This document shows positions 1 to 64,000 of a DNA stretch of 64,000 bases, one piece after another. The notes under the pieces are model-generated. The model was not told the origin of the DNA. It saw only the letters and a list, made by a program, of their open reading frames with translations, and did not search any database. Source of the stretch: Octopus sinensis (Eukaryota); NCBI RefSeq assembly GCF_006345805.1, contig NC_043001.1, positions 99,262,001 through 99,326,000 of the forward strand, read 5' to 3'. How positions within the stretch are numbered: the first letter of the stretch is position 1; each line of letters opens with the position of its first letter. The translations under genes and the position numbers were made by a program.

Positions 1-119
1 TCTTTCTCTGCAGGTAATTGATAACATCACAATGCCAAATTTTGTCTATTTTCAAGAGAAGCTGCAGCTAGTTACTTTTGAAGTCAAATCTTTTTTTGAA
101 CAGTCAGATATCAGTTTAC
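1..119 (-). other. Candidate host exon (runs off the window start), probably UTR, terminal or non-coding
   Basis: Minus strand reads TTATTAAC (branch-like)...TGCTTTGTTTCTTTCCAG|G at 120, a strong acceptor. All three frames stop within about 70 nt. Confidence 0.3.
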
Positions 120-592
120 CTGGAAAGAAACAAAGCAGTTGTTAATAACAAGAGGTTCGAATGATCACAAGGTGGTTCATATCATCAGAGTCATTGTGTT
201 GTTTCCAAGCAAAAACCAATAAAAATATTTCACAGCTCTAGCATCACTCCTTCATAGTCAGCCTATGAACTTTTCAGTCCACCCTTGTAAATCCCACAGA
301 CATTTTGTATGATGCCTTAACAATTCTAATCATCCAACACCAATGACTGCACTGTTAACACATGCATACATACTCACATGCATGCACATGTGGGTGTGAA
401 TGTGTTTGAAAATTGATATTTTGAAAAATAACATTCTTTCACCCACTTCCAAGATTATGTTTTCTTTACATTGGAAGCCCTTCCTATAAATTCTTGTCTC
501 TGCTATTTATGCTTTTTTAATAGATTTTACACTAAATTCTCAGAATGCAAAAAACCCAAATAAATAAACTAAAAAGAGGGCAAAATAATAAC

Positions 593-651
<59 letters not shown>

Positions 652-653
<2 letters not shown>

Positions 654-2334
654 ATGAAAACTCACAGCTTATTTTGCTGGGTATGATGGAAAGTGTCAGC
701 TGTCCACAGCCAGCAGACTAAGGTGACACTTGTTTATTGGTCATGCTTCAAGAACCTGTGAAGAATTCTTGCAGTTCCAAGCAATGCTGATTTTTGTATG
801 TGTTCTACCTTCACCCTTGCACCAATCTTTTTCAGCCATGTTGGTAGTTGAGTGCTGATACTTCCAAGTACACCAACAACTGCTGGTATCATGTCTACTC
901 TCTTCAATGACCACATCCTTTGCATTTCCCACTTTAAATCATCATAGTTGTTTTATTTTTTCTCCTTCTTCCACATTGATCCTGTGTTCACTGGGGCATG
1001 CTATGTCAATTCCCCAAGGAACTCACTTGTGTCTCATCATTGCCATACAGTTTCAAATCATCCATGAAGAGGAAGTGGTTAATATCAGATTTCAGATTAT
1101 GAACTCAATACACAGCTTTTAGTTTTTCTGTCAAGTTTCTGTATGTCCCTTTTGGTCCAATCTACAATTCCAACTTTATATCTGATTACCAGTACTGCTC
1201 ATGCATTTATTGCTTCAATAATATTTTTGAATTCAACTATGACTGTAATATTTTTCTCACTCTGCTTGTATACTTCCTACTGGTAATTTGCTTCATCTCT
1301 TGATATTTTATTTCATCTGCCTCCAATATTACCAAATATTTATACCACTGTCCTTTCTCAACTTTCATTGTTTGCCCATTTAATATTTCACTTCCCTGGC
1401 TTCCATCAAATCTTCCTTGTTTCATTATCAATATAGTGCACTACCTTCATCATTTGAGAAAATGCAAACAATATGTACAAAACTTTTAAACCACTTCTCA
1501 TTTTTCGTATAAAGCTTTATATCATCTATAAAAAGATGATTTATCTGATCATATCCTTTTTCCAAATCATTAACTATTTTAACTTCTCATAATATTAAAC
1601 TGAGTGGTATCGTGGCTAATACAAATAGTAATTTCACCTTGAAATATACCACATCTGATATTCACTTTTCCAAGTCTCTGTTTCCCTCCAATCAATTCAG
1701 TATTCAAATTTTTCACTTTCATTCATCATTTTCTCCATATTTTCTGTCACTCCAGACATGCTCATTGTTTTACTTATCCAACTCTGTGGTAACATGTTAT
1801 ATGGTTTTCTGTAATCCAACCACGCTACATTCAATCCCATCAGTCTGCATCTACAATTTCTAATTATCATTTTATTAGTGGTCTTTTGTTAAACTATTTT
1901 GCTTCCTGCATCCTTTCTGCTCTACTAGCAGGAGATTGTTACTTTCCAGATGATTATATAACTTTTCATCAAGAAACTGGTCGTAAGCTTCCACATAAAT
2001 GGTAAACTGATTATAGAATGGAAAATTTAATACCAATTTACTTTTCAAGTGTCCTTGAGACATAGCAATGTTCATCCACTTGTCATCCAGGTAGGGACGT
2101 GACACCACTGCAAGCATTCATCCAAGTGTCCAGTGATCCTTTCATGCAACTGTGTAAAATTCTTCAGCTAATAACATTGTACGCCATCTGAATCAGGTCC
2201 TTTCCAGTTTACTATGATTAGCTGATTTGATTCACTAATGTTCTCTCAAAATGTCACTTACTTTGCCTGTGGCTCTCCTTACTTTCCTTCTGTCCATATA
2301 CCTCACATTCAGTGGCACTTCATTGTTCACACCA
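652..2334 (-). mobile_element. 5'-truncated, degenerate R4/Dong-clade non-LTR retrotransposon (RT + restriction-like endonuclease)
   Basis: C-terminal peptide IPAVVGVLGSI...IQKSALLGTARIL (734-925) is typical of the R4/Dong REL domain. RT pieces YKYLVILE (1237-1431), EQKGCRK (1875-2117) and an FIDDIKLY-like motif near 1510-1535. Both flanks are (TAA)n, the known Dong target. Confidence 0.85.
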
Positions 2335-2344
2335 ATTATTATTA

Positions 2345-2400
<56 letters not shown>

Positions 2401-2950
2401 GAGTGAGAGAGCAGTGCATGCTATCAAAGTGACACTGGGCTAAAATATATAAAGCCCAGTATACCCATCATGACTACCTATCTGATAAGGGTACACCAGG
2501 CACATGCATCACAACCATATGTGCGTGACATGGTGATCTCACATCAAGATAAACAGCACATGACCTTGCAGGTGGGGCCCAGTTAGAATTTTCTTCTGGT
2601 CAAGTAACCCATCCCACTCAAAAGGTCCGTGAATAAGGGTTGTTTAAGGATGTTAAACGAACCACCCATGTTTCCAGAGGTGGATTATTCAAACCCCAAA
2701 GAATCCCTCTCAACACATGGCTATGATGCTCCCCCACTACTTCTACTCATGATCAGAGATGCACATATTGTCAGCCACTAAGGGACATGCTCAACTAGTT
2801 ATGGTCAAACAACTGACAAGCAAATCTGTGGTATTGAGCAGAACATTTGCCCATCTTTTATACCTAGACAAAACAATGTACGTGATAACACTTCCAATCA
2901 GTTAAGATCAGAAGCCATGAGAGCCACTGTCTGGTACTGCATCAGGGTAT
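2401..2950 (-). mobile_element. ~550-bp non-coding element in (TAA)n, copy 1
   Basis: Highly similar end-to-end to 3017-3570 with identical boundaries (GAGTGAGAGAGCAG...GCATCAGGGT). No ORF, TIR or tRNA head seen. Strand inferred from the (TAA)n tail. Confidence 0.75.
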
Positions 2951-2960
2951 TTATTTATTA

Positions 2961-3016
<56 letters not shown>

Positions 3017-3570
3017 GAGTGAGAGAGCAGTTCATGCCATCAAAGTGACACTGGGGTAAAATATACGAAGCCCAATATACCCATCATGACTACCCGTCTG
3101 ATAAAGGTACACCAGGCACATGCATCACAACCATATGTGCGTGACATGGTGATCTCATATCAAGATAAACAGCACATGACCTTGCAGGTGGGGCCCAGTT
3201 AGAATTTTCTTCAGGTTGAGTAGCCCATCCCACTCAAACGGTCCCTGAATAAGGGTTGTTTAAGGATGTTGAAAGAACCACCCATGTTTCCAGAGGTGAA
3301 CTATTCAAACCCCAAAGAATCCCTCTCAACATATGGCTATGATGCTCCCCCACTACTTCTGCTCGTGATCAGAGATGCACATATCGTCAGCCACTAAGGG
3401 ACATGCTCAACTGGTTAAGGTCAAACAACTGACAAGCAAATCTGTGGTATTGAGCAGAATATTTGCTGTAGCCCATCTTTTATACCAAGACAAAACAATG
3501 TACATGATAACACTTCCAATCAGTTAAGATCAGAAGCCATGAGAGCCACTGTCTGGTACTGCATCAGGGT
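3017..3570 (-). mobile_element. ~550-bp non-coding element in (TAA)n, copy 2
   Basis: Direct repeat of 2401-2950 with scattered substitutions and a small indel. Confidence 0.75.
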
Positions 3571-3582
3571 ATTTATTTATTA

Positions 3583-3644
<62 letters not shown>

Positions 3645-3661
3645 TTATTATTATTATTATT

Positions 3662-4120
3662 TGACATTTGATAATTTCAGGTAGATTTCTATTGCATCAC
3701 CTGCTACATCTCCATGTCACTCAGGTGTGTCAAGCATTGTGTGTTCTTTTTTGTTGTTGGGGAGTGCAACCTTTTCCTGATATCATATTGCATCAGTTTG
3801 TTTTGTTATGGTGTTTGGTTGCAGTTTTTTGTTGTATTAGTGTTTGCATTGTGTGTTGTGTGTTTAATGTAAGTTGTGTTCTGGCTTGTAATCTTCTGTT
3901 GGGTATCTGGCCTGTAGGTATTATTGTTGTTATTAACCTTCTATTATTATTATTATTTCAGCTAGGTTTTGTTTTAACCAAACTCATAATTTATTCAAGC
4001 CCTCCTGTAGTGTTTGAATAGCAGGGTGTGGCTATCGCAGTTCATGCTGTACTTGAAGTGTTGGGGTTATTAAGAACTCGGTCAACACCTACCTACCATC
4101 TTCCCCCATTTCCTCCACTC
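3662..4120 (-). mobile_element. Third putative (TAA)n-tailed element fragment
   Basis: Minus strand is A/C-rich and ends ...ATCAAATGTCAA(TAA)n. It is unrelated to the two neighbours and the far boundary is uncertain. Confidence 0.4.
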
Positions 4121-4436
4121 CACATTAACAGCCCACTAGCAATCGTCACAATCTATTCTTTGTTCTATATTGATGAAGCTATTCTATCTTCTTTTTTCAC
4201 TGAAGGATAAATTTTATTTGTAATATCAATATAGCTTATTAGACTTGCACATTTCTAATTATGCTAGAACCCTAGTACTTCTGTAAAATACCATATGTAA
4301 TATGAATTGCAATTTTTAGGCCTAAATTATCTTAAAACCTTTAATTACCATGTATAACATGCAGAGTTGCATAACTGCTGCAGTAAATAATTTATTATAA
4401 TCCAATATATTCAGGTGTCTGCTCTCTGTGTGCCTA

Positions 4437-4491
<55 letters not shown>

Positions 4492-7356
4492 CTCTTCTCC
4501 CACTCACTCTTCCCACTCACTCTTCCCCCTCTCTCTCTCTCTTTCTCTCTATACATAAGTTTCAAAATTTGAGCAAAAACAAAGGAACAAATGGAAAATT
4601 CACACATAGGACAAGACGTTGCTAATTCCTCAAATCTTGTCATCATAAAAGATCCTTACTATTTCATGCCTTCAACGATAATATTGTTCACTTTTGGTGG
4701 CATCAGTGGCAAGAAGCTGTTGGGAATAGTGAATGAACAGGGGACAGTGACCAAAACAAACATGACAACATACATACATGCACATGTGTGTGTATGTGTG
4801 TTGGGAGAGGGTGTACGCATATGTGTGTGTGTTTGTGTGTGAGAGAGAAGAGGGGAGACTGTTTATCTTATGCATCCTGATTTTAAAATAGTTATGTAAC
4901 ATCCCTGAATGTAAGGAGCAACCAAAAGAGTTGACAAAAAGGACATAAAACATTGCCACCAAAGACTTTTCCACCCATGCCAACATAAAAAAGTGGACAT
5001 AAAATGATGATGATGATGATAATGATGTGTGAGTATGTGTGTTTGAGTATATATGCATGTCTGTGTTTATCTTTACCTCAGTCTAGAAACTGATGTTTAT
5101 CAATTGTATCATATTATGTCTCATAACTTAGTGATTCAACAAATAGAGATTAATGAAATAAGTACCAGGCTCAAATAAGTATTAGGGACGATGTGACTGA
5201 CTAAAACTCTTGATTATGATGCCCCAGCATGGCCACAGTCCAGTAACTAAAACCAATAAAAGATTCCACATCAGAAATCAGCTGATACAAAAAGTTCACA
5301 AAATAGTGTAAATTACTTTGCTACAAGAAAGTGGAAAAAATTGATGTTTTAATTCTTCCAAATAAATTCCTTTCTCTGTCATAGCAAATTAAGTCTATAT
5401 TAGCCCTTATTTAATTTTAGCATAGAATTTTAAAATGACACCTAACGTTTTTGTGAAGCCCCTTTCCTTTAAAATAAATGAATAGTCATTGGACTTTTGT
5501 GTTTTGAATGTCAGAGATTCAGAATCTGCAAAAGTTATTTTGCTTTGATTAAAACAATTTTTTTTTTTTAATTAGAATATGATTAGGGTTACAAGATTTA
5601 CAGTAATCACCCAACTATTCAAGTACTGTAGGAGGGCTTAAACATCAGTGCTAGAGAACTTGCTGATTGTTTACAACCTCACAACTTCATGTTTAATTCA
5701 CATTCTGACCCTCATATATGCAGGTATTTCTGCTATGCTCAATATATTAGTATGTAACAACCTTCAGTATTTCAATACCACACCCACAGAAAATTCTAGA
5801 ACTTAGGAGAAAATAGACCTCTTGTCAAAATAATTCTTCTCTTGGTGAACAAAAAGTTGTCTAACTACATAACAGAAGATAGCTTTCTTAAGAGCCAACG
5901 TGGAGAACATGTACATGATTGCTCACCTTGCTAGAAATAGCAACCAAATCTTCCCTAAATTACACTCAGCTGTCTTAAAAACGAAAGACACGTTAGATCA
6001 GTGTTTTCCAGCATGTTCTTGATGATAGGTTGACTCAACTAACACCTCTCCTTAAATGTTTTGTAACAATATTCAAAACAGGTGAAGTTAAATTTGAATT
6101 CCTGCACCTTTTGAAATTAATTTAAAACCCCACCCCATGGGTATTAGCACCTTGAGATGGTAAACACTGCATTTGATGATGTAGGCATGGGTATACATTA
6201 TCTAAAAATGTGAGGTTGTCATAAGTGGAATGCTTATGGCCATAGATCTGCCACATCTGAGTCCAAGCAACAACAGCAACAACAACATCAACAACAACAG
6301 CAGCAGCAGCAGCAACAAAAGCAACAGGCTCTCTTAAAAACACAGGACTGAAATTTACTTCTTTTCTTTATTTTCTATGCACACTTTGTCCATGTTATCA
6401 TGAGGACGATAAATTTTGGGAGCATTAGATTTCTAGTAACCATTCAAATGAATAGGAATGGAACCCATTTCCCTCAGTCAAGCAGTTGTAAAAATGTTAT
6501 TAGCTTTACTTAGAAACAAAACACAATGGCTCTGATGATATGTGTCATTTTGTGATCAATAGACCAACATTTGAATCTCAGAGTCACTGTCTCTCTCAGA
6601 TCATATCTCTTGAAAAATAGAAAGGGAAGCAAACTTTGTATGAAAAAGAGATTGAAGTCTAGTAAAGTGAAATGCATACAGGAATTCTAGAGATGAAAAA
6701 TATTATTTTTTGCTTTCCATAATATGATAAATGATTTTAAATGTTGGACTATGGCATTCAAAAACACACAAAAAGTACAAAATGTGACTGAAAGTATCTT
6801 AATTTTTTTTTTATTAATATGTACTAAAAATTCCTGACCAAACATTCTTTTGACGTTGATGAAAAGTTAGGACATTTATAACATTTTTTACATGTGGAAC
6901 ATTTGTAAATAGAGGAAATACTGGCTATATGACATGTCCAATTCCTCAACATTATCACTACCACCACCACCACACAATCAGATTGTTAGTCATTTGAATG
7001 GTTTTTATATATTACCAATATACTGCATGGTCATATAGAAGAATATTTGTCTTATTTGTCGGATGCAACAACTTGAGAGTGTAAGATTGTCAAAGGAAGG
7101 AAAAACATGAAAACGAAATAGCAGTTAACAGGAAACAAAACTCTACAGCTCCTGATAAGTTAACTTTGACATATTTAATGCTTGAACCATTAAGAAACTA
7201 ACAAGAAATAGTTATGTGATGAGATGATGAGATTAAAAGAAAATACAAAAAAAGATTTTAGTCAATGACTAATCTTATGACATTATTAATCATATTTTCA
7301 TTTTTCTGGTAAGTGCAAGAGACATTTTCATATGTGTATATATATATATATATATA

Positions 7357-9055
7357 CTAGCTGGTGTACCTGGTAATTCCCGGGGGTAAAGATGTTCTAT
7401 TGAAATGTCTTATTACTCTGATATAAGAAAACAATTTCGTTATAACTGCCACAAAAGGTGTATTTTTCGTTGAGAAAAAGAACATGAGAAAGATTATCGA
7501 AGGTTGCTGAGAGAGGTTATATAAATATATGAATGGAGTGTTTGAAGAAAATGCAATAATAACATTCACACTAACTGATGGTCACTCTCAGTAACTACTT
7601 TTAGCTTATGGAGTTCTTGTTTTTATAACTATCGAAAAGCAGCCAGAAGGACAGACATACTGTTGAGAATAAATGATTTCGTTGGAGGTCTGTTATCTCC
7701 ATTCCAGCCAGTGGTGGCCTAGAAGAGGTTAGAAGGGTCAAGTGGCAAAGACATTATTCTGCTTAGCGAAGGCATCTGAGAAATGTATAACTGCTGTCAT
7801 TCAAAGAAAAACTATTGTTTTACTGTGAGAAAAGCGCTGTTGAAGTGTTAGGTGAAATTTGGCTATCGAGGATCAAATCCACACTATGCCTGCATGAAGT
7901 CACTACAAATACATTGCGGAATAAAAAATTTATCTACTGTCATGGAAAAAGTGTAACTGTAAAAATGCAGAATTATCGGAGTAATGGACATTCAAAAAAG
8001 TATGTATGAATGAAGTCTTTAAGGTTTAAGATTCAAATTAAAGAAGTGCAGTAATAATGTTTAGCAGTTCAAGACTGTGAGTAGTGAAATGCAAAATTAG
8101 GTTGGCTGATCGTGAGAATCAAATATTGATCGCTTCGCTAAAAACAGCAGGGGGTATGGGTTATTTCCCTTGGGTTGTTTAAATAAAATATTAGTAATAT
8201 GTAATAGATAAAAGGATCCATTGGAGGAGCCTTGTTATCAATTTTTTCAGCAATCTAAGCGTGTTACGAGGTTTCCAGACATGAGTTCTACTCATGTGTC
8301 AAATAAAGCATAAAAGTGATATTGTCTACAAAAATTAGAAATTAGACACACAAAAAATCAATATTTAAAGTAATCGAACATAAACAATGAAACCTGTAAA
8401 ATATTTCTAAATTTGATGTCTCAATTCGTTACATGAACATGTATGAACTGTAAGTAAGCAATAAATATTATGATTTGTAAGATAAGTGTTACAGGGTATC
8501 CCAACTAAATGTGGAGTGGAAGTTTGGTTTCATTTTTTAAGAATTTTAAGCATTCAAAGTATGAGTTCATTGTACTGGGACACACTTATTAAATAAATTC
8601 TGGAATAAAAAATTTATGTACTGTCATTGAAAAATTTTAACTGGAAAAATGCAGAATTATCAGAGTTATAGGCATTGAAAGTGTACATGCATCAAGAAAG
8701 TGCAATAATAAGGTTAAGCAGTTGAAAACTGTGAGTAGTGAAATGCAGAATTAGGTCCGCTGATTGTGAGAATCAACTATTGATCGCTTCGCTAAAAACT
8801 AACAACTGTAAATGCAGGTGCTATGGGTTATTTCCTTTGAGTGTCAAAAGAAAAAAAGTTATATGAGGTAGATATAAAGATCCCTTCTAGGGGCTGTATT
8901 ATTGATTTTTTCAACAATCTAAGTATGTCTTGAGGTTTTCAGACATGAGTTTTATTCACATGTCAAGTTTCATCAAAATCAATAAAACGATGTAGGAGGA
9001 ATTAGCTAACAATGCCATAAACAAACACACACCAATTTTCCACATATGTAATAGA
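7357..9055 (-). mobile_element. Non-autonomous Helitron with internal duplication
   Basis: Minus-strand 5' A|TCTATTACATAT..., 3' GC-rich hairpin (CCCGGGAATTACCAGG) followed by CTAG|T. No TSD, TA-repeat context. Segments ~7915-8300 and ~8600-8965 are diverged duplicates. A second family member lies at 56624. Confidence 0.75.
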
Positions 9056-9094
9056 TATATATATACACATATATACATATCATTTTTTATTTTT

Positions 9095-9465
9095 TTATTT
9101 TACTTGTTTCAGTCTCTTAACTGTGGCCATGCTGAAGCACTGCCTTTAGTCAACCAAATCGACCCCAGGACTTATCCTTTGTGTGCCTAGTACTTATTCT
9201 ATCTGTCTATTTTGCTGAACTGCTAGGTCACAAGGACGTAAACACACCAACAGTGGTTGTCAAGCAATGGTGAGGGGGACAAACACAGAGACACACACAA
9301 ATATATACATAGGCACACATGCACAGGCACACACACACACACATATACGACAGGATTTTTTCAGTTTCTGTCCACCAAATCTACTCACAAGGCTTTGGTC
9401 AGCCCAAGACTATAGTACCGTGTGGTTGGGAAGCAAGCTTCTTGCCACACAGCCATGCCTGTGCC
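9095..9465 (-). mobile_element. Octopus tRNA-derived SINE (OK/OR-like family with internal CA/TA microsatellite)
   Basis: Diverged copy of 28776-29205. Confidence 0.85.
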
Positions 9466-9480
9466 TCTGTGTTGTGTGTG

Positions 9481-9522
<42 letters not shown>

Positions 9523-10432
9523 GTATTTATGTATGTATGTATCTTCAAATATATCTTGCCTTGGTTTCTCAACTCCTGATAGAGTTGTAAAGATGTCATC
9601 ATGACATACAGTCTGTCTTTAACACTTGTAGACACCTGGCAGAGCCCATCCCTCAATTTCTTCCAGAATGCAACAGACAAACAAACAGGAAAAAGGGAAG
9701 AGAAAAATTAACCTCAGTATCACTGTGGTACTTTGTTTATCATGTCCCAAAAAGGCAAAGTTGACCTTGGTAGTATATGAAGTTAGAGTCAACAGAACCT
9801 AAAGACAATCTACCCAAAGTTCTAATGAGTTTGCTAATTCACCACCTTAATCTTCATATATATCTTATTTTGATCCCATCAATGAAGCATACCCCTCACT
9901 GTACTTGTGAAAGTTAAAAAGTAATTCATAAATGAATAACATTGTTCATCATGCTAAACTCTGGAAAAATCATACATGATTTTCCAATTGTAAATATATT
10001 ATTTAAAGACATCTAAATCTTTAAAGTCCTGAACTAGATGCCATAAAGCACAAACCAGTCACAATATTGACTTTGTAGGCAAATGCCTAGTTCTCGCATT
10101 TTTTAGCAAGTTACTGAAATTGAGATATTAGGCTTTTTTGTTTCTGGAAGCATATCTCCAAATCAGTTTGCACACCTAATTTATTTCAGTAGCTTACAGC
10201 CTGCTTATTTTATGGTACTGCAAAAACTCTGTGTGAAAATTATGCTAGCTACTACAAGCACTTATATATCCTTGTATTTCAAACATATGTTTGATAATGT
10301 TTCTTACATAATCTTTAACAAGTCATATTTCATACCATACTGTTGTAGAGTGAATTAATAAGACAGCAAATTCTTGCATTATCCTTGACTCAGTTCTGAA
10401 TACAAGTGTTCACATGATACCATGCAGTCATA

Positions 10433-10490
10433 GTTAACACAGTGGTATATCAGGTTAACACAGTAGTATATTAGATTAACACAGTGGTAT
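10433..10490. repeat. 21-bp tandem repeat x~3 (TTAACACAGTGGTATATCAGG)
   Basis: Visible periodicity. Confidence 0.8.
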
Positions 10491-10886
10491 AATCTGGATA
10501 AGCTAATAGTTGTATTAAAGTAAATTCAAAATTTAATTTTATCAAATTGTAAGTTTAAATGTAAGTAAACACTGATTACAAGCATATTGAAATAAATAGA
10601 AAAAGAATTTAAAATCCTTGAGAATAATGCCTTAAAAAAACATGTCAATAATATATACATGTATCATGCATCAAGGACATGCCCTTTGGGTGAGGAAGAT
10701 AGGCAGTAAATTTCCAAATTAAAACTATAAATATTAATTATAGAATATAAGAAGTAAATGATTATAAACTCATTATAAAAATGCTAGTTTAGTGTATGAA
10801 ATTCAATATATAATTCAATAAATGGCTATTATTTTACTTGACAAACACAATTTCTCTGTACTCTACAACCTCAACATATATATATA

Positions 10887-11254
10887 TATCATAAAATATA
10901 TTTGCCAGCTAAATGTGGCGGTCCTATAGAGGACGGTGTTACTGCTATTTTTAGCCCCAGGAAGACATCTCCTCCAGTTGGCCAACGACACACTGTCTGT
11001 ATCTGATTAGTATTTGCGAGGGAGGTCATTGCTCAGATCTCTAGTCTAGAGATGGAAGCGATGACCTCCCTCGCAAATACTAATTGGATACAGACTGTGT
11101 CGTTGACCAACTGGAGGAGATGTCTTCCTGGGGCTAAAAATAACAGTAACGCCATCCTCTATAGGACTGCCACATTTAGTTGGCAAATATATTTTACGAT
11201 ACTATACTGTTACTGTTTATCTCTTGTTCAGGGATTTAGTATAACTTATCTTTC

Positions 11255-11255
<1 letters not shown>
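10887..11255 (+). mobile_element. ~315-bp near-perfect palindrome (10887-11201) plus 3' extension; structured-motif family member 1
   Basis: Arms are reverse complements about the centre ATCTCTAG-T-CTAGAGAT (11037-11053). Related to 25828-26126 and 11895-12112. Confidence 0.8.
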
Positions 11256-11302
<47 letters not shown>

Positions 11303-11304
<2 letters not shown>

Positions 11305-11478
11305 CATAGGAGTGACTGTGTGGTAAGTAGCTTGGTTACCAACCACATGGTTCTAGGTACAGTCACACTGCGGGGAACTTTGGGCAAGTGTCTTCTACTA
11401 TAGCCTCGGGCCAACCAAAGCCTTGTGAGTGGATTTGGTTGACGGAAACTGAAAGAAGCCCATCGTATATAGGTATAT

Positions 11479-11548
<70 letters not shown>

Positions 11549-11580
11549 ATGTTTGTGTGTCTGTGTTTGTCCCCTGTGCA
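11303..11580 (+). mobile_element. tRNA-SINE, 5' half
   Basis: GGCATAGGAGTGACTGTGTGGTAAG head, then TTGGGCAAGTGTCTTCTACTATAG, as in 28776. Confidence 0.85.
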
Positions 11581-11599
11581 ACACGACGACCTTGAACCC

Positions 11600-11822
11600 A
11601 CAAGAGTAAACAAGAGAGACAGAGACAGGCAGAAACTAGGAAAATGTCCCTTGTACTTGAATACTATGCAAATATTCTTTTAAAAAACTTTTCTTTTAAT
11701 GTTTCCAAAATTTAATTGTTTTCCATACTTACAGTTGAAAAAGTCTTAATGACTGAAACCGGTACTGAAATGTTTCGTATAAAATTATTTTAGCATTTTC
11801 TACCTTGACTGTTTTTTTCCAT
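11600..11822 (+). mobile_element. Solo Penelope-type pseudo-LTR remnant with degenerate minimal hammerhead (11732-11767)
   Basis: CAG-TTGAAAA-AGTC-TTAAT-GACT-GAAA-CCGG-TA-CTG: stems I and II, GAAA and a palindromic stem III are present, but the CUGANGA box is mutated. Confidence 0.55.
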
Positions 11823-11827
11823 ACATG

Positions 11828-11894
<67 letters not shown>

Positions 11895-11895
<1 letters not shown>

Positions 11896-12112
11896 GAAAT
11901 ATTAAAATTACTAAGTCTCTATAAAAGAGATTATGGCAGCGTTTACTGGAAATTAATTGTTATCGCCATATTAATATGGCATTCTTATAGATATAAGAAT
12001 AATCGCTGCCATGGTCAGCTCCATGAGGCCACTGCCATCAAGATAGCTATTGATACACGATCTGTATCCATTATAACCTTCGAACAAGGGAGGTCAGCCG
12101 CTTCACACTGCC
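11895..12112 (-). mobile_element. Structured-motif family member 3 (single arm, divergent)
   Basis: Shares CCTCCCT..GGATACAGA..GTGT, AATAGC and the helix order with 10887-11255 and 25828-26126. Confidence 0.65.
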
Positions 12113-12117
12113 AGTCC

Positions 12118-12950
12118 TTTTATCCTTTTATTCTTTTACTTGTTTCAGTCATTTGACTGCAGCTGTGTTGGAGCACTGCCTTTATTCAAGCAAACTGACC
12201 CCAGTACTTATTCTTCGTAAGCCTAGTACTTATTTTATCAGTCACTTTTGTCGAACTGCTAAGTTACGGGGACATAAACGCACCAGCATCAGTTGTCAAG
12301 TGATGTTGGGGGGGACAAACACAGACACACAAATACATACACACACATACATACATTCATGTATATACACACATACATTCGTATATCTCTCTCTATATAA
12401 ACGGCAGTTTGTCTGTGTGTGTTTCTGTGTGTCTGTTTGGTTGTACCCTCACTCTGACCACGGCTTTCAACCGATTCTGATGAAATTTGACACACACATA
12501 GCCCAATGTCATTATTCAAAACTAACGCAGCGAAAATTTTGAAAAGTTCCCCCAGTTCTGAAAAAAATCGATAAATTCGACATGGGGTCGAGAATCAGAA
12601 ACACAAACCACAGACTGTCTAGGGGACGCAACTCCACCTTTTTAACTCTAAAAAAAATTTACCATCATTTTTTCCCCATTTTTTTGCTATATTTTGGCTA
12701 TAACTATCTTAAAATGCTTTATAGTTATTTCCCTTACAAACCCGAGCAACACCGGGCGATACTGCTAGTATATATATATATATATATAAAATGGGCTTCT
12801 TTCAGTTTCTGTCTACCAAATCCACTCACCAGGCTTTGGTTGGCCTGTGGCTATAGTAGAAGACACTTGCCCAAGGTGCCATATAGTGAGACTGAACCTG
12901 GAACCATGTGGTCGGTAAGCAAGCTACTTACCACACAGCAACACGTGTGC
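12118..12950 (-). mobile_element. tRNA-SINE interrupted by a Helitron in its internal microsatellite
   Basis: SINE tail 12118-12385 and head 12785-12950 match the family of 28776-29205. Confidence 0.85.
12386..12768 (+). mobile_element. Non-autonomous Helitron
   Basis: A|TCTCTCTCTATATAAA...GTCTGTGTGT 5' end. Hairpin CCCGAGCAACACCGGG (12741-12756) then CTAG|T. Confidence 0.85.
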
Positions 12951-12973
12951 CTATATCACCACCACCATCATTG

Positions 12974-13005
<32 letters not shown>

Positions 13006-14591
13006 GCTAAACCCCATTGATAGTCAATAATGTACTCAGCTGCTGTGGTCCAGCTGCAGGGAACAATGATTACTTCTCATATCATGTCTAGCCACATCTT
13101 TGAAGCTCAGTCATCCTGTATTCTCATTTTTCATACTACTAAACCACCATGAACGCAGTGTTTTGTCATGGCAACAAAGATTCCTACCACATTTGTCTCT
13201 TAGCTGTCCTTGGGGATGAACTAGTGGCATAATTAGAATGTTGGATAGAATGCCTTGCAGTATTCATTCTGAACCCCTGCTCTCTGAGTTCAAATCAAAC
13301 CAAGTCAACATTGCCTTTCGTTTTTTCAAGGTTGATAAATAAAAAAAAAAAATGTACCAGTCCAAGAAAGAGTGGATTGGTGGAATTATTAGAGTGCTGG
13401 ACACAAGATGTCTTGCAATATTTGTTCCAGCTCTGTATTCTAAGTTCAAACCACTCGCTCTCACCAATAAATGAGAACATTTTTGTCAGGAGTTGCAACA
13501 AGCAGATAATACCAAACTTGATAAACCAATTGAAATATAGTTCCCTTTCTTCAAGTGCAAGATAAAATGCCATCACCATCACCACCATCAGCACCACTGC
13601 CACCACCATTACTACCCACTAAAGCAAAAGACTTCAATTTCTATGGTATGTGCTTTAACCTGTAAGGAGGTTTCTTACTAAGTTGTTTTTTTACCACTTT
13701 GTACCATTTCTGGGAACAACCAATGCTATGTTAACCTGAAAGGAAAGGCTCTAAGTGGTACTAGAAATATCAGCCAAATCTCCTTCATATCACATTAATA
13801 TCATTTTAAGTGAAGGGAGGATGCATTAAGTAATATAATACTAGATACTCCTAAAAAAAAAAGAGAATGGTTACAGTTATAATACCTTTGATCACAAATC
13901 TTCCGGATCAATGTTGGCCTGGAGGCTAAATAATAACGGCACCAACAATAATAATAACTGTAACAAGAAAGTAGAATCAAATGGTCAGGTTGCTGTTGTC
14001 ATCTCATTTATTATCTATAGCACACATGCTGAATGTTAAAAGTTAAACTCTGTATGTTTAAATGACATCAGGCTATATTTACAAAATAGTACAGAAAAAA
14101 AACCAGCGATGGATAGAAATATAGCAGCAGTGCATTCATGTGCATTAACAGCATACCCTGAATACATACATGCACATGCACTCTTGCACACTCACACACC
14201 ACGTGCACAACAACATACCCATCGGCTAATTATCTGATACTGTTGAGCTTTCCTTTAACTCTCTCCTTGCTGTCATATTGCACTTCAAGTGTGTTTCCTT
14301 CTCTTTGCTTTCATCTCAAATTGGTTTCAACCTGATTCAGCAGACCATGCTACATACACTCTAGCAGCACAGCTTCAACGACCACCTTCTCTCACATCTT
14401 TATTCTTACTCCAACGCACAAGCTGCATCATTTCCGTAATATTCCCATCGATTGTTTGCTAGAAGGACAGTGGTGGTCATGGTGGGGGTGGGAGTGGGTG
14501 GAAGATAAAAAGAAATGGGAAAAAGAAAACAGAACATATCTGTTCAAAATTACCCTGTTCAAACACTAGTTCAGATTAATTAATTATACCC

Positions 14592-14641
<50 letters not shown>

Positions 14642-14879
14642 TTTAATTTGTTCCATCTCCCACCTCACAAAAGCCCTAATGTTGTTACTTTTTCTTGGTG
14701 CAATTTTAATTGTTATTGCAATAATCATTGATTTCTAACTTTTACACACACACACATGTAATAGACTTATCAGGATGGAAATATACTTAATTGAATTGAT
14801 CCACGTATATATGGTTGGTATCCATACATATTTTTTGCTTAATTTAAAGGGTCGGTCTTCTGGTGGAAAGTGCTATGTC

Positions 14880-15900
14880 CTTCAAAGTCTTCTAGACTGA
14901 TGAGACTGATGCTGTTGGTAATGTTCCTCTTGAACAGTTGCAGAGAAGAAAAAAAAACAATATGGACATATAGAGAAATCCTGAGAATTAAGATTAAGGA
15001 AATGAAAGGATTGAACAAAGCAGTGTGTGGTTTAGTTGTCGGGGCACATTATAGGTGAAGAAAGAAGGAAACATATGAGTCAAGAAGGTTTGAGTAAAGG
15101 TGACAGAAGTAGAAAAAGCAAAGTAAGTAGACACACATTTATGTCCAGAGGCTGGTGTTAGTGAGTGACTTAATGCTAATAAGTTGAGTAACCCTTTTTT
15201 TCTAATGCATTCTAGGATGTTAGATGTCAGTTTGCATAGCAGCACTGTTGCAGATGTGTGGAAGTAGTACTACATTGTGAGTCCTAGCTGACCTTTGTGT
15301 TTTCTAACCACGAAGTCAGATTTAAAGAGAGGGGGGAAAGTGAGAGAAAGAGAGAGGAGAAGAGCGAGAAAGAGAGAGGGAAGAGAGAGGAAGAGAGAGG
15401 GGGAGAGGAGAGAGAGAGATATACAGACAGACAGAGCAACAGAAACAGGGATAGAGAATGAATCTATCCAGTACTTGACTGGTACTTTATTTATCAACCC
15501 CCAAGGAGATGAAAGGCATTGTAGACCTTCCTAGGATTTAACTGAGAGCACAGACCTGGAACAGATACAGCAAAGCATTGAGGATGTGAGATTACCAGGA
15601 GAGAGCATCAGTGATCTAAAAATGTCCCAGAGAGATAAAATACAAAGCAGAATATTGGTATGATTTGAAAAGGCTAAGTAGAGAATGTTCTGACAAGACA
15701 TTAAATTGCATCCTTTGATGAGGTTCCAGCTCAAGAATTCAGGAGTTTTAAGAGTATCAAGTTACTCCTTAGTTACTACTACTCTCTGGTTTGCTCTGGC
15801 CTGGGATGATAGTACCTGTCAAAAGTCCAAATTATGGATCACAGAGTAGATGTTTCTTGTGATTAAGTCATAGAGGACTCAAAAGAGGGCTCGCCTTCAG
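14880..15900 (-). pseudogene. Highly degenerate LINE fragment (AP-endonuclease region, CR1/Jockey-like)
   Basis: SNI...LNLLALS peptide in ORF 14994-15245 resembles the APE N-terminus. Interrupted by GA repeats and a SINE piece. Confidence 0.35.
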
Positions 15901-16034
15901 ACATTTGTCACATGTCAGACATTTTCCCACAGGTGCATGAACATACACTTATGTTATATAAACCAGTTCCCCTCAGGGTTAAAAAGACTCTGTTTCGAAG
16001 GTAAGCCCAGAAGAGTAGGAAACTATCAGAATAA

Positions 16035-16300
16035 AATGGCTGTGTGATATGAAACTTGCTTCCCAACAACATGGTCTTTGGTTCAGCCCCACTGTATGAC
16101 GACAGTTTGAGTAGGTCTTCTATAGGCTTGGGCTAGCCAAAACCTTGTGAGTGGATTTCATAGACAGAAAGATTCTTTGTAAGCCTAGTACTCATTCCAT
16201 TGGTCTCCCTTGCCTAACCGCTAATGTACGGAAAACATAAACACACCAACATCAGTTGTTAATTGATGGGGGGGGGGACAAACACAGACAGACAAACATA
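16035..16300. mobile_element. tRNA-SINE with head on + (16035-16170) and tail inverted (16172-16300)
   Basis: Both halves match the 28776 family in opposite orientations. Confidence 0.65.
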
Positions 16301-16361
16301 CAATGTAATTATTCTTTTTCATTCCAGGTGCTATTATATTAAACATTTGCGAAGAGTAACC

Positions 16362-17352
16362 ATGCCATGCACAAAAAATTCAGCAGAACTGTCAGATTTT
16401 CAAAGAGGCAGGGCAATCTGAGGCTGGTCTTTGCCAGCAAAAAATTGCCGAAAATCTTCAAATTCCTTTTGCTACTGTAAATAGAATTATAAGTGCAATT
16501 CAAAAGCCAAGGAAAGAATCAACAGATTCTCGTCCCAGTTCACCTAGGCCCTTGGAAAGGAAGCTTTGCTGTTTGAAGAGAATTGTGGAAAACGAACCCC
16601 ATTCAAAGGCTTCCGATATTGCAAAACAGCTAGAAGTTAGTCCAAGAACATGTGTAACATATCTGCATAAGCTTCGATATTATGGAAGAGCTGCTAGAAG
16701 AAATCCTCTCCTTCAACCAATTAATATCATGAAAAGAAAGAAACGAGGAGATGCCAGAAAAATCCAGTTCATTTTAGGATAGAGTGATTTTCTCAGATGA
16801 ACCCAGATTTGCATTATTTTCAGACAGTAGGCATGTTTGGATCTGGAGGCTTTCCAATCAAGAATTTGATTTGAAACAACTCCAACCAACTGTGAAACAT
16901 GGCAGTATCTCTATAATGGTATGGGGAGCTATCACCAGCAATGGTCGTTCTGAGCTGATTGAATGTGTTGGAACCATAAACTCTGAAAAATACATCAAAA
17001 TACTTAAGCAAGGACTACTTCCGATGTATTCACATAATAACATAACAAAAAATGAGTTTTTATTCATGGAAGATGGGGTTCCATGCCATACAGCGAAAAG
17101 GAATCAACAATGGTTGACTGAAAATGGGATGAAAAAGCTAACTTAACCCAGCCAATCTCTTGACATGAACCAATTGAAAATCTTTGGAGTATATGAAATA
17201 GAGCTATACTAAAAACTCGACAGAAACCTAAAGCTAAAGGTGAATTCTTTTGATTGTTGCATGAAAAGTGGGCAGAAATTCCACAAAGCTCATCAGTTCA
17301 ATGCCAAAAGGACACATGTTGGTGGGATTTGCCAGGGCAGGGCCAATCCATA
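16362..17352 (+). pseudogene. Tc1-family transposase pseudogene
   Basis: ELSDFQRG (HTH start), YYGRAARRNPLL, IFSDE, PTVKHG.SIMVWGAI, FMEDGVPCHTA, P.QSLDMN.IENLW and SMP motifs, with several stops and frameshifts. Confidence 0.92.
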
Positions 17353-17840
17353 ACATTACATGACATGTCAGATTCGCCAGAGGGGTAGACCCAATCCATA
17401 ACATTACATGACATGTCAGATTAGCCAGAGGGGCAGACCCAATCCATAACATTACATGACATGTCAGATTCGCCAAAGGGGCAGACCCAACCCATAACAT
17501 TACATGACATGTCAGATTCGCCAGAGGGGCAGACCCAACCCATAACATTACATGACATGTCAGATTCGCCAGAGGGGCAGACCCAACCCATAACATTACA
17601 TGACATGTCAGATTCGCCAGATGGCAGACCCAACCCATAACATTACATGACATGTCAGATTCGCCAGAGGGGCAGACCCAACCCATAACATTACATGACA
17701 TGTCAGATTAGCCAGAGGGGCAGACACAACTAACAACATTACATGACATGTCAGATTAGCAAGAGGGGCAGAGCCAACCCATAACATTACATGACATGTC
17801 AGATTAGCCACAGGGGTATACCCAACCCATAGCATACATG
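17330..17840 (+). repeat. 48-bp minisatellite, ~10.5 copies
   Basis: Unit GACCCAACCCATAACATTACATGACATGTCAGATTCGCCAGAGGGGCA, e.g. starts at 17484 and 17532. Confidence 0.95.
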
Positions 17841-17899
<59 letters not shown>

Positions 17900-18099
17900 T
17901 AGAAGGTTTGGAAATGATGTAGATGTATTATATATTAGAAGAATTAAGGTACTCAGAAATCTGGATGGTTTTATATTTACAGATATTTATTAATGTCAAA
18001 TGTTTTTATAAATCATATATTAGCACTTGCATCCACTCTAGTGGAGTTGTCAGATTGAACTTTTTCTAGAATTTTGTCTCTTTTTATAGTATTATTGAG

Positions 18100-18465
18100 T
18101 GTGTAGGGGTGGAGAGAGATATAAGATAGTACAAGAGGGTGAGGAATGGGGAGAAAGTGAGAGAGAGTGCGCGCGCGTGTGTGTGTGTGTGTGTGTGTGT
18201 ATGCGCGCGTGTGTGTGCATGTGCTTTTGTATCTGGAAGGACTGTCAATGGAAAAGAGAAGGAAAGGAAGAAGGAAGAGAGAAAGAAGAAAAAATGTGTT
18301 GATATCTTTGCAGCTGGTCAGTTCTTTCAATAGGAAGTGGTTCTTGGCTTTTAGAAATGGCAAACTCGGGTGGTCACTTCAAGGGGGATATATGCTATTT
18401 TTTAAAAAATTGTCTGGATTTTTTTTTATCATTGTCTTGTGAGAGAGAGAGAGAGAGAGAGTGTG

Positions 18466-18504
<39 letters not shown>

Positions 18505-20460
18505 ATGTGTGTGTGTGTGTGCATGTGCTTTTGTATCTGGAAGGACTGTCAATGGAAAAGAGAAGGAAAGGAAGAAGAAGAGAGAAAGAAGAAATAATTG
18601 TGTTGACATCTTTGCAGCTGTTCAGTTCTTTCAATCCAATGTTTGATTCCTGTGCTGATATGGGTTGGAGAATCTGGATGTAAGATTGTTTTTATTTATG
18701 TATATGTACATATGTGTAGTATTGTGAGTGCATGTCTGTTTTTGTGTGTGTGTGTGTGTTGTGTGTGTGTGTGTGTGCATGTGGGTGTCTGTGTATCTGA
18801 AAGGAGTGTCAATAGAAAAGAGAAGGAAGGAAAGAAGGAAGAGAGAAAGAAGAAATAATTGTGTTGACATCTTTGCAGCTGTTCAGTTCTTTCAATCCAA
18901 TGTTTGATTCCTGTGCTGATATGGGTTGGAGAATCTGGATGTAAGATTGTTTTTATTTATGTATATGTACATATGTGTAGTATTGTGGTGCATGTCTGTT
19001 TTTGTGTGTGTGTGTGTGTGTGTGTGTTTAATACAATTTACTTTACAAAATTGGTCCTTCATCTAGTACAAATTATTATAGAAATATTTTCAGCCATTCA
19101 GTTTGGGGGAGAACTCTGAAGGAGATGTCATTCCTTGGGCATTTATAGAAGGGAAAGATTTTAAATTTTCCTTATCCACATGTATCTAAGTCTTTACTCA
19201 GTGGAATCTTTTGCAGTTCCTCCTATTGAACGTGTTGTTGGTGAATTCTGGCTCGTTGGCATAAAGAATTTCCAGTTTCACCTATGTAATTCTCCTTGCA
19301 TGTGGGGCAGGTTATGCAGTATATTACATTCTGCGTCTTGCAGTTCATGTCTGCATTTACTTTGAATATGTGACCACTCTTAAATTTTATTTGTTTGTCT
19401 CCCTTTATATATTTGTAGGTGGGGTTACTGCAGATCCCACATCTACCATCTCCGCACTTTTACAAAGAATTCGGTTTTAGTCTCTGATGAGAATTTCACT
19501 CTTGTTTGTTGCTTCTTAAGGTTTTTGTCTTGGTGTTTACTGTTTTTTATGTAATATTTGTTTAACGTGTTTCCCATTTTGGGGTTTTATAGGACTATTG
19601 GTAAGTTTGAATGTATGATTTGAAACATGTTGGTAACTCTAGGGTTGTGTGTGTTTATGAAAGGGATGATATTTTCTTTGTTTTTCTTTTTTGGAGTTCT
19701 GAGTTGTATGATGTCTAGTTTCATTGCTCTTGAGATTCCATTTTTTAAAAATTTGAGTGGGTATTTTTGTTCTAGTAGGAAGTTTTTAAGTTCATTTAGT
19801 CTTATTTGGTGTGTTTGTGAGTTGGTTACTATGCTGCATATGCGTCTCGCCATACTATATGGAATATTTCTTTTTATGTGGGAGGGGTAGCAGGAGTAGA
19901 AATTTAAATATTGGTATGTGTCGGTTTTTTGTAGTAGATGTCTGTTGTGACAATGGAGTTGTGTATCTTGATGTTGATGTCCAGGAAGAGAAGTTCATTG
20001 TGGCTGGTATCTATCGTGAAGTTGATCGATGGGTGCAGTGTGTTGAGAATGTTGTGGAATGTTCATAGATCTTCTGATCTGTTCCAAAAGATGACGCAGT
20101 CATTGAGGTAGCATTTCCACTTTTTCTTGATGTCTTCTCTGAAGTCGTGGTCGAAGAATTTCCCTATTTCATCATATAGTTTGTTCTCAAAGAAACTCAT
20201 CACCAGGTTGGCATATGAAGGTGTGAATTTTGTATCCATAGCCATGCCCATTATCTGTCGGTATGCCTTGTTGTTAAATGAGAATGTGTTTTCTTCAAGT
20301 ATTAATTGGGTGGCTTTGGTGATAAAGTCTGTTTTGAAACGTTCATCTATGAGTATAGATGTCAACACAATTATTTCTTCTTTCTCTCTTCCTTATTTCT
20401 TTCCTTCTCTTTTCCATTGACACTTCTTTCAGATACACAGGCACCTACACACACATGCAT

Positions 20461-20533
<73 letters not shown>

Positions 20534-20860
20534 CACTCACAAGACAATGGTAAAAAGAAATCCAGACAACTTTTTTTTTAAATTAACATATATCCCCCTT
20601 GAAGTGGCCACCTGGGTTTGCCATTTCTAAAAGCCAAGAATCACTTCCTATTGAAAGAACTGACCAGCTGCAAAGATGTCAACACATTTTTTTTCTTTCT
20701 CTCTTCCTTCTTCCTTTCCTTCTCTTTTCCATTGACAATCCTTTCAGATACAAAAGTGCACACACACGCACGCACACACACACACACACGCACTCTCTCT
20801 CACTTTCTCCCCATTCCTCACCCTCTTGTACTATCTTATATCTCTCTACACCCCTACACA
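18100..20860. repeat. Long inverted repeat (about 18100-18872 vs 20357-20860) bracketing a Penelope element; left arm has extra tandem duplications (18620-18760 vs 18880-19030)
   Basis: For example GTGGTTCTTGGCTTTTAGAAATGGCAAAC (18338) versus GTTTGCCATTTCTAAAAGCCAAGAATCAC (20616). Confidence 0.9.
19040..20356 (-). mobile_element. Penelope-like element, Neptune-type (RT, Zn-knuckle, GIY-YIG), 5'-truncated and degenerate
   Basis: ENTFSFNNKAYRQIMGMAMDTKFTPSYANL, CYLNDC (decayed RYLDD), ARRICSIV..RLNELK..LLEQKYP and KCGDGRCGIC near 19430-19460. Confidence 0.88.
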
Positions 20861-21106
20861 TGAAAAAAACAAACAAACAGAGAAACGAGACATACAACAT
20901 AACATTTCATTGTTCAAAAAAAAATTTCATTTCTGTTTTTGCTTTTATGTTTTCGTTTCTCCTTGTCATGTCCTGTACCCATATATGCATGTATATATAC
21001 ATATATATGTAGGTATGTACATATATTTATGTATATATGCATATATTTATATATTATTTATATTATTATATGATCGAATGCCACGCATCCTTTTCCGGGT
21101 AAGTTT

Positions 21107-21149
<43 letters not shown>

Positions 21150-21257
21150 ATAAAAATGGTAAAACAACAAAAGAATGAAAGAGATGGCGGTGTGGATTTC
21201 CACATCCGAAACTCAGAGTTTTCTCATGGCTACCGAATAATTGTTAGATATTACATT

Positions 21258-21293
<36 letters not shown>

Positions 21294-21437
21294 ATATATA
21301 TATATATAAGTTCAGCAAAATTTAGATTCAAATGAATATGGTACTTAAGTTAGATGCACCAGAATTTTGTATGGTGTTATCCATATAAATCCGTGGGGTG
21401 ATAATACTCAAAATAAGCAACAAGAATAACTTCGGTA

Positions 21438-21527
21438 ATTTGGTACGATCGTTTCGCACTACATCATTTTATTAAATGTTGTAAGTATTACAACAGTTTT
21501 AAAATGCTGAGCACTCATCAGCCATTA
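21438..21527 (-). ncRNA. Type I minimal hammerhead ribozyme (Penelope pseudo-LTR type), intact core
   Basis: Minus strand: TGG-CTGATGA-GTGCT...(long stem II)...AGTGC-GAAA-CGATCG-TA-CCA, with a palindromic stem III and a GUA cleavage triplet. Confidence 0.8.
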
Positions 21528-21894
21528 ATAGAGGTTTTCCATTAATACATAATTTTCATATCAAGTGATAACATTATAGAGAAGGTAGATATATAGACAA
21601 AGATGTGGATTTAAATTTTAAGAACATTTAAGGTAGTGGAGTTTATCAACTGACTGAATAATATTCAGTTGCTATAAACTGCTAGAAGGTTCTGAGAAGA
21701 ATGGACAATTGAAAGGAGACAAAAAAGATTTTCTATTTATAGAAATAGGGGTGAAATAGATGTCAAAGTTCCATATAAAGAAATTTTGGTAGAGAGAGAA
21801 GGGTTGTCACACTACAGATGCCAATTACTACTATTTGGTAAACAGATTTAGCATTAGGAAAACTAGGTTAATGTGAAATGGTTATAATGATCAC

Positions 21895-22130
21895 ATTTAA
21901 GGCAGCGAGTTGGCAGAAACATTAGCACGCCGGGCGAAATGCTTAGCGGTATTTCGTCTGCGTTACGTTGTGAGTTCAAATTCCGCCGAGGTCGACTTTG
22001 CCTTTCATCCTTTCGGGGTCGATAAATTAAGTACCAGTTACGCACTGGGATCGATGTAATTGACTTAATACCTATGTCTGTCCTTGTTTGTCCCCTCTGT
22101 GTTTAGCCCCTTGTGGGTAATAAAGAAATA
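21895..22130 (+). mobile_element. Young tRNA-SINE with Meta-domain-like core and 15-bp TSD
   Basis: TGGCAGAAAC (A-box-like) and GAGTTCAAATTCC (B box), core GCCTTTCATCCTTTCGGGGTCGATAAATTAAGTACCAG. TSD GGTTATAATGATCAC at 21880-21894 and 22131-22145. Confidence 0.9.
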
Positions 22131-22734
22131 GGTTATAATGATCACTCATAGAGAATGCAGAGATTTTTTTAAACTAATATACATCAACATTATAATTAGC
22201 TGATAGGTTTTGAGTATTTTGATACGTTGGATTGAAGGAGAAATTATAGATCTAAAATTTATTCAATTTAGAGAAAAATCAGTCACTTATTATGAGTAGG
22301 CATAATACTTATTAATTGGGAACAAAAGTCTTATTAATCAAGTGAATATATTAGGGGTCAAAAATATATAATAGGAAAAATGGAAGAGGAGAAATCAAAG
22401 AAGAAAGGTATTCGTAGGTTTAGTAGAAGGTGATTTAATAATATGAAGAGAAGTAACTTAGAAGAGTAAATTTCTCAGATTTCATAGATAGTGAGTTGTT
22501 ATTGATGAATTAAAATATAGAATCTGTTGAAAATAATATTTACTACCCGTGGAGAAAGGTTAATTAGTTAGGTAAAAAGATCCTAGGTTAATTATATATT
22601 AAGAAATGGAAGTGAGATAATCAAGGTGAACCGAATAGTTTCCTCAGGAACATAGAATTTATACTATTTAGTATAGGAGAATATCAAAAGAGGAGAATTT
22701 AATTCTAAGTTTGCAATGAAGTTTTTTAGTAATC

Positions 22735-23150
22735 TCTTTTTTACTCTTTACTCTTTTACTTGTTTCAGTCATTTGACTGCGGCCATGCTGGAGCACCACC
22801 TTTAGTCGAGCAAATCGACCCCAGGACTTATTCTTTGTAAGCCCAGTACTTATTCTATCGGTCTCTTTTGCTGAACCGCTAAGTGACGGGGACGTAAACA
22901 CACCAGCATTGGTTGTCAAGCAATGCTAGGGGGACAAACACAGACACACAAACACACACACATATATATATATATATACATATATACGACAGGCTTCTTT
23001 CAGTTTCCGTCTACCAAATCTACTCACAAGGCATTGGTCGGCCCGGGGCTATAGCAGAAGACACTTGCCCAAGATGCCATGCAGTGGGACTAAACCCGGA
23101 ACCATGTAGTTGGTTAGCAAGCTACTTACCACACAGCCACTCCTGCGCCT
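22735..23150 (-). mobile_element. Full-length tRNA-SINE (OK/OR-like)
   Basis: Near-identical reverse complement of 28776-29205. Confidence 0.9.
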
Positions 23151-23764
23151 ATGTATGTTGAATTAAAAACCAGTATGGTATATTCGTTCTTAATTGGTTA
23201 TAAAGAAGTAAAATTTGAAAAATCTAGGAATATTCACAATATTATTATTTAAAATGTTTAAACGTACGGGTTGTGCGATGTATGCAAGATACTCCTGGCT
23301 CCGAACAGTTATTTAACAGATTTGTATTACTCCAATGTTTTAAAATTTCATGTGTTTCCATAGAACAAAGTTCACAACCATCCCTACTATTTTTATAAGG
23401 CCATGCTTTCCTTAGTATATCCCATTTCAGGTTGAATTCTATATTATTCGTTTTTATTTCCCAAATCTTACTAGACAATGTTGTGCAACCTACTTTGTGT
23501 TTGAGCCTAAAGGAGGAAAAATGATTGTTTAAACGTTTTTTAAACCTACCGAACAACCAAAATAAAGATAGTTGTTAGTTGAAGTTATTATTGTACATTT
23601 ATAAATCACATTTTGGACCGAACAACGGCCAGATACTGGACATTTCGACCTAATCCTACAATCACAACTAGGGGGATAATTTCTAGTACTAGTATTATTT
23701 ATGGACAATTCATTTTCATTTCTGTTATTTGAGTTGTTATTAGTATTAGCGTTATTTTCTCTAA

Positions 23765-24092
23765 GTGAGGGCGCGTGGCTTAGTGGTTAGGGCATTCGGC
23801 TCATGATCGTAAGGTTGTGAGTTCGATTCCCGGCGACGCGTTGTGTCCTTGAGCAAGACACTTTATTTCACGTTGCTCCAGTCCACTCAGCTGGCAAAAA
23901 TGAGTTGTACTTGTATTTCAAAGGGTCAGCCTTGTCACTCTCTGTGTCACGCTGATTATCCCCGAGAACTACGTTAAGGGTACACGTGTCTGTGGAATGC
24001 TCAGCCATTTGCACGTTAATTTCACGAGCAAGCTGTTCCGTTGATCGTATCAGCTGGGACCCTCGTCGTCGTAACCGGCGGAGTCTTTTTTA
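23765..24092 (+). mobile_element. tRNA/CORE-like SINE with 11-bp TSD inside the Penelope ORF
   Basis: TGGCTTAGTGG A box, GTTCGATTCCC B box, TGTCCTTGAGCAAGACACTT core. TSD ATTTTCTCTAA at 23754-23764 and 24093-24103. Older copies at ~31150-31280 (+), 35170-35310 (-) and 51450-51600 (-). Confidence 0.9.
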
Positions 24093-25396
24093 ATTTTCTC
24101 TAATAGTAGTTACATTGTTATGCAAACTGGAGTTACTAGTTATTAAGCTATCCTCATTATCATCACCTACTACACTTTTATCTATACTACCTATATTATT
24201 GATGCTGCTATTATCATTGTTTATATTAATGTTGATATTATTGTTATTATTATCATCATCATTATTAATATTATTATTACTATTACCATTATTATTATTA
24301 TTATTATTATTATTATCATTATTATTATTGCTATTTTTATTATTATTATTACTATTATTGTTATTGTTACTATTTATTCTATCCCTAGCTAACTTAATAT
24401 TTTTACTATTAAGTCTAGCTATTATGGTAGCCATATGTGGGAGAGTAGAATATGATATTCTTACTGATTTCTTAAAAATTATTTTATAATATTTATGGGA
24501 AGCTGGGAAGTTTCTTTCCAGTATAGACATAAATCTACTGTATATATTCCTCGAGATCGCACAATTGAAGGGGATATTTAGCCAAATAAAATTTTTTCTT
24601 TTATATTTTTTTGTTTGAGTAAGAGTGGGAAAGATTAGTGTTATCCATATTCTTACGAGATTCATTATTCATTTTAGTCATATTTTTATGTTTATTAGGT
24701 TTTTTCTTTGTGGGAGAAATTTTTGTATACTTATTTATGTTTATTATATCTGGATTAGCATTTTCATATTTATTTCTGATCTGTTTACTATTTCCATTCT
24801 TATTATTGGGTTTATACACTAGGTTCTCTTCTTCTATTGATTTATGTTTATTTTGAGTATGAGATTCTATATTACTTGAGCCATTTACATTCACTCCATC
24901 GTTTAGGAGATTTATGTTATCAAGATCTAGGAAGGTGATTTCCTGGTCATACCCAGCCTTGGATAATACAGCATTATAATGATTAGAGTGAGAGTCAAAG
25001 ATTTCAATATTTGATGATAATTTGAAATTCTCTGATAAATATTTTCCACTATTGATTTAAGTATATTCGGGGGGTGATTGGATGATTTATTTACATATCT
25101 GGTAACTTCACCTTCCTTTCTAAATGGGTGATGTAACTTTGAATTTAAATCTAAGGTAACGTCTAGAAAATTCACTATCTTGGTGTTAGGTTCATACGTA
25201 ATGCCTAGGTTGAAATCTTTGAAAAATTTACTAATTTTCTTTTTTATTCTCTCAATTTTTGATTTATTGTTACTAGGTACAATAAACAAAGCATCATCTC
25301 TATATAAAAATCACCTTGTAATTCCGGGATATCCCTACTTATGCATTTTAATAAATACGCTCCTACTAGATTAGTTATCTCCGCCAAATCACTTGA

Positions 25397-25487
<91 letters not shown>

Positions 25488-25554
25488 CATATATATATAA
25501 ATACACATACATACACACACACATACATATATATACATACATACATATTTATAT

Positions 25555-25810
25555 ATCATCATCATCATCATCATTTAATGTCTGTTTTCCATGCTGGCAA
25601 GGTTTGAATTCTGACTGAAAACTGGCAAGCTGGGGAGCTACACCAAGTTCCAATCTGATTTGGCATGGTTTCTACAGCCGGATACCCTTCCTAATTCCAA
25701 CCACTCCAAGAGTGTTGTGGGTGCTTTTTCTGTTCCACTGGCACAGATGCCATTTACAAAACACTGGCATCAGCCATGACTACGATCTAACTTGGCTTGA
25801 CAGGTCTTCC
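25555..25810 (-). mobile_element. RTE-type 3' tail fragment ending in (GAT)n
   Basis: Matches the 28370-28528 tail. Other copies at ~30200-30460, 50015-50165 and 53110-53370. Confidence 0.75.
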
Positions 25811-25827
25811 CATATATATATATATAT

Positions 25828-26126
25828 ATTGTGAAGTATATTTGCCACCTAAATGTGGCTAACCCTTAAGGGTGGATGCTACTGTAGCTTGTAGCCCCTG
25901 GAGGACATCTCCTCCAGCTGGCTATTGACACACTTTCTGTGCCCTATGAGTATTTGCAAAGGGAAGCCATCTTTCCCATTTTCAACCTGACATGATATAG
26001 CCGGACTCTCGAGTTTCTGGGTATCTGCTACAGTAGCATCCACCCTTAAGGTTTAACCACATTTAAGTGGCAAATATACTTCACGATGTTGTGCAGCTAC
26101 TGTTTATACCTCGCTCAGAGATTTAT
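25828..26126 (+). mobile_element. Inverted-repeat element; structured-motif family member 2
   Basis: 25828-25888 is the reverse complement of 26027-26087. The left arm extends the motif to ~25985 and the right arm has the same 3' extension as member 1. Confidence 0.75.
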
Positions 26127-26174
26127 TATATATACATACATATACACACACACACATATATATGTATATATTGC

Positions 26175-28528
26175 TTTAATGTTGGTGAAAAGAAAGAGGC
26201 TTGGAGAAGCCATTATGAAAGACTGCTGAATGTGGAGAATGAATGGGAGGAGGAGAGCCTGCCAAATGTGGACCCAGTAGAGGGACCAGCTATCCAAATA
26301 GACAGCTCCCTTGTAGTTAAGGCAATTAAGGGTATGAAACCAGGTAAAGCCCCCGGCCCATCAGGAATCACTGCTGAGATGCTTAAAACAGCTGGTTATG
26401 TGGGCTATGGCCTAGTCACCCGCATTGTAAACCAGGTAGTTCATAATGGAGTCATACCCAATGACTAGCATAGCAGCACTATAGTCAACTGCTACAAGGG
26501 TAAGGGTGATGCTCTAGATAGAAATAACTACAGGGGTATTAAACTGTTGGATCAGGTGATGAAGGTCACAGAGAGGGTCATAACCCATCTCATTAGGGAG
26601 AGAATTTGCTTAGATGAGATGCAGTTTGGTTTTGTGCCGGGTAGAAGCACCACTGATGCTATATTCCTAGTCCGACAACTGCAGGAGAAGTACCTAGCTA
26701 AAGATAAACCCCTCTACATAGCTTTTGTGGACTTGGAGAAAGCCTTTGACAGGGTCCCCCAATCCCTTATCTGGTGGTCGATGCGGAAACTGGAGATTGA
26801 CGAATGGCTAATAAGGGCTGTACAGGCCCTATACAGAGAGGCTGTCAGCAAGGTTAGGATTGGCAACGAATATAGTGAAGAATTCCGGGTAGAAGTAGGT
26901 GTACACCAAGGCTCAGTCCTCAGTCCCCTTTTATTCATCATAGTCCTCTAGGCAATAACAGAGGAATTCAAAACAGGTTGCCCCTGGGAGCTCCTCTATG
27001 CTGATGACCTGGCCCTCATAGCAGAATCACTACCGGAACTAGAAAAGAAATTTCGGGCGTGGAAGCAAGGGTTAGAATCAAAGGGCCTTAGAGTAAATGT
27101 AGCAAAGACCAAAGTTATAGTAAGCAGAAAGGCGAACTCAGCACACACCCCATTGGGCAGGTGGCCCTGCTTGATCTGTAGGAAAGGCATAGGTAGAAAC
27201 TCCATAAGATGCACCCAGTGTAAGCTATGGACGCATAAGAGGTGCAGCAACATCAAAGGGAAATTAACTGATAAGATAGCTTTCATGTGCGGCAGATGCA
27301 GAGGGACAATAGACACCACAAATACTCAGAAAACAGATTCCATCACACTCCAGGGGGAGAAACTAGAAGTAGTTGATAGTTTCCGCTACCTGGGTGACCA
27401 AGTTAGTAGTGGAGGTGGATGCTCAGAGAGTGTCACCACTAGAATACGAATAGCCTGGGCAAAGTTTAGAAAGCTCCTACTCCTACTGGCGACAAAGGTT
27501 CTCTCACTCAGAGTGAAAGGTAGATTGTATGATGCATGTGTGCGAACTGCCATGCTTCACGGTAGTGAAACATGGGCCGTGACTGCAGAGGACATGCATA
27601 GACTTGAAAGAAATGAAGCTAGCATGATCCGCTGGATGTGTAATGTCAGTGTGCACGCACGACAGAGTGTAAGCACCCTGAGAAAAATGCTGGATATAAG
27701 AAGCATCAGATGTGGTGTGCAAGAGCGACGCTTGCGATGGTATGGTCATGTACTGCAGATGGATGAGGAGAGATGTGTGAAGAAGTGCCGCTCCCAAACA
27801 GTTGAAGGAATCAGGGGGAGAGGTAGACCCAGGAAGACATGGGAATTAGGTAGTCAAGCATGACCTCAGAGCGTTGGGCCTCACTGAGGCAATGGCGAAG
27901 GACTGAGTTCTCTGGAGATATGCTGTGACTGCAAAGACCCGGGCTGCTTCCTGTACCAGTTCTGCATAGCTCCTGCCCATTCAAAGTACCTTGGATTCCA
28001 GAAAATCCTGCTGTGCTTGAGGAGACCTGTTGAGTCAAGTACATGAACATCGAAATAAATATCAATGGAAATAGTAGTTGTGATACCTGTGCCGGTAGCA
28101 CATAAAAAGCACCATCCGAACGTGGCCGTTGCCAGCACCGCCTTGACTGGCTTCTGTGCCGGTGGCACATAAAAAGCACCATCCGAACATGGCCGATGCC
28201 AGCGCCGCCTCGACTGGCTTCTGTGCTGGTGGCACATAAAAAGCACCATCCAAACGTGGCCGATGCCAGCGCCGCCTTGGCTGGCTTCCGTGCCGGTGGC
28301 ACATTAAACGCACCAACCGATCGTGGCTGATGCCAGACTCCCCTGGCACGTAAAAAGCACCCACTACACTCGCGGAGTGGTTAGCATTAGGAAGGGCATC
28401 CAGCTGTAGAAACACTGCCAGATCAGACTGGGGCCTGGTGCAGCCCCTGGCTTCCCAGACCCCGTCGAACCGTCCAACCCGTGCTAGCATGGAAAACAGA
28501 CGTTAAACGATGATGATGATGATGATGA
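26175..28528 (+). mobile_element. 5'-truncated RTE-clade LINE: RT, PHD-like finger, 3' UTR with 67-bp repeats and (GAT)n tail
   Basis: KAPGPSGI, QFGFVPGRSTTDAIF, FVDLEKAFDRVP, GVHQGSVLSPLLF, LLYADDL, FRYLG, RRLRWYGHV and RGRGRPRKTW motifs. In-frame stops at 26466 and 26949, frameshift near 27845. Confidence 0.95.
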
Positions 28529-28545
28529 ACATACATATATATGTG

Positions 28546-28619
<74 letters not shown>

Positions 28620-28775
28620 CATCCGAACGTGGCTGTTGCCAGCACCGCCTTGACTGGCTTCTGTGCTAGTGGCACATAAAAAGCACCATCCGAACATGGC
28701 CGATGCCAGCACCGCCTCGACTGGCTTATGTGCTGGTGGCACATAAAAAGCACCATCCAAACGTGGCCGATGCCA
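28089..28775 (+). repeat. 67-bp tandem repeat in the RTE 3' UTR (starts 28089, 28156, 28223, 28290) plus a displaced 155-bp copy at 28621-28775
   Basis: Unit GTGCCGGTGGCACATAAAAAGCACCATCCGAACGTGGCCGATGCCAGCGCCGCCTCGACTGGCTTCT. Confidence 0.9.
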
Positions 28776-28956
28776 GGCGCAGGAGTGGCTGTGTGGTAAG
28801 TAGCTTGCTAACCAACCACATGGTTCCAGGTTCAGTCCCACTGCGTGGCATCTTGGGCAAGTGTCTTCTGCTATAGCCCCGGGCCGACCAATGCCTTGTG
28901 AGTGGATTTGGCAGACGGGAACTGAAAGAAGCCTGTCGTATATATGTATATATATG

Positions 28957-28989
<33 letters not shown>

Positions 28990-29205
28990 ATGTGTTTGTG
29001 TCTGTTTGTCTCCCTAGCATTGCCTGACAACCAATGCTGGTGTGTTTACATCCCCGTCACTTAGCGGTTTGGCAAAAGAGACCGATAGAATAAGTACTTG
29101 GCTTACAAAGAATAAGTCCCGGGGTCGATTTGCTCGACTAAAGGTGGTGCTCCAGCATGGCCGCAGTCAAATGACTGAAACAAGTAAAAGAGTAAAGAGT
29201 AAGAG
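28776..29205 (+). mobile_element. Full-length tRNA-SINE (OK/OR-like)
   Basis: TGGCTGTGTGG A box, GGTTCAGTCCC B box, CTTGGGCAAG core, internal TA/TG tract and (GTAAAAGA)n tail. Further fragments at ~5050-5265, 32770-32890, 42770-42845, 49210-49355 and 57565-57690. Confidence 0.92.
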
Positions 29206-29233
29206 TATACATACACATATATATATACATATA

Positions 29234-29855
29234 CTAGCAGCTAAGCCTGGTTTTATCCGGTATGTTTGGATAATGTGGCTGTAAAACCTGTTCTGTGTAA
29301 GCAGTCAACTTGTTTGGGCATGCTTACATTAGAAAACAATTTTAGAATGACTTTTTTCTGTCAAAATGCTAAAAATAACAGACCAATAAAAAAAAAACCA
29401 AGATTTAATCAAATCAAAAAATAAACCCAAATACTAAGCAAACAAAGATGAACCATCCCACTTCCATTGCATGTGCACACACAAACACACACACACACAT
29501 ACACACACTCACGCACATACACACACACACACATTCACATACCTCCCTTTTACATACACATACATATATTCACACAGAGTTGAAATGCTGTTTGGTTTAT
29601 TTTTTTCAGCATACAATTTTCATCATCCCACTACCAAGTATGACAACACCCCTTCCTTTCTCATTCATAAACACAAGAGTATTATTATAGTAGATTATCT
29701 CGGTAACCATGGGAGCTATGAAAAAATACAAAGCCCAGCATCACCACCGGATCATTCTACACATCTGTGTAATTTTTCGTGCAATTCCACCCAGCCATTT
29801 GACTGTGAATCACAAGACAAGAAAGGATCGCCCCTGTCAAATTTATATGGATAGA
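29234..29855 (-). mobile_element. Non-autonomous Helitron
   Basis: Minus strand A|TCTATCCATATAAA 5' end, CCGGATAAAACCAGG hairpin and CTAG|T 3' end. Confidence 0.7.
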
Positions 29856-29861
29856 TATACA

Positions 29862-30062
29862 CGAGAGGGTGCTGAAAAGTTCCTGGCTTTAAGGGTATCA
29901 TGAAAAACCTGGTTGGAGGCCCAGCTTTCCAGGTTCTTTTTTACATGACTTAAAAAAAATGGAAGGACTACTGCAATAAGTGTTTGAATCTGAGAGGAGA
30001 ATACGTTGAATAAAACCTGTATTTTCTTTTACCCAAAGCCAGAAACTTTTCAGCACTCCCTG
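29862..30062. mobile_element. Mariner-type MITE
   Basis: TIRs CGAGAGGGTGCTGAAAAGTTCCTGGCTTT and AAAGCCAGAAACTTTTCAGCACTCCCTG followed by TA. Confidence 0.8.
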
Positions 30063-31589
30063 TATATGTGTGTGTGCATGTATGTATATATATATGTCTG
30101 TATGCATGTAAGTGCAGATTTGTGTGTATGTGTGTGTGTGCATGTGCGTGTGTGTGTATGTGTGCGCATATGCACATGTGTGTTACTGTCTTCAAAATCT
30201 TGGCATCACATGATAGTTGCAAATGAGTGTTGCAATCATGCTAATGGTGTCCTTTGTTTCTAATCTTCCAAGGCATGTCTGGTCATGAGGCAATATTACT
30301 TTACTTGGAAACAGGTGAGAGTTAGCAGCAGGAAGAGCATCTACCTGTAAAAAAATGCATCGCAACAAATTCCATCCCAGCCATGCGAGCATGGAGAAAT
30401 GGATGTTAAACTGCGATCTTGATAATGACGACGATGACAATGATGATGATGATGATGGCGGTGGTGGTGGTTGTGGTGGTAATGGTGATGATGATGCTCT
30501 TTAAACATGGACTAAATGTGTGATGGATTTTTCTTAATCCTTAAATTATATTTTCAAAATAAAATATCCGTAGCACTCCAATATATCCCTCGATACATAC
30601 TAGTGTGTTGTGAGGTACTCCTTGAAAAGCACTGACATAGTGTTCCCCTAGTACACTCTTTTCATGTTGATTGTATTATCATTGTTAACAATTAATTAAC
30701 TATTAATTCCGCTTGAACAGAGCTATAGAATGTAGGTAGCTAATAAAATAATACTTTGGTACTAACCACATATCCAACACTGCAAAAAATATAGACATGT
30801 GTATTAGTTGAGTCTAATATCAACATTAGTCATTTCCTCTTTATTTAGGTGTAAATCAGGTGGTTGACCCCATTTTAAAGACAATAAAGAAGTTTTTTGA
30901 GGGAATATTATCTGCCTACATAAAATAGTGGTCTAATACTTAAATAGTAAGAAGTTCTACTGTCGTAATGTTTATTTCTTTATTTGCCAGAAGGACAATA
31001 AGACAATATTAGAATATGGTGCAGTACAATATATATTAAACAAATAAGCATAGAAGTGGTGAGTTGCATAAACATATACATGCATACATATCTGTATGCA
31101 CACACACATACTCATACATACACACATACATACATAAAATATATGAAGAGAATGACCTAGTGGTTAAGGTGTTAGGGTTGTGGAATTGAGCTCATATAAG
31201 GTTGTAAGTTCAATTCCAGGACCTGGTGATGCGTTGTGTTTTTGAGCAAGGTACTTCATTTCACATTGTTCTGCTGCAATGAGTATTAACTAAGTATTGG
31301 TGCAGGCCTCTCTCTCTCTCTCTCTCCCCAGCAGATCACAGAACAGCCATGGCAGATCTTTGATCTGTTCAACCTAGCCATAGCTATTTAGAACTAGATT
31401 ATCCATTTTATAACTTTTTCATAACGATGTGCATTGTTTGAAGGATATTTGACTGCTTCTCCCTATTGCAAAAGTTTTACTAATTAATTACATTTTTCTG
31501 CCATACAACATTAACTGACTTAGTTTTCAGGGGATAGTCTCATCGTATAATTTCTCCCATTTATAATTCTTCTGCTCCAGTCTGTCCAG

Positions 31590-32580
31590 GTTGTGAGCAA
31601 AAAGTATGTGAAGTTCTCATTTTGGACCTGTTGACTGCAGATGACGCTGTACTTGCAATACATTCTGAATAGCAACTGCAATGCCTTATGGACAGCTTCT
31701 GAAGAGCCTGTCAAGACTTCAGCTTAGCCATAAGCTTGAAGAATTTTGAAGTGTAGGACAAATGCATTGAGTACCTTGCTATTGTTATTGCTGACAATTA
31801 GGAGCTGGAGGTAGTCTACAAATCCACATATGTTGGATCCACCAACATACTAGTCCCTCCTTAGAGTCTGAGATCAGCAGATTGGAAGAGTATCCTCAAC
31901 TCTTGTTATGTTGACAAAGAGGATCTGGGAGAACAGTAAGCTAATGACGCACACCTAGATTGCACTCTATAGAGCCTGTGTTCTTCATGCAATACCTTAT
32001 AGCAGCAAAATATTGAGCCTCTACTCCACACAAGAGCATTGTCTTGATGCCTTCCACCATTGTACCCTAAGATGTATCTTGGCTATCAAGTGACAGACCA
32101 GGTCATAAAAAGTGAGATTCTAGTCTATTGTCTGATACCCAGTGTTTTCATCCAGTTCCAACGACAATTTCTTAACTGGCTGGGCCTCATGCACCATGTT
32201 TCAGATGAAAGGATCCAGGGAGACCTACTATATGAGGAATTGGACTCCAGCAAGAGATCATAAGGAGGACTTCATCTTTGTTTCAAACGTGTCTGCAAGA
32301 AAGACATGAAATCACTGTACATGAATGTTGACAGGTGAGGAGACATTGAAATTAATCACACATGGTGGAGGATGGAACTAGGGGTTCAAAAAGAGTAGAG
32401 AATAAGCTAAGACTTGCTGCTGAAGAAAAAGCATACTAAATGAAAAAGTGTCATCAAAATGACATTGGCAGGCAGTGCATTGAAATGCATCCACTGCAGT
32501 TGGGACCTCATTCCTATGTAGGTCTCTACAACCACAGCAGATAATTGCTCTGTCAGCAAAACCAAAACCCAACTTTCCAG
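31590..32580 (+). pseudogene. Old RTE (BovB-like) LINE 3' relic
   Basis: ADDA-like RT motif at ~31637, TYVGS, WLGL.HHVSDERI..DLLYEELDSSKR and FKRVCKKDMK. Confidence 0.75.
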
Positions 32581-32906
32581 GTGCTGATTATTAACTAGCA
32601 CCCAGCATTGGCCAGGTGTTGATTACAAAACACTGGCATTGGCCACAACTGCAATCTCACTTGGCTTGATAGGTCTTCTCAAGCATGGTATATTACCAAA
32701 GGTCTTGGTCACTTGTCACTGCCTGCATGAGGCCTAAAGTTCGAAGGGTGCTTATATATATATATATATATATATACAACAGGCTTCTTTCTGTTTTGGT
32801 CTAGCAAATTCACTCACAAGGCTTTGGTGTCCGAAGCTATAGCAGAAGACACCTGCACAAGGTGTCACACAGTGGGACTGAACCTGGATATATATATATA
32901 TATATA

Positions 32907-33420
32907 TAAAATTATTATTATAATTATTGAGTTTGAAAACACAATTTATTAATTAATTAACATATTCACCAACAATTGTTTCATTTCTAAACCAAAATTA
33001 AAACTACAAAATATATATAAATATAGAATTTTGCATTTTTAAAATACCTTGGATGGAAAATCATCAGAGTACACAAAGGACAGTACAAGGATTACATTAT
33101 GATCCATTGGGATATTCAGAATATATATATATAGTCCTGTTTATTATATGTATTTGTGCACCCTGATGATTTTCTATCCAAGGTATTTTAAAATGCAAAA
33201 TTATATATGTTTTATAGTTTTAATTTTGGTTGAAAAATGAAACAATTGTAAGTGAATATGTTAATTAATTAATAAATTAATTTGCATTCATTAAATCTCT
33301 TTGTTTTCAAACTCGATAATAATATTTCATATTCTACGATATTTTATAAAATATATTCACTGAAGAAATATCTCTTCAAAATTCAATATATTAAATCAGT
33401 GTATCTTGGATAAAAATATC
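32907..33420. mobile_element. Inverted pair of Penelope-type pseudo-LTRs, each with a hammerhead-like motif
   Basis: Arms ~32925-33078 and ~33153-33325. Plus strand CTGATGA 33163, GAAA-CAATTG-TA 33239-33250. Minus strand copy TCATCAG 33061, CAATTG-TTTC 32973-32982. Confidence 0.7.
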
Positions 33421-33464
33421 CCTATAAGAGGTTTAAATATCCTCATTGTGACTATATATATATA

Positions 33465-34145
33465 TCATCATCATTTAATGTCTGTTGTCCATGCTGGCAT
33501 GGGTTGGACGGTTTGACTGGGCTAGCATGCTGGAAAGTTGTAGCAGACTCCAGTCTGATTTGGCATGGTTTTCTACAGCTGGATGCCCTTCCTAATGCCA
33601 ACCACTCCGAGAGTGTAACGGGTGCTTTTACATGCCATTTGCATGACACCAGCATATGGGTGCCAATTGCATACGTGCCACCGGTATGGGTGCCAATTTG
33701 CATGAAGCCAGTATCTGTCACGATTATGATTTTGCTTGGCTTGATGGGTCTTCTCAAGCACAACATAGTGACAAAGGTCTTGGTCAGTGCCTCCATGGGG
33801 CCCAACACTTGAAAGGAACTCAGCCACTTTGCCTCTATGAGGCCCAAAGCTTGAAAGGTACTCAGCCACCTTGCCTCTGTCAGGCCCAACACGAGAGGAA
33901 CTCAGCCACTTAACCTCCGTGAGGTCCAACATTCAAAAGATGTTCTTTACAGGCCACCTGCATGGGTGCACTTGGCTTGATAGGTCCTCTCAAGCACAGC
34001 ATATTGCCAAAGGTCTGTCGCCAGTTATTGCCTCTGTGAAGCTCAAAGATCGAAGATCATGCTTCACCACCTTGTCCCATTTCTTCCTGGGTCTACCTCT
34101 ACCATAGGCTCCCTCCGCAGAGATCAGCACTTCTTTTATACAGCT
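33465..34145 (-). mobile_element. RTE LINE 3' fragment with ~39-bp internal tandem repeats and (GAT)n tail
   Basis: GRGRPRKKWDKVVKHDL at ~34055-34105 and the same tail as 28370-28528. Confidence 0.8.
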
Positions 34146-34380
34146 ATATATATATATTCTTTTCTACTCTAGGCACAAGGCCTGAAATTTTTGCGGGTGG
34201 GGAGGGAGCCAGTCGATTAGATCGACCCCAGTACGCAACTGCTACTTAATTTATCGACTTCCAAAGGATGATAGGCAAAGTCGACCTCAGAGGAATTTGA
34301 ACTCAGAATATAAAGACAGACGAAATACTGTGAAGCATTTCGTCAGGCAAGTTAACGTTTCTGCCAGCTGGCCGCCTTTA
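34145..34380 (-). mobile_element. Meta-domain-like tRNA-SINE
   Basis: Reverse complement of the 21895 family head and core. Older copies at ~9720-9850, 13225-13360 and 37010-37150. Confidence 0.8.
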
Positions 34381-34772
34381 GATAGATAGATATTGATAAT
34401 TATATGTACGTATGCGTGTGAGCGTGTGTACAAATATGTATACACACTTATTCCTATTATTTTGTAATTCAAATCTCTACTGAACTTTAAAAAATATCTT
34501 TTGGCACACTTTTGACGCCTACACATAATTCTTTGAAGCGGGAACAATGACGATAAGGGAAAAAATGTATTGATGTGCTAAAAACAGAACCTATAATTTC
34601 TATGTAACAAATATTACTATTATTTCAAATGAATTTTAGAAACACCGCAGAAACTTCTGTTTAAAGAGACAACTATATAGAATACTTCATTTTTGTTTCT
34701 GGTTTGCAAAATTCTTGATGTGAAATCGGCGTCAAGCTTTCCATCTACCATTGTATGATACAGTAAATGTTG

Positions 34773-34900
34773 ACTTACGTAATCCATTCAAATCTCCCAC
34801 AGAGAAAAGCCTCTCTGACAGTTGCATGATGCTAGCTTTATGACGTCACTGGTTTCCACCTTAGATTCAACAGTTCATTACCCCCATACAAACGAAGTTA
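34773..34900 (-). other. Candidate first exon and splice donor of a leftward transcript
   Basis: GGATTAC|GTAAGT donor (ACTTAC at 34773-34778) with TGACGTCA at 34841-34848. Confidence 0.3.
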
Positions 34901-36130
34901 AAATGAAAGATTGCATATATATATATATATATATATTGTCAGTTTTAACGAGCAGAAGAAATGTTCTCAATACAATAGTATAGTTATAAGGATGCGCACA
35001 CGTGCACTCATTCTTGGCTAGGAAGAAGAAGGAAAGAAAGAATTAGGGGGGACACGCTTCTGATAATCTCAAATACATACAAGCTTGCTTGTTCTCTCTC
35101 TCTCTCTCTTACATAGACGTGTGTGTAAAATATATACACAGCCACACATAGACGTAGGCAAATTATTCTCCACCGATTTCGACGATGAGTATTCCAGTTG
35201 TTTGCTCAGCTGAACTAATTGCTCATAGTATGTGGCTGAATACGCCACTGACACTTGTACCTATAATTCTCGTGCAGTATGAAGCGTGACAAAGGCTGGG
35301 CGTCTGAATTACATGTATAGTCCATCTGACACCGCGAGGAGTGTAAAAAGGTGGGGACGAAGATGTTGACACTCTTAGGTGCAAGTGTGAAGAAGCGTAA
35401 CATTTCTTCTTGTAAATCAATTACATTTTAGTTTTAGGTTTCTGAGAACCCTTGTTACGTCACTGTTACTCAGTTTCCGTCCACGCAACTTCACTGGCTG
35501 GAGTCAGTCCATGGCTATATATATATACAATATATCGCCCTTAATATCATCAAGATCGCATATCGAACTTCTTAACTACCCAGTCATATCAGTGTCCGTC
35601 ACGCTCACACACTAATTATAGTAAACACTATATTCCACTTTATTATAACTTGTATTTTCTACCGCCTTTCTTGTCCGGCGTGGTCAGTCATCTTCCTCTG
35701 TTAGATTCCCTCCATTTCCCCTTCTATATCTATCTCTCAGTTTTTTTAATAATTTCGTTTTCAGCGCCTCGCTTTCTATTTTCTCCCTCCCTATCTTCCT
35801 CTACTTTTTCTTTCTTTCATTGACTGTCTGTCTCCCTCCGCTTTTTCTTTTTTTTTTCATCTTCTTTTTTCCTTGCCACCTTCCTGCTCTATTTTTATAG
35901 TTTCTTTTTCTTTTCTTTCAACCCTGTGTCTCTTTTCCTCCCTCTATTTTCCCTATTACTCTTTCTTCTCTCTCCCTTCCTCTCCTTCGCCGTTGTCCCC
36001 CCCCTCCGTCTCCTTATTCTGTCTATATCTTCCTCCTTCGCTTTTGTTTTCTTTTTTTCTCTGACACCGTGTTTTTCTTTCTACCTCTCTTCTAACTCTA
36101 CGTGACGTCATCGCACAACAGACGGATCAG
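34840..36130. promoter_or_regulatory. CpG-retaining putative (bidirectional) promoter with CRE/ATF sites
   Basis: TGACGTCA at 34841 and 36103, TTACGTCA at 35455, a long pyrimidine tract at ~35690-36100, and visibly more CpG than flanking non-repeat DNA. Confidence 0.5.
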
Positions 36131-36829
36131 TAAACGCTCTGCAATATTCGTTTACCGCTTGTCTTCTCCCTTCCAAGTTATTTCCGTGTCTATCATTCTT
36201 CCAGCCGTACAAATATATTTTAAATACATAGTATCTAACGATACCATTATTTTTAGTTCGTTAATTCAATATATATATATAAATATGGATTAGAGTGCAT
36301 AATATTCCTTCTTTCTATTTTTACCTTGCTGATTCTGTTATTGTTAATTTAACTTTATCCATTATTAACAACTAAATTTTCCTCCCCATCTTTCTCTGTC
36401 TATCTATCTTTATTAACTGAAATAAAGAAGGAAAAAATAGAGAAATATACATACATATATCTACTGGACATACACCAAACATCAGTCTTAATTTTCTCCA
36501 CCTGTTTTATTGTTTTTACGGTTTGAAAACAATAACTCAGAACGAGAGAGGAGCGAAAGAATAAGAAAAAAAAGAAAAATAATAATAATATTGATAATAA
36601 ACAGGACAAGAAAAGAAAGGAAAACTTTTAACAGAAACTGCCACTTTTATTATTTATACAGCGACGCGACTCGAACGTTTTTTTTAAAGATTTATATACA
36701 TTTACTGGTTTAAACTCGAGTTTTAAAAGATTTTACTAAATTTATATCAGTTTTTTTTTTCTGTGAACGAGAGGAAAGTTTGACAAAAGCCGACAACTAT
36801 TTGTCATTATTGCACAATTAAGTCTTCAT

Positions 36830-36838
36830 ATGCCAGAG
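36830..36838 (+). CDS. Candidate first coding micro-segment (Met-Pro-Glu) ending a long 5' exon; gene unidentified
   Basis: ATGCCAGAG|GTAAGT consensus donor at 36839, downstream of the CRE and CpG region and ~700 nt of repeat-free UTR-like sequence. No downstream exon identified. Confidence 0.4.
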
Positions 36839-37243
36839 GTAAGTGTTTAAAAAATATCCACTTTTTTTTTTTGTTTATTAAATATGTATTTCCTTTACTA
36901 TTGACTTTCAAGGCTTTGTTGGATGTTACTATGCTCAAAAATCAACCCTTATTTTTTCCTATTATCCATAATTATAAATTCCATTCATATTTATAAAAAA
37001 TACCATTTCAGAGCTGGTATTTTATTTTATCGACTTCCTACGCTTGAGAAAAAAAGTTGGCTTCGGCGGGATTTGAACTCAGCGTGTTCAAAAGGCCGTA
37101 ACAAGTAACGGTCGCATGGCATTTTCTTTGATGCTCTAATCAATTTGCTAGCAAACACGTTCAGAGGTATTCTAGCTGTAACCATCCCATTTTTTAATGT
37201 TCGTTCTTTCTATGCACAGGGTACCCATACTTATATTATCCAG

Positions 37244-37337
37244 GCAGAGGTAAAGAATATGCACACTACCCCCGTTTTCGGCGTAACCCTAACCCTAAAC
37301 ACCGAAAACGAGTGGTCTGCGTATTCTTTACCTTCGT
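37244..37337. mobile_element. ~90-bp MITE with internal (TAACCC)2
   Basis: TIR AGGTAAAGAATA(T/C)GCA, inner TTTTCGG..CCGAAAA. Oppositely oriented copy at 45120-45200. Confidence 0.7.
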
Positions 37338-37459
37338 CGATTATCCAATTAGTCTCACCCTTTTTAAATAGACGGATAGGTTATGTATGATTTAAGTGGG
37401 ATTTAGCTTCTCTCTTGAACAGGCAAAGTAACCAGGTGTATGGGTTCTCTCCTTTTGTT

Positions 37460-38160
37460 GTTTAGCCGTAGCTTAGCTCCAATTGTGTAGATTCATGATC
37501 AAACCTCTTAAGGTATTCCCTTCTTTTTCACTGTACATCAAGGACTACATTGTCCATTGTATTCTTCGTTTAGTAAGATGATTAGGTGTGATTTGAAGGA
37601 GATTCGGCTGCTATTTCTACAATCTCAAGCAACCACATAGAGGTCTCGTTTCCAAGTAGTATTTTGTCGTCTGGTTTCATTCTGCTTTCACTTTTTTCTT
37701 TCTTTTAGATATCGGTTACAAAACTAATTTCATTCCACTTATGCTGCTACCCCTCTCCTGCAGTCTCTCCTTCAGAAAGGCATGAATGTCACAGCATACA
37801 TTTTTTTGTATGATATAAATTCGAGTCCTTATACCTTCTTTGTGAGAAATCAACGATTTGTCATTTGATTTCCCTTGTAAATTAATCTCATTTCAATTTC
37901 GGTTGTAGTTGAATTTAATTTTGAGTACTACGAAAAGGCACAAATGTCATGTCATTACGTTCCAATTATATGTATGTATATATAATGTCCCAATTATATA
38001 TATATAATGTAGGCATATGTATAAAAACAAGGAACACAAGTATTCAGTACAAAAGTAGTGTGTATTTCATGAATAATGTCAGTTGATCAAAGTTTTTTCA
38101 GTTAATTATATCACATGTATGAGAGCGTATTTATATTTTCTCCTTTAACTATATCGTTAC

Positions 38161-38206
<46 letters not shown>

Positions 38207-38422
38207 CGTGAAATATTGTGCCTGTGTAAGAAGTCATTAATACATTTCTCGTGTCAGAGCAATTTGATACAATGGAAGTAGGTTTCCAGCGAACACAATT
38301 TTGGCAACACGCCCACCACCATCTCCTCAGCTAAAACTTCAGCATCAACTTCACTGTTGTTGCTAATACTTTTTGAAAAGGCAAGAATGTCACCACATCC
38401 TTCTCCTACCCTAAAATATTAG

Positions 38423-38454
<32 letters not shown>

Positions 38455-39694
38455 AAATTTCCCCATGTGGTTGGTGCCGTTTTAAGTACTAACAGGCGCT
38501 AATTTTTTACCGAACCGTGACGCACCAACCGTTTGCACTATCACCAGAATCGCTACATTTCTATTTCAAATGCACACGGCAAATGCATTACCATCACGAC
38601 TTCCCGTTTCAGATATAAAAATCTGGAAACTTTATGCCATGCCTCCAAGTATATGAAACCGTTTTCATTTTCATTCTCACCCTCACGTCCCACCATTTTT
38701 AATGAATCTATAGTCTCAGACACACTAATAAAATATCTCCAACGTCCCAACCTGGTCACTCGATCTGCTTGAAAATAGCAGCGAAATCTCCCTTAAATCA
38801 CCACCTTTTCATCTTGAATATGTAGTGGATAGGCGAAAAGACGGGATTGTCACGAACGACTAAGACGTCTTTGACAAAAAGATGTTGTCAGTGACCTCGG
38901 GTTAAACAACAACTAGATCATCCGAATTGTTTACTATAACTTTCTTATATTGAAAAGCTCTTCGATTTAAAAGAAAAAGAAATTTTTTGGGCTGCTTTCC
39001 TTCCAATATGTGTACTTTTGTGTGAGGTCTTACGATGTATTGTCTCAAAATCGCTATCGAATTATTGATCAGAAAGAGGGCAAAGTTGGCTTTGATTATA
39101 TTTGAATACAGGCCGTAGAAAGACTAAACCAAATACTCAAAATTATTTAACGAGTAGATTTTTTTTGGCCTACTCTGTCCGAAACTCTGTTCATAATATT
39201 ACCAGATAATTATGTCTTTGAAACGGTTTCTTTTTTAAATCTACCGTTCGTTACCTTATCTGTATAACCTGTGTTGAGATCTTGGTCAGCCCTTGATTTT
39301 GCTGAGTATTTGTGATCATCCCATCTTTTTTTTTTTGTACATATTTTATCCAGAACTATAGTATTCAATCTGTCCTACCTCTTCTTTAGCAGTAAGATAT
39401 AATTTCTAGCCCATTGAGTGACCACGCACGCAGAGGTTCATCCAATAAGCTATACTTCTTGCTCAACCTACCAACATTTTATTTATGTAATGTCATGGTT
39501 GAATTTTATGGTGTATCCGTCAATTAAACTTTAGCTCTATAGAGATAAAGAAGTAACAAAAGATTGAAAACTTTTAAAAGTTTATTATTAGTCATCTCTT
39601 ACTGCGCGCGTGTATATATATATATATATATATATATAACATGCATACATTGTTCTTGTAAATGAAATTATAATGTATAGTTTCATTTACCGGA

Positions 39695-39726
<32 letters not shown>

Positions 39727-41460
39727 CTTACATAAGTCTCTTTGTGCATATGTGACTAATAAATGTCAACAAATGGTCCTGATGTATGTGACTATCGTTA
39801 TCACTGTTACTATCACGTATTTACGTATAAAACAGAAAGTCCTGTTTGAACTGATCGGAGCATATAACAACTCAGTTGCTGCATCCAGGATCAAGTGCGA
39901 CCGACTCTGCTATACTATATTCGGAATATTGTAAACAAGTAAATATAACAGTTTCCCTTTCAAATCATTATCGTTATTAACTATGTTCACTGTCACCAGA
40001 AGTTTTGACGTTCGACATCGTATGAAATTTCATCACTGTTTTACATCTATTTTATTCTAGTTCTATTGTTATAAAAATAACCAATGTTGCAAACATTCGT
40101 TGCATAAATGCTTCGTGCTCTGCTCGATTCCGTAAGCAAATCAAGCATTTCGTAAACAATAGCTATTAAAATGTTTGTGCTGTACTTTATCCATTTAAAT
40201 ATATTAGGGAGAACAATATTACTACTTGACATTAGACGAAATGTCTGTATGGTCTACGGTTGTAAATATTAAGGTATACGGACACGCTTGTAGTCAAGTG
40301 TGTTAGAGTCTTTATGCGATTATAGGTAACACGTACAACACATATACACACATCTGTCTGTCTAGGCATATCTACAGTTTGGTGCCCCTCCTTCGAATTT
40401 GTTTCCTCATAACTTTCTGAAAAGTATATATTTTATGAAATTTTGCAAAAATACGTTTTCGTAGATGTAGATTACAATAATTTGGATAAAATTCAAGGAA
40501 ATGGGAAAATTTTTTGTAAATGAATCGTGATATTATTTCCCCCACCACACACACTGACTTTGTTATTAAAAATTTCCGTAACTTGAACATTTTCCGCTTT
40601 CTTCAGACGTATATAGTTCAAACATCACCATTGCGTTATGTACACTCCCGAAAATTTGTTTCTGAAAAATATAGTTTTAATTGTGCATTTTAAAGAGAAT
40701 TAAGAGGAAATAAATTCGGGATGGGGAAGAGAATGATTCTAAACTCTTCCCTTAAAACATTTAAAACTTTTATGTTATCGGAATTGTACCTTTGTAAAAT
40801 TTCATATCGAATTTTGTAAGTTATGAGGGAACAAAGTTGGGTTGGGGCCCTGTGGATCTCGAAGCTTACATAAAGCTGTAAATAATAGCATGTGAATATT
40901 GGATTGAAAATGTCGAAGACTGTTCACGGGACTTCAACAATAATTTGTGTGTATAATCATTTTATTACAATAGTTTCGAAACAAGACCTGTTGATGCGAT
41001 CGTAACGTCAAAACTGTGTGTGACAGACACTTATCTAAGTCGATTTTGCTGTCATCTTTTATTCTTCATATAAATTTACTCATCATAATTTTACTTTTTT
41101 TCAGTAACACCCCTCATTCACAAATCATATATCTTCATCTGTATCACTTCCAGTGAATTTTCTTCTCGCTTTATTTGTGTTATGATGAGTTTTAGGATTT
41201 TCAAAACCTGTTGTTTAACCCTTGTTTAGAAGTCAACCCTGAACATGTTGGCCTATGATCAAAAGCATTTCAGTCGGGATCACCCCCTCAATTTTAGGAG
41301 TATCTAGGGCTACATTATATAGTGGGCAATCTTTCATTTTTAATACAATTTACGTCACTTATAGAGCACGTTAGTGATTGCCTATACAGTGTGCCGTATT
41401 TTTAAAGTCTAGACTGATTTGGAGATTTTGCTTCTATTTCTAGCAAGTCGAACACTCATG
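37460..41460. repeat. Cluster of old dispersed-repeat copies (GCTATTTCTAGCAGG / AAATCTCCCTCAAATCAC family)
   Basis: Copies at ~37460-37650, 38750-38915, 39280-39450 and 41210-41460. Also ~5900-6050, 13760-13935 and 42320-42450. Confidence 0.6.
40369..40858. mobile_element. MITE-like element with imperfect long TIRs
   Basis: TTTGTTTCCTCATAACTT versus AAGTTATGAGGGAACAAA. A related end lies at ~62360-62410. Confidence 0.5.
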
Positions 41461-41465
41461 TGAAG

Positions 41466-41611
41466 AAGGCATGAGGCAACCTTTTTCGAGAAGCGGGCCA
41501 CATGAGACATGACTCATCACCAGGCAGGCTGCACTACTAAAAGACCCAAGGAATTTTTCGTTTGGCGTGCCATGAATAAAGACCCATGGGCCGCAGTTAT
41601 TGCCCATACTG
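41466..41611. mobile_element. hAT-type MITE with 8-bp TSD
   Basis: Ends AAGGCATGAGGCAAC and TTGCCCATACTG, internal GGGCCAC/GGGCCGCA, TSD ATGTGAAG / GTGTGAAG. Confidence 0.75.
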
Positions 41612-42141
41612 GTGTGAAGGTTTCATTGTTGTCCTGCATAAGTGATTAATATTTAAATTGTCAGGTTTCCATTCACTTTCGTGAGTGTTAAAAGCTGGAA
41701 AAAATCACTGATCTTGCATTTAAGTGGCACGCGTTTATTATTTTTAAACTTGCATTGTTTTAAAAAATACTATATCTGACTAAGAAATTGGAAAAAGTTT
41801 TTAAAATTAATTCTAAAATAAAAAATGTACTCCAAATGGGAAATGCGCTGACTTCTCTGGGTCATTTCTTAGGATGCTTGCATTTTACATAATATCTCTC
41901 TTGGTTAAAGGCTATTTTTAGAACCTTTTCTCTTTCAGCGATGTTCCTAAAGAAAAGAAAAAATCTAACCTTGATAACAGAATTTGCCGCCAATAGCGAA
42001 TGACTCAGTACCAGAAAATGTTTTTAATTACTTATATTCACCTCTATAAACTTTATACGATTAATGTTCTTTATTTTTCTTTTGTTATTTATACCGAATT
42101 AGTACAGATCAAGCAGATCTATCCATCAAAAATGTATTTTT

Positions 42142-42354
42142 TATAGAAATATTTGGGATAACATTATCTTAGTTATATTTATAGTTTTCAACAACACATC
42201 ACTTAAAACCTCAAAGATACTCTAAATGTTAGGCTTTATATATCTCTGATAATCTTTCTTGGTCATCTTATTACACACAATATTGCTAAATCTACTCACC
42301 AAAGACTATCCTCCCTCTATATAGAAATATTTGGGATAACATTATCTTAGTTAT
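42142..42354 (+). repeat. 137-bp copy of 50782-50918 between 35-bp direct repeats
   Basis: TATAGAAATATTTGGGATAACATTATCTTAGTTAT at 42142 and 42320. The insert differs from the donor at 3 positions. Confidence 0.9.
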
Positions 42355-42980
42355 GCCCTATCTTATTTTAAGACGGTTAATGGGGGTGGAGTGATTTGTG
42401 CAGGTTAGACTGCTATTTCTAGCAGGTGGAGTAATCTCATAGAGAATCTCTTTAGTTTTGTTTCATTGTATAATTACTCCTATTTAATGATTTACAAGTT
42501 GGTTTTATTGATCGTTAATTGATGGCTAAATAAAGAGGTGTGAAAGTTGCGCAAAGTTAAAAAAAGAATGATTCGAAGTAAAAAGACTATCAATGTGTCT
42601 GAGAATGGCGCGGAAATTGATTTTCAGAAGTTTGCTTTCTTAATGTTGTTGACATGTGAGAATAATTTACCAGGTACATATATGCTATATGTGTATATAC
42701 ATGAATGTATATTTGTGATATTATATATGTACATATCTATGCGCATGCATACACGTATGTGTATATACTTTTCAGTCATTAGACTGTGGCCATGCTGGGG
42801 CACTGCATGCAAGTGTTTTAATCGATCATATTGATCCCACTACTTACAGAGGCACACTCCTACCTACCTACCCAAACACCCACCCACCCACCCACCTACC
42901 TTCCTTCCTATCACAGCGCAATGACTAAAGAAAATAGTCTAATGATGGGGCATATAAGCCTTCCACAGTGAAAGCACATA

Positions 42981-43430
42981 TCTATAAAAGAGAGTTTGTG
43001 TGCATGTGCATATGTTCCTTATGCATTCCAAAACCGAGTTGCCGATTTTAACATATGGGGTATCAAAAGATTCAATAGGCTTTTGGCTACCAACTAAACA
43101 ATATTTTCATTCACATATTTGTATTACAAAAATTTAACATTGTCATTTTTCTTTTAGTCACCTATTGTAAATGACATTTTATATCACCACATTAATGACG
43201 ATGTCACATTTTCTATATGAGTGTGTTTGCGTATTCATTACCTACATTAGGCCAATGACAGACAAATATATGTGTGTGACGGTGTATGTGTCTGTCAGTA
43301 TACATATATTTTTGTGATGACTGATACACATAGGGACAGATAGGCTTCAGGTGTATATTAATGTGTGTGTTAGTTTATGTATGCAACTTTCTCCTGCCCA
43401 ACAGTGAAACAACGCCGATATTGATAGTTT
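42981..43430 (+). mobile_element. Old non-autonomous Helitron-like fragment
   Basis: A|TCTATAAAAGAGAGTTTGTGTG 5' end and CCGATTTT motif as in 12386; 3' end decayed. Confidence 0.4.
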
Positions 43431-45119
43431 AATTGCAGCTTGGACTTTAAATGAACAACAACGTTCACTTTAAAGTGCTACCAACATGAAGATTTGGCTG
43501 ATTTAACACCACTCACAATATTCGCAAATATATCCGAAAAAAAATATATTCTGGTTATTATAACAAATTCAGAAACTTTTTGAAGTAGAAAGCCTCAGTG
43601 GCTCTTTCAATATAATTACAAAAATGTTATTCCACTCCTTCTAACCAGTTTCAAGATTATTTTTAACAGTCCTCTTAAGCGTCTTCCTCACTGTATCAAC
43701 ATCACACAACGCTTTTACCGCCTTATCCTGCAGCCTATAACATTACAAAGTTAAGAAATATGTAGTAATGTTAAATTAATTTATTTCTTGCTACATACAT
43801 CCTTCAGCAAATATTTTAAATTAACGTTCACAACAGCATCTTCCTTTCTATACACTTGGTTCAGTGTTCGTTTCAAAATTGTAAAATAAATTATTTTTGT
43901 ATGAAAAATTGAATTATGCCTTCTGAATTTTCTTGGACTTTCACTTTCTCCACCGTGATATTCAGTTGTGAATTTTATAACATTTAGTACATGTTCCAAA
44001 TATATGTTGACTTTCTGTACTTTCTTACATTGGTGACGCATAGTAGCTTTTGCTAAATTGGTGACTTTCCATTTTTTTATTGCTAACTATGTTACAGAAA
44101 GTATGTTTTGCACCTACATTGACTACATTTCATTTTGCTTGAACTTCATATGTGTATATTTAGCTGTTTTCAATATTATCGATTCTATGAGTGTGTGTGC
44201 GTGTGTTCTTCTGTGTTTGTTACTTCTATTATAAACTATAGTAAAGAACATTTTACGCTGTTTTAATGAGCCCACATCTAATAAAGTAGCCATCCTTATG
44301 GTTGGTGATCTCCATGAAAATCATGTTCTCTTTCATATTCGACACAGACTCATCCCTCTTATCATGCACTCCAGTATACTCTTATTCTATGGAGTGGACA
44401 AGATGGGTATCATTTAAATATTCCACGGATTGAACCCGCAACAGAATAGCCAATTACAAACAAAAAGGTATTATCAAATGACTTCTATTCTTACCAACTG
44501 ATGTTAAGATCAGAATAATGAAATTAATTACACATGTCAAATAAACTTTATTTTCATTTACATATTTTCTATGTTGTCTTAACTAGCTATAGTTATTTCA
44601 AATACACTTCTCTACAATGACCAGGTTTCATTAGAAAATGAAAATATTTTCACACCTTCAATTTGAACCAAAATTACAGTGTTACATTATGAGAGTGACG
44701 ATGTGTGAATAATGAAAGTAATGTTTCTACAAATTAGTCACATCTTTATTATAATAAAGAAAGATGCTTATTATCTATCTACCAAATTATATTTTTGACT
44801 CAACAACTCTTTTTTACCACTAAAATAACCTCAGCAACTAGGTTGGGTTGCACAATTTTGAGGTCATATTCGGACAATATTTCGATTTGCTTCCAATGTT
44901 TTACTTTTATCCGAAGTTTCATGCATGCGTAGAATTCTGCTCAGACAAACATTTATGAAAATGTACACACAGATATTGTATTAAAATAAGCCACAACCAA
45001 AAAAATTGCTCTAAAAGACATCCATTTTTCTATATGTTATGAAGAAGTACAGTCACACAGACACTCTTTCTCTCTATCTCTCACGCACAAAAAAGATGTA
45101 TGCATATGTATTTATGGGT

Positions 45120-45200
45120 GAAGGTAAAGAATATGCACTTTCGGTGTTTAGGGTTAAGGTTACGCCGAAAACGGGTGCTGTGCATATTCTTTACCTCTGC
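45120..45200. mobile_element. MITE copy with TTAGGG-like core
   Basis: Reverse complement of 37244-37337. Confidence 0.7.
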
Positions 45201-45839
45201 TATGTACGTGTGTATGAAAGATAATGTGTGTGTGTGAGAGAGAGCAAGTGGGTGAGTGCCATTTACACATACATCGCAACACACACCTTCACTCACTCTC
45301 TCTTTCTCTCTCCCACATGTGTCCATTTCATATACATGTACATTTCTTTTCTCACTTCAAAGCAAATGTTGCCTTTTTACTTTATCCTGTCTTTCAATTT
45401 CTGCTCTCTTCAAAGCATACAGTAATTAAAACAATTCTACGGAAATTAACGTATATGATCCTGTATGTGTCGTGTTGACAACTTTACTTCTTCAAATGAA
45501 AGAATACCATAAAATAACTTCCTTTGATACATATACACATACTCTAGGTAAAACTTCTGTGTGAATTATGTTATTTCTTGCTGTGTGCACGTGCAAATTT
45601 ACAGCTCAAATCCAATTGAAATGATCTTTTTCTATTGTGTAATTTGAGTTTGTGATGAACATATTTAAAAACTTGATCTTTAATATAAACTTAAAAGGAA
45701 GTTTTCCCGGAAATCCTGTCCTTTATCTCTAGCATGTCTGAGGTGACATTTCTGTCCCCCACTTTTTTTTTTTTTTTCTAAATTTCTTCTGATTCCTATG
45801 TTTGCATGTCCAGGAGATTAGGATTTCACCCACAAAATA

Positions 45840-46400
45840 CGTTCTCAATATTTTAATATTCTCCCTCCCCACACCAAATTCATTTTTTACTTTTTTCAAA
45901 TTTTTATTTTTGGTAATACATGGAGAAAAAACAAGAGTATGAAGCTTTGAGAATTTTACCCATCACCTCACCACTTTCAAAAAGCTACACACTTCTAATG
46001 TTTCACTTTTAGCTTTTTGGAAAACAGGGAAGTTTCTTCAGAAATGATGTTGTTTACCTGTTGTTTCTAGCATGTCGGGTTTTCGGTGGTGGTCTGGTAT
46101 TTTTTGTCTACTATTTCAGTAGAATTCTATGCATGTAGGGAAACATCAGCCAAAAGTGAAAGATTGGGAGATTTTAGCTTTTTGAAAGCTGGTAGGTGAT
46201 GGGTGGGCAAGGTGGAGGAAGGGGCATTTAGTGTTTCTTTAAGAAAAATTAAACTATAAAAAATGTGTTTATATATATATATATATTCCAGATTTGTAAT
46301 CTCAGTATTTTTCATCATAGATAACAAAGAAATTCAAAAAAAGTTACTAATTAAAAAATTGTGGTGGGGATAGGGGGAAATTAAAATATTGAAAACATGA
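45840..46400. mobile_element. Degenerate foldback/MITE
   Basis: CAATATTTTAAT..CCCCACACCAAATT versus AATTGTGGTGGGG..ATTAAAATATTG, and CTTTCAAAAAGCTA versus TAGCTTTTTGAAAG. Confidence 0.6.
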
Positions 46401-48133
46401 TCTCTGGACAAAATCGTATTGATCCACTTTTATACAATGAAGCAGTACATAGTTGCTGATCCTTCTTGAGAACAGAAAGCATTTTCATGTAAATTGTACT
46501 CGCACTCTTCACTATTAAACAAACAATAACTTCCAATATTCCATTAACTATATATCAGCTGTGCCAATCCTGCCCATAAGAAAGGAGCAATTAATACAAT
46601 GTGCTTGTAGGTTAGGTCATAACACCTCGGCAATGCCAAGGTGCATTGCTAGTGTGTGACTATATGTATATATTTTATACACCTGGCTTCTCAGATTTTT
46701 TTTTTTACCAAATTCCCCACTTGGCATTGTTCAGTAGGCTACAGTGGGAGACACGTGACCATGGTCCCACATAGTGAGATCAAACTTGGGGACAATGGTG
46801 TGGCAAAGTGAGCTTGGGAACTTTTTAACCCTGCAACATATATACATACTGGCGACATGTAACTCAGTGCAATCTGTTGCAGTGATGTGTCATCGGTGAC
46901 TAAACTGACAATTCCACCAGGATTTCTTGATTCAAAGGGTAATTTTTGACATTCTACAGGATGAAAAACAAAACCTGTGAATGGGCAGATGCATTCAAGA
47001 GAGTCATTGACCATCCAATTATGTATATATGTGTATGTTGGTGGCATGTCCACAGCTTTCAAGGTGACTTCATTAGGCCAATAAAGCAACTGATTCAGGG
47101 CAAACATCTGGAAAAATATTTTATGGCCAACATTCAGTACTTCAATTGAGGAGTGGAACATAGAATTTCCTGTAATTCAGACTGTCTCATGGTTCCAGCA
47201 GACAAAATGGGAAAGATGATGCCCCAGAGATTGGCGAGAGAGATGCACTAGAAGAGCCACTCAGACTCATGGGGCTTGCACTTGGACACACACGAAATTG
47301 TCTTAACTTTATCTAACCAGATGAGTTAACCATGTCTCACTCCTACATTCTATTTTTCTGGCATGGTTTCTGAAGCTTGAAGCCTTTTCTACCATCAACC
47401 CCTTTACACGGTATACATGATGCATTTTATTATGATTGTCTTGTCCTCAGGAAGACTAAAGAGTTATCTGTCCTACGTTATCTCAGTTCATTCAGTGGTA
47501 TCAAAGTGGTCTTGTTCTCCCTTCTCTGTGTTGTCTCCATTCATCCTTCTTTCCCATCTCACACTATTATCTGTGTTGAAAAGGGCATTCTCATCTCACA
47601 TTGGTACCATGGAGTTAATTGTCTGTTACTGAGCTAAAGAGAACCTTGCATCAGTCTGAGCTAAAGAGTCCCTTTCGACATATTGATCTTTAATCTTTCT
47701 GCTCAAAGATCATGTCAGGCTCAGGTTAGTTATCTAGAGGTTCATGACACCAGTATAGACAGCTGAGTACTTGCATTGTCTCTGTTCTAGTCCATAAGAG
47801 CAGCCTGGTATGACTGTTTTATACAGAAATAGCCTATTTCCCTATTATTGTACCTAAGTTATTGTGAATCTTGAGAAAGTGATGTCACCATGGCACTCTT
47901 GTTGGGGTGCAATAGCAAATGGGAAGTTGGTTGTTTGATGTGTCTTTTAGGGTTAAGGGCTTCCCCTCTGCACTGCATCACTTCTTATTGTAGTTGTTGT
48001 GCCAAATGAATATAATGGTATCAGTGGCAGGCTGAAGCTATATCCATGGCACCAAGTTACACATTTAGGTTAAGAGAGGGGAGAGTTATCATGGTAGTGT
48101 CCAGATTAATTGGCCAGTATCTGCTGGGTTCAC

Positions 48134-48231
48134 ATAGTTAAAATGGGCTGTGAAGGAGAATAAAGGAATCCAAGTGAAAGGAATAGTTAAAATGGGCTGT
48201 GAAGGAGAATAAAGGAACCCAAGTGAAAGGA
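48134..48231. repeat. 49-bp tandem duplication
   Basis: ATAGTTAAAATGGGCTGTGAAGGAGAATAAAGGAA(T/C)CCAAGTGAAAGGA x2. Confidence 0.85.
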
Positions 48232-50579
48232 GTAAAAGGATATTAGAATTGAGAGATGTGGCATAATGCAGCATCTCTCTATAGGTGAAAAAAAAACTGA
48301 ATAGTAGACATGATTCATAGAGATTTAAATGTAAATACTAAAAATCTTAACTTTGTTGGCATGTCCAGCAATTGTGTATTTGACTCAGAATTTACAAAAG
48401 CAGCACCATGGAGGGAAAGAGCTGGTGATGGAGAAGCAAGTCATAGGAGAGGGAAAGTGGGTGATGAATGTCAGTGAGTGATATAATGGGTATTGGGGGT
48501 AAAGGATATGTTATGGTAAGAGAGGTGAATGAGAACAGACCCAATGCATTATCATTCCTTCTTGCATAGGTGCATGATGGGAGGAAGATAGTGATAGAAG
48601 GGTGGCATAGTGGTATGTGAGTGAGTGACATGAGAGAGTAACAAACAGAAAGAGAACAACCATCTTTGTTGGGTACCAACAAAAATAGTTGTTAGCAAAG
48701 AGGGTCTCTTTCTTTCTTATCCATTGTGTTCATAGTAAGGAGACATACTTTGAACATAATAGGTGAGAGAGAGCCCTAAATGTTGGTATACATTTCCAAG
48801 CTCCATCACCATTTTGTTTTTTGCACATGTTCTTTTCTTTTTCCATACTTGCATGGGTTGGACAGGTTTTCTCTACGACAGCATTTTGTCACTTGTTGCA
48901 GTCCGTCATCTTTTTTACAAGGTTCAGCTTCTCGAGATCAGCTTTCATTATTTCTTTCCACATCTTTTTCAGTTTACCTCTTTCACAGTATCCATTTTTG
49001 TACAATTGATATCCTCTACAAGTATCAAATGACCATACCAGTAAAATTTTGTTCATATCCACTAATATTACTCATTCAGCACAGTATGTTTGCCTTACTT
49101 TCTTCCAGCCTTCTCAAATCCTTTGCATTCAAGATTTACATCTTTCTACCATATAACATTGCCCTTCAAACAGAAGCATCATAAAATTTGCTCTTAACAT
49201 ATATGATGGGCTTCTGTACAGTTACCATCTGCCAAAATCCATTTGCGAGATGTTGCTTAACTTGAGGCTATAGCAGAAGACACTTGCTTAAGGTGCTACA
49301 CAGTGGAGTTGAACCTGGAACCACATGGTTGTAAACAAACTTCTTCACCACACATAAATGTGAGAATGAAATTTTCTGAGTGGGTGCTAGCTCAGGTCCA
49401 ACCCAGGATGTTCGAAACAATTTTAGTGTGTGTGCTTGAACCCTCTGTTATCAAGCTTATGTAACCACACAGTTGTGCTTGAACTCAACTTGTGACCCAT
49501 GAACAGGTAGTCTGATATGTTTTAGTGTGGTCGTTATGTATTCTTTGTAAGTAGTTCACAATATTAAGTAGCTTATATGTGAGGACAAGAATGTCCACAC
49601 CAATGTTTGAGCTTTTCAAATATTGTATTAACCTGCATGGTTTATATTTACATGAGTACATGCAAATAAATTAATGGAACAACTAATATAAGTTGGGAAT
49701 CTTCTATAATGCAACATGCTAGATAATACTATAAAAGTAGTGCGTAGTCATTGAAGATGAAATAAGTGAAAAGAATTTAAGTTATTACTTATAATCAATG
49801 TGCGTTATTCAACTGTAATTTATGTCGAATACGACATAAGCTTGTTAGATAAGAGAATTGAAAGAGGCTAGGAGACCTGCTTGCTGAACCAAGTGCCATA
49901 AATTCACCTAGATGGCAGAGTAGTTCTGGTCTGAGATTGAATTTGCCAGCTTTTTTACAACTGTTGGTTATCTTCCCTGAACCATTGGTAAAACTGTTTG
50001 GCAGGAACTCTCACTAACTCAAGTGGTTGGTGTGAGAAAGGGCATCTAGCTGTAGAAACCATACCAAAACATAATTGGAACCTGGGCCGCTCCCCAGCTT
50101 ATATAAAACCGTCCAACTCATGCCAACATGGAAAGTGGGTGTTAAATAATGATGATGATGATTGTGTATGTATGTGTAGTTTTTGCTTATTTTCTGGTAT
50201 AAAAGTACTCAATACACTCCTGTGTGAGATGTGTCTACAGTTTGATAAATTTGTCATCATTCATTCACTTTTACATGTTTTTCCATATTAGCATAGATTA
50301 GATGAATATATTATTGAAGCAGATTTACAGCCAGATGCCCTTTCTGTCAACTTGTTTTTAAGTAAAGTATCTCTTAATTTCACACATCTTTGATAGTACA
50401 AAATCAGTGGGTGCTTTGTTAGCACATATATACATATATGCATGACATTATATGTAAACTGGATTTCATATCTGGACCTAAGGTTTTGTTCATTCAGCTT
50501 TTTGAGTGACTGTAGTCATCAGTGCATTGGTAATCAACCAAGAGGACAACTGAATGAAACTTTAAGACTGGATATGTAA

Positions 50580-51350
50580 TCCTGTTTACATATATTAATG
50601 ACTTGCTTGCTGGTACCTCTAACAACATTCAGCTGTTTGCAGATGATACCACTATTCACTTCTACTGAATCTTTTTGCACACATGCTTCATTTACTGCTT
50701 ATATGAACCATATTCAATGGGACCACAATAATTAATTTCTTTCAATCATATCAAGGAATCAATTTTATACATCATTTACTTTAGTTTTCAACAACACACC
50801 ACTTAAATCCTCAAAGATACTCTAAATGTTAGGCTTTATATATCTCTGATAATCTTTCTTGGTCATCTTATTACACACAATATTGCTAATTCTACTCACC
50901 AAAGACTATCCTCCCTCTTCAGGTCTAAAAATATTCTGCTCTGACCGATTGCAGATCTTCTACAAAGCTCAAAAATATCTTATAACAGAGTACTGTTCCC
51001 ACATTTCATACATCATTGATGCACATACAAACATTTTGGACCAAAGGGAAGTGATCTGGGTAATTAGCAAAACCTCGTACACCACAACACTACAACCTCT
51101 AGCTTGCAGGCATGCTGTTTCTTCACTCTGCCTATTTTATCACTATGACAGCAGCCTATGCTCCTCTGAACACTTCTTCCCAGGCTCACCTGTCTCTTCT
51201 ACTCAGATCATCCTTACTAAATCACATCTCTTGAGCATTGCACTAACTATTTTGCACCATCAATCCTTCTCAGAAGTTCAACTGTTTTGTTCCCTCCTCA
51301 CCCACACTTTTTCTGTACTAACTGAACATCAACTCTGTTTATCTGATTAG
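50580..51350 (+). pseudogene. Old CR1/Jockey-group LINE 3' relic
   Basis: YINDL..LFADDT (~50592-50650), FYKAQ..EYCSHI and LQPLACRHAVSSLCLFYHY..CSSE. Confidence 0.75.
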
Positions 51351-54300
51351 TCTCAAAGGGGTTCTGTCACTCCACCAAACTAAGATATACAAAAGAAGAA
51401 AAAAAAAAAACATAACAAACATATGTATAGATGTACATTAATTTTTGTATTGGTTTTGATGATGAATAGTATTCCAGTTGTGTGTAGACAGCAAAACTAC
51501 CTAGTCATGGACATGTATATATAGCTGAATATTTCAGAGTACCTTTAATGTAATCCTCAGGCAGAATCAGTGTAATGTTGTACACAAGTCTGGCTGTTTA
51601 AATGACTGGGTAGCCTGGTCAGTAGGCTTTCACACAATTTCTGCCTACTTGGTTTTACTGAAAAAGCTTGAGCAGACATTTACTTTCCACTCACAAAGAA
51701 TTAGCTGTTCACGGTTATTGTAGAAGACTCTTGCCCAATGTACTGCACTGAACTTGGAACTATATTGTAGCAAAGTAGACTTTTTTAACCACAGAGCCAC
51801 CTTTTGTGTCTGGTGTTGCTGAAAAATTGTATTTTGTGTATGAATTGGGCATAAATTAACCTTATTCATGCAACTATTTATGTTATGTGTACTGATTGTT
51901 ATTTATAAGCATATTTATATATTTTTTGTATTAGATCTCTATGCGCTCATATAATATTTACTTTTTGTTTTCATATAAATACTTAATACTTATTTCCTGT
52001 ATTTACCTTTCCTTAATGAATACAACATGTATACATACACATTCAACACAACAGTAATTGGTTGAAGGAAATTATTAGTCATTAGCCAGAACTAAAACTG
52101 GTTCGACTTCCTTAATATTGTGTCATAATTACACTATTCCTCATGAATCCATATTTTTTATTGATCTGAAAACCATGCTATGTACTGTATAAAGAGTTAT
52201 TGATATCTTGTTCACATTGTCTCTAAGCTCTAGGCAAACTTTGTAAGAATAAGTACCAAAGAGATCGTACTTATTTTACTGACCCAAATGAAATGCCAGG
52301 CAAAGTCCATATTGATGCAAATTAAATAACTGGGTGAAATGATTTGTATCAATAGTTACATTTTCTGACCCAAAATAACAAAACTCTTGCCTGTGTTCTA
52401 AAGAGTTTGTCATTTTTTTGTCTATAAGATAGAATAACACCAATTCCTGCAAAAGATTCCATAGTGGATAAGTCTGTTGAAATTTAAAAAGTAGTCTGGG
52501 TCAGGATCATTAACTCTTTTGTTATCGTATTTCTATTGAAACGAACTGACTTTGTTTCAATTAATTTTGAAATTAATAAAGAATTTAATAAAATAATTTC
52601 AGCATTATTTAACTGGAACCTGGAATGCAAATTAGCTTGAAATTTGTATGGCTTTAATTTAGATAATTTTAAAGCTGGATGTTTGTATCATATAACCAGG
52701 AGTGGTCTCAAGCAGGCTGAGTAACATCTATTTGAGTATTCATTCTTTAAAAGAATATTAATCTGTTTGAGCATGCATGTATTTGAACTGATGCAGTTTA
52801 AAATTATAACATTATTTATGGTTTTGTTGGTATAAAAAGAATAAAATGTTGGCAGTTATTTTGATAGATCTCAACTAAAAATATCAAATTAAATCTGATA
52901 TTCTATCTATTGATTAAGACAAAGCTAGGAGATAGTGCATTCTGTTTGCTAAACACAAGTTCAGTTTTTGTAGAGTACGGACATTAATTGACTGGATTAG
53001 TCATAGTATGTATATAGTACTTTATTGTTCACATAAAGGATTTGAACTCAGAACCTAAAGGAACATATTAAATATTTACTTTATTGAAATTGGTGCCAGT
53101 GCTGCTCGACTAGCTCCCATGCCAGTGGCACACAAAAAAGCACCATTTGAGCATGGTCAATGCCAGTGCTGCCTGACTGGCCCCCATGCTGGTGGCATGT
53201 AAAAAACACCCACTACACTCTTGGAGTGGTTGGTTAGGAAGGGCATCCAGCTGTAGAAACCTTGCCAGATCAGATTGCGGCCTGGTGCAGCCTCCTTGCT
53301 TGCCAGTCCTCAGTCCAACTGTCCTACCCATACCAGCATGGAAAGCGGACGTTGATGATGATGATGATTCAAAGCAAATTTTAGCTGGGAGTACTAGTTA
53401 ATTTAATCCGATATATATCATGGGTATTTTATCTATTCTGGAAGAGTAAAAGATAAAATTATATTCAGGTTTTAATTCAGTATTGTAAAATTAATTCTCT
53501 TGTGGCTCCAATTCCAATGGTCATCATCATTATAATTTACATTCTTTTTCATACTTGCATAGTTTGATTAGGTCTTCTCCAACATAGAATCTTGCCTCAT
53601 GTTGCACTCCTTTGTCATCTCTCTTGTGAGATTCAGCTGCCTTTAATAAGGCTTAGATTCGATTTTATATTCAATATTATTGGTACACATATTAATTCTA
53701 CTGTAAAGGAACCAGTCTAATGCTCTTATGTCTTAGTTGATTCCTTTACTGTAACTCTCCATCACTTATAAAAAAAAAATCCATTGTTATATTATTTTAT
53801 GTTGGTGGGGGCATTGTAGAATGGTAGTAAACTCTTCATGGACTGTACTTGTGATATCAGTTTGGTTCCCAAACAAGCATTTCACTGCATATTCACATTT
53901 TGTTGACAGTCAGCCTGGAGAAAGATAACACCACTAGGTTAACTTACAATCTATACACTGTGTGAAGATAGTCTTTGAGACTGACAGAAACAATCATTAA
54001 CTCTTACATTATATTTCATTTAATTTTATAAATAATAAAAACTTTAGGAGGATTTAGAAAACAACTGACTTTTTCATTAGTAAGATATTCGCAACATATT
54101 AATTAATATAAGAAGTTAGCTAATTGTATGTTGTAACAAATTGAAAATGGTTTTTCCCCCAAATTTCTTAAGGTGAATTAAGAATTCCTGTTATTTTTGT
54201 TCTATGCATATATCCTGACTGTACTTTTTGTATGGAATTGTGTCAAAATTGAATTAATTATAATGATTAATATTAAAAGGTTCTAACAAAATAATGATAG

Positions 54301-55899
54301 AAGGTTCTAATTTAAATGTTAACTATTAAATGAGAGGATTTGTATCATAAGACAAATAATGTCCTCCAACTAGTTTGTATCAGAAGGGTTAAAGTTTTGG
54401 AAAATTTTTATTTTCCACTTCTGCATTTGATGTAAATCAAAACTGTTTTTGATGTTTACCTTATTACATTTTACAATTTCATATAGTTTTGTTTAAGAAA
54501 AATGTCTTTTGTGCTTTGACGAGGTGCTTAGCTTCAATATTCTTAGTGTGGTGCAAATAATACAAATAATGTCCACCTGGATAGTGTTTCTGTCTCATTC
54601 AAGTAACATTCCCAAATGATCTGATATTTAGCCCTGATTACTAAGTGAATTTAATGTATAGAATATAGTATAGACCAGTATTAAGTTTGAATTCCTAGCT
54701 ACTTTGCTTCTACATATCTAGCATGATGTAACATTTAACCTAGAATTGTAACCTTTGTCTGTGCAGGATATGTACAAATACTGTTAATGTATATGTCCTT
54801 TTGTATTGAAATTAATACATAGGAAGTGAAGTAAAGCAATATTGGAACTACTTGAAGAATAGAAAACTATTCAAGGAAACAAAACGATCCACATCACTTC
54901 TGGTATTATTCTGTCAGTTTATGTATTTCCTAAGTGTCAACATAACATTCTTCAAAACAGCTATTATATACAAAGCTATTTATATAGCATATAATTCTTC
55001 TCTATTTATATATCAAAGATAAAATTTCCTTTTTCTCTCTTGCTTCCTTCAAGCCTTTCAGATTCAAGTACATTGTATCCAAATAAAGTAAAATAGAATT
55101 TTGAGTTCTTTTTAATCAATCCTTTGGTAAAGAAAAATTTCTGTATCACTGGCTACAAGAGATTTTGAAGGATGAGAAAAAAAACTATAGAATTATCATT
55201 AAACCTTTATACCAATGAAAATGGTATAAAGACCACTCATTTGCAGATGAGGTAGGTATACTGTCTGTATGTAAAGAGTTAGAACAAATACGGTAATGCA
55301 ATTTATCCAATGCCAGTCCACAGCTCTAATGATAATGTTGATTTATAGATCTAAATTTTTTTAGCACAAAAGACAGGAAAAACTCTGTTCCTTTGGATCC
55401 ATTAGTGATGTGGAGTAGGGTGACATGCTGCATGAGCAACAACTTAAACCTGCCCAGGTTTAGATCCTATTTAAAACCCTAAACTGGAGATAGAAAAAAA
55501 CACAGCCCCAAAAGCACTGAAATGACCAACAAGTACAGCTTGTGTGACAGAGACTACTATTCACACATTGAACTATTTAACTATAGACAATGCTGTTCCA
55601 GTAGGGCACTCAACTAATATCTCAGCCATGGTCATTAATGATAGGTGGAGGCCTAAGATATAGGGTTGTTATAGTTTCCAGCTGCTTAGTCATGAGTTCA
55701 CAGCATTTCCAATGGCCAGAGAGTCTGTGCAACAAGGGTGGAATAAGCACTACAAAACATCTTATTCTGCACAAATTACAGACTTGGCTTATATCTATTA
55801 CATAAGACTAGACAGTATTTCCCTTCTCTCAAAGGAGGATTATATAGAGATGATGCCCTCCTGGTATATAATGGCCGATCCAAAAGAAAAATGAGGGAA

Positions 55900-56450
55900 G
55901 AACTTCATAAATTTTATTAAAATTTTGGTTTATCTATTATCTTTGAAGAAAGCTATTGTAGAACAAATTTCTTAGATGTAACTCTGGACCTCAATACCTC
56001 AAATATATAAACATTCATTCTAACCACCATATATCATTACTTAATGGCATTGTAAACAGTATATCTATTAGAATCTCAGGTCTATCCAATAATGAAGAAA
56101 TATTCAATAATCACGCAAACTATTATAATCAAACTTTAGCTGCAAGTGGATTTAAACAAAATATTAAGTATGTAAAAGATACAATACTTATGATTTATAT
56201 AGCACAAATGGAACTAAACCAAACCACACAATACGAAACTAAGAAATACAACTAACCTTACCTCTAACAATATTCTATCAATACAAAAAGATGATACCTC
56301 TGTAAAACATGACAAAGAAAAAACCTAGATTATTAATTCTAGATTCCATTTCAAAGGGTAATACATCCATGAAACAATTGTAAGATATTCTAAACTTTTA
56401 CGATAATCATACTTTATATATCTGTTTATTAATACAATATTACTTTGGAC
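55900..56450 (+). pseudogene. Penelope-like RT relic (same lineage as 21310-25397)
   Basis: FGLSIIFEE...TNFLDVTLDLN, YINIHSNH and YYNQTLAASGF. Confidence 0.7.
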
Positions 56451-56557
56451 GAATATCTTCTGTGAGGATTTTTTGATGTAATTTTCCTGCTCTTATTTTA
56501 TAATGTAATATGTAATATATATGTGTATATATATGTATGTATGTGTATATATATATA

Positions 56558-56588
<31 letters not shown>

Positions 56589-56623
56589 GTATGTATGTGT
56601 GTATATCTATGTGTATGTATCTA

Positions 56624-57505
56624 CTAGTTGATGTGCCCGGTAATTCCATGGGGTAAAGATGTTCTATTGAAATGCCTTATTACTCTGATATAAGAAAGGA
56701 ATTTCGTTATAACTGCCACAAAAGGTGTATTTTCTGTCACGAAAAAATACAAAAAACTGTCAGCTGGGAGAGATTGTTGGAGGTTTGTGAGTGAGGTTTT
56801 CGGGAGTTGGTGAGAGGCAAAGACATTATTCTGCTTAGCGAAGGCATCTGGGAAATGTATAACTGCTGTCATTCACAGAAAAAGCTTTTTTTTTTTACTG
56901 TGAGAAAAGTGCTGTTGAAGTGTTAAATGAAATTTGGCAATCGAGGATCAAATCCACACTATGCCTGCAAATATGTTGTGGAATAAAAAAATTTATCTAC
57001 TGTCATAGAAAAAGTGTAACTGTAAAAATGCAGAATTATCGGAGTAATGGGCATTCAAAAAGTATGTATAGAAATGTATGAATCAAATCTTTAATGTTTA
57101 AGATTCAAATTAAGGAAGTGCAATAATGTTTAGCAGTTTAAAACTGAGGGCAGTGAAATGAAGAATTAGGTCGGCTGATCGTGAGAATCAAATATTGATC
57201 GCTTTGCTGAAATCTGTAGGTGGTATGGGTTATTTCCCTTGGGTTGTTTAAATAAAATGTTATATGTAGTAGATAGAAGGATCCATTGGATGGGTCCTAC
57301 TATTAATTTTTTTTCAACAACCCAAGTATATCACCAGATTTCCAGACATGGCACTACTCATGTGTCAAAGTATAAAAGTGATATTGTCTGCAAAAATTAG
57401 AAATAGGACATACAAAAAACCAATATTCAAAGTAATCAAACATAAACAATGAAATGGGTTGTTTCCCTTGAGTGTTTAAAAAGACTATTGTACAGGTGCT
57501 ATGAG
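56624..57505 (-). mobile_element. Helitron family copy (relative of 7357-9055), internally deleted
   Basis: CTAG end and GGGGTAAAGATGTTCTATTGAAATG...; colinear with 7357-8390. Confidence 0.8.
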
Positions 57506-57750
57506 TTATATATATATATATATGTGTGTGCGTGTGTGTTTGTGTATGTATAGATGTATGTGTATACTCTTTTACTTGTTTTAGTCATTTGACTGCGGCC
57601 ATGCTGGAGCACCACCTTTAGTCGAGCAAATCGACCCCGGGACTTATTCTTTGTAAGCCCAGTACTTATTCTATCGGTTTCTTTTGCCGATAGAATATAT
57701 GTTTATATATTTGAGGTATTGAGGTCCAGAGTTACATCTAAGAAATTTGC

Positions 57751-58358
57751 TTTACAAAATTGTTTGGATGCTTTCATGTTAAACAAAACAAAACAAAAAA
57801 TCAGGAAAAAAATACGGTTTGAGGAAAAGTCGTGGTGGGGAACAGCAAACTAGTTACACCGATTCGCTTCACAAAATTGTTTGGATGCTTTCATGTTAAA
57901 CAAAACAAATGAAAAAAAAAACAGAATAAGTAAATAATTTATTAATGCATAAAGATTGAATTTATCATGAATAGTCTTGGAAAAGCTATTTGGAATGAGA
58001 ATTTGAATATGAGTGATCTGTTTCCGTTGACTGCGAACATTCAGATGGATAGAGTGGTGTGATTGTTTTTGTTAGCGATATACGAGAGGTCAAATGGCTA
58101 CAACTGGGAATCGAAACTGCATCGTAGGCTCGCTGGGCAGGAATTTATTTTGGTATCCTACAGAATTTCATTTTATGATGTACTTTCTACTACCAGCATA
58201 TCTCAAGTGACCTGTGACCTGCTTGATTTACTACCAAAACAAACAAGCACACGCATAAAAATTGTTTTTCGTGTTGCTGTATTGAATATTATTTTTCTAT
58301 GCAAAAGATAATGAAAGGAACCCAATGGTTATATATATAATGTGTGTTTTAAATTTTA
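57751..58358 (+). repeat. Near-identical copy of 62597-63153 (plus a 44-bp internal pre-copy) inserted into an inverted Penelope fragment
   Basis: Identical 82-aa ORF translations at 58063 and 62858. Flanks 57692-57749 and 58357-58388 are the reverse complement of 55924-56020. Confidence 0.9.
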
Positions 58359-58489
58359 GCTTTCTTCAAAGGTAATAGATAAACCAACATATATATATGT
58401 ATATAAATCCTTAAAAATGTTCCAGCCTGAAAGCTGCGACTATGCTGGGGTACCACCGTTGAATGTGCTACACTAGTATGTAAAACCAC

Positions 58490-59075
58490 CTCTGATATGT
58501 GGCACTTGGTCAACAAGGGAGTTCAACAAATCTGCGCGCATCTGTTTCCTGTCGAGAGGTAGGTTCATCTGGAACCCCTGACAAGAAAAGTTTCAGTTTA
58601 ATTATAAAGAAACCCACATCCCCACCATGCAGGCCTATCGAGCATTTAGGATTTTCCAGATGTATATCACTGCATATCTCTCCCGCCTTTCTCAAGGGAT
58701 AACAGTTTTAATACTTTCAGTCTTTCCCAGTAGCTGATATGTTGCATTGAGACAGTCTTCTTAGTGTAGCTTCGTTGGATTGCTTTGAGTTCTGCTGTTA
58801 ACTTTATATTGTATGGTGACCATAGTTGGGAACAGTAGTCTAAGCTGCTGAGGACGAATGTCTTCCAAAGGACCATTAGTGTCTCCTTCTCTCTTGTTCT
58901 GAAAGTTCAGAGGATCCATCCAGCTAGCCGTCTGCATTTTATTACCAAATTGGCGATATGCACTTGGAAAGATGCATCATTGTTCATGTCAATGCTCAGG
59001 ACATGCACTGATTTTGACTCAGGAATTGCAATTCTTCCCGGGTCAGTGTATCCGGTCTGCATGTCGTTCAGCTTT
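58490..59075 (-). pseudogene. CR1-type LINE 3' fragment
   Basis: KCRRLAGWIL, LWKTFVLSSLDYCSQLWSPY..IQRSYTK..SYWERLKVLKLLSLE and KLKLFLSGVPDEP. Confidence 0.85.
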
Positions 59076-59411
59076 ATGTGTATATATATATGTATTTTAT
59101 TCAAAGAAATTCCAACACTGTCTGTTTTTTATGTTTTATTTATATTCTTTATAACAGTTTCAACAGCTGAAACATTCCTGGGACCTTGAAGACTGCTTAA
59201 ATGCAAGAAAGTATACTAGTCCCTTAATATTTGATATTCAATATTTCCTCTATTCAATGACAATCAACACTTCATTTCATTTTACTATATATTCTATATT
59301 CTACATTAATATTATAAAGACTATAAATAAAACATAAAAAACAGAGTTGGAATTCCTTTGAATAATATATATCTCTCTATACACAATCATACAAACCCCT
59401 TTTTATTTATA

Positions 59412-59464
<53 letters not shown>

Positions 59465-59475
59465 ATATGTGTATG

Positions 59476-59507
<32 letters not shown>

Positions 59508-59509
59508 CA

Positions 59510-59915
59510 TACTCGACAGTGTTAGCACCCTGAGAGAAAAGTTGGACCTAAGAAGTATCAGATGTAGTGTGCAAGAGAGATGACTGCGCTGGTATGGCCA
59601 TGTGGCAAGAATGGATGTGGATAGTTGTGTGAAAAAGTGCCACACCCTAGCGGTTGAGGGAACCTGTGGAAGAGGTAGACCCAGGAAGACTTGGGATGAG
59701 GTGGTGAAGCATGACCTTCGAACATTGGGCCTCACCGAGGAAATGACTAGTGACCGGGACTTTTGGAAATATGCAGTGCTTGAGAAGACTCGGCAAGCTC
59801 AAGTGAGACCATAACCTTATGGCCTATGCCAGGGATGTAACCAGCCCACTTTATGTGTACCTTTCCCTTATTGGACACTAAACTCTGCTTGCAAAGACCT
59901 GTTGAGGCAAGTGAA
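59510..59915 (+). mobile_element. RTE LINE 3' fragment
   Basis: LRWYGHVARMD..VEGTCGRGRPRKTWDEVVKHDL, homologous to 27660-27940. Confidence 0.85.
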
Positions 59916-61168
59916 ATCGAAATGAGTTTTAAGACATTGATAGATATACCAGTTCTACATTTCGGCTTGTTATGGCTGTAATCATCGATGGCCTTCCTAC
60001 TCTACATATTGATCAGTTGTCAAGTGGATGCTGAAGAATAAGAATTGCATCCTAGAAATTAAAATAGACGAACATCAGAAAGCCTTAATGAGAGGAGATT
60101 CAGCTAAATCATGGCATGAAAAAGAAAATACTCTGCTTTAAAATGAAGTTCTCACAGTGAAAACTTAGAAAAGTCTAAATAGCAGTACATATAACGCTTA
60201 CTGATAAACTAATAATCAGTGTGTCTAGTACTGACTTCTAAACATCTGTTTGATATGGCTACCATTACTGAAAAGTGAATTTAAGCTAAAACTACTATAG
60301 TTGTACATGTGCTATGGGATAAAGATTAAATTACCTTGTAGTTTAGGAATAAGCTTTTCCAGTTGGAATCTCATGGGGTTCTGATTTACATATCCAGCAA
60401 CAAAGCCTTTGATGTTGATTGGAAATTGGACTGATTACATGTAGTGTAGATGCGATCTTATTTTAAAATTGTCTTGATATATTTGACAAAAAAGAAAACG
60501 CCATTCAACTGCAGTGGAATAATAAAAGGTATCTTTTCAGAAATTAAGTTAACTGAAAGTGTAATGTAACATGGCCTAAGGGAGACCATTCCATGATAAT
60601 AAAAAAAAGACAATAGATTAGAAGAATGAATGATTTTAATGTTAAAAATTAACTTTACTGGTAGGAAATTTTTTCATTTAAAAGTAAAATACAAAATATA
60701 TAATAGATGGATGGATTTTATGAACTTATGAACAAATGACTTGCCTAAACTCGAATTCATTTTACAAGAAGTAGCACTAGAGAAGGACTCTTTGAAAGGT
60801 ATGATACTGAATCAAATGTCATTCTATATTCCTTGGTTGCATTATGTCATTTAGCTTGCACAAAAGATTTAGGTGTAGGAACCAAAATTATGATTAATAA
60901 TAAAATTTTATCCTATGTGAATAACAGTATGGGTGAATCCTTAAAAAATATTTGAATAAATTTAAACCCAAAATGTATTTTTAAAAAATTTAAAAACAAA
61001 TGTTGGTGCATATGAATAGTCAGCTCTGCTTGTGCAAGCCCCTGACATGGGGTAGTTGATTGAGCAATTTTAGCAGTTGTGCTGTTACTGACTTCAAATA
61101 TTGCAATTATAATATGGGCTCTTCTTTAGAGATAGTTGTTTCTGGTGGAGACTTTTGTGTTACTTTAA

Positions 61169-61374
61169 CCCTTTAACATTCAGATTACTGTCAAATTTAA
61201 TGCCTATTAAATGATATTATTTTGAATTAATCATACCTTTGAGATTTTGATGATGTGGTTGTTTATTTTTAGAATGACATTGTAAGGTAGATGTGAGAGG
61301 CTGGATCTGGTCAGCTTGAACACCAAACGAGTAGAATATTTTGGCTGGGTATGACTGGTTTAAATGCTTAAGGG
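61169..61374. mobile_element. piggyBac-type MITE
   Basis: TTAA|CCCTTTAACATT ... AATGCTTAAGGG|TTAA. Decayed relatives at ~52510-52720 and ~54200-54392. Confidence 0.8.
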
Positions 61375-63369
61375 TTAAGCAATCAAACATTTGCCTAGAG
61401 CCTCCCTACCTGAAAATAAGAGTCATTTACAAATGCAAATAACTTTATCAGTAAAGTCGTATTAAGTCTCCAAAATTAAGTTTATGTCAGGCATTTCTTA
61501 AAATGCTGATTTTTTTTTCCTTCTTTCCCTCAGAATTTTATTTTTCCATGTAAAATGAATTTTTGTTTTAAAAAGTTATTCTTTGCAATTGTCTTGCATT
61601 CATTTTTTTGTTTGTTTTTAAATGAACCAATTCCATGATCTCTCCCTGAAAAATATAAAAAGAGTTGAAATAGGATGCATGTGAACTAAAAGCTACATAC
61701 CACAAAGCATTACAGACGCTTCACCAATACCAGTGCCTTTATAATATCTAATATCACAAAGCCATTAATTTGGGGAGGATTGTAGTTTATTAAATGGACA
61801 TGTCATTGATTGGCACTTTACTTTATCCCGATTTGGAAAGTATGAATGTCAAAAGTCGATCAGAGTGAACTCAGAATGTGTTCTTCTGACCCTGTTCCAA
61901 TAATAATGATGAATAAGTATACAAGTATATACAATATTTTGGTAAATTTAATCAACCTCACTAGTAGCTAACAAGTGCTTATATTTATTAAGCGATCCTA
62001 CTCCATGCTGTGAGATATTTCCTCTCTGCCTTTCCAGCTTTGTTGCTAAAACGTCTCCCCTTCCTTTTTGTTTAGTGCGTGGTTGGGGCAGTCGAATCGC
62101 TTATTATAACAGTCTTGCAAACTAACGGGTATTTCAACAGTACAACACACAATGAGCTAGTATTAGTCTTTTTGAAAAAAGGTGTCATTGCCAAGTATTT
62201 TCTGTTAAGCGGAAAACATTTCATATCATTAAAAGTACTAAAAAAAAGTTTAAAATTTCATTTGCAGACAGTATTCTTTCAAAACTCCGTATTTATTTTG
62301 TAAAATGTCTTTTCGAGACAATTTTTTATATTGATCTCGTTACATTTTATACAAAGCTCTTTGCCCCCTCTTGCCACGGACTTAGTATCCTCATAACTTT
62401 CTGAAAACAAATATTTTAAAAGTTATGTTGATGTAATGTTAAAAGAAACATTTGTAAAAAGTTTCGGATCATTCCCCTTTCCTTCCGACTTTACTCTAAA
62501 CGCGTTTTAAACTGCATATTTTAAAATGGAATTGTAGGTACAGACATATGTTTTCGAGAATGTGGGATAAGGATTATGTTGGGGGTAAAAAAAAAATCAG
62601 GAAAAAATACGGTTTGAGGAAAAGTCGTGGTGGGGAACAGCAAACTAGTTACACCGATTCGCTTCACAAAATTGTTTGGATGCTTTCATGTTAAACAAAA
62701 CAAATGAAAAAAAAAACAGAATAAGTAAATAATTTATTAATGCATAAAGATTGAATTTATCATGAATAGTCTTGGAAAAGCTATTTGGAATGAGAATTTG
62801 AATATGAGTGATCTGTTTCCGTTGACTGCGAACATTCAGATGGATAGAGTGGTGTGATTGTTTTTGTTAGCGATATACGAGAGGTCAAATGGCTACAACT
62901 GGGAATCGAAACTGCATCGTAGGCTCGCTGGGCAGGAATTTATTTTGGTATCCTACAGAATTTCATTTTATGATGTACTTTCTACTACCAGCATATCTCA
63001 AGTGACCTGTGACCTGCTTGATTTACTACCAAAACAAACAAGCACACGCATAAAAATTGTTTTTCGTGTTGCTGTATTGAATATTATTTTTCTATGCAAA
63101 AGATAATGAAAGGAACCCAATGGTTATATATATAATGTGTGTTTTAAATTTTAACAGGAGCCATTTTGCTTAATGATTGTTTTTCAAAGCATAGTTTTTG
63201 CATTTTTTGTGTGGAAGTTATGAAAAAATAAATTAAAATAAATGAAGGAAAGTGGAAAAAAGTTTTATATGTATAATAATAATAATAAACTAGGAAAATA
63301 TGTCTGAATTGTTAAAATGCATAATGTGTAATTTCCATGTGTGGATAGAGAGAAGGAGACTCACCATGT

Positions 63370-63885
63370 TTACGTATTTAAAGCCCCATTTTGCCGAGTT
63401 GACCGTCGCCCATACCTTCTACTACTAGTTTCTGATTGTGAATTAGAGTTAACATTGTTACGTTTCAGTGCCATTCTGGCTTCTGCCTGTTCGAATTTTC
63501 TGTTAGCTCTTGCCTGGGCCATGGCCCTGGCGTTTCTTACTCTCTCCTTCCTCCTATACTCGTCATTTTGTCGAAGGATAGCCATTGAGATAGCATTCTC
63601 TTCTCGCTCTTTCCGCCTGTACTCGTCGTCCATTCTGGCCTGAGCTCTCGATAGAGCATTTTTTGCCCGTTCTCTTGCCCTATACTCCTCGCTCAAACGG
63701 TTTCGTCTCTGAGCAGCTGCATTTCGTTCTCTCTCTTTCGCCCGGTACTCTGGATCTTCTCTCATCCTCCTCATATTTTCAGCCGCGCGCGCTCTTGATA
63801 GTTCTTTGTTTGCAGTCCTATGTCTAACCAACAGCTCGCTCGATCTAGGTTGATCTTTGCGTACTGTTGTTTTAATCCTCGGCAT
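63370..63885 (-). CDS. 171-aa basic helical protein with four 21-aa E-Y-R-x-K-E-R-x-x-N-A repeats (STPR-like / Helitron N-terminal-like putative DNA-binding domain)
   Basis: Uninterrupted, GC- and CpG-rich ORF with AAAAC-ATG context. Repeats are conserved at protein level but diverged in DNA. Candidate acceptor TTTTAAACAG at 63950 and donor ATG|GTGAGT at 63364. Confidence 0.7.
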   Translation of the reverse strand: MPRIKTTVRKDQPRSSELLVRHRTANKELSRARAAENMRRMREDPEYRAKERERNAAAQRRNRLSEEYRARERAKNALSRAQARMDDEYRRKEREENAISMAILRQNDEYRRKERVRNARAMAQARANRKFEQAEARMALKRNNVNSNSQSETSSRRYGRRSTRQNGALNT

Positions 63886-64000
63886 GTTTTTGTTCCGTTT
63901 GCTGTGCGATCTTGCCTTTTAAATTCTGCCTGAATCCCCAGACAAGGGTCTGTTTAAAACAGCCAACACTTTGAAGTTTTTGTATATGAAATGCAGTTTA

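What the first reader, a model, noticed from the sequence alone, without database searches (positions are those of the whole stretch)
10887..26126. Covarying multi-helix motif shared by three divergent repeats: candidate new structured RNA or ribozyme in a hammerhead-less pseudo-LTR
Seen: members at 11055-11245 (+), 12112-11895 (-) and 25828-26126 differ strongly in sequence but keep the same helix order with compensatory changes. Helix A: GATACA/TGTGTC, GATACA/TGTATC, GGCACA/TGTGTC. Helix B: TAGC-type/GCTA-type base with an inner hairpin (CTGGAGGA-GATG-TCCTCCAG in member 2). Long-range helix: AACAGTAAC/GTTACTGTT (11142/11209), ATGGCAGCG/CGCTGCCAT (11933/12004), ACAGTAGC/GCTACTGT (26030/26096). 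It encloses hairpin C (TCCT-CTAT-AGGA, ATTCTTATA-TC-TATAAGAAT, ACCCTTAAGGGT) and hairpin D (GCCAC-ATTTAG-GTGGC, GCCATATTAATATGGC). A final small hairpin and TTAGTA follow. No CUGANGA/GAAA core and no tRNA boxes. Known: PLE pseudo-LTRs normally carry hammerheads. Inference: this is a selected cis-acting RNA or ssDNA structure, possibly a different self-cleaving or RT-recruiting module. I do not recognise it.
Basis: partly seen in the sequence, partly recalled or inferred. Interest (0 to 1): 0.8.

Follow-up and report, generated by a model that had tools for sequence, protein, structure and literature searches.

The report
Hammerhead retrozyme with conserved folded head
The three repeats are cut-off copies of one family of small (about 360-base) non-coding jumping RNAs that do carry a hammerhead ribozyme motif just upstream, and their shared, conserved fold holds the two spots where genomic copies end, so it is likely the landing site for the copying enzyme of a Penelope-like retroelement.

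Summary
The helices are real and covary, but 'hammerhead-less' is wrong. The three members are 5'-truncated copies of a superfamily of 358-363 nt non-coding, head-to-tail units (13 subfamilies sampled). A type I hammerhead core sits just upstream of the motif: complete in 73 of 108 copies spanning that region, and member 3 keeps its 3' half. This is a non-LTR retrozyme. A structure folded from one subfamily holds in a distant one (10 two-sided changes among 18 changed pairs), although no single pair is significant in a tree-aware test. Copies show Penelope-like (PLE) footprints: (TA)n targets, inverted 5' arms and two fixed 3' ends; 42 of 47 two-ended insertions have one short and one long end. 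The short end lies 11-20 nt after an invariant hairpin in 57 of 70 arms, whatever the sequence there. The fold therefore likely positions a PLE reverse transcriptase (inferred). The partner element, expression and cleavage were not shown. The scan holds no look-alike sequence, only other hammerhead/PLE-tail notes in other genomes. New member of a known kind; interest 0.5.

The parts
10886..11044 (-). Member 1, inverted left arm (family F1); 5'-truncated about 19 nt after the hammerhead cleavage site; ends at the short (S) site, then (TA)n
11046..11259 (+). Member 1, right arm (F1); ends at the long (L) site, then (TA)n
11087..11101 (+). Helix A of member 1
11104..11136 (+). Helix B of member 1 (outer stem plus inner hairpin with GATG loop)
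11142..11217 (+). Long-range helix of member 1 (11142-11150 with 11209-11217), enclosing hairpin C (11155-11166), hairpin D (11169-11184, GCCA/TGGC stem) and the single-stranded stretch that holds the S end
11219..11235 (+). Hairpin E of member 1; L ends fall shortly 3' of it
11890..12117 (-). Member 2 (family F2, young: top 40 scored copies 98-100% identical); single arm starting 11 nt after the cleavage site and ending at the L site. Helix A 12068-12052, B 12049-12016, long-range helix 12012-12004 with 11941-11933, C 12000-11981, D 11980-11965, E 11930-11916
25826..26025 (-). Member 3, left arm (family F3): hammerhead 3' half, rod strand, helices A, B, C, D; ends at the S site, then (TA)n
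26003..26024 (-). 3' half of the type I hammerhead kept in member 3 (helix II 3' strand, GAAA 26017-26014, helix III with two extra bases, UC at 26005-26004)
   Evidence: one search compared with the family copies
26027..26130 (+). Member 3, right arm: long-range helix (26030/26096), decayed C and D, hairpin E; ends at the L site, then (TA)n

Best explanation
The three repeats are 5'-truncated genomic copies of a non-coding, hammerhead-bearing ~360-nt tandem unit (a non-LTR retrozyme), and the multi-helix motif is the conserved head of that RNA, which likely binds and positions the reverse transcriptase of an autonomous Penelope-like element. Steps. (1) Shown: head-to-tail units of 358-363 nt with one type I hammerhead each, homologous over their whole length, folding as a rod with the hammerhead at one end and a multibranch head at the other. 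(2) Inferred from known retrozymes: tandem copies are transcribed and self-cleave, as dimers where helix III is only a short palindrome, giving linear and circular RNAs. (3) Shown: copies lie in or at (TA)n, are 5'-truncated, often have an inverted arm, and end at two fixed places, about 175 nt (S) and 215-240 nt (L) after the cleavage site; two-ended insertions almost always have one S and one L end. (4) Inferred: a PLE protein, possibly a dimer, nicks both target strands and primes cDNA at S from one nick and at L from the other; the invariant hairpin D stem sets S by distance and hairpin E sets L; the two cDNAs are joined at their truncated ends.
For: Hammerhead core complete in 73, nearly complete in 26, absent in 9 of 108 spanning copies not selected by a hammerhead pattern. 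Core variants C3-G8 and U3-A8; helix III a perfect palindrome in 65 of 100 complete cores, with different palindromes in different subfamilies (this set includes pattern-selected copies). U3-A8 is described for PLE hammerheads (PMC4209133). Natural cleavage-to-cleavage units of 358, 359 and 362-363 nt; five of the six correctly cut units fold as circles at z -3 to -9, one at -2.1, and a seventh, mis-cut unit scored 0. 1878 genome matches to a pattern over the D-to-E stretch versus 0 for the reversed control. 3' ends: 53 at 171-180 and 107 at 211-240 among 200 arms. 42 of 47 two-ended insertions are L+S (p about 1e-8 against 0.5); 7 of 8 in the set not selected on its ends. TATATA within 20 nt after 111 of 186 ends versus 7% background. 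An autonomous Hydra-type PLE of this genome shows the same inverted long/short arrangement. Craig et al. describe the tail as often present at one end only (PMC8557442). Frangieh et al. show that the tail equals two internal RT start sites, that both target strands are cut and extended, and predict a dimer (PMC11167929). S lies 11-20 nt after the D stem in 57 of 70 arms across subfamilies with unrelated spacer sequence; all 8 D-stem positions are invariant across 13 subfamilies. Private variants are shared by both arms in five F2 insertions.
Against: No autonomous partner found: nhmmer with the unit's profile finds no match at the fixed pLTR position in 60 Hydra- and Neptune-type loci or in 67 further loci, mostly Neptune-type; the few hits there are separate insertions. 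The published octopus Naiad 3' end does not resemble the motif by eye. The partner's pLTR would be expected to share the recognition element. No single base pair is significant with a tree-based null. Hairpin C is not universal, and the long-range helix has mismatches in F2b-d. The S-to-L distance (about 45-60 nt) is longer than the 30-40 bp tail quoted for PLEs. 5' breaks are not clearly enriched at the cleavage site over all families (16 versus 15, 25 and 13 in the next 20-nt bins), so in vivo cleavage is not shown. In the anole element the protein-binding region was mapped to RNA that includes sequence 3' of the start sites, so the binding element need not be the 5' hairpin. Rfam's hammerhead models do not score these motifs; the assignment rests on my descriptor and the published core.
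Confidence: 0.8

Rival explanations
1. Same element, but the head is a general stability or processing fold of a viroid-like circular RNA (nuclease protection, keeping the hammerhead folded, export); the two ends are set by A/U-rich single strands that happen to prime at (TA)n targets, not by specific recognition of hairpins D and E.
For: Retrozyme RNAs are described as highly self-paired (PMC7229834). The whole unit, not only the head, keeps its fold. Both ends lie in A/U-rich unpaired stretches in most subfamilies. No PLE pLTR with the motif was found.
Against: S keeps its distance from D in subfamilies whose spacer is C-rich. The D stem is invariant in sequence rather than covarying, which mere stability does not demand. 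The one-S-one-L rule needs an ordered complex.
Confidence: 0.3
2. The units are pLTR fragments of an autonomous PLE not yet found, amplified as 3' truncations, rather than an independent non-autonomous element.
For: Retrozymes are proposed to derive from PLE pLTRs (bioRxiv 10.64898/2026.07.22.740005). The genome has many PLE families and my search covered only some. PLE pieces abut two copies directly (L141, L157).
Against: In the loci inspected, copies that extend upstream run into the previous 360-nt unit, up to three or more units; PLE protein matches in the 170 retrozyme loci are scattered, not in one fixed place.
Confidence: 0.1
3. The head is a second, unknown self-cleaving ribozyme whose cuts create the S or L ends.
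For: Conserved multibranch fold without an Rfam match; 14 of 39 invariant columns lie outside the consensus pairs.
Against: A hammerhead is already present. S ends spread over about 10 nt and L ends over about 20 nt, in variable sequence. Autonomous PLEs without this fold show the same two-end pattern, which in the anole element comes from RT initiation.
Confidence: 0.06
4. A non-autonomous DNA element (Helitron/Helentron- or MITE-like) whose hairpins act in single-stranded DNA.
For: Inverted arms, subterminal hairpins and microsatellite targets also occur in such elements (recalled, not tested).
Against: A conserved hammerhead with core covariation only makes sense as RNA. Fixed 3' ends with scattered 5' breaks are a retroposition pattern. 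The hammerhead-sense strand folds better than its complement in six of the seven units tested.
Confidence: 0.03

Closest known systems
Metazoan non-LTR retrozymes (Cervera and de la Pena 2020, PMC7229834; mussel units of 350-390 bp, axolotl units of 330 and 350 bp)
   Same: Non-coding head-to-tail units of about 360 nt, one type I hammerhead per unit, highly self-paired predicted circle, thousands of dispersed and tandem copies, PLEs in the same genome.
   Different: Here a subfamily series shows a conserved, covarying head, fixed internal 3' ends and inverted arms, i.e. footprints of PLE-type insertion; the parts of that paper I read propose PLE mobilisation only as a candidate. Circular RNA is not shown here. 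Tandem units within one insertion (L052) differ, which a single-circle rolling template would not give.
Pseudo-LTR and 'tail' of endonuclease-bearing Penelope-like elements (Craig et al. 2021, PMC8557442; Frangieh et al. 2024, PMC11167929)
   Same: Hammerhead upstream of two 3' ends, tail on one end only, inverted 5'-truncated arm, partial tandems, (TA)n targets.
   Different: No ORF; S-to-L distance about 45-60 nt; the two ends lie in a large conserved multibranch fold that the pLTRs of the Neptune- and Hydra-type PLEs sampled from this genome lack.
Vertebrate retrozymes as non-autonomous PLE derivatives (bioRxiv 10.64898/2026.07.22.740005)
   Same: Same class of element and the same proposed dependence on PLEs.
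   Different: There the link is sequence homology to pLTRs and co-occurrence; here homology to a partner pLTR was not found, but the insertion footprint is PLE-like. That study sampled no mollusc.

Membership tests
non-LTR retrozyme | Type I hammerhead in each unit | tested here: met
   Core complete in 73 of 108 spanning copies, near-complete in 26, by my descriptor; Rfam models give no hit
non-LTR retrozyme | Head-to-tail units of 150-450 bp | tested here: met
   358, 359, 361-363 nt units; three consecutive cleavage sites in L070 and L148
non-LTR retrozyme | No protein-coding frame, no LTR/PBS/PPT, not tRNA-derived | tested here: met
   No PLE ORF at a fixed place in 170 loci; no tRNA in five loci; PBS and PPT not searched separately
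non-LTR retrozyme | Highly self-paired monomer | tested here: met
   Circular fold z -2 to -9 for six correctly cut natural units
non-LTR retrozyme | Self-cleavage and expression as linear and circular RNA | not testable with these tools
   Only assembled contigs of runs guessed to be RNA were available
element mobilised by PLE machinery | Tail at one end, inverted 5'-truncated arm, partial tandems | tested here: met
   42 of 47 two-ended insertions L+S; same pattern in an autonomous Hydra-type PLE
element mobilised by PLE machinery | Microsatellite (TA)n target bias | tested here: met
   111 of 186 ends versus 7% background
autonomous PLE pseudo-LTR | Flanks an RT plus GIY-YIG ORF | tested here: not met
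   No collinear ORF; no motif at the pLTR of the PLE families sampled
Naiad/Chlamys-type hammerhead-less pLTR | Absence of a canonical hammerhead | tested here: not met
   Hammerhead present
known Rfam family | Covariance-model match | tested here: not met
   None at gathering score in the window; only sub-threshold hits, mostly microsatellite-type, on five loci

The most novel reading that the evidence does not exclude
The head is the specific recognition and ruler element by which a non-coding RNA captures a telomerase-related PLE reverse transcriptase: hairpins D and E each anchor one active site of a dimeric enzyme at a fixed distance from its start site, much as a boundary element positions the template in telomerase RNA (analogy recalled, not tested), so that one folded 360-nt RNA explains the PLE tail and the one-short-one-long insertion rule.
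Probability: 0.4. Interest if true: 0.75.

Novelty: new member of a known kind. Interest (0 to 1): 0.5.

Why it matters
How animal retrozymes move, and what RNA feature a PLE reverse transcriptase recognises, are open in the papers read (PMC7229834, PMC11167929, the 2026 preprint). This family gives genomic evidence that a non-coding hammerhead unit is inserted with PLE hallmarks, a natural series of 13 subfamilies that shows which helices and bases are kept, a young subfamily close to its active state, and several intact candidate partner ORFs in the same genome. That makes a minimal RNA-protein test possible. As a claimed new ribozyme or hammerhead-less pLTR it is not novel.

Tried and rejected
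Rfam on the window and on five loci: nothing relevant. ARAGORN on five loci: nothing. Pfam on four PLE fragments of the window: no informative family. RNAalifold on raw decayed copies gave poor, non-overlapping structures and weak tests; replaced by averaged single-copy folds. Tree-aware all-pairs covariation: no significant pair. Enrichment of 5' breaks at the cleavage site: not seen over all families; 7 of about 39 breaks at positions 1-11 in F2 alone (counted) is only a hint and is biased by the query. Expression: no RNA holder on record; contigs of runs guessed to be RNA hold the unit and its head-to-tail joint, but the joint also exists in genomic tandems, so this is no evidence. Partner search: Hydra-type and several Neptune-type families found, none with the motif; Naiad not located in the genome (no match; a chance match without ORF); four short motif words gave only one unrelated hit in the PLE consensus supplement of PMC8557442. 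Weak leads not pursued: the U3-A8 core is shared by F2/F4 and the Neptune-type families; the extended helix III of F1/F3 resembles the Hydra-type one. G-U versus A-C asymmetry was too small to decide RNA versus cDNA folding (read). No covariance model was built. One unit (L022) was cut wrongly and is not counted as a monomer. Earlier-findings look-ups by sequence and by genome were empty.
Full report
Observation. Members 1 and 3 each consist of two inverted arms; member 2 is a single arm. Members 1 and 3 are about 75% identical and member 2 is too distant for a clear BLASTN hit, yet all align end to end. Two details are wrong: the CTGGAGGA hairpin belongs to member 3, and member 3 does not end in TTAGTA. 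The window lies in a 2.7-Gb animal genome; its SINE-like repeats suggested an octopus-type cephalopod to me, which is recalled and comes from no call.

Each member is a high-copy repeat: 2405, 1644 and 2748 first-look candidates, of which 40 each were scored. A pattern over the D-to-E stretch matches 1878 times versus 0 for the reversed control. Longer copies continue upstream into a type I hammerhead in all three families. Among 108 distinct copies that span that region and were not selected by a hammerhead pattern, the core is complete in 73, nearly complete in 26 and absent in 9. The core occurs as C3-G8 and as U3-A8, a variant described for PLE hammerheads (PMC4209133, part 1 of 4 read). 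Helix III is a perfect palindrome in 65 of 100 complete cores, with different palindromes in different subfamilies, as expected for dimer-type hammerheads. Member 3 keeps the 3' half of the hammerhead in the window; members 1 and 2 break about 18 and 11 nt below the cleavage site. Upstream of the hammerhead comes the previous unit: cleavage-to-cleavage distances are 358, 359 and 361-363 nt. The units are homologous over their whole length and fold as a rod with the hammerhead at one end and a multibranch head at the other. This meets the sequence definition of a non-LTR retrozyme (PMC7229834, parts 2-4 of 6 read).

Covariation. 137 copies covering the head fall into 13 clusters of two or more at 87% identity plus 12 singletons; 123 were kept after a length filter and removal of duplicates. 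A sequence-only alignment puts helices A, B, the long-range helix, D and E in register (two of three alignment settings tried misregistered the long-range helix, and I used the third). Folding each copy alone returns these helices in most subfamilies. A structure taken from F3 alone and tested on F2 has 18 changed pairs of 40; 15 still pair and 10 changed on both sides, against backgrounds of 0.33 and 0.10. F1 to F3 gives 6 two-sided changes among 10 changed pairs (background 0.04). Other comparisons are weaker (F3 to F5 5 of 13 kept; F3 to F2c 10 of 18). An R-scape-like test with a tree-based null finds no single significant pair, because most changes fall on a few deep branches. So selection on the fold is supported at the level of the whole structure, not pair by pair. 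Hairpin C is the least constant element; all 8 positions of the D stem are invariant.

Ends. Of 200 arms, 53 end 171-180 nt after the cleavage site (S) and 107 end at 211-240 (L). Among 147 insertions left after merging 179 on shared flanks, 47 have two outward ends at S or L, and 42 of these have one of each; in the set chosen by the hammerhead alone it is 7 of 8. Members 1 and 3 both follow this rule. TATATA follows 111 of 186 ends within 20 nt, against 7% of random positions in the same loci. A young autonomous Hydra-type PLE of the same genome shows the same arrangement. Craig et al. list partial tandems, inverted 5' copies and a tail often at one end only as PLE hallmarks (PMC8557442; passages, sections 6 and 11, supplement searches and part 24 seen). 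Frangieh et al. show that the tail is the stretch between two internal RT start sites, that both target strands are cut and extended, and that the protein is predicted to be a dimer (PMC11167929, parts 1-2 of 4 read). S lies 11-20 nt after the D stem in 57 of 70 scored arms (of 71), across subfamilies whose spacer is A/T-rich or C-rich; L lies 55-79 nt after D in all but two of the listed arms, shortly beyond hairpin E. In five F2 insertions both arms share private variants, pointing to one source RNA or locus (or later conversion), while the tandem units of L052 differ from each other, which argues against copying of a single circle.

Mechanism. Shown: unit structure, hammerhead, conserved fold, two ends, L+S rule, targets. 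Inferred: transcription, self-cleavage, circularisation, and priming by a PLE protein at S and L, with D and E as anchors. I put the identity as a PLE-mobilised retrozyme at about 0.9, the specific positioning role of the head at about 0.4-0.5, a general stability role at 0.3 and a second ribozyme at 0.06.

Partner. The genome holds young Hydra-type and several Neptune-type PLE families with long open frames, but none of the pLTRs sampled carries the motif, and Naiad was not located. This gap is the main weakness of the recognition model. Expression could not be judged.

Novelty. The class is known, and its link to PLEs has been proposed (bioRxiv 10.64898/2026.07.22.740005, parts 1-3 of 5 read; its supplements were not seen). 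Eight searches listed no paper whose title or abstract describes a cephalopod retrozyme, or a conserved structure that holds both PLE start sites in a non-autonomous element; most listed papers were seen only as listings. The giant squid genome paper only counts 235 hammerhead matches (PMC6962438, passages). The supplement of PMC7229834 could not be read and may list such a family; Dfam and Repbase were not available. The scan's own index has no look-alike sequence and no note on this genome; two notes from other genomes describe truncated PLE tails with hammerheads, which agrees in kind and was not checked. Verdict: new member of a known kind, with a new and testable structural clue; interest 0.5.

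Noticed in passing
window 11582-11820 (+): pLTR fragment of a Neptune-type PLE (75% to the 3' end of the intact element in L288) with its own minimal hammerhead (U3-A8 core at 11735-11741, GAAA at 11755-11758), tail-to-tail with member 2 across one (TA)n tract.
   Followed up: partly
window 23250-25400 (-), 19000-20340 (-), 21179-21253: Broken Hydra-type PLE (with a SINE-like insertion), broken Neptune-type PLE and a Hydra-type pLTR fragment; the two broken elements do not end in the motif. Clade names rest on recalled motifs and the description.
   Followed up: partly
window 26200-27863 (+), 16360-17146 (+), 63370-63918 (-): RTE-like LINE frames, Tc1-like transposase pieces, and an arginine-rich repeat frame of the kind seen at the start of Helitron proteins (labels recalled from the translations).
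   Followed up: no
window 17335-17841, 18463-19027, 28087-28776: Tandem arrays with periods 48, 261 and 67.
   Followed up: no
L231-L235, L286-L297: Several young PLE families with long open frames (717 aa Hydra-type; 772-883 aa Neptune-type). The Neptune-type pLTRs found use the U3-A8 hammerhead core, some with tails of roughly 35-45 nt; one family has a long 3' region with repeated TGACGTC and ATTGG words.
   Followed up: partly
L141:1099-1294 and L157:1270-1480: F2b copies join directly to Neptune-type PLE pieces; these could be template switches between the two RNAs or nested insertions.
   Followed up: partly
L066, L068, L069, L073, L076, L078, L089, L090: One F3 insertion multiplied as part of a larger duplicated segment, mostly on contig C30; merged before counting.
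   Followed up: partly
L101, L133, L139 (subfamily F4): Hairpin C is replaced by an unpaired C-rich stretch while D, E and the end positions are kept.
   Followed up: no
runs X10, X16, X17: The F2 unit or close relatives occur in runs labelled as three other organisms (B, C, D), with the exact head-to-tail joint in X10 and X17.
   Followed up: no
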